Below the pieces are notes generated by a model. It worked only from the letters and a program-made list of their open reading frames with translations. It did no database searches and was not told the DNA's origin. Of a stretch of DNA of 32,000 bases, positions 1 to 32,000 are shown piece by piece. Both the position numbers and the translations under genes were made by a program. The stretch comes from Candidatus Paracaedimonas acanthamoebae (GTDB lineage Bacteria > Pseudomonadota > Alphaproteobacteria > Caedimonadales > Caedimonadaceae): assembly GCA_000743035.1 (NCBI GenBank), contig CP008936.1, positions 1,230,001-1,262,000 on the forward strand, in the 5' to 3' direction. The first letter of the stretch is position 1. Every line of letters begins with the position of its first letter.

Positions 1-48
1 TGCATGAATCTAGAATGCGACAATTGAAATACGAAGGAAAACAACAAA

Positions 49-1950
49 TTGAATAATTTAGGTAGAAATCTCATTTTATGGATTATTATTGGCCTCTTCC
101 TTACAGCCGTTTTTCATATGTTCCAAGGCGAAAAAGAACCCTCTCATAATAAAAACCTCATCTTTTCAGAATTCTTAAGTGATATCGAACAAGGAAATGT
201 GAAAGATGTTGTGATTAAAGGCGATGTTGTCAATGGTCGTTTATCCGATGGACGCTCGTTCTCAACCATTGTTCCTAACTATCCTCAACTTGTTGAGAAA
301 CTTACTGAAAAAGGTGTTGCAATTTCTGTTGCACCCGCTGAAGAAGGTGGATCGACCTTTTTCCAAATTTTAATCTCTTGGTTTCCTATGCTTCTTCTTA
401 TTGGCGTCTGGATTTTCTTCCTTCGTCAAATGCAATCAGGCAATAACCGGGCTTTAGGATTTGGAAAGTCGCGGGCACGCCTTTTGAATGAAAAAGCAGG
501 TCGCGTCATGTTTTCTAATGTCGCAGGATGTCAAGAAGCAAAAGAAGAAGTCTCTGAAATCGTTGAATATTTAAAAGATCCGCAAAAATTCCAAAAATTA
601 GGCGGAAAAATTCCTAAAGGCGTTCTTTTAGTTGGCTCTCCTGGAACTGGTAAAACACTTCTTGCACGCGCGATTGCGGGTGAAGCTAACGTTCCGTTCT
701 TCTCAATCTCTGGTTCTGATTTCGTTGAAATGTTTGTTGGTGTGGGTGCTAGCCGTGTTCGCGATTTATTTGAACAAGGTAAAAAGAATGCACCATGCAT
801 TATTTTTATTGATGAGATCGATGCTGTAGGCCGTCATCGTGGAGCTGGTCTTGGCGGTGGCAACGATGAACGTGAGCAAACACTGAACCAATTGCTTGTC
901 GAAATGGATGGCTTTGAATCAAATGAAGGTGTCATCCTGATTGCTGCGACCAATAGGCCCGATGTTCTTGATCCCGCTCTTATGCGTCCAGGCCGCTTTG
1001 ATCGTCAAGTTATTGTCCCCTTGCCAGATATTATAGGGCGTGAGGAAGTCCTTAAGGTTCATATGGCGAAAGTTCCTCTTGCCTCCGATGTCGATGCAAA
1101 AGTGCTTGCGCGCGGAACACCTGGTTTTTCTGGCGCAGACCTTGCCAACCTTGTAAATGAGGCTGCTCTTAATGCAGCTCGCCAGAATAAGCGCGCCGTG
1201 ACGATGAGCGATTTTGAACATGCCAAAGATAAAGTCATGATGGGGCCCGAAAGACGTTCCATGGTGATGACGGATGAAGAAAAGAAATTGACCGCTTATC
1301 ACGAAGCAGGACATGCCATTGTTGCCCTCCATACGATTGATTCTGATCCCATTCATAAAGCAACGATTATTCCTCGAGGCCGAGCCCTTGGTATGGTTGT
1401 ACGCCTTCCAGAAAATGATCGAGTTTCTATGTCGCGAGCCAAGCTTTTAGCAGACCTTGCCGTTGCCATGGGCGGAAGAATTGCTGAAGAGCTCATCTTT
1501 GGGGCTGAAAAAATTACGACGGGTGCTTCCTCTGATATTCGTCATGCAACCGAAATTGCTCGGCGTATGGTCACTGAATGGGGCATGAGCGACGCCATGG
1601 GTCCTTTAAGTTATGGGGAACCAACTCAAGAAGTGTTTTTGGGACATTCTGTCACTCAGCACAAAAATGTTTCCGATTCAACAGCAACTCAAATTGACAA
1701 AGAAATACGGAAAATCGTTGAGAATTCTTATGATCGTGCTCGTCAAATTCTAAGTAATAACCTCCATCAGTTACATGGTCTAGCTAAGGGCTTATTAGAA
1801 TATGAAACGCTTTCAGGCGATGAAATTAGCGCTTTATTAAAAGGTGAAAAGATTGAAAAAACGACATCTACATCACCTGACAAGCCTAAAAAGCCTCGCT
1901 CTTCAACACCAACACGAAAGCCAACTCTTTCGCCAGAGCCCTCTGCTTAA
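49..1950 (+). CDS. ftsH: ATP-dependent zinc metalloprotease FtsH
   Basis: 633-aa ORF with two N-terminal TM segments. Motifs: Walker A GSPGTGKT, Walker [10 protein letters not shown], second region of homology [19 protein letters not shown], zinc site HEAGHA. Apparent TTG start at 49 with AAGGA upstream. Confidence 0.95.
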
Positions 1951-2032
1951 AGGGAGCCAGAGAAAAAAGACGGATAAATAAACGTCATTTCGAGGCCTCT
2001 TCATCTATACTTGTGGCCGCACTAAATAATCT

Positions 2033-2341
2033 TTAGTGAAGCCTTGATCCTACAAGGTCTTTATGATGAAGAAGATTTAAGAGCTCTTTTGTACGCTTAC
2101 TTGATAAGTCATTTTTTTGTTGAAGAGTAAGATTTTTTTCTTCTTTTTTAAGAGAGTTTCCTCCTTGCTTCGACAAGTCAAGTTTCCTTGATTTGGAATT
2201 TTCCGAAGGATGCGACCATATTCTAGAAAAGGTATCCTCTTCTTGTCCAAAAGTCGTTACAGCCTCCCCCTTAAAAGATAGAAAAAGAGAAGTGGCAAAT
2301 AAAAAAGAAGTCATCACTTTTGTTGTTAAGATATATTTCAT
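2033..2341 (-). CDS. hypothetical small secreted protein
   Basis: 102-aa ORF with a hydrophobic N-terminal signal-like segment (MKYILTTKVMTSFLFATSLFLSF) and a charged, low-complexity remainder. AGGA lies just upstream of the ATG. No recognisable domain. Confidence 0.4.
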   Translation of the reverse strand: MKYILTTKVMTSFLFATSLFLSFKGEAVTTFGQEEDTFSRIWSHPSENSKSRKLDLSKQGGNSLKKEEKNLTLQQKNDLSSKRTKELLNLLHHKDLVGSRLH

Positions 2342-2639
2342 ATTCCTGATCTCTTTAAAGTTTCACTATACTTTTAGAGTAGCAATATAAAGTTAATACT
2401 TCATTAATTTTGCCACAATGTAACAATACTCTTTTTCTTTTCACTTGCTTTTTGGGGAATCAACTTAAAAGGCATAAAAGATTCGTATGGACATAGACGA
2501 AAAATATATTCCTTAGAAATTTTAAAGGAATACATAAAGTTATCTCCCTTTATGAAAAGAATAAGCGTTGAGAGCTTGAAGAATAGAAAATGATATTTAA
2601 GCAAGAAATTAAAAAAAGCTTAATCCATGTCCTCTCTCT

Positions 2640-3318
2640 AAAAATCTATAGCTTTTATTTTTCCTTCAAACTCTATCATGGCGTTACTAGGTGAGCGGTC
2701 TTTTAAATTAGGTATACTTTTTGAAGATCTTCTAAAAACTGAGCATATTGAGGGGAATGAGAAAGCCCTGCTTGTAAAACAGTTTCTCTCAGAAGTGGGG
2801 AGACACTCGCCTTGTAAGTCATATCAATGAGGAAGATTACATAATTCTTTTATTCTTTGACTTCTCTCATTATCTCCATGAAATCTATATTTCATCATCG
2901 CCCAGTCAGCCAAGTTAGAGGATGGCCATCGATATACTTTCATTGCAAATTCTTCTTGAGTGTCAGGATCAATAGCCTTGAAAACGAGCCCGTATATTCT
3001 ACTTCTTCACAAAGTAGAAACTAAAAAATTTTTTTCAATACTGACGCTAGGATATTTAATAATTGTACCGTCTTCTTGTGTATAATCTAAATAACGAATC
3101 GTCCAACCAGGATAAGAATCAGGATTAAAGTTTGCTGAATTCATAAAAAATTGAGAAGTAGAAATCTTGACTAAAATTAGTTGTGTTGGATACTGGGGTT
3201 CATAACCATGCCTCAATCTGTCTTCAATTTCGGCCCCCAATCTCCTTAGTTGAGAAAATGCTTCTAAATTTTGATCTTCCTTACTTAAAGAGGCATGAAG
3301 AGAGGGAGAAAAAAAAGT
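2640..3318 (-). pseudogene. decayed gene remnant of unknown function (weak protein-kinase N-lobe-like motif)
   Basis: One minus-strand frame stays protein-like from about 3318 to about 2830 but lacks an ATG start. It is interrupted by in-frame TGA codons at 3004-3006 and near 2828. Downstream, the protein-like reading (MTYKASVSPLLRETVLQAGLSHSPQYAQFLEDLQKVY) switches frame. The segment YGLVFKAIDPDTQEEFAMKVY resembles kinase subdomains I-II. Confidence 0.4.
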
Positions 3319-3477
3319 TTACTAAATTAAATAAAATGACAAAAAGTAAATAATATAATTTTATGATTCTTCTTATTTTTTAAATTTTAAAAGAATATTT
3401 ATAGTAAATATCTAGCTATATTTTTTCTAAATTTCAATCATTCAATAAATCATAAGAGATGACGCAGGAACTTTAAT

Positions 3478-3651
3478 TTATTGGCACGCATCCAGAGCAA
3501 TGATCGAATAAGGACCCTCAGTATAATCAATGGGAATTTTGGCCTGAAGCGTTCCGCGATGAAACGCTATACTCAATGCCGAAAGTATAAGAGCAGAAAA
3601 AACAAGAAGTAATCGCTTCAACCACTTGCTTTCAAAGAGTTTTTTAATCAT
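3478..3651 (-). CDS. hypothetical small membrane protein (57 aa)
   Basis: Not in the supplied ORF track because it is under 60 aa. ATG at 3651 is preceded by GAGGAGAAAAG. Translation: MIKKLFESKWLKRLLLVFSALILSALSIAFHRGTLQAKIPIDYTEGPYSIIALDACQ, with one clear TM helix. Divergent from the transglycosylase gene. Confidence 0.4.
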   Translation of the reverse strand: MIKKLFESKWLKRLLLVFSALILSALSIAFHRGTLQAKIPIDYTEGPYSIIALDACQ

Positions 3652-3776
3652 CTTTTCTCCTCTCTTTCGCCGTATCTAACCATAAGTTTAAATTATCTTA
3701 AATTGTTTAAGATTTTATTAAACTTTTAAGGTAAGACTGCATAACAGGTAACCATATTTTATTATCAACAGGGGGC

Positions 3777-4571
3777 ATGATGGTTGTTAAACTTGTTTTT
3801 CTCATCGTCAGTTTTCTGGCGACTTCACCGCTTTTTTCAAGAGCGCTGAACCATCATCATCATTATACGAATCATATGCGGCTCATAGAAAATAAACACC
3901 AGATCCCTACTGGCCTTTTAAGTGCAATCGCAAAGGTTGAATCTGGCCGATGGAGTGAAAAAGAAAAACAATTTGTCACCTGGCCTTGGGTCATTCATGC
4001 AAAAGGAGAAGGACACTACTTCTCGACAAAAGAGCTTGCCATTAAAGCGGTTGAAGAGCTGCAAGCAAAAGGCATTAAGAATATCGATGTTGGGCTCATG
4101 CAAATTAACCTTTTGTATCATCCTGATGCTTTTGAAACACTTGATCAAGCTTTTGATCCTCATCATAATGTTGAATATGCTGCACGTTTTTTGAAAGGCT
4201 TAAAGCAGAATCATAACTCTTGGCAAAAGGCCGTGGCTTATTATCATTCGGCGTCCCCTGCCCATCATCGCCCTTATACTAAAAAAGTCCTTAAAACATG
4301 GCGTGAAGAGCAAAAAAAGAATCCACGTCAAGCCTTTCTTCAAGAAAGATTTGCTTCTCAAGACCTTGCCTCTTTTGGTACAAAACCTGATCAAGGACAC
4401 AGGATTATTACCCCCCCTATCGACCGCCTCAAAATCTTTAAAGAACGAATGCAATTTCGTTATTATCAAGTTCGCGACCGCCTTTTTGAAGCTAAAAATT
4501 TGCGCCGTGGCAAAGTTTACCGTTTAAAGCCTGTTGAGTATAAAGCCACCACACAACCTCAAGTGAAGTAG
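3777..4571 (+). CDS. lytic transglycosylase (SLT domain) with signal peptide
   Basis: Signal-like N-terminus. SLT catalytic region LLSAIAKVESGRW (catalytic Glu-Ser), GLMQIN motif and AYYHS motif. Basic C-terminal extension. Confidence 0.85.
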   Translation: MMVVKLVFLIVSFLATSPLFSRALNHHHHYTNHMRLIENKHQIPTGLLSAIAKVESGRWSEKEKQFVTWPWVIHAKGEGHYFSTKELAIKAVEELQAKGIKNIDVGLMQINLLYHPDAFETLDQAFDPHHNVEYAARFLKGLKQNHNSWQKAVAYYHSASPAHHRPYTKKVLKTWREEQKKNPRQAFLQERFASQDLASFGTKPDQGHRIITPPIDRLKIFKERMQFRYYQVRDRLFEAKNLRRGKVYRLKPVEYKATTQPQVK

Positions 4572-4682
4572 AAACGCCATATCGGAAAATTTTTTTAGTA
4601 TCCTGATGATTCTCTTATTTCCATATTTAACATCTTAAAAAATGATGGTTTTTTATTTTAAATCCAATGACTAAATACGATG

Positions 4683-5384
4683 TTAATGGGTGTAGGAAAT
4701 AATAATATTTTCAAAAACTGATTGCAGGAGACAATCATCAATAAAATATTTCCTCAACTTTATAAGGTGTGTCTGTCCTTCAATATCTTTTACTGCAAAT
4801 GTTTCTCTTTGAGGATGTTTTTTAACAGCAGGTAAAAGCAGGTTAATATCTATCCAAAGAAATTCTTCTTTCTCCTTATATTCTTGAGAGATTTTATCCC
4901 CTAAAGAGCTTCTTTTATGATTAAGAATGCTCGCAGGCATATATTGGGAATTGTTAATCAAATAAACGGCATAAAAAATATCTCTGTCTTTTTTCTCAGT
5001 GTGAAATACAAAAGCATTTTTTAGAAGATCTTCTTGGCTAATTTTATATGTCTGAATACTTTCCTCTTCTAATTCTCGCAGCATATTCTCTAAAAATGTT
5101 GTCCCATCATGACTAACGCTTCCTCCAAAATCACTATATCTACCTGATTTTTCTGAGTTTCCTTCATTATTTTCTTTTCCTAAAAGCGCATATAGACGAT
5201 CATCCTTTTTATAGACTAAGATGACGCCCACTGTTCCTTTACGGGAAGGGATCTGGTTAAGTAACTTCTTATGAGAATATTCATTCTGCCTTTCTACATG
5301 CTCTTCTGCTTTAATAAAGGAGCCAAATAAATTGGAATTAAATAAAAAGCTTAGAATTAAAATAAATTTAATCGTTTTTTTCAT
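4683..5384 (-). CDS. secreted Nudix-family hydrolase (putative)
   Basis: Signal peptide MKKTIKFILILSFLFNSNLFGSFIKA. Near-consensus Nudix box FGGSVSHDGTTFLENMLRELEEESI, with REx2EE intact and the upstream Glu position substituted. Very AT-rich gene. Confidence 0.6.
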   Translation of the reverse strand: MKKTIKFILILSFLFNSNLFGSFIKAEEHVERQNEYSHKKLLNQIPSRKGTVGVILVYKKDDRLYALLGKENNEGNSEKSGRYSDFGGSVSHDGTTFLENMLRELEEESIQTYKISQEDLLKNAFVFHTEKKDRDIFYAVYLINNSQYMPASILNHKRSSLGDKISQEYKEKEEFLWIDINLLLPAVKKHPQRETFAVKDIEGQTHLIKLRKYFIDDCLLQSVFENIIISYTH

Positions 5385-5537
5385 TCTTTCCTCCTAAATA
5401 TTCATTAATAATATCTTTATATTTAATTTTCTAAAGCTTAAAAAATTTTTGTTTTTCTAATGTTACTTAAATGCATGGCCAGGGATTTTATTTGTCTTGC
5501 TTTTATTCGGCCTTTCTCACCCTTTGAGCTCCTTTAA

Positions 5538-5665
5538 AGCTTTTCTTCAAGCAAGAGATTTGCCTCACAAGATTTGGCCTCTTTTGATGAAAAGCTTGGT
5601 CAAGGACACAGGATCATTTCAACGAACTCCTGCCATATTTTTACTCAAACGCTTAAAATCAAAGC
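5538..5665 (+). pseudogene. diverged, frameshifted copy of the 3-prime end of the SLT gene
   Basis: Nucleotide similarity to 4329-4450. aaagcttttcttcaagcaagagatttgcctcacaagatttggcctcttttgatgaaaagcttggtcaaggacacaggatcatt aligns with caagcctttcttcaagaaagatttgcttctcaagaccttgcctcttttggtacaaaacctgatcaaggacacaggattatt. The alignment includes an identical 15-mer, tcaaggacacaggat. A 2-nt indel breaks the frame. Peptide echo: LASFDEKLGQGHRII versus LASFGTKPDQGHRII. Confidence 0.55.
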
Positions 5666-6312
5666 ATGCTTTTTAGACATTATATACTTTGTCAAAGATC
5701 CAAAATTCATCATTCACATGATGAATCTAACAGTCCGTTGTCTCACCTTTTTAAGGCATAGACCGACGTTCCGTCTTATAAGACGGTTCTACCTTATTGC
5801 TAATCATCAATTTTATCGTTGTTTGTTAAGCCAAAGAGTGCCCTGTTCACACTCTGCTCAAAAATATATTTTTCCTTTGCACGCACTATGGAAAAGCAGA
5901 GGTTTCAACCGATCTTCTATAAAAGTGGACTTTGTGTCCGCTTCCCTTCAAAAAGATTTTTAATAATTTATTGTTTTTATTATTCATTTTCATTTTTTTA
6001 CTCCCTATTTTTTTTATTCTATTTATGATTAAACTGTTTGTCAGAATGGCCTTTGTCTGACTCTTTACTATAGTTTTTTCAGTACATCTTAAATGTAACA
6101 AAAATTCAAGAAAATTGTACTTATTTCAGTATAAAGATAATTTTCTTAGTTATCAATTTGTTGCTAAAAATTCACTAAAAAATTCATAGCTTAAAGTAGA
6201 TAAATTCTTGGCCAAAACTCCAAGAAGAGAAATTTTCTTACCATCTTTATGAAAGAGAAAAGAAAGGAAAAGTTATTACTAAATTCTGCCCCAAGAAAGT
6301 TACTCTATCGGT

Positions 6313-7002
6313 TTAATCCGAGTCAGAAGAAGATTCAGAAGAAGATGATGAAGATTTATAGACTTCCGCAGAAAACTGACCATCCTTAAATTTAAAATAG
6401 CAAACCCCGCCTTGCTCTAATCTTAATTTTTGATGAGAGAGCCATTCAGCCAAAAACTCAAAGACTTTTTGATGAGAAACAATGATAAGCTCACCAGCAT
6501 CTTTTGGCGTTTTCTTAAGGATTGATATTAAGGTTTCTTGGACCCTTCTTCGAAAATTCTCTGTTGTTTCAGCATCATCAGGTTGATAGGCATAAGGATT
6601 CTCTCGAGGAGCTTTACGATAATCACCATAGTATCTTTCTTGTAACCCTGTAACTTGTTCTATAGGAACTACCTTATCAAGCTTATTCGCGAAAATTGTC
6701 GCTGTTTCAAAGGCTCTTTGAAGATGACTACTAACGATTATAGGACTATGGATATCTTTATGTTTTTTGACGGTCCAAAAGGCACCTTCTGCTTGGTGCC
6801 GCCCAGTATCGTTTAATTTTAGATCTTGAGGACCTTTTAATATATCATCTGGTCCCCAAGGCGTTTGCCCATGGCGGATAAAAAGAAAATCTCTTCCTTG
6901 TTCTTTTAGGTCTGTTGATGATGCCAAACAGCTATCTGTGGGACATATAACACTTGAAAAAAGCAAACTTAAAGAAGCAGTAAAGATTCTCATATTCATC
7001 AT
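6313..7002 (-). CDS. secreted histidine phosphatase (phosphoglycerate mutase-like superfamily) with Ser-rich acidic tail
   Basis: Signal peptide. RHG motif FLFIRHGQTPWG, SSHLQRAFETA segment, catalytic-His segment IIVSHQKVFEFL. C-terminal tail SSSSSSESSSDSD. GGAG lies 5 nt upstream of the ATG. Confidence 0.8.
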   Translation of the reverse strand: MMNMRIFTASLSLLFSSVICPTDSCLASSTDLKEQGRDFLFIRHGQTPWGPDDILKGPQDLKLNDTGRHQAEGAFWTVKKHKDIHSPIIVSSHLQRAFETATIFANKLDKVVPIEQVTGLQERYYGDYRKAPRENPYAYQPDDAETTENFRRRVQETLISILKKTPKDAGELIIVSHQKVFEFLAEWLSHQKLRLEQGGVCYFKFKDGQFSAEVYKSSSSSSESSSDSD

Positions 7003-7003
7003 T

Positions 7004-7360
7004 TTACTCCACGATTGTTGCTGCCCAGGTATTTCCCATATATGAAACTTTAAGAGGTGAACGTGTGTTCCCTGTCCATTCTTGCTGGATATCTGACGTC
7101 CAACATCCTTTCAATTTCAAAAATTCTTTTACGACTTGACCATGTGTGACAACTATAGGACGTTCCAAATCAGCCTTCAAGCACTTGCTTATAGCCCCTT
7201 TTATTCGTTCAAGAAAAGGGTCTCATTTCTCAGCATCTGGAACCTGAATCCCATTAAAGAAAGGGAGGGAATGTACGAAGAACGTTTAATTGTTGTGCAG
7301 TTGTGTTTGACTAAATAAAATCTATCAAACAACTATCTCCATAATGTTCGAAAAACAAAG
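7004..7360 (-). pseudogene. decayed tandem paralog of the histidine phosphatase
   Basis: The minus-strand C-terminal part reads FLERIKGAISKCLKADLERPIVVTHGQVVKEFL...TIVE*, a histidine-phosphatase C-terminal His motif. It ends one nucleotide before the start of the intact gene. Upstream fragments (PTLFFEHYGDS, SNTTAQQLNVLR) sit in different frames and are interrupted by several stops. Confidence 0.5.
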
Positions 7361-7479
7361 TTGGATTTATGCTATGTACGGAAACCTCCTATTCTGTTTT
7401 TCTCATATTTGCTATAATGTAGTAATAATTTAACCTAAAACTCAAATATATTAGTTATAATATTTAAAAAAAAGGAAAA

Positions 7480-8220
7480 ATGAACATGCATGCTATAAGC
7501 AAAATAGGAAATGTACTATTTTTAATTAACTTAATTATCGGATCTTTTTCTCTTTATGCTTCTTCGATTCAACATGAATATTCCTCAGAAGATGATGCAT
7601 CTGGTAGTCGCAGTCGTTCTAGTAGCGTAAGCAACTATTCTGATGGTATTTTTAAAGGAAGTTTTGAAGAGTATTTGAGACAAAATAGACTTTTAGATAG
7701 ATTTAAGAGATATGATCAAGAAGATATAGAGTGGAGAAAAACTCAACGTGAATCCTATTTAGAAGAAATGATAACAATTTTAAAAACAGATTGTTTGGAT
7801 CCCACAAAACTCTTAGAGATGGGTATTTTACAAGATGAGAGTGCTCATTCAGCCGCAACTATTCAAGTTATTTTAGAAAATATTCACAGATCAGCTGATA
7901 AGTCATTTCCTGAAGATTTATTTGATGGCGAAAATAATAAATCTGTCGGCACTTATAGACATACTTTTTGTAAGAAATACATAGAAGCGATCCAACAAGA
8001 AACAGGTTATCTCAAATTTTTACTACTTGAATATTCTTATTTGATGGGTGAAACTGTACCATCAGGTACTAAAGGGTCTGTGCGTCCTGATGTATACTGG
8101 CTAGAGAAAGGAATTGCGTTTGATTATAAAAATTGGGATGCAATTGTCTCTGATTTAGATACTGAAAAAGGTAAACAACACATCCCTAATTTCAAAAGGC
8201 TTATACAAATCAATCCTTAG
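7480..8220 (+). CDS. hypothetical secreted protein; C-terminal RPD...DxK (PD-(D/E)xK nuclease-like) signature
   Basis: 246 aa. Signal-like N-terminus (IGNVLFLINLIIGSFSLYASS), a Ser-rich acidic tract (SSEDDASGSRSRSSSVSNYSDG) and a helical middle. The C-terminus is LLLEYSY...GSVRPDVYWLEKGIAFDYKNWD. AAGGA lies upstream of the ATG. Confidence 0.6.
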   Translation: MNMHAISKIGNVLFLINLIIGSFSLYASSIQHEYSSEDDASGSRSRSSSVSNYSDGIFKGSFEEYLRQNRLLDRFKRYDQEDIEWRKTQRESYLEEMITILKTDCLDPTKLLEMGILQDESAHSAATIQVILENIHRSADKSFPEDLFDGENNKSVGTYRHTFCKKYIEAIQQETGYLKFLLLEYSYLMGETVPSGTKGSVRPDVYWLEKGIAFDYKNWDAIVSDLDTEKGKQHIPNFKRLIQINP

Positions 8221-8242
8221 AGGGAGAGGAGGGAAAAATAAT

Positions 8243-8752
8243 ATGAGTAATTATCTTTCTTGTAAATTATTAATGTTGGTATTGATGATATTTACCTCAA
8301 AAACTACTGTTAATGCCTCTGATCAAATTTCCTACCTTGAAGATAGTGAGTTTGGTAAAGTAACGGCCCAAACATTTGTTAAACTCGAAGAAGACAAACG
8401 ACTTGATCTATATGATAGATTTTTAGATCAATCGGATATTCAAAATCGGCTTACAAGTTTTATTGATGAACTCACTCAAATAAATGAAGAGGGAAACATA
8501 ATTTTTGAAGTAGGAGTTAATCTACGTGGTATGATGAAAAATATGCCTGAAACTGAGCTTAAAAACTTCCTATCACGAAAGGCAGCTGAGTGTATTATAC
8601 ATGCATATCTTCATCATTATCAATCTTCTGAATGTGTGGTCATGAATTATTTTAAACGTGCAAAACCAATTTTAGATCAATATAAAGAGGATAACCCTCA
8701 AATCTTTAAGCTTTTAGTTGACCTTGCTCAAGAAGGTTGGTGCAAGATTTAG
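8243..8752 (+). CDS. hypothetical protein co-transcribed with 7480-8220 (helical, signal-like N-terminus)
   Basis: 169-aa ORF starting 23 nt after the upstream stop. Strong RBS (GGAGAGGAGGGAAAAATAAT then ATG). N-terminal hydrophobic segment LLMLVLMIFTSKTTVNA. No recognisable domain. Confidence 0.6.
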   Translation: MSNYLSCKLLMLVLMIFTSKTTVNASDQISYLEDSEFGKVTAQTFVKLEEDKRLDLYDRFLDQSDIQNRLTSFIDELTQINEEGNIIFEVGVNLRGMMKNMPETELKNFLSRKAAECIIHAYLHHYQSSECVVMNYFKRAKPILDQYKEDNPQIFKLLVDLAQEGWCKI

Positions 8753-8871
8753 AGATTAAACTTTTGGAAAAATGATCTTCACAATACTTTAGGAGAATAG
8801 AGATCTACGGGTTTTCTGCCACCTTTGCGTCCCCTAGTGCGTGCAGCATAAGTAGCCCCTAAAAGATCATA

Positions 8872-8903
8872 TATAAAAAAAAAGAGGAGCTCACGGCTCC
8901 TCT
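8872..8903 (-). terminator. rho-independent terminator of the patatin-like gene
   Basis: Perfect 8-bp stem agaggagc(8883-8890)/gctcctct(8896-8903) with a 5-nt loop. On the minus strand the hairpin is followed by a run of 9 U (the A-run at 8875-8883 on plus). It lies 23 nt downstream of the stop at 8926. Confidence 0.7.
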
Positions 8904-8925
8904 CTTCCAATTTTTAAACGCACGT

Positions 8926-9990
8926 TTACATAAAGTCGTGCTCAATTTCCGCCGTGGTTTCTTTCCCAATCTTATCAAAGTTTTCACGAAGCCACTCGCG
9001 TCCCATCCGGCGACCGGCTTGGAAAAGATAGTCTAAGAAGTCAGGATCTGCACAAAAACCACTGGCACGATCGATGCTTCCAAAGAAGGCATCATCTCGA
9101 ATCATATGCATATGAAGACGCTTCATCTTGCCCGCAGGAATCGTTCCATTATCAATCAACTGCGTGATAAAATGAATGGCCCGCATTTCACGCGTTAAGC
9201 AAGCGTTTTGTGTGATCTCTCCTAACCTATTTGAGATTTCATGAGAGGTATAAGGCATCTTTGGATCATGAACACGCCGAATCTGGATCACGAGAATATC
9301 AGGCGTTTCACAATTATAAATGAGCGGATAAATGGGCGGGTTTCCAATGAATCCACCATCCCAATAAAATTCTCCATCGATCTCTCGTGCTTGGAAAAGT
9401 GTTGGGACACAAGCACTTGCCAAGACAGCCTCTTCTGAAAGCTCTTTCCCAGAAAAGATTTTTAATTTTCCGGTTGCAACGTGCGTTGCACACAAAAACA
9501 GCTTGGGATCTTGGGAAGCCGCCAATGCATTAAAATCAAAAAGTTCCCTCACCACTTTTTGCAGAGGATGAGTATTCATCGGATTCAACTGATAAGGCGA
9601 CAAGAAACTCGACATATATTGCATCATAATAAACATCGGGTTACTCGAAATATCAAAATCCTTAACCAGTTTCTTTATAGGATTCGGTTTGATGGGGCTT
9701 GTTTTAGAGGATTCACCAATCTTATGCCAAAGACGCGTTAGATATTCACGTGCTCCTTGATTGCCATTCTTAAGTAATCCCATGGCTGTCGCGGTTGCAT
9801 TCATACCGCCAGCACTTGTCCCTGCAATGCCTTCAATATCAATCCTCTCATCTTCTAAAAGAGCATCCAGAACACCCCAGGTATAAGCTCCATGGGAACC
9901 GCCTCCTTGCAAGGCCACGTTAATGCGCTTCTTTGTGCCTTTTGTCTCTTGTTGGGGCTTTTCTTCAGATGTCTTTTTTACGTTTGCCAT
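8926..9990 (-). CDS. patatin-like phospholipase
   Basis: Oxyanion motif ALQGGGSHGAY, nucleophile elbow GTSAGG (GxSxG), catalytic Asp in WDGGFIGNPP. No signal peptide; charged N-terminus. GGAG RBS upstream. Confidence 0.9.
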   Translation of the reverse strand: MANVKKTSEEKPQQETKGTKKRINVALQGGGSHGAYTWGVLDALLEDERIDIEGIAGTSAGGMNATATAMGLLKNGNQGAREYLTRLWHKIGESSKTSPIKPNPIKKLVKDFDISSNPMFIMMQYMSSFLSPYQLNPMNTHPLQKVVRELFDFNALAASQDPKLFLCATHVATGKLKIFSGKELSEEAVLASACVPTLFQAREIDGEFYWDGGFIGNPPIYPLIYNCETPDILVIQIRRVHDPKMPYTSHEISNRLGEITQNACLTREMRAIHFITQLIDNGTIPAGKMKRLHMHMIRDDAFFGSIDRASGFCADPDFLDYLFQAGRRMGREWLRENFDKIGKETTAEIEHDFM

Positions 9991-10157
9991 TTCATTTTCT
10001 CCTTTGGCGATTAAGCCTTTTGACCTTTTTTATAGGTTCTCTGGGACTTTCCTATCTTCCATAAATGATACTGCTCTATTCTTTCACTATTCAAAATTAA
10101 AGTTAATTTTTCGTAACTTATTCTGGATTTTTTAATAAATGAGCCTAAACTCATTTT

Positions 10158-10685
10158 ATGACACGCCTAAAAAAAGATTATTTCTCTCAACCAACACTTG
10201 AAGTGGCAAAGGATTTACTCGGGAAAGAGCTTATTTTTAGAGAATACAAGGGGCTTATTACTGAAACCGAGGCCTACATAGGTCAAGATGATCCAGCCTG
10301 CCATGCGGCTCGGGGAAAAACCCCACGCACTACGGTGATGTTTGGCCCCGCTGGCGTTAGCTATGTTTACCTCATTTACGGGATGTATTTTTGTCTTAAC
10401 ATTGTCACAGAAGCTGAAGGTTTTCCTGCAGCAGTCCTGCTTCGTGGGTTACATCTTAAACACCCAGAAAGCAAAAACCTTAACGGTCCAGGAAAACTCT
10501 GTAAGCACCTAGGCATTACGCGCGAGCATAATGGGCTTGATCTCACGACGTCTGATGTTTTCTATGTCCAAGATAACAGCCTTAAACCAGGATATATTGC
10601 AACCCCTCGTATTGGCATCAAAGTAGGAACCGAAAAGTTATGGCGATTCATCATTATCGAAGACTTTTCAGCGATTCATGATTAA
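10158..10685 (+). CDS. mpg: DNA-3-methyladenine glycosylase (Mpg/AAG family)
   Basis: The 175-aa ORF shows family hallmarks: FSQPTLEVAKDLLGKEL, ITETEAYIGQDDPACHAARGKTPRT, MFGPAGVSYVYLIYGMYFCLNIVT, AVLLRG. Confidence 0.9.
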   Translation: MTRLKKDYFSQPTLEVAKDLLGKELIFREYKGLITETEAYIGQDDPACHAARGKTPRTTVMFGPAGVSYVYLIYGMYFCLNIVTEAEGFPAAVLLRGLHLKHPESKNLNGPGKLCKHLGITREHNGLDLTTSDVFYVQDNSLKPGYIATPRIGIKVGTEKLWRFIIIEDFSAIHD

Positions 10686-11089
10686 AAAAAACCATATTAT
10701 CAAGCTCTTGCATATTATGCTCTCTCTCGTTCAAGAGACAGGGCGTAAAGAAAGTTAAAGGAAAGAACTTTATCGAACTAGTGTTTAGGGGAAGAAGAAT
10801 CGGCTATATTAGGGGGAGGAAAAGGGTAACCGATTCTTCTTGTTCTTCAGTTACTTTTGAGCAACCTTGGAATATCTTAACCATACTAAAGTTCTTTAGG
10901 ATACGACTACTTCTCATTTGATATATGAGGTTTGCACATATGAATACCTCACGCATTGTAGCCCATTCCTTTTAATTAAATATAATTTTTTCTTTTTAAG
11001 TCAATTACTTATTGTATTTACTATTGATATACCCCCATAAAATTACTATATTCATAGAACCAACAAAAAAATAGTGAAGTAGAGGCACG

Positions 11090-11992
11090 ATGGATCTAGC
11101 CCATTTAAGAACATTTTACATTATTGCACGAGAAGGCAGCCTTACTAAGGCCGCTCATATCTTAAATACAAGTCAATCTTCTTTAAGCCGAACTTTACAA
11201 ATGCTTGAGTATTATGCAAAAACCCAACTATTTGAAAGGCATGCAAGAGGCTTAAAATTGACGCTGCAAGGCGAAAAAGTCTTTCACCATGCGCAAAAAA
11301 TGGTGCAAGAGCATGACGCTTTTAAACATTCTTTTCTTAATGATTTTAATGAGACTGAAGGTGAACTAAAAATTCTTACAACACCTGGAGTAGCATCTAT
11401 ATGGTTACCAGAAATCATTCCTGAATTTTTAAAAAAGTATCCAAATATACAGTTAGATATTAATAGTTCTCTCACAAATTTAGAAAAGGATATTGAAAAA
11501 GCTGATATTCTTATTCGCACACGTATAGACCACCATCCTAACCTTGTTCAAAAGCGAGTCTTAGAATCTCCCTATAAGTTATGGGCAAGCCCTAAATATT
11601 TACAAGAATTTGGTATTCCCCAATCCGCGGAAGATTTAGATCATCATCGATTGCTTGTGTTTGAAAAGGCTCAATTTAATGTTTTAGCAAATAATCATTG
11701 GATTTTAGAGGTTGGAGCTAACCTAGAGAAACCCCGGCAACCATTCCTTATTATGAACTCTTTAGAAGGATTAATAAGTTGTGCTAAAAATGGCTTAGGA
11801 ATCATTCAAATGCCGATGGTTCTTGCTCATATTAGAAACAGGGATGATGCATTAGTGTCTGTTTTAGAAGAATTAGAAGAGCCTGGTATAGGAATTTTGT
11901 GCATATACCCACTAAAAACAAAAAACATTAAAAGAATTACTCTGTTTTCTGATTATTTAGAAGAATTATTTAAAAATAATATCCCTATATAA
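11090..11992 (+). CDS. LysR-family transcriptional regulator
   Basis: N-terminal wHTH LRTFYIIAREGSLTKAAHILNTSQSSLSRTLQMLE...LFERHARGLKLTLQGEKV, followed by a LysR substrate-binding-type domain of about 200 aa. Confidence 0.9.
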   Translation: MDLAHLRTFYIIAREGSLTKAAHILNTSQSSLSRTLQMLEYYAKTQLFERHARGLKLTLQGEKVFHHAQKMVQEHDAFKHSFLNDFNETEGELKILTTPGVASIWLPEIIPEFLKKYPNIQLDINSSLTNLEKDIEKADILIRTRIDHHPNLVQKRVLESPYKLWASPKYLQEFGIPQSAEDLDHHRLLVFEKAQFNVLANNHWILEVGANLEKPRQPFLIMNSLEGLISCAKNGLGIIQMPMVLAHIRNRDDALVSVLEELEEPGIGILCIYPLKTKNIKRITLFSDYLEELFKNNIPI

Positions 11993-12402
11993 TAATGTAG
12001 CCCTCTAAGTAATGGTAGGATTTCTATTAAAAATTTCAAAAAATGTTTCTCAGAGGGCTAATTCTTTACTATATTTTATTTTTTTTTACAGATAAACATA
12101 GTTTGCATTGGTATAATTGTATTTTCAAAAATAGTCTTTTTCATAGTTGTATCCTTTCATTAACAGAGTTTTGCTTGGCAAGATTCATTATTTATGTCCA
12201 AGAATAGTGTTGTTTCATGTTTGATTTTGACTGAGAAGCATAATTAAGTCCTACTTACCATGCATTTTTGTCATAGCCTAAAATTTTGATTAAATACAGT
12301 TTAAATTAATTATTTTTATCAAATATAAGTTTTGTCTTGTAACCCAAATTTGGAATTTAAAACTTTGAACTCATTGCTTGAGGCTCTGCAAGGAATCTAT
12401 CC

Positions 12403-14571
12403 TTATTTCCGGTGCTTCTTACGAGAAGAAAATGAGGTCTTTTTTTGAGTTTCAGCAGGCAAGAATGTTAATCCTCCCAATAAAGGCTCAGCCTCGTGTA
12501 ATGTCACCTTAAGACGATCACCTAAGGTGTAGACACGCTTTTTCCGGCGCCCCACGACGCGTTGTTTCTTCTGATCATAAGCATAGTAATCATCTGCTAA
12601 TAATCTTAAAGGAACAATGCCATCAGCGCCATTTTCTTCAATTGTGACAAACATTGCAAATTCAGTAACACCGTTAATGCGCGCCATAAAGCTTTCGCCT
12701 ATTTTATCTTTCAGATAAGCCGCCACATATCGCTCAGTCGTTTCGCGCTCAGCTGTTGCCGCGACCCTTTCCGTCAAGCTAATGTGTTCAGCAACGGCTT
12801 TCAGCTGCGGCAAAGTATAAGAAAATGGGGTGTCTTTATTTTTGGCCATCGCATCCACAAGCGCCCGGTGAACGACTAAATCTGCATACCGTCGAATGGG
12901 AGAGGTGAAATGGCAATAGCGCGGCAAGTTCAGCCCAAAATGTCCTATATTTTCCGGACTATAGACGGCTTGCGCTTGAGCACGCAACACCAGCTGATTG
13001 ATCGCTCCTTGGGCGAGTGATTCTTTTGCCTTCTCAAGAATATGATTAAAGATTTTTGGCCGTACTGCTTGGCCTTTCGGCAGCGATAAATCAAAGCCTT
13101 TTAAAAACTCACGCAAGGCATCAACTTTTTCAAGAGAAGGCTCATCGTGAACTCGATACATACAAAGATGCTGACGCGTTTCAAGTTCTATTGCTGCGGC
13201 GACATTGGCTAAAATCATGAATTCTTCAATAAGGCGATGGCTTGTAAAACGTGGCCGTGGAGCAATCTTGGCCACTTGTCCTTGCTCATCAAGATAGATT
13301 CTCTCTTCAGGCATATCTAAGTCTAAAGGCCCGCGCTTATCTCGTTCAATGCAGAGCGAGTTATAGGCTCCATAAAGAGGGCGAATGACTGTTTTAATAA
13401 AATCTTGCGAAAGATCGGTCTTTTGCCCTTCAAAGGCCGCTTGTGTCTTTGTATACGTCAATCTTGCCGCTGACCGCATTAAAGCGCGCGTAAACTTATG
13501 CTTTAAAAGGCGACCACTTTGATTAATCCAAAGATGCACAGCAAGACATGCACGATCTTCTTGGGGCTTAAGCGAGCAAATATTGTTAGACAAAGCTTCT
13601 GGAAGCATCGGGACCACACGATCAGGAAAGTAGACTGAATTCCCTCGGCGATAGGCTTCTTGATCTAAGGCATCTTTAGGGGTTACGTAGGCCGACACAT
13701 CCGCAATGGCCACAATAAGATGCCAACCTTTTGAGTTTTTTGGATCCGTGTCAGGAGCTGCCCATATTGCATCATCAAAGTCCCGTGCATCCTCATCATC
13801 AATGGTCACAAGAGGAATATCACGGAGGTCTTCTCGAGTGCCTAATGGCGGGACTTTCGCCTTTCCAGCCAATTCAATTGATTGAGGCGAAAACTCGTGG
13901 GGTAATTCATACGTATGAATCGCAATAAGGCTAATGGATTTAGGGGTGTTTAATGATCCAAGTATTTTGGTCACCTTAAGGGATTCACCCCGCTTTCCTT
14001 GGATCCACTCTGCTTCTACAAGATCATTGTGTTGAGCATTAAATGTTTGGCCTGCAGGAATGAGATACTCAACCTTGCGCCGTTTTTCGGGAAGGATGAG
14101 TCGTCCTCCTTCGCCATCCAGCTCAAAAACTCCCATAACACGATGGGATTTTTCATCAAACTTGCGAACAAATTCTGCCTCGAGAGCTTTAGGGGCCTTT
14201 AACCGAACCAAAGCAAGGTCTTCAGAATTTAATTGATTGATTTTATTTGACTTTGAAAAAACCCTGATTAAAGGCTTCTCTTCATGTTCCGGCCATATTT
14301 CCGGACACCCTAGAAGATACCCCTCCTCATCAACACCTGTGATTTTAACGACCAAAAGATTCAACTGGCCTTTACGTTGGTAATATTTCCCGCGCTGTTG
14401 AATGGCTTGCTTTTCCACAAGTTCTTTCAACATTTTTTTCAGAATAATCCGATCATTTCCTTTAATATGAAAAGCTTGCGCAATTTCACGGCGGCGGATT
14501 TGACCTTCATGACTGTTAATAAAACCCAAAATATCTTCTGGACTTGGAAATTTTTGAGAAGAAGAAGCCAA
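12403..14571 (-). CDS. rnr: ribonuclease R (RNase II/VacB family 3-prime-5-prime exoribonuclease)
   Basis: 722 aa. RNB catalytic region (TIDDEDARDFDDAIW, HFGL, YCHFTSPIRRYADLVVHR), C-terminal S1 domain (GVTEFAMFVTIEENGADGIVPL) and a basic tail. A TTG start is forced by an in-frame TAG immediately upstream. Confidence 0.95.
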   Translation of the reverse strand: MASSSQKFPSPEDILGFINSHEGQIRRREIAQAFHIKGNDRIILKKMLKELVEKQAIQQRGKYYQRKGQLNLLVVKITGVDEEGYLLGCPEIWPEHEEKPLIRVFSKSNKINQLNSEDLALVRLKAPKALEAEFVRKFDEKSHRVMGVFELDGEGGRLILPEKRRKVEYLIPAGQTFNAQHNDLVEAEWIQGKRGESLKVTKILGSLNTPKSISLIAIHTYELPHEFSPQSIELAGKAKVPPLGTREDLRDIPLVTIDDEDARDFDDAIWAAPDTDPKNSKGWHLIVAIADVSAYVTPKDALDQEAYRRGNSVYFPDRVVPMLPEALSNNICSLKPQEDRACLAVHLWINQSGRLLKHKFTRALMRSAARLTYTKTQAAFEGQKTDLSQDFIKTVIRPLYGAYNSLCIERDKRGPLDLDMPEERIYLDEQGQVAKIAPRPRFTSHRLIEEFMILANVAAAIELETRQHLCMYRVHDEPSLEKVDALREFLKGFDLSLPKGQAVRPKIFNHILEKAKESLAQGAINQLVLRAQAQAVYSPENIGHFGLNLPRYCHFTSPIRRYADLVVHRALVDAMAKNKDTPFSYTLPQLKAVAEHISLTERVAATAERETTERYVAAYLKDKIGESFMARINGVTEFAMFVTIEENGADGIVPLRLLADDYYAYDQKKQRVVGRRKKRVYTLGDRLKVTLHEAEPLLGGLTFLPAETQKKTSFSSRKKHRK

Positions 14572-14796
14572 AGTAACCTATCTTTTTTTGAGTAATAATT
14601 TCTTATTTTAAAGGGTTTTAAGCTGAAAGGCTAGCTTCCATTCATTACGTTAGGCATATTAATGAAATGAAAAGTGAAAATATTCTTATTAAAATAGTAT
14701 AAGCTGTTGTTTTATAATGTTTTTGTGCATAACTTTAAGATGAAAGAAATTAACAAAAAAGGAAGTAAATATCCCTCTTCTTAAGAGTGGGCAAGA

Positions 14797-15081
14797 TTAC
14801 TCTGCACAAACCGACTTACCACTGATAGGATCTTTATATTTAATTTTGTAATCGTCGCGACAACCTTTGGGTTCACTAGGAACTTCAGGAGGATTTTGAT
14901 ATTGATTGATGAGGGCAGATATTTCATCTTCCCAACTAGATTTTTGAGCTGTTTCTTTTGTTTTGAGTGATGGTCTTTTTTTAGATTCATTAATATCAGT
15001 AAGTAAATTACTGGCACTTAAAACACTTGAAAAGATCAAATTAATTGCCAAACTTAGTAGTGATGCTTTTGTGACAGACAT
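14797..15081 (-). CDS. hypothetical small secreted protein with C-terminal Cys-x18-Cys loop
   Basis: 94 aa. Signal peptide MSVTKASLLSLAINLIFSSVLSA. GAGG lies 6 nt upstream of the ATG. C-terminus GCRDDYKIKYKDPISGKSVCAE. The overlapping 14781-15017 frame has neither a signal peptide nor an RBS. Confidence 0.5.
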   Translation of the reverse strand: MSVTKASLLSLAINLIFSSVLSASNLLTDINESKKRPSLKTKETAQKSSWEDEISALINQYQNPPEVPSEPKGCRDDYKIKYKDPISGKSVCAE

Positions 15082-15203
15082 TGTTTACCTCATAACCTTT
15101 TGAAGGTTTCCAATTAAAGCGAATGGCAATAAGCAAAAAACATAACTGCTCATCTCCTGCAAAAATCTTAGACCTTTTGTATTAGAAATGTCAAATCGAT
15201 AAT

Positions 15204-16223
15204 TTATTCTGTAAGCTCATCTTTAGATTCCAAAAAAACTTCAGTATAAATTTGAGGGACAAGGGTAGAATATAAAGAATTTGGACTTAACTCATGTAAG
15301 TCAACACCTTTCAGCATCATTTCTATCTCAGTATTACACACAACATTAAAACTATTTTTTTCAACGACTGAAATCTTTCTATTAGGATTATCTTCGAAAA
15401 CAAGTCCCATGATTGAACCGTCAACACTTCCAATATGAATCCCTATTATTTCACCCGTTTTTTTGGCAAATAACGCAGCTCCACTTGAACCCGCTAAGGT
15501 GCTTATTTTATGCGTTGAATCTGTTGATAAAAGTTTTCCTTTATTTTCTCTTTGATTTAACGTTCCTAGAGGATAATGGTACAGAATCGCTTTTGTAGTT
15601 TTACCTGAAGTAACAATAACTTCACTAATTTTAGGAAGCTTAGCGTGAGTTCCTGCTATAACTTTAGGAAGGACTTCAGCGGGATATTGCCCACTCAGTA
15701 TATAAGGTCCTATAAACAAACAGATGTCTTTTCCTAATTCAGAACTAAACAAGATTTTTGTTACCTCTATTTTTGCGAAATAACTTCTTTTTTGATTATC
15801 TGTGGAAGTGCTGTTTTGATAAAAAGTCCAGTTAGGTGTATAGCGGTATTTTTTCTTATCATGACCAAGAAAAACTTCAAGGAAAACATGTAATGATGTA
15901 ATCCCTGTTCCCATCAAAATACCGTCGTCCTTTTCTTCAATTTTAAGAAGAGTTCCGGTGCCTTTTCCTCCACTTTGACTGGCCAATTGCCCACAATACC
16001 ATCCCTGAGAAAAATTTTGAGGATTTGATGCGGGAAAAAGCTTATTGAAAGTCTCCTCATCAAGCTTGTCACCATCTTTTAAATGATGCTTTTTAACATC
16101 TTCCTCTAATAATCCTTCTAAAGTTGACGTTGCTTTACCACTTGAGTGTGGAAATATGAGAAATATAAATAAAAAATATATAAACTTGCCAATACTCAGC
16201 TTTTTCATTACAAAATTTCTCAT
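15204..16223 (-). CDS. secreted trypsin/chymotrypsin-fold serine protease (putative)
   Basis: Signal peptide (MKKLSIGKFIYFLFIFLIFPHSSGKA). Candidate catalytic triad in the usual order: His in GITSLHVF, Asp in GKDICLF, Ser in LAGSSGAALF, followed by IIGIHIGS. The start could instead be the ATG at 16208. Confidence 0.6.
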   Translation of the reverse strand: MRNFVMKKLSIGKFIYFLFIFLIFPHSSGKATSTLEGLLEEDVKKHHLKDGDKLDEETFNKLFPASNPQNFSQGWYCGQLASQSGGKGTGTLLKIEEKDDGILMGTGITSLHVFLEVFLGHDKKKYRYTPNWTFYQNSTSTDNQKRSYFAKIEVTKILFSSELGKDICLFIGPYILSGQYPAEVLPKVIAGTHAKLPKISEVIVTSGKTTKAILYHYPLGTLNQRENKGKLLSTDSTHKISTLAGSSGAALFAKKTGEIIGIHIGSVDGSIMGLVFEDNPNRKISVVEKNSFNVVCNTEIEMMLKGVDLHELSPNSLYSTLVPQIYTEVFLESKDELTE

Positions 16224-16429
16224 GTTAACATACAGTTACCCAGCCGTTTAATGTATTTCTATTTCACAAAACTGTCAATTCCCGATCCCGTCCTTTATCA
16301 ATCTAAAACCAAAAGTAGATTAGAAAAGTTGCTTTAACGATCTCTTTACGTTTCTTGTAAAGTAACCCTTTTTTCCTCTATAATGTATGGTCACTAGATA
16401 CCTTACTTTTTGATTAGAAAGCAGACACT

Positions 16430-16741
16430 ATGGCCCCCTCTTATAAACATCATGTTTTCATTTGCCAAAATCAACGCCCTGAAGGCCATCCTCGCGGATG
16501 TTGCCTGGCAAAAGGAGCTGATAAAATTTTGGAATATATGAAAATACGGATCAAAGAGTTAGGACTTAAAAATATTCGTATCAATAAAGCTGGTTGTCTT
16601 GATCAATGTGAAAAAGGCCCTGCTGTCGTCATTTACCCTGAGGGAACATGGTATACCATCAAGACAATTGAAGACGCTGAAACCCTTATTCAATCTCATC
16701 TTATTCAAGATCAAAAAGCGACAGAACTTTTAATGAAGTGA
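16430..16741 (+). CDS. thioredoxin-like [2Fe-2S] ferredoxin domain protein
   Basis: 103 aa. HVFICQNQR...GCC...KAGCLDQCEKGPAVVIYPEGTWY, the typical Cys pattern and fold signature of this family. Confidence 0.85.
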   Translation: MAPSYKHHVFICQNQRPEGHPRGCCLAKGADKILEYMKIRIKELGLKNIRINKAGCLDQCEKGPAVVIYPEGTWYTIKTIEDAETLIQSHLIQDQKATELLMK

Positions 16742-16977
16742 GAAGCTTTCCACCATAAATTAAGAATAATTGTCAGAAGCTTGTGTTTCCGACACTTGCT
16801 TAGCATAGTTCAGTATAACCTCAATATTCTCTGTCGTCTCAAAATTCAATGGATTTTTAGTTCTCCAGCCCCGCATGCCGTATTTTCCTAAGCCTGGCAT
16901 AGTGAATTCAAATGCGCTCATTTTAGCACTGATGTAGACATGCTGATTAGGGTTTACTCCCAATCGATTTTGTAGAC

Positions 16978-17295
16978 TTAAAAAGGAAAAAGCTCATATT
17001 TGAAAGGAATATTTTTAAGATCATTTTCTTGTATTTTATCAAATATATTTTTGCCATATATGCTAATAAGCTTAAGATCTTCTTTTGTAAAAATTGTAGG
17101 CAAAAGTTTTTCTTTTACGCCAGAAAAGTCATCAGAAACTGCCAATAATTCTTCTTCACTCATTGTTAGTACGTTATTAATAGCAGAAAGACATTTAGTT
17201 GTAGTTTTTCTCTCATCTGGCTTTAAATTATCCGTACAAAAACTGTTACTTGATAAAAAAGCAATGGTTAATAAAGTCGCAAAAAAGGTTTTCAT
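16978..17295 (-). CDS. hypothetical small secreted protein
   Basis: 105 aa. Signal peptide MKTFFATLLTIAFLSSNSF. GGAG RBS 6 nt upstream of the ATG. No recognisable domain. Confidence 0.5.
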   Translation of the reverse strand: MKTFFATLLTIAFLSSNSFCTDNLKPDERKTTTKCLSAINNVLTMSEEELLAVSDDFSGVKEKLLPTIFTKEDLKLISIYGKNIFDKIQENDLKNIPFKYELFPF

Positions 17296-17478
17296 ACTTT
17301 CTCCAGTCCATAAGAAAAAGAATTTTTATAAGCTATATGGGAACTATTTTCTTAATTTCAAATTTTAACTTTTAGAATGCCAAAAAAGCAAAAAACAATT
17401 TCAGAAATTCTATTTGGCTTTTACTTTATTCTTTTTTTATGCGAGACTGAGAGATAATTAAATCCCTCTACATAGCTC

Positions 17479-19890
17479 TTATGATTTCTTTTTAAACGTT
17501 TTTTTCTTCTCGGGTTCTTGGTTAAAGAGTTCTAAAGCTCGTTCCAACGTCACCGTTAAAACATCATCATCCTTCCCGATTGATTTAAAAGTACTCTCGT
17601 GTTTGACATAAGGCCCAAAACGCCCAATAGCCGCCGTAATTGGCTTTCCTGTTTCGGGATGCGTCCCCACCGTGCGTGGCAAAGCTCCCAACGCTAAAGC
17701 ATCCTCAAGCGTGATACTTTCAACAGCTCTTCCTTTTGGAATCGCAACACGCTTTGGTTTTGCAACTTCTGCTTTTTTCCCTTTGCCTTTAGCCGGAACT
17801 TGAATGGGTTGCGCTTCTCCGTCCCATTGAAGATAAAAGCCATAAGGTCCTTTTCTCAAAGAAACAGTAGCATTTGATGTTGGGTCTTTTCCTAATATTT
17901 TCGGTTCAAAAACATTCTTTGGCGCTTCCTTTTCTGCAGTCTCCTGAGACTGCGCTTCTTCCTCTTTAAGCGCACCTGAAAGCTTACGGGTAAAACCGCA
18001 AGTTGGGTAATTTGAACAGCCGACAAAGGCGCCCCATTTCCCTAATTTAAGATTGAGTTTTCCCTCTTTACATTGCGGACATTGCCGAGGATCCTCAGTA
18101 CCATCCATGGTGATAAAAATTAACTTCTCAAGGTCTTTTTCTAACTGCGTAATCACATCAGCTATTTTTAATGGAGAGGCCTGTTCAACAGTCGCATAAA
18201 ACTGCTTCCAAAAATTCTCAAGCACCTTAAACCAAGAAAGCTTCCCTGTCGAAATTTCATCCAACTCTTCCTCAAGGTGAGCGGTAAAATCATATTCGAT
18301 ATATTTCGCGAAATAATTCTTCAAAAAGGCTGTTACCAAACGCCCTAAAGGCTCAGGCTTAAGTCTTTTCTTGTCGAGAGCAACATACTTACGGTCAATC
18401 AACGTTGAAATGATGGATGCATATGTTGAGGGTCGCCCGATGCCAAGTTCTTCAAGCTTTTTGACGAGGCTTGCCTCTGTATATCGCGGTGGAGGTTGCG
18501 TAAAATGTTGTTCAGGGTGAACAGCTTGCAACTTTAGGTCTTCACCTTGCAACAACGGAGGAAGGATTTGCTCTTGTTCAGACGCCTCGTCATCCTTTCC
18601 TTCTTCATAGACTTTAAGATAGCCATCAAAAGCAATCGTTGAGCCTGTGGCGCGAAGAATGATTTCTTTGCTAGAGTTTGCAATATCCACACCAACTTGA
18701 TCAAGAAGAGCAGACTCCATTTGAGAAGCGATTGTCCTTTTCCAGATAAGTTCATAAAGTTTGAAATGGTCTGCATCTAATACAGATTTAAGCATATGAG
18801 GCGCGCGCGTAAGATCGGTGGGCCGGATCGCTTCATGGGCCTCTTGAGCATTTTTGGCCTTGCTTTTATAGGTTCTTGGAGCTTCAGGACAATATGAAGA
18901 GCCATATTGTTGTTTAATAAGGTCTCGCGTTGCAAAAAGCGCTTCTTGCGCAAGGTTAACGCTATCTGTACGCATATACGTAATAAGACCAACTGTCTCT
19001 CCTCCCACTTCAAACCCTTCGTACAGGTGTTGAGCCAATTGCATTGTTTTCTTTGCACTAAAGCCTAATTTACGGGAAGCTTCTTGTTGAAGAGTTGATG
19101 TGGTAAATGGCGGTGATGGATGTCTTTTCGCTTGTTTTTTCTCGACCTCTAAAACTTTATAAAGGTGCTTTTCAATTTCAGCTTGGGCTTCTTGAGCTTT
19201 AGATTGATTAGAAAGATCAAACTTATCAAGCTTCTTTCCCTCAAGATAAGTCAATCTTGCACGTAATTGTTTTTGGGGCTGGCCTAAGAACTCAGCGCTA
19301 ATTGTCCAATATTCTTGAGAACGAAAAGCTTCAATCTCATCTTCACGTTCTGTTGTCAGCCGTAATGCCACCGATTGAACTCGACCAGCGGAGCGGCTGC
19401 CCGGTAACTTTCGCCATAAAATAGGCGAAAGCGTAAACCCAACAAGATAGTCTAAAGCGCGACGCGCTAAATATGCTTCAATTAACTCTTGATTAAGAGG
19501 CCGTGGCTGCTTAACGGCTTCAAGAATTGCTTTTTTGGTTACCTCATAAAAAACGACACGCTTGACATCAACATTTATCAAAGCTTTTTTTTGATCAAGG
19601 ACTTCTTTAACATGCCATGAAATAGCTTCTCCTTCACGATCAGGGTCGGTCGCTAGCAAAAGTTGGTCGGCTCCTTTAAGCGATTTTAAGATCTCATTGA
19701 TATGACGTTCAGCCTTGTCATCGATCTCCCACACCATGTTAAAATTCTTCTCAGGATCTACAGAACCATTGCGGGAAGGTAAATCACGAATATGCCCATA
19801 GCTGGCTAAAACCTTATAATCAGAACCTAAATATTTATTGATCGTTTTTGCCTTTGATGGCGATTCAACAACTACAACTTTCATACGCAA
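17479..19890 (-). CDS. topA: DNA topoisomerase I
   Basis: 803 aa. TOPRIM N-terminus (VVVESPSKAKTINKYLG, DPDREGEAISWH), catalytic region GLITYMRTDS, C-terminal zinc ribbon CPQCKEGKL...GCSNYPTC and a basic tail. Confidence 0.95.
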   Translation of the reverse strand: MRMKVVVVESPSKAKTINKYLGSDYKVLASYGHIRDLPSRNGSVDPEKNFNMVWEIDDKAERHINEILKSLKGADQLLLATDPDREGEAISWHVKEVLDQKKALINVDVKRVVFYEVTKKAILEAVKQPRPLNQELIEAYLARRALDYLVGFTLSPILWRKLPGSRSAGRVQSVALRLTTEREDEIEAFRSQEYWTISAEFLGQPQKQLRARLTYLEGKKLDKFDLSNQSKAQEAQAEIEKHLYKVLEVEKKQAKRHPSPPFTTSTLQQEASRKLGFSAKKTMQLAQHLYEGFEVGGETVGLITYMRTDSVNLAQEALFATRDLIKQQYGSSYCPEAPRTYKSKAKNAQEAHEAIRPTDLTRAPHMLKSVLDADHFKLYELIWKRTIASQMESALLDQVGVDIANSSKEIILRATGSTIAFDGYLKVYEEGKDDEASEQEQILPPLLQGEDLKLQAVHPEQHFTQPPPRYTEASLVKKLEELGIGRPSTYASIISTLIDRKYVALDKKRLKPEPLGRLVTAFLKNYFAKYIEYDFTAHLEEELDEISTGKLSWFKVLENFWKQFYATVEQASPLKIADVITQLEKDLEKLIFITMDGTEDPRQCPQCKEGKLNLKLGKWGAFVGCSNYPTCGFTRKLSGALKEEEAQSQETAEKEAPKNVFEPKILGKDPTSNATVSLRKGPYGFYLQWDGEAQPIQVPAKGKGKKAEVAKPKRVAIPKGRAVESITLEDALALGALPRTVGTHPETGKPITAAIGRFGPYVKHESTFKSIGKDDDVLTVTLERALELFNQEPEKKKTFKKKS

Positions 19891-19925
19891 ATCTTATATT
19901 CTCACTGTTTAAAAAATGATGACTC

Positions 19926-21086
19926 TTACCCTTTAAGAGAAATCTGACTCCCTGGATGGCGCTGTATACGTCCCGCAAGCTCAAGTTCAAGAAGAGCCAA
20001 TATAACCTCTGCTGTCGAGAAGTGACACTCTCGAATGATTTCGTCAACCCCAATTGGTGATATACTTAATAAATCCAATATGAACTGCTGTATTTTCTCC
20101 TCATTTTCTTTATTGAAAGATAAATTCTTTTGAAAATTTCGGCCCTTTTGCTGTTGCTTCAAATCAGGTTTAATTTTGCTCAAATTTTCAACTATTGAAA
20201 TAACATCATCAGCATTTTGTATAAGTGTTGCCCCCTGGCGAATTAACATATTTGCCCCATATGATCGGGGATCAAGCGGTGAACCAGGCACAGCAAAAAC
20301 TTCTCGTCCTTGTTCAAGCGCAAAACGAGCGGTTACAAGAGAACCAGACTGCTTAGCTGCTTCTATAATAATCACTCCGAGACTTAAACCCGCAATAATA
20401 CGGTTACGGCGTGGAAAAAATGAGGCTTGTGGAATCGTTCCCAAAGGAGATTCAGCAATAATTAACCCTTGTTCGGCAATTTTATCATAAAGATCTCTAT
20501 TTTCACTAGGATATATGTGATCGATCCCACCTGCTAAAACAGCTATCGTTCCAGACTTTAAGGCGCCTTGATGAGCTGCCGTATCAATCCCGCGTGCAAG
20601 CCCAGAAGCTATTTGATAGCCGCAAGCTCCTAAGTCTGTCGCTAATTTTTCTGCAAAGTGTCGCCCATTAAGTGATGCATTGCGCGCTCCCACAATTGCC
20701 AGCGCTTGTTTTTGTAAAACTTTGCGATCGCCAAAAATACTAATGACGGGGGGTGGATCAACGATGTGCTTTAAGATTTCAGGATAATCTGGCTCTGAAA
20801 AAGCGACTATATCTGCTTTTATTTTATAGTGTTCTTCAAGCTCCTTCTCAACCTCTTCTATTGAGGGAATTTTCAGCTTTCTCCTATGGATGCCTTTTAA
20901 AGTAATTTCAGGCAATATTTCTAATGTTTTTCCTGCACTACCATAATGTTGAATGAGCTCAAAAAAAGTTATAGGACCAATAGGTTCCGCTCGAGATAAA
21001 CGAATCCAGTTTATTTTTTCTTCTGAGGATAAAACTGTTGTTTCAAAAGAGTCTAAATTAACTTTTTGTTTTTTTTCTTGCTCCAA
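19926..21086 (-). CDS. dprA: DNA processing protein DprA (Smf)
   Basis: Rossmann-like DprA core: AIVGARNASLNGRHFAEKLATDL, IASGLARGIDTAAHQGAL, TIAVLAGGIDHIYPSENRDLY, IIAESPLG. C-terminal winged-helix-like part. Apparent TTG start overlapping the plsY 3-prime end by 29 nt. Confidence 0.9.
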   Translation of the reverse strand: MEQEKKQKVNLDSFETTVLSSEEKINWIRLSRAEPIGPITFFELIQHYGSAGKTLEILPEITLKGIHRRKLKIPSIEEVEKELEEHYKIKADIVAFSEPDYPEILKHIVDPPPVISIFGDRKVLQKQALAIVGARNASLNGRHFAEKLATDLGACGYQIASGLARGIDTAAHQGALKSGTIAVLAGGIDHIYPSENRDLYDKIAEQGLIIAESPLGTIPQASFFPRRNRIIAGLSLGVIIIEAAKQSGSLVTARFALEQGREVFAVPGSPLDPRSYGANMLIRQGATLIQNADDVISIVENLSKIKPDLKQQQKGRNFQKNLSFNKENEEKIQQFILDLLSISPIGVDEIIRECHFSTAEVILALLELELAGRIQRHPGSQISLKG

Positions 21087-21690
21087 TCCTTAGTTCCCTT
21101 CCCTGAATAAGGCGATAAATATTTCCTTTATGCTTTAGAGCAACGATAATGGTGACAATTAAACACCATGCAATTAAGTAAGTATCCCCAAAATAAGCAG
21201 CATAAAATGGCATTCCTATAGCCCCTAAGAGCGTTGCTAGAGAAGAATATCGGGTTGTTACTAAAGTGAGCAGCCATGTGAACATTGTACACAGCGCCAC
21301 AGGCCAAGAGAGCGCAAACAAAGCACCTGCAGCCGTTGCAGCACCCTTCCCCCCTTTAAAATCAAGCCAAGGTGTAAACATGTGCCCTAGAATCGCACTA
21401 AACCCAGCCAAATAAGCTTCCACACCATTGAATGAGACATCTAACTTATGACAAATAAGCACAGCTGCCCCCCCTTTCAATGCATCTAAAAGCAAAGTTG
21501 CAATAGCTAAAGATTTATGCCCTGTACGTAAAACATTTGTTGCACCAATATTTCCTGAGCCAATTTTACGCGGATCAATCCCTGCAAAATTTTTACTGAG
21601 TATTAAACCAAAAGGTATAGATCCGAGCCCACTTCCTATCATGATAGCAACAATTATCATAAAAGAAGAATTATCCAAGAAACACATCAT
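21058..21690 (-). CDS. plsY: glycerol-3-phosphate acyltransferase PlsY
   Basis: Polytopic membrane protein with PlsY motifs: GSGNIGATNVLRTG, GGKGAATAAG. Start trimmed to the ATG at 21690, in the context TAGGATGATG directly after the upstream stop. The longer 21753 start would overlap the upstream gene by 62 nt. Confidence 0.9.
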   Translation of the reverse strand: MMCFLDNSSFMIIVAIMIGSGLGSIPFGLILSKNFAGIDPRKIGSGNIGATNVLRTGHKSLAIATLLLDALKGGAAVLICHKLDVSFNGVEAYLAGFSAILGHMFTPWLDFKGGKGAATAAGALFALSWPVALCTMFTWLLTLVTTRYSSLATLLGAIGMPFYAAYFGDTYLIAWCLIVTIIVALKHKGNIYRLIQGRELRIGARKKTKS

Positions 21691-21691
21691 C

Positions 21692-22462
21692 CTAACTCTT
21701 TGCCTTGTCGCGAATGCATTCATATAAACTAATTGCAGCCGCGTTTGAAACATTTAATGTTGAAAAATGAGAACTCGTTGGCAAACGTGCTAGAAAATCA
21801 CAACTTTCTTGAGTTAAACGCCGCAACCCTTCACCTTCTGCCCCCAGAATAATATTTGTTTTTCCTGTCAGATTTAAATCCGCTAATAAAGTACTCCCTT
21901 TTTCATCAAGACCTACATGCCAGAAACCATATTCTTTCATTTTCTCAAGCGCACGTGCAAGATTGGTCACACGCAAGATTGAGACCCACTCAAGAGCTCC
22001 CGAGGCTGTCTTAGCAACAATAGGAGAGTTTTCATCTGGTGTATTGCGATCAGGTAATATCAGTGCTTTAGCACCAAAGGCCGCCGCTGATCTCAAAATA
22101 GCTCCTAGGTTATGAGGATCTGTAATTTGATCAAGGGTGAGCACCACACATGAGTCTTCAACATATTCGAGACTTTCAATACCTTTTTCTTCAAATCTAT
22201 TCACAAGGATAGCAACGCCTTGATGAACAGCTCCTTCTGGAAAAAGGGAATGGAACTTTTGTCGGTCTACCTTTTCAATTGAAAGATGTGGCCGCCCTGA
22301 AAGATCAAGCTCGTTAAGGAGAGAGTCTTGAAGATAAACCACCTTATAACATTGGCGCTCAATATTTAATAAAGCCGCCTTTACAGCATGGAGCCCATAA
22401 ATCCAAAACGTATTTTTATGTGTAGCAGAGTCCTGATTTTTATTCATGAGCTTTTCTAGCAT
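21692..22462 (-). CDS. rlmB: SpoU/TrmH-family RNA 2-prime-O-methyltransferase (RlmB-like)
   Basis: N-terminal substrate-binding-type segment (IYGLHAVKAALLN) and SpoU methylase motifs (DQITDPHNLGAILRSAAAFG, NIILGAEGEGL, LNVSNAAAISLYE). The RlmB versus other TrmH subfamily assignment is tentative. Confidence 0.85.
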   Translation of the reverse strand: MLEKLMNKNQDSATHKNTFWIYGLHAVKAALLNIERQCYKVVYLQDSLLNELDLSGRPHLSIEKVDRQKFHSLFPEGAVHQGVAILVNRFEEKGIESLEYVEDSCVVLTLDQITDPHNLGAILRSAAAFGAKALILPDRNTPDENSPIVAKTASGALEWVSILRVTNLARALEKMKEYGFWHVGLDEKGSTLLADLNLTGKTNIILGAEGEGLRRLTQESCDFLARLPTSSHFSTLNVSNAAAISLYECIRDKAKS

Positions 22463-22503
22463 TTTTTAAATCCTTTGTCATGAGATGTTATAAAGCTTAA
22501 GTC

Positions 22504-23730
22504 TTATACCGAACCTAAAGCTTTTTTATAAGAGGGGTGCCTCCTCAATGTTACGGTATGCATGATTAATGCAAACATTGAAGTAACGAACCCAAAGATA
22601 AAAATATTAGAAAGATGAGTGTTTGCAATCCACCCTGAAATACTTCCAGCGAGGAGAGAAGAAACACCTGAAATAATATAAAAAATACCGATGGCTGTCC
22701 CCATAATCTTTTTAGGCGCAATATCGGCTATGAGCGCTGTGAATAAAATTTGTGAGGTACTGCGTTGTGCCCCCCAAAATAAAACACCTAATAATCCAAG
22801 CCACATATCCCCCGCAAAGATAAAACATACGTTGCAAAGGATCAAAGAAACATAAGAAAAATAAAGCAATTTCTCTCGCCCTACTTTGTCTGAAAGATGC
22901 CCTATTGGATAACTGCACAAAACCGAAATAAAATTAAAAATCCCAATTGTTGCCGTACAAACAGGAAGTGGGGCTCCTAATTCTTTTAAACGTAAAGCTA
23001 AAAATCCATCACTAAAACGAGCAAGCATAAAAATGGCAGCAATTCCAATTGCCATCCAATACTTAGGAGGCAACTTTTTCATATCTACAAAAGAGATTTT
23101 GTTTCTTTCGTTAGGCACTTCAGAAGTGTTTTTTTCCTGAATATTCGTCTCATGCATATATCTCCATATAATGAACAAAGCCGCTAGGACAGGTAAAAAG
23201 CCAATCCATAAGATAAGACGGTAGTCTTCAGTGAAAAATATTAAACTAGAAACAAGCAATGGCCCTATGACACAACCGATTGTTTTTCCTGTCATCATGA
23301 TACCATAAGCTGCCCCCCTTTTGGACGAAGCACAAATGTCAGCAACATACGCATCTCGAGGAGTCGCAATAACGCCATTGCTAATGCGTTCTAATACCTT
23401 TGAAACTATGACCGCAAATGAACCATTTGCTAAAATAAAAAAAGGCTTTGAAAGCGCTGCCAAGAAAACGCCAAATATGAGGGTTGGTTTTTTCTTGCGA
23501 AAGTAATCACTGCTTACACCTGAGGAAAGTTTACTAATCTGAGATAAAGCTTCAGCAAACCCTTCTATAGCTCCCATCGAAAAAGTACTTAGGCCAAGGA
23601 CTGTCGTAATAAAGAAAGGAGAAATGCTAAAAGCCATTGCTGTTGCAACTGCAACCAATAAATTAGCAAAGGTTAAGGCCCAAATTTCTAAAGGAAGATG
23701 GGAAAATTTATTTTTTAAAAGCTTAATCAT
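22504..23730 (-). CDS. MFS transporter (substrate unknown) downstream of a cobalamin riboswitch
   Basis: 408 aa with about 12 hydrophobic segments in a 6+6 arrangement around a central charged loop (HETNIQEKNTSEVPNERNK). MFS-like loop motif GHLSDKVGREK. GGGAG lies upstream of the ATG. Confidence 0.85.
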   Translation of the reverse strand: MIKLLKNKFSHLPLEIWALTFANLLVAVATAMAFSISPFFITTVLGLSTFSMGAIEGFAEALSQISKLSSGVSSDYFRKKKPTLIFGVFLAALSKPFFILANGSFAVIVSKVLERISNGVIATPRDAYVADICASSKRGAAYGIMMTGKTIGCVIGPLLVSSLIFFTEDYRLILWIGFLPVLAALFIIWRYMHETNIQEKNTSEVPNERNKISFVDMKKLPPKYWMAIGIAAIFMLARFSDGFLALRLKELGAPLPVCTATIGIFNFISVLCSYPIGHLSDKVGREKLLYFSYVSLILCNVCFIFAGDMWLGLLGVLFWGAQRSTSQILFTALIADIAPKKIMGTAIGIFYIISGVSSLLAGSISGWIANTHLSNIFIFGFVTSMFALIMHTVTLRRHPSYKKALGSV

Positions 23731-23838
23731 TTATTTATAGCTCCCAATCTTACTTTTTACCTTAAAACATGCAAACAAATGGATAATAGATTGCAAAAGC
23801 GGAATGAGAAATAAGCGACATGTTAAAGTTTGTTGCAT
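23731..23838 (-). CDS. possible 35-codon leader/upstream ORF
   Basis: ATG at 23838 is preceded by CAAGGAAAGATC. It encodes MQQTLTCRLFLIPLLQSIIHLFACFKVKSKIGSYK. Its TAA (23733-23731) directly abuts the MFS ATG (TAAATG). It lies between the riboswitch aptamer and the transporter. Confidence 0.3.
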   Translation of the reverse strand: MQQTLTCRLFLIPLLQSIIHLFACFKVKSKIGSYK

Positions 23839-23931
23839 GATCTTTCCTTGTTAATAAGCAAAGGGTCCACGCAAAGCAATGAAATATTTTCATACGCTTT
23901 CATCAGTGCACCCCGCCTGATGTTATCGTCC

Positions 23932-24118
23932 ATTATCATAAGGCAGGTCTCCTGGCTTCTGGGTCACGGTATTCTTTATTGTCTTCCCAGGAAATCCAGT
24001 GACATTTCAAAAAGAACACTAACCAATCACAGTTGCGGGGGCAGCTCTAGCTTTGCTATTAAAACTTACTAGATTCCCTTTTAAACAGAGAAAAAACATC
24101 CCTGTACCTTAAGATAAT
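23932..24118 (-). promoter_or_regulatory. cobalamin (B12) riboswitch aptamer
   Basis: The minus strand reads ...AAAAGGGAAUCUAG...CUAGAGCUGCCCCCGCAACUGUGAUUGG...CACUGGAUUUCCUGGGAAGAC...AGAAGCCAGGAGACCUGCC. This contains the conserved GGGAA, GCUGCCCCCGCAACUGU and CACUG...GGGAAG cores and a B12 box (23942-23957). A closing helix AUUAUCUUAAGG (24118-24107) pairs 11/12 with CCUUAUGAUAAU (23943-23932). Confidence 0.85.
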
Positions 24119-24125
24119 TTTTAGA

Positions 24126-24153
24126 AACATAACAAAAAAGATTAAACCGTCAA
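24126..24153 (-). promoter_or_regulatory. putative sigma-70 promoter of the riboswitch leader
   Basis: Minus strand: TTGACG (24153-24148), 16-nt spacer, TATGTT (24131-24126). The predicted start, about 7 nt downstream, coincides with the 5-prime end of the P1 helix. Confidence 0.4.
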
Positions 24154-24199
24154 CAACTTTAATGATGGTTTCGTAAAGTCTAAGAAATATGTAAAATGC

Positions 24200-24226
24200 A
24201 GCCAAGAAGGTATAACCTTCTTAGCT
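24200..24226 (-). terminator. hairpin terminator downstream of the Sel1-repeat gene
   Basis: 11-bp stem (one G-U pair) AGCUAAGAAGG/CCUUCUUGGCU with loop UUAUA on the minus strand, followed by GCAUUUU. It lies 27 nt after the stop at 24253. Confidence 0.5.
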
Positions 24227-24252
24227 TTTAATGATAGAGAAATTTTAGTATT

Positions 24253-25575
24253 TTATATCAACGAGCGGTTATAAGCCTTTAAAATATCCTCGATTTCTTG
24301 CTTTTCTGTAGAGAATAGCTCCATTAATTTTTTATCCGCCAACCAATACTGTTGATCAGAGGCTTTTTTAAGCCATCTCTTTGCTACTTTTGGTTTACCT
24401 TGAGCTAATAACTCAAGACCATATTGATATTGAGCGACATCCAACCCTTGTGTTCCTGAAGCTGCTTCCTTGAGATGCTTCAATGCAGATTTTTCATTCC
24501 CTCTAGATTTTTCAATCATATAAAGTCGATAAAACGTATCCTTAAAGTCAGGGTTTTCTTTCGTCACAGCTAACAATAACTTATGAACTTCAAGACTAAG
24601 TGGCTCATCTATAAGCATACGACTTGCTTGCATATAGGTCTTTTTCCACTTCTCACTTGCTGTAATTCTTTCACCAACAAATGGGAAAAGGGGTACGCGC
24701 GAATGAAGGCATGGTATATTAAGCTCTGAACGTACCTTTATCTGCTCTTGCTTTATATAAAGAGCCTCAATTTGAGCATAACGTCTGTGAAGCGTATCCA
24801 GTATTTTTTCTTGTAAGGCAATACTTTTTTTATCACCTTGCTGGATAGCACGATCAAGCCATCTTAAAGCCTCTGTAGACTTCTTTTGGCGATATAAACG
24901 CTGAGCGAGCGTATATTGCGCTCCTACCTCATCAAGCTCAGCCCATAGTTTAAGTTTTTGGTTAGAAGCATTTTTAAACTTCTCATTAGTTACTAAATTA
25001 TTCAAGTATTCGCGTGTTCTTGGACTTAATGGCTGTGCAAAAAGCTGGTTCCTATCCGTAATAACTGCTCCACGTGTATGCCGTGTTGGCTTCCCAGAGA
25101 CTTCCTTAGCTTCTGGCATTTGACTATCATTTGAAGAAACTATTGTTGGTGCCATTACCTTAAATTTTAAGACAGGAACAGGTGACTTTTTTACTCTATG
25201 GGACTTTATAGCCTCTCTAGCCACAGGAAGAAAAACTGATAATTTTACTTTCTCGCGAAGGGGTTGTGGAGAAGTCTCATTCTGATCTTTTTCACTTTCA
25301 AACTCATAGCTACCTAAATCATGAATCTCTAAAGTATTCCGAAAATCTACATGTTTTCTACCACTCGATTGCTGAACTTCCATTTTAGCAACTTTAAGAG
25401 CATGCTCTTTTAATTCTCTAAGACGATCATATCTTGGCGGCAGGTTGTAAGTATGAGGTTGAAAAAGTCGAGGGGATTCATCATCGATTGTTGTGTTTTT
25501 TGAATATCCCCCAGTTACAACAACAGATAAACTAATAACAGAAGAAGAAAGAAGGGAGAGAACTTTTGAATTCAT
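24253..25575 (-). CDS. secreted Sel1-like/TPR repeat protein
   Basis: Start set at the ATG at 25575 (MNSKVLSLLSSSVISLSVVV), which has GGAGG 6 nt upstream. The C-terminal half contains Sel1-like repeats (AQYTLAQRLYRQKKSTEALRWLDRAIQQGDKKS; AQYQYGLELLAQGKPKVAKRWLKKASDQQY). Confidence 0.7.
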   Translation of the reverse strand: MNSKVLSLLSSSVISLSVVVTGGYSKNTTIDDESPRLFQPHTYNLPPRYDRLRELKEHALKVAKMEVQQSSGRKHVDFRNTLEIHDLGSYEFESEKDQNETSPQPLREKVKLSVFLPVAREAIKSHRVKKSPVPVLKFKVMAPTIVSSNDSQMPEAKEVSGKPTRHTRGAVITDRNQLFAQPLSPRTREYLNNLVTNEKFKNASNQKLKLWAELDEVGAQYTLAQRLYRQKKSTEALRWLDRAIQQGDKKSIALQEKILDTLHRRYAQIEALYIKQEQIKVRSELNIPCLHSRVPLFPFVGERITASEKWKKTYMQASRMLIDEPLSLEVHKLLLAVTKENPDFKDTFYRLYMIEKSRGNEKSALKHLKEAASGTQGLDVAQYQYGLELLAQGKPKVAKRWLKKASDQQYWLADKKLMELFSTEKQEIEDILKAYNRSLI

Positions 25576-25717
25576 AGCAGGCCTCCATAATGTTGATAGC
25601 AAAGAGTTATCTTTAAAATTCTAGAATTCTACCTTATAAAGTCAACAATATTTATCAGTAGCCAAACCAGTCATTTTAAAGTATTATTCGCCTGTTCTTA
25701 ACAAAACCCTCTCTTTA

Positions 25718-26341
25718 ATGATGCGTTTCTTAATTTTGTTACTACTACTTATCTGTATCGCTGGCGGCGCATGGCTGGGGTATATTTATACCACGCCGCA
25801 GCAACTTCCGACCGAAGCACCCGTGGTTATATTTCAAGAGAAAGAACATGGCACCCCCCATATTGGTGGCTCCTTTTCGTTGATTGATCACGAGGGAAAA
25901 CTTCGAACAGACGCTGACTTTAAAGGAAAAATCTTACTGGTTTATTTTGGATATAGCTTTTGCCCAGATATTTGTCCCAGTGCTCTTTATAATATGTCAC
26001 AAGCCTTAGATGCTCTTGGTGCAACCGCTAAAAAGATTCAGCCCCTTTTCATTACAATTGATCCTACCCGCGATACAGTGGAGCATTTGGCGCGTTATCG
26101 TGATAATTATCATCCCAGCTTCGTCATGCTGACAGGTTCTGAAGAACAAATTCAAAAGGTTATGAAAGCGTATAAGGTTCATGGAGCGAAGGTGAAGCCT
26201 GATGGAACGACGACAGAATACCTGATGGACCACACATCAATTATTTATATCATGGACCGCCAAGGGCGCTTTATCGCTCACTTCAATCATCTAACGCCAC
26301 CTAACGAGCTGAAAGAAGCTCTTATAAAAATTCTTAAATGA
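25718..26341 (+). CDS. SCO1/SenC family copper chaperone
   Basis: N-terminal TM anchor. Thioredoxin fold with LLVYFGYSFCPDICP (CxxxC) and a conserved His in MDHTSIIYIMD. Confidence 0.9.
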   Translation: MMRFLILLLLLICIAGGAWLGYIYTTPQQLPTEAPVVIFQEKEHGTPHIGGSFSLIDHEGKLRTDADFKGKILLVYFGYSFCPDICPSALYNMSQALDALGATAKKIQPLFITIDPTRDTVEHLARYRDNYHPSFVMLTGSEEQIQKVMKAYKVHGAKVKPDGTTTEYLMDHTSIIYIMDRQGRFIAHFNHLTPPNELKEALIKILK

Positions 26342-26356
26342 AAGGCTTTTCTGTAA

Positions 26357-27367
26357 ATGCTTACTAAGAAGCCTATTGCACAAGGGAAACTTGACCTTAT
26401 TGAAGTCTATTCTAAAGCGCTTGAGAATAATTTATTAGGAGATTCAGCTGTCCGCCAATGTCCTGTTTATCTCCCGCCTGAGTATCACCCCGAAAAAAGC
26501 TACCCACTTATTATTGAGCTCGCTGCATTTGGTAATTCTGGGCTAGGACGCATTGGATGGCAAGGCTTTCGAGAATCAATGCCCGCACGTCTTGATCGTC
26601 TTATTACAGAAGGCATGCCACCTATTATTGTTGCTTTTCCTGATTGTTTCACCTCTCTTGGAGGCAATCAATACATCAATAGCTCCGCTCTTGGGAATTA
26701 TGAGGATTTCTTAAAAGAAGATTTGCTTTCAGCCTTAGAAGCTAATTTTCCTTGCGGAGGACCAGGGCGCCGAGGGTTGATCGGAAAATCTTCTGGTGGA
26801 TATGGTGCCCTTGTTAATGGAATACGTCATCCCGCAATATGGTCAGCTATTGCCTGTCATTCAGGAGATGTAGGGTTTGAATGGGTTTATCTCCCTGAAA
26901 TAGCTAAAGCTTTAATGACGCTCGAGAATTACGGGGGCTCTTATGAAAATTTTCTATGCAAGATTCAGACATCGCCCAAATTAAAAGGAAATGACTTTAC
27001 CACGCTTATGATCTTAGCGATGGCTGCCAGCTATGACCCTAATCCTAATGAATATTGCGGTATTCAACTACCTGTTACAAAGAAAACAGCCGAATTAATT
27101 CCTGAGCGTTGGCAAAATTGGCTTCAATGGGACCCTTTAGAAATGATCCCCCATTATCATACAAATCTTAAGTTATTAAAATTCATCTTTATCGACTGCG
27201 GTATCTACGACCAATACTACCTTCATTTTGGTGCTAGGCGACTGAATTCATTATTAAATGATTATCAGATCCCTCATATTTTCGAAGAATTTCCTGATAA
27301 TCATTCTGGCCTTGATTATCGCCTTGATCGTAGTTTACCTCTCATGGCTCAAGCTTTAAGCGCTTAA
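26357..27367 (+). CDS. alpha/beta hydrolase, putative esterase family
   Basis: 336 aa. Nucleophile elbow GKSSGGYGAL, downstream His/Asp candidates, and an overall pattern like the esterase D/enterochelin-esterase-type putative esterase family. Confidence 0.7.
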   Translation: MLTKKPIAQGKLDLIEVYSKALENNLLGDSAVRQCPVYLPPEYHPEKSYPLIIELAAFGNSGLGRIGWQGFRESMPARLDRLITEGMPPIIVAFPDCFTSLGGNQYINSSALGNYEDFLKEDLLSALEANFPCGGPGRRGLIGKSSGGYGALVNGIRHPAIWSAIACHSGDVGFEWVYLPEIAKALMTLENYGGSYENFLCKIQTSPKLKGNDFTTLMILAMAASYDPNPNEYCGIQLPVTKKTAELIPERWQNWLQWDPLEMIPHYHTNLKLLKFIFIDCGIYDQYYLHFGARRLNSLLNDYQIPHIFEEFPDNHSGLDYRLDRSLPLMAQALSA

Positions 27368-28306
27368 GCCTTCTTTTAACCGGACCGCAATTTCATCAAT
27401 AATTTGATTCACCTCAGGCACCGTGCCCGTCATATGCAAGAATGCATGGATCATTGACTCATAGCATTGATAGGTCACAGGGACGCCAAATTGCTTCAAT
27501 TTTTCATAGTAAGCTTGTCCTTCATCCCTTAAAGGGTCAAACCCAGCTGTTACAACATGGGTTGCTGGAAGCCCTGCAAGGTCTTTGGCGCGCAATGGAG
27601 AAGCCATAGGATCATCAACTTCTGCACGCGAATGAAGATAGTGATCAACATAATATTGAACATGCTCAGCACTTAAAAAATATCCATCATTATAGGTGGT
27701 ATAAGAAGGCATACTACATCCCAAATCAAGTGCTGCATACAGGAGGAGCTGAAACTTAGGTAGTTGCTTATTCTCTTTCTTAAGTCTTTGGATAGTTACA
27801 GCCGTCATATTTCCCCCGGCACTATCGCCTCCCATTGCAATGCGATGAGGATCAACATTATAGTTCTTTGGGCCATGGTCTAGAAACCAATGATACGCAT
27901 CCCAACAATCTTCAAGACCTATTGGGAACTTATATTCTGGTGCTAACCGCCATTCAACAGACATGACAATACAATTGGCTTTTAATGCCAGATTTCGACA
28001 GATTGAATCATGTGTCGTAATACTCCCTCTCTGCCAGCCACCTCCATGATAATAAATGAGGGCGGGTAATTGAGTGCCCAGCTGGGGAATATAAATACGG
28101 ATAGGGATTTGTGCACTTCCATTTGAAACAGGAATGGTGAGATCTTCAACTCGTCGCATTCTTAAAGGAATTCCACTTTGCATAATAGAGAAATGCTCAT
28201 AAGCTAAACGCCCAGCCTCAACAGGAATTTGTTTAGGTTGCGTTAACATAAACGCATTAAATTGATCTAAGAACTGTTGAATTTGCGGATTGACCTTTTG
28301 TGTCAT
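27356..28306 (-). CDS. alpha/beta hydrolase fold-3 carboxylesterase/lipase (HSL family)
   Basis: Oxyanion motif YYHGGGW, nucleophile motif GGDSAGGN, catalytic Asp region DPLRDEG and His in MIHAF. Confidence 0.85.
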   Translation of the reverse strand: MTQKVNPQIQQFLDQFNAFMLTQPKQIPVEAGRLAYEHFSIMQSGIPLRMRRVEDLTIPVSNGSAQIPIRIYIPQLGTQLPALIYYHGGGWQRGSITTHDSICRNLALKANCIVMSVEWRLAPEYKFPIGLEDCWDAYHWFLDHGPKNYNVDPHRIAMGGDSAGGNMTAVTIQRLKKENKQLPKFQLLLYAALDLGCSMPSYTTYNDGYFLSAEHVQYYVDHYLHSRAEVDDPMASPLRAKDLAGLPATHVVTAGFDPLRDEGQAYYEKLKQFGVPVTYQCYESMIHAFLHMTGTVPEVNQIIDEIAVRLKEGLSA

Positions 28307-28542
28307 TTGAAACCTCCATCTCTCTATTAATAGAACTGCCGCAAGGATAGTATCCCATAAGATGATTAGAAATTATTGAATAAATACTTTCAAATCCACT
28401 TTAAGAATAAGACCCTGTGGGCTTTAATTTGAACTTTCTATTTTTCTTATTTAATCAATAAACTACAAAAGGCTTAAGAAATTATTGATAGAAAGATATT
28501 AAATGTTAAAATTTATAAAAAAGCTCATTTTTTGCTATTTTC

Positions 28543-28571
28543 TTGACATTCACTTTCAAAATATTTATAAG
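28543..28571 (+). promoter_or_regulatory. near-consensus sigma-70 promoter upstream of the DEAD-box helicase
   Basis: TTGACA (28543-28548), exactly 17-nt spacer, TATAAG (28566-28571). This implies a leader of about 160 nt before the ATG at 28741. Confidence 0.5.
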
Positions 28572-28740
28572 CATGGCAAGCGATGAATTTATCATAGCTC
28601 TTTTCAAAGACAATAACTGACCTTGTGTTTGCCGTCATTTTATAGAACTACCGACAAATTCTGCTCTTAAGCATAGAGCGTGGAACTCTCGTTTTTACGC
28701 AGGCTTAATTCATTAATTTTAAATCGGATAGAAACAAGAA

Positions 28741-29835
28741 ATGACAACATTCCAAAGCTTTAACTTACCTTCCTTTCTTTTACAATCTCTCGAGCGTATT
28801 AAGATTAAGACCCCCTCACCTATTCAATCTAAAGCCATTCCAATGGCTATGGAGGGCCACGACTTATTAGCATCCTCGCAAACAGGCAGCGGAAAAACGA
28901 TTGCTTATCTTTTGCCTATGATTACAACTTTAAACACTTCTCAAGGCCGCACAGCTTTAATCTTAACGCCAACTCGAGAATTAGCAATTCAGGTTAAAGA
29001 TTCTCTTATTCAGCTTATGGGGAAAAATCCTTCCTTTAAGATGGCCCTTTTAATTGGTGGACAATCCATGGGGCAACAGTTTGCTCAACTTAAGGCAAAC
29101 CCCAGAGTTGTCATTGGGACCCCTGGTCGCATTATTGACCATTTAAAACGAAATAGTTTAAAGCTTAATAAAACAGGTTTTTTGGTCCTTGATGAAACAG
29201 ATCGCATGCTTGATATGGGCTTTAGCCAACAGCTCGATGTCATTGTAAAGTTTTTACCATCTGAGCGTCAAACACTCATGTTCTCAGCCACAATGCCTTC
29301 AAACATCATAAAGCTTGCGAACAAGTATCTTAATAATCCTCAACGGATTAGTGTTGATCTAAAGGCCCAACCAGCGCCTAAGATTAAGCAACGAGCTATC
29401 TATATCAAATCAACAGAAAAATTTCCTCAACTTTTGAAAGAGCTTAATGAGCGTGAAGGTTCCATTGTTATTTTTGTGAAAACTAAACGCGGAGCTGAAA
29501 AACTTGCAAAACAACTACAAGCTCAAAATCATAATACAGATGCCATTCATGGTGATCTTAATCAAAATAAACGTACTAGAGCGATTGAGGAGTTTCGTAA
29601 GCAAAAAAGCCGTATTATGGTTGCAACAGACATCATTGCTCGTGGCCTAGATGTTCCTCACATTCAACACGTCATTAATTATGACCTGCCATCATGTGCT
29701 GAAGATTACACTCATCGCATTGGAAGAACAGGACGTGCAGGCGCTCATGGACATGCTTTAACGTTAATTTCACCAGATGATAGCCGAAAGTGGAAATCCA
29801 TCCTCAAAACAACCGGCGCACAGATGAGTGCTTGA
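28741..29835 (+). CDS. DEAD/DExD-box ATP-dependent RNA helicase (core only)
   Basis: Q-motif region (F..F.L...PSPIQ), motif I SQTGSGKT, Ia TPTRELA, motif II VLDETD (Thr replaces the canonical Ala), III SAT, VI HRIGRTGRAG. Confidence 0.9.
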   Translation: MTTFQSFNLPSFLLQSLERIKIKTPSPIQSKAIPMAMEGHDLLASSQTGSGKTIAYLLPMITTLNTSQGRTALILTPTRELAIQVKDSLIQLMGKNPSFKMALLIGGQSMGQQFAQLKANPRVVIGTPGRIIDHLKRNSLKLNKTGFLVLDETDRMLDMGFSQQLDVIVKFLPSERQTLMFSATMPSNIIKLANKYLNNPQRISVDLKAQPAPKIKQRAIYIKSTEKFPQLLKELNEREGSIVIFVKTKRGAEKLAKQLQAQNHNTDAIHGDLNQNKRTRAIEEFRKQKSRIMVATDIIARGLDVPHIQHVINYDLPSCAEDYTHRIGRTGRAGAHGHALTLISPDDSRKWKSILKTTGAQMSA

Positions 29836-29856
29836 TTTGTTAAAAAACGATAATTT

Positions 29857-30303
29857 TTAAGCTATCTTGCTTAAACGTCTGCGATGGCGTTCATCTTCTT
29901 CAAAGGCTGTCGCAATAAAAGTTAAGAGCGTGTCTCTAGCCGCCTCTGGGCCAATGAGCCGCTCTCCTAAACACAAAATATTCGCATCATTATGAGCGCG
30001 TGCTAAACGCGCAGAGGTCGTTCCTTCATTGCAAACAGCCGCGCGAATACCTGAATGTCGATTGGCTGCGATACTCATGCCAATCCCCGTCCCACAAATA
30101 AGGACACCTGCCTGTACTTCTTCGTTAAGAAGTGACGTAACAACCTGCTGTGCATAATCAGGATAATCACTTGATTCTTCAGTAAAAGTTCCAAGATCAA
30201 ATACGGCGATATTCAAACTCTCAAGCGTTTTAATTAACGCTTTTTTGAGAGGGAACCCTGCATGATCTGAAGCAATTGCAATTTTTTTAAAAACAGGCGT
30301 CAC
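29857..30303 (-). CDS. rpiB: ribose-5-phosphate isomerase B
   Basis: IAIASDHAGFPLK, DYPDYA, GVLICGTGIGMSIAANR, HNDANILCLGERLIG. GTG start with GGGGAG 4 nt upstream. Confidence 0.9.
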   Translation of the reverse strand: MTPVFKKIAIASDHAGFPLKKALIKTLESLNIAVFDLGTFTEESSDYPDYAQQVVTSLLNEEVQAGVLICGTGIGMSIAANRHSGIRAAVCNEGTTSARLARAHNDANILCLGERLIGPEAARDTLLTFIATAFEEDERHRRRLSKIA

Positions 30304-30313
30304 TCAGCTCCCC

Positions 30314-30667
30314 TTATTCTACTCTCACGGTTTTTTGTCGTTTCCATTCTTTCTCAGCGGCTGTTAAAATTGCTTTTTCAATCGCTTGAGGTGTGCACTT
30401 TTCTTTACAATCTATCCCTTGCGCAAAAATCCCTGTTGAAGATTCACATTTCTTTTGACAGGCAATGACATCTGCCTCAGTAATCTTTAAGGAAGTAGGT
30501 AAAACAACATGATCCCCTTTGGTTTCTTTTATAATTTTTTCAATTTCTTGAGTTGCAGAATAAACCTGAACATGTGTGAGGGGTTCTTTAAGAGAATCTA
30601 GAGGTGATCCTCCAAAAACTGGCATTCCAAATGATAACAAACAAATACTAAAAATAAACTTCATCAC
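30314..30667 (-). CDS. hypothetical periplasmic protein with twin CX3C motif
   Basis: Signal peptide MMKFIFSICLLSFGMPVFG. The only four cysteines of the mature protein form CQKKC-x12-CKEKC. The gene lies 10 nt upstream of rpiB, probably in the same operon. Confidence 0.55.
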   Translation of the reverse strand: MMKFIFSICLLSFGMPVFGGSPLDSLKEPLTHVQVYSATQEIEKIIKETKGDHVVLPTSLKITEADVIACQKKCESSTGIFAQGIDCKEKCTPQAIEKAILTAAEKEWKRQKTVRVE

Positions 30668-30743
30668 CCCTCCTTTAAAATCCTATTTTAGTGTAATCTT
30701 TCTTCTGTTAAAGAGTATACTATATTTTAGAGTTTTTCCTATC

Positions 30744-31082
30744 ATGATGATTATTAAAATTTTAACAGCTCTCAAAGGACGCTTTATAGGCAAGGATGAA
30801 TATGGAAATCAATACTTTGAAGAACGATTTCTTTTCATCAAACCTTTACGACGCCCTCGCCGTTGGGTTCTTTATTCTGGTGAAGTAGAAGCTTCAAAAG
30901 TCCCTGCCGAATGGTATGGTTGGCTCCATTATACCTTAGAAGCCCCTTTACAAAAGCTACCTTACCCATGGCTTCACCCTCACCAAGCCAACAAGACTGG
31001 TACGGATGACGCTTATCATCCCCTGAAAAGAAGAACAAAAAATAAGCTCGACAAGGGATATGAGCCTTGGCAACCTTTATAA
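30744..31082 (+). CDS. NDUFA12-family protein (NADH:ubiquinone oxidoreductase 17.2 kDa subunit-like)
   Basis: Start trimmed to the ATG at 30744. LKGRFIGKDEYGNQYFEE...RRWVLYSGEVEASKVPAEWYGWLHYT is the hallmark of the alphaproteobacterial NDUFA12-like family. The longer ORF from 30576 is antisense to the neighbouring gene. Confidence 0.8.
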   Translation: MMIIKILTALKGRFIGKDEYGNQYFEERFLFIKPLRRPRRWVLYSGEVEASKVPAEWYGWLHYTLEAPLQKLPYPWLHPHQANKTGTDDAYHPLKRRTKNKLDKGYEPWQPL

Positions 31083-31234
31083 TTTCTTTTATATTTTTAT
31101 TATTAATTTAGCCTAAGGATAAGAAGGGGTTCCTAATTGGAAAAAATTGTTCCATTTATAAAAACTTTAGTAAAGATTAATAAGAAAATCCTTTTCAAAC
31201 TTAATAGAGGATTACACGTTTTGGGGTATTCTCG

Positions 31235-31260
31235 TGAGGATTCAAATCCTCATAATTTTT
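31235..31260 (+). terminator. possible intrinsic terminator
   Basis: 7-bp stem tgaggat/atcctca with loop tcaa (31235-31252), followed by taattttt. It lies about 150 nt downstream of the NDUFA12-like stop. Confidence 0.35.
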
Positions 31261-31312
31261 GTTTGATAGAAGACATGCGAAAATTATAGATTGACTTTAC
31301 AGGAGTATAAAT

Positions 31313-32000
31313 ATGTTAAATAAGATGCTTAAAATTATGGCGTGTTGTGTTTTTGCTTGTTCATTGTCGCATGAAGGAAAAGCAAGCCTGGTTGAAAACG
31401 AAGAGATTTTGAGTGATGTTGAGTCACCTCGTCCTACCTCCGCCCCTCTATCAGATATCGAGCTCGCTCAGTCCTCTTCAGACCAAGCATCTCCCTCCTC
31501 TACCGCTCCAACAGATACAAGCATAACCACAGAAGAGCCAACAAGCACTGCTCTTCCCAAAGCAGGAAAAAGACGCACTGTCTTACAACGTAACTCTACA
31601 AGTAGCTCGAAATCTAAAGGTAGCGAGCTAAAGCAAAAAGAGGAAGAGAAAAAAATAGAGGAAGTGAAGCCTGTCGCAAATCTGTCCGCTGATATGACAG
31701 TGGAATCCTCTTCTCCTCAGGCAAACATGTTCGCAGCTTGGGCAAGCTATTTATTACCAACAATTAAACCAGTAAAGTCTCCAACCTTATTTGCGCCAGA
31801 TGAATTTCCTGCTGTTTATATTCTTCTTGCCATGCGCGCCGACGAAATAAAAGGACCAAATGATACTCATTCTATGATTTATATTCCACCTGTGGATATG
31901 TTTATCGGATTTAGAGGCATGTTATATGGCAAAGAAAATGACTTGAAAAAAGCCCTAAAATTTGATGACTTTATAAAAATGCAGAATTTAGAAAATGCCC
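31313..32000 (+). CDS. hypothetical secreted/lipoprotein-like protein, 5-prime partial (runs off window)
   Basis: Not in the ORF track because there is no stop within the window. AGGAG lies 7 nt upstream of the ATG at 31313. The frame is open for all 229 codons to the window end. N-terminus MLNKMLKIMACCVFACSLS, then a Ser/Pro/Thr-rich acidic linker and a basic KQKEEEKKIEE segment. Confidence 0.55.
   Translation, partial: MLNKMLKIMACCVFACSLSHEGKASLVENEEILSDVESPRPTSAPLSDIELAQSSSDQASPSSTAPTDTSITTEEPTSTALPKAGKRRTVLQRNSTSSSKSKGSELKQKEEEKKIEEVKPVANLSADMTVESSSPQANMFAAWASYLLPTIKPVKSPTLFAPDEFPAVYILLAMRADEIKGPNDTHSMIYIPPVDMFIGFRGMLYGKENDLKKALKFDDFIKMQNLENA

Follow-up and report, generated by a model that had tools for sequence, protein, structure and literature searches.

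A conserved cobalamin riboswitch upstream of an MFS transporter gene in the endosymbiont Candidatus Paracaedimonas acanthamoebae

Why a cobalamin riboswitch should stand before a major facilitator superfamily (MFS) gene is the question raised by this locus of Candidatus Paracaedimonas acanthamoebae, an Acanthamoeba endosymbiont with a reduced genome of 1.7 Mb. Cobalamin regulons comprise genes for B12 biosynthesis, B12 transport, cobalt transport, and B12-independent isozymes (PMC3766115), and the MFS cargo falls outside all four categories; a preliminary description had rightly remarked on both the noncanonical cargo and the reduced genome. We analyzed a stretch of 32,000 nt (herein the window). 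On its minus strand, the TPR gene IM40_06555 is followed by a hairpin, a promoter, the aptamer, two platform hairpins (H1 and H2), a variable leader, and the MFS gene IM40_06545 (Table 1). The terminator-like hairpin is predicted to set IM40_06555 apart from the riboswitch transcription unit; Caedibacter sp. 38-128 and sp. 37-49 have an equivalent, GC-richer hairpin with a T-run in the corresponding position. With moderate confidence, we read the locus as a functional AdoCbl-type OFF riboswitch that would be wired, in this lineage specifically, to an old MFS transporter of a small metabolite, serving a B12-sparing role and acting through a polarity relay.

Table 1. Positions of the features in the window, in order of transcription
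Feature	Position	Strand	Details
Terminator-like hairpin after TPR gene IM40_06555	24198..24226	-	hairpin AAGAAGGT-ATA-ACCTTCTT, reported 24204-24222
Putative sigma-70-type promoter	24126..24153	-	TTGACG 24153-24148; 16-nt spacer; TATGTT 24131-24126; TG upstream of -10
Cobalamin riboswitch aptamer (RF00174)	23925..24126	-	P1, 24118-24107 with 23943-23932; B12 box 23957-23942
Platform hairpin H1	23901..23922	-	CAUCAGGC-GGGGU-GC-A-CUGAUG
Upstream ORF (uORF)	23823..23903	-	26 codons in the window; (A/G)UG start at a fixed distance of 22 nt from the aptamer in all lineages
Platform hairpin H2	23874..23899	-	AAGC-GU-AUGAA...UUCAU-U-GCUU
Variable leader	23731..23873	-	MFS Shine-Dalgarno GGGAG 23745-23741; poorly conserved, large indels
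MFS transporter gene IM40_06545	22504..23730	-	AIL13231.1, "hypothetical protein"; 408 aa, 12 transmembrane helices

The cobalamin-riboswitch motifs, B12 box, and closing P1 helix named in the preliminary description are all present. The cmscan match to RF00174 (Rfam clan CL00101) reaches 119.5 bits against a gathering cutoff of 31.5 (E 1.1e-29), spans model positions 1-189 of 189, and is the sole Rfam match in the window. The aptamer carries GGGAA, GCUGCCCCCGCAACUGU, CACUGG...CCUGGGAAG, and the B12 box AGCCAGGAGACCUGCC, as well as a peripheral P6 extension of the kind usual in AdoCbl-type members. Its orthologs reach 121.8, 116.8, 114.4, and 67.2 bits. The conserved core (GGGAA, GCUGCCCCCGCAACUG, GCCACUG...GGGAAG) and the B12 box are complete in the window, in sp. 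38-128, and in two further lineages (L041 and L030); several core positions are mutated in sp. 37-49. RNAalifold analysis of five orthologous copies gives P1 with 11 pairs, 3 of them kept through changes on both sides; among 55 consensus pairs, compensatory double changes occur in 5 (3 in P1 and 2 in P5) and few are broken, in a covariation test whose statistical power is limited by the five sequences. Aptamer identities of 0.91, 0.77, and 0.70 compare with 0.61, 0.56, and 0.52 at 4-fold sites of the adjacent gene; this excess over neutral sites (70-91% versus 52-61%), together with the five compensatory changes, argues that purifying selection acts on the aptamer. The riboswitch is real, looks functional, and is positioned for control of the MFS gene. 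Host-dependent bacteria commonly lose cobalamin riboswitches (PMC4779614); that selection maintains one in an obligate endosymbiont of amoebae implies that B12 status matters to the symbiont.

One lineage of the clade is a natural negative control. In the aptamer of sp. 37-49, 23 changes are specific to the lineage, versus 8 in the sister L030 (176 sites); at 4-fold sites the counts are 9 and 10, respectively (87 sites). H1 is destroyed in sp. 37-49, but the MFS there remains intact, with 93% identity to the L030 protein. On these counts the aptamer core drifts at about the neutral rate; the lineage is losing the switch and retaining the transporter.

Upstream, the TTGACG-16-TATGTT promoter proposed earlier was located as well: across five diverged lineages its -35 hexamer is invariant and its -10 hexamer nearly so (TATGTT/TATTCT/TATCTT), and the predicted transcript start coincides with the 5' end of P1. 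Sites resembling promoters do not exceed chance expectation in this AT-rich region (5 found, 6.4 expected), and we infer promoter function here from the conserved hexamers.

The platform differs from that first proposed. A competing hairpin, GCCUUAUGAU.../...AUAACAUCAGGC, can be drawn as the preliminary description had it, but it is weak (-5.0, -1.6, -5.3, -1.6, and -1.3 kcal/mol in five lineages), not conserved, and never part of the minimum-free-energy fold; CAUCAGGC pairs downstream with GC-A-CUG(A/G)UG instead. The resulting H1 has energies of -8.5, -7.9, -7.2, and -5.2 kcal/mol in four lineages, tolerating A-U to G-U changes, and is gone (0.0) in the decaying copy. Its loop holds a GGGG Shine-Dalgarno-like run and its 3' arm the AUG at 23903-23901, the start codon of the leader ORF and not of the MFS. 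H2 is kept in all five lineages (-7.9 to -4.3 kcal/mol) and is followed by UUUUAUU in two of them and by UUUGCG in the window; the combination with a U-run makes it resemble a terminator in L030 and sp. 37-49 alone, and the terminator scan, for which it is too GC-poor, does not call it. The same scan finds no intrinsic terminator in the leader, where H1 and H2 are the only conserved elements.

The leader ORF varies in length (26, 46, 26, 15, and 26 aa across lineages) and is unconserved past about five codons, with frameshifts and a ~55-nt deletion among lineages. It is either a leader ORF with a regulatory role or what is left of a lost cargo gene; its lack of conservation means that it may be no more than a relic. 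The MFS ribosome-binding site lies 100-170 nt beyond this gated start codon, so control of the MFS by the platform is probably indirect. The preliminary description mentioned neither the distance from aptamer to MFS start (~195 nt) nor the conserved start codon.

Several other leader elements were considered and set aside. A 43-aa ORF (23893-23762) has no family match, carries a frameshift in sp. 38-128, has largely been removed by deletion from L030 and sp. 37-49, and shows an amino-acid identity equal to that expected from ~85% nucleotide identity. Long-range pairing of the MFS ribosome-binding site is unconvincing: its best predicted partners are AU-rich, lineage-dependent upstream pyrimidine runs. 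Pairing of CCCCGC in the aptamer core with GCGGGG in the platform, a candidate apo state, occurs in the minimum-free-energy fold of L030; it costs 7 kcal/mol in the window and its covariation is not clean. The leader folds no better than shuffled sequences (z -0.85). A Rho-loading signature is not supported, with C/G ratios no higher than about 1 overall and across the short leaders; the ratio climbs to ~2 over part of the window leader, and a Rho gene is present in related genomes.

Known systems frame this anatomy. In btuB the cargo is a TonB-dependent receptor, its own start is gated, and an L5-L13 kissing loop is formed. The window shares with the E. coli/Salmonella btuB leader the RF00174 family, core motifs, B12 box, and peripheral extension, a start codon and ribosome-binding run in a hairpin directly 3' of the aptamer, and probably the OFF logic. 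Unlike in btuB, the gated start opens an unconserved leader ORF of 15-46 codons rather than the cargo, the cargo is an MFS 100-170 nt farther on rather than a TonB-dependent receptor, and no L5-L13 kissing-loop complementarity was identified in the window leader. Leader ORFs and Rho-dependent attenuation are known from riboswitch leaders, namely Salmonella mgtA/mgtL, E. coli ribB, and translational riboswitches coupled to Rho. By analogy, translation of the short leader ORF could decide transcription into the distal gene here; unlike mgtA/mgtL and ribB, the window leader has no clear Rho-loading site.

On the reading that we favor, the regulatory decision would fall within the first ~75 nt after the aptamer. 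With B12 bound and P1 closed, H1 would bury the (A/G)UG and GGGG run of the leader ORF; leader translation would be lost and, possibly with the help of H2, transcription or stability of the MFS message would decrease by polarity.

The same anatomy can be read differently, with the riboswitch as the stranded remnant of a lost B12-regulated gene, whose aptamer still folds and may gate the leader ORF with no meaningful effect on an MFS transcribed from its own leader promoter. The platform indeed gates a start 22 nt after the aptamer and not the MFS start 170 nt farther on, the middle of the leader lacks conservation and has lost part of its length, positions 23810-23783 carry a promoter-like TTCTCA-16-TATTAT, decay is under way in the sp. 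37-49 copy, and host-dependent bacteria often lose such riboswitches, as noted above. We nevertheless consider a remnant unlikely. A useless aptamer would not keep 77-91% identity and compensatory changes where 4-fold sites stand at 56-61% and the neighboring protein at ~50%; the TTCTCA-16-TATTAT site is not preserved among relatives, and sites of this kind are as common as chance predicts; and the aptamer-H1-H2-MFS unit is kept in five lineages even with a differing gene after the MFS.

The cargo itself is of a familiar fold and of no familiar subfamily. IM40_06545 has an exact match in the protein collection, matches PF07690 (MFS_1; E 2.2e-50, residues 19-361), and is modeled by AlphaFold2 with 12 long helices (pLDDT 83.6, pTM 0.82), in line with the earlier description of the first sizeable downstream gene as a 12-TM MFS permease. 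The PF07690 match and the predicted two-domain fold of 12 transmembrane helices place it in the superfamily, and 465 MFS matches in the PDB lie at E<=0.001. Attempts at a substrate call from the PDB profile search, Foldseek, and NCBIfam returned generic results only. IM40_06545 shares the 12-helix fold with NorA (DHA1), OxlT (OFA), SLC37A4/UhpT (OPA), and MCT, but its nearest structures by profile search and fold comparison (OxlT, SLC37A4, MCT1/2, and NorA) are only 13-20% identical, the best matches having E values of 5e-8 to 1e-11 and TM-scores of 0.72-0.77. Its NCBIfam subfamily scores of 74, 52, 45, 38, and 29.5 bits fall below the respective cutoffs of 131, 408, 475, 320, and 335, and no characterized subfamily fits among DHA1/Tet/NorA, OFA/OxlT, OPA/PgtP-UhpT, MCT/SfMCT, and ACS. 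Family profiles match only PF07690 and PF00083, with no TonB receptor, ABC, ECF, BtuM, cob/cbi, metE, or nrd hit. The family stands apart as a tight group, in which 60+ residues are invariant; DYFRKKKP after helix 2, RxxNG in helix 4, and G-x3-GP in helix 5 were read by eye as MFS motifs. The protein resembles small-molecule transporters (small organic-anion and drug), nothing ties its family to corrinoids, and the cargo is most likely a small metabolite rather than a corrinoid.

Conservation of the pairing in related genomes, an issue raised by the preliminary description, holds within one shallow clade and not beyond it. The riboswitch-MFS unit is found in five diverged lineages of that clade, including where the neighboring TPR protein is down to 45-51% identity, and the MFS is the sole constant cargo, since the gene after it differs in L030. 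Outside, 0 of 14 assessable MFS orthologs at 48-79% identity have a riboswitch upstream, even at E<=1, and none has a B12-related neighbor; the 35% homologs in Azotobacter and Pseudomonas also lack the riboswitch and adjoin dnaB or PAP2 genes. Contexts of the orthologs are housekeeping ones (leuS-lptE-holA-like, dnaA, dcd, and dnaB), and several end a leuS-lptE operon; in L003, L004, L009, and L025 the MFS directly abuts or overlaps the preceding gene near parB-parA-gidB, the preceding genes being leuS-lptE-holA-like in L003, L004, and L025. These comparison loci are mostly metagenome-assembled. Only one MFS locus was found per genome, and most of the family comes from intracellular bacteria; among protist endosymbionts it occurs in Holosporales and in some MAGs of Francisellaceae and Chlamydiales. 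The MFS shows neither rate acceleration nor a sequence shift in the riboswitch clade after the switch was gained. The pairing thus distributed looks like a lineage-specific acquisition in the ancestor of the Paracaedimonas clade, and its confinement to one small group suggests recent B12 control of an old transporter, not a new importer.

Acanthamoeba requires B12, and cobalamins are expected in its cytoplasm. The MFS could then be a new importer of B12 from that cytoplasm, feedback-repressed by its own substrate, as the preliminary description had supposed in its main inference. In B12 nonproducers, transporters under the riboswitch are mostly B12 uptake systems (PMC3766115); selection on the switch requires that the cell obtain AdoCbl somehow, family profile searches found no canonical B12 transporter within the window, and the family's concentration in intracellular bacteria would also suit such a role. 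Against this stand the riboswitch-free, housekeeping contexts of the 14 orthologs and the dnaB and PAP2 neighbors of the 35% homologs, the unshifted MFS sequence, and the retention of the transporter by sp. 37-49 as its switch decays. The protein is also a compact MFS whose nearest structures carry substrates far smaller than B12, and no MFS corrinoid transporter was found in the literature searched, which likewise yielded no B12-riboswitch-linked MFS and nothing on B12 use in Holosporales. A B12-related function of the MFS in relatives is not disproved by their lack of the riboswitch, and we regard a B12 importer as quite improbable. Its wider form, in which IM40_06545 and its orthologs would be the first MFS-type corrinoid importers of protist endosymbionts, with regulation kept only in the Paracaedimonas clade and lost elsewhere during genome reduction, seems to us decidedly doubtful. 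Extremely improbable is a salvage or remodeling role in which the MFS would take up cobalt or a precursor of B12 such as a lower ligand or cobinamide: such transporters are canonical cobalamin-riboswitch cargo and a small substrate suits the compact fold, but the neighborhoods of family members show no cob/cbi or salvage genes, a host-dependent 1.7-Mb genome described as relying on its host for cofactors (PMC11909080) would not be expected to support de novo or salvage synthesis, known cobalt importers are of ABC, ECF, NiCoT, HupE, and CorA types with the MFS entries being exporters (PMC7689651), and the riboswitch distribution speaks against it as it does against a B12 importer.

Import of a metabolite needed only when B12 is scarce, a putative role that the preliminary description offered as its alternative, fits the phylogenetic pattern better than does the importer reading. 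On the riboswitch-captured, B12-sparing account that we prefer, an old, apparently single-copy MFS of Holosporales and other intracellular bacteria, normally in housekeeping operons, probably landed downstream of a preexisting riboswitch that had lost its original cargo. In relatives, import of the compound would be constitutive; the clade would import it only when a B12-dependent route fails and would repress the transporter when B12 is plentiful. This logic is the most coherent that we can offer, yet it is conjecture. It resembles that of metE and nrdDG/nrdAB riboswitches, which repress a B12-sparing function when B12 is present; unlike theirs, the cargo is a transporter and not an enzyme. 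Like the genes of BtuB, BtuFCD, ECF-CbrT, and BtuM, IM40_06545 encodes a transporter and lies immediately after a cobalamin riboswitch in an organism unlikely to make B12; its product is unrelated to theirs by sequence and family, and its linkage is not a family property. Links of BtuM and CbrT to B12 were inferred through comparative genomics, and new vitamin transporters have more than once been discovered by way of uncharacterized transporters next to riboswitches. Linkage to riboswitches or B12 genes across unrelated genomes, the mark of B12-linked transporter families, was not found for this family, and riboswitch adjacency in one genome is weak functional evidence until checked across the protein family. 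If the MFS does not carry B12, its substrate would be a metabolite with a B12-dependent demand in an intracellular bacterium. On the account preferred here, the locus records how a riboswitch can change cargo: an existing switch captured an old housekeeping transporter, with the native start codon left as a stump or leader ORF.

The ancestral cargo is not recoverable from the neighborhood: the TPR gene is confined to the clade and has just 5 homologs, and synteny with the SCO1 anchor is lost in Caedimonas sp. An older TPR-MFS synteny via L027 was likewise set aside, the two TPR proteins being unrelated. In a pattern scan for related riboswitches, those beyond the clade are only 35-51% identical; five lie on low-GC contigs and one on a 61% GC contig. 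Four of the five on low-GC contigs precede ORFs that start like signal peptides and probably encode TonB-dependent receptors.

The Rfam scan returned a single match in the whole window, a cobalamin riboswitch (RF00174) on the minus strand, which covers the full model and, at 119.5 bits, lies above the gathering score of 31.5. The RNA passed all sequence-level membership tests and is, on these, an ordinary member of its family; every riboswitch motif quoted in the preliminary description was found, including the B12 box. The promoter proposed there was recovered by a consensus scan. Promoter-like sites are no more frequent in this region than expected by chance, and the element is credited because it is near-invariant across diverged relatives, not because of the scan. 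The downstream ORF (408 residues; AIL13231.1/IM40_06545, herein the MFS) is annotated as a hypothetical protein; it matches MFS_1 (E 2e-50) and was modeled by AlphaFold2 as a 12-helix transporter (pLDDT 83.6), in line with the 12-TM permease described from the sequence. The initial observation is thus confirmed; its interpretation, B12 control of an MFS that might import a corrinoid, cobalt or a precursor, is supported in part. An 80-residue ORF antisense to the riboswitch shares sequence with the conserved aptamer and can almost certainly be dismissed as spurious.

Five diverged lineages carry the unit of promoter, aptamer, leader, and MFS: the window (119.5 bits for RF00174), Caedibacter sp. 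38-128 with near-identical contigs (L001, L002, L006, L031, and L037; 120-121.8 bits), the lineages of contigs L041 (116.8 bits) and L030 (114.4 bits), and Caedibacter sp. 37-49 (L007, L036; 67.2 bits). These genomes are far apart; the TPR protein encoded next to the unit shares no more than 45-51% identity among them. Identity between the window and 38-128, L030, and 37-49 is 0.91, 0.77, and 0.70 for the aptamer, versus 0.61, 0.56, and 0.52 at 4-fold degenerate sites of the MFS; of the 55 pairs in the RNAalifold structure, 5 are preserved via two-sided changes (3 in P1, the helix closing the aptamer, and 2 in P5). The excess identity and the compensated pairs are good evidence of purifying selection on the RNA and therefore of function. 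The source organism, Candidatus Paracaedimonas acanthamoebae, belongs to the Caedimonadaceae (Holosporales), lives as an obligate endosymbiont of Acanthamoeba, and has a 1.7-Mb genome of 38% GC; upkeep of the riboswitch is notable here, given that host-dependent bacteria typically lose cobalamin riboswitches (PMC4779614).

In 37-49, the riboswitch seems to be accumulating changes about as fast as neutral sequence. Taking the ancestral state where the window and 38-128 agree, we counted 23 lineage-specific aptamer changes in 37-49 versus 8 in its sister L030 (176 sites), while the branches are equal at 4-fold sites (9 versus 10 changes; 87 sites). The changes alter the ligand-binding core (GCUGCCCCCGC to GCUUUCCUUGC, GUCACUGG to AUUAUGGG, and AGCCAGG to AGUCAGG) and destroy the first platform hairpin; the MFS is intact and shares 93% identity with its L030 counterpart.

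When the five leaders are aligned, conservation is confined to two hairpins, H1 and H2, directly 3' of P1. H1 (-8.5, -7.9, -7.2, and -5.2 kcal/mol in four lineages) survives A-U to G-U changes; its loop contains a GGGG run, and its 3' arm holds an (A/G)UG exactly 22 nt past the aptamer in every lineage. H2 ranges from -7.9 to -4.3 kcal/mol. The competing hairpin first proposed as the switch reaches only -5.0 to -1.3 kcal/mol, far short of H1, and occurs in no minimum-free-energy fold. The short ORF opened by the (A/G)UG (uORF; 15-46 codons) is not conserved past about 5 codons, is frameshifted among lineages, and lies in a region with a ∼55-nt deletion in two of them. Because riboswitches that gate the start codon of their cargo gene normally show this geometry, we infer that the riboswitch first controlled a gene starting at 23903. 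That gene would have been lost or replaced, and the MFS may now be controlled indirectly, with uORF translation acting through transcriptional polarity or mRNA stability. This relay is the model's weakest link: the leader scan found no intrinsic terminator, leader composition gives no clear Rho-loading signature, leader folding is no better than in shuffled controls, and the pairing partners predicted for the MFS ribosome-binding site differ from lineage to lineage.

Positions of features in the window and in comparison loci
Feature	Position	Strand	Remark
Promoter TTGACG-16-TATGTT	24153-24126	-
RF00174 match	24126-23925	-
B12 box	23957-23942	-	within RF00174 match
H1	23922-23901	-	CAUCAGGC-GGGGU-GC-A-CUG(A/G)UG
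H2	23899-23874	-	directly after H1
MFS Shine-Dalgarno GGGAG	23745-23741	-	100-170 nt beyond platform
MFS ORF	23730-22504	-	same strand as riboswitch
Antisense ORF	23830-24072	+
TPR-containing protein IM40_06555	24253-25602	-	upstream of riboswitch
rlmB/plsY overlap	21692-21753		62 nt as listed
Patatin-like phospholipase	8926-9990		among ORFs without Pfam family
ORFs without Pfam family	2033-2341, 4683-5384, 5574-5963, 7480-8752, 15204-16223, 16430-17368		100-340 aa
MFS orthologs	L003 4001-5293; L004 4001-5278; L025 4876-6138		other Caedimonadaceae
MFS ortholog	L009 467-1786		Nucleicultricaceae
MFS in L030	1005-2231	-	following ORF in 1-1004
AmpG-like MFS	L040 4724-6076		Caedimonas sp.
Unrelated cobalamin riboswitches	L029 2472-2675; L039 4889-5092; L032 1296-1517; L033 944-1176; L038 3772-3989; L035 180-394		low-GC contigs
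Cobalamin riboswitch	L034 7500-7716		metagenomic contig

The MFS family is a well-defined one, in which 20 members of 44-90% identity share more than 60 invariant residues. It is represented chiefly in Holosporales and in MAGs labeled Francisellaceae, Chlamydiales, and others, and a single member was detected per genome. Conservation of the pairing in relatives stops at the five lineages of one clade: no cobalamin riboswitch reaches the gathering threshold in any of 14 assessable ortholog lineages (48-79% identity), and the eight with upstream room have no RF00174 match even at E<=1. The nearest outgroup protein, P0008 (contig L023), shares 79-80% identity with each of the five riboswitch lineages, and its gene has just 98 nt of upstream sequence. 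By sequence comparison, the pairing is not a family-wide property of the MFS. In L003, L004, and L025 the gene ends a leuS-lptE-(holA-like) operon, overlapping or lying <=24 nt from the preceding gene (unannotated, ∼330 residues), and faces parB-parA-gidB-rho head-on; L009, judged by ORF layout and sizes alone, is similar, with an MFS start that overlaps the ORF before it and, after the MFS, three ORFs on the opposite strand whose sizes match parB/parA/gidB. As this arrangement is common to all four loci, the operon end is most simply read as the ancestral position. Other orthologs neighbor dnaA, dCTP deaminase, a HAD hydrolase, or an HI0933-like flavoprotein, and in Azotobacter and Pseudomonas, homologs of 35% identity lie after dnaB or a PAP2 gene. 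Evolution of the MFS in the riboswitch clade is not accelerated relative to outgroups (55-63% versus 54-64% for P0008). Confinement to one clade and the unaccelerated rate indicate that B12 control is derived and peculiar to this shallow clade, placed on an otherwise unchanged transporter.

The MFS matched none of the characterized MFS subfamilies. Its cargo may be a metabolite made dispensable whenever a B12-dependent enzyme works, the alternative raised in the preliminary description itself; such a role would explain why relatives express the gene constitutively from within operons, why it is B12-repressed in one clade, and why the switch can decay while the transporter is kept. A dedicated corrinoid importer is improbable given the ortholog distribution, the natural experiment of 37-49, and the best solved relatives by profile and fold (NorA, OxlT, SLC37A4, MCT1/2, YajR, and VMAT2; 13-20% identity), every one a small-solute carrier, which speaks only weakly against a substrate of 1.3-1.6 kDa. 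The most exciting reading is not the one that the evidence favors. What we describe is a standard aptamer with unusual, recently acquired wiring, whose MFS cargo falls outside the four recognized categories of the cobalamin-riboswitch regulon (PMC3766115); the literature searched yielded no B12-riboswitch-linked MFS. As an instance of riboswitch cargo capture and incipient decay in an endosymbiont the case is clean, and it opens an uncharacterized transporter family to testing.

No B12-related genes occur elsewhere in the 32-kb window, the remainder of which comprises housekeeping and host-interaction-type genes (including ftsH, RNase R, topA, dprA, plsY, rlmB, SCO1, and esterases). The familyless ORFs and the patatin-like phospholipase are gene content typical of endosymbiont effector regions. 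The TPR protein and SCO1 correspond to IM40_06555 and IM40_06560 (both 100% identical). Among 5.8 billion clusters, IM40_06555 has just five homologs, all from the riboswitch clade, within which the protein falls to 45-51% identity while SCO1 and the MFS hold 78-91%; by these comparisons it is a fast-evolving, lineage-specific protein, possibly a host-interaction factor. The MFS stop and rlmB are only 41 nt apart, and the interval lacks a terminator-like hairpin; transcription from the riboswitch promoter may therefore run on into housekeeping genes. As listed, plsY has 231 residues from 21753; its true start is probably further downstream, since relatives are called at 194-206. In L030 the ORF after the MFS begins MLARGRVAIKSYQMEKNEH, leaves the contig, and is not rlmB, so the 3' boundary of the unit has been rearranged there; the 5' side (abhydrolase-esterase-SCO1-TPR) is constant.

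Caedimonas sp. (L040) encodes a different, AmpG-like MFS (PF13000, Acatn) with ∼500 nt of upstream non-coding sequence lacking any Rfam match; its SCO1 neighborhood has no synteny with the window. A pattern scan also matched unrelated cobalamin riboswitches, 35-51% identical to that of the window, on contigs of low GC (32-39%). Except in L035, which is too short, they lie 29-73 nt upstream of an ORF whose start resembles a signal peptide and which probably encodes a TonB-dependent receptor (five of six loci). Such a layout would be canonical, in contrast to the MFS of the window. A further cobalamin riboswitch (L034; 110.9 bits) precedes an 875-residue ORF on a metagenomic contig of 61% GC.
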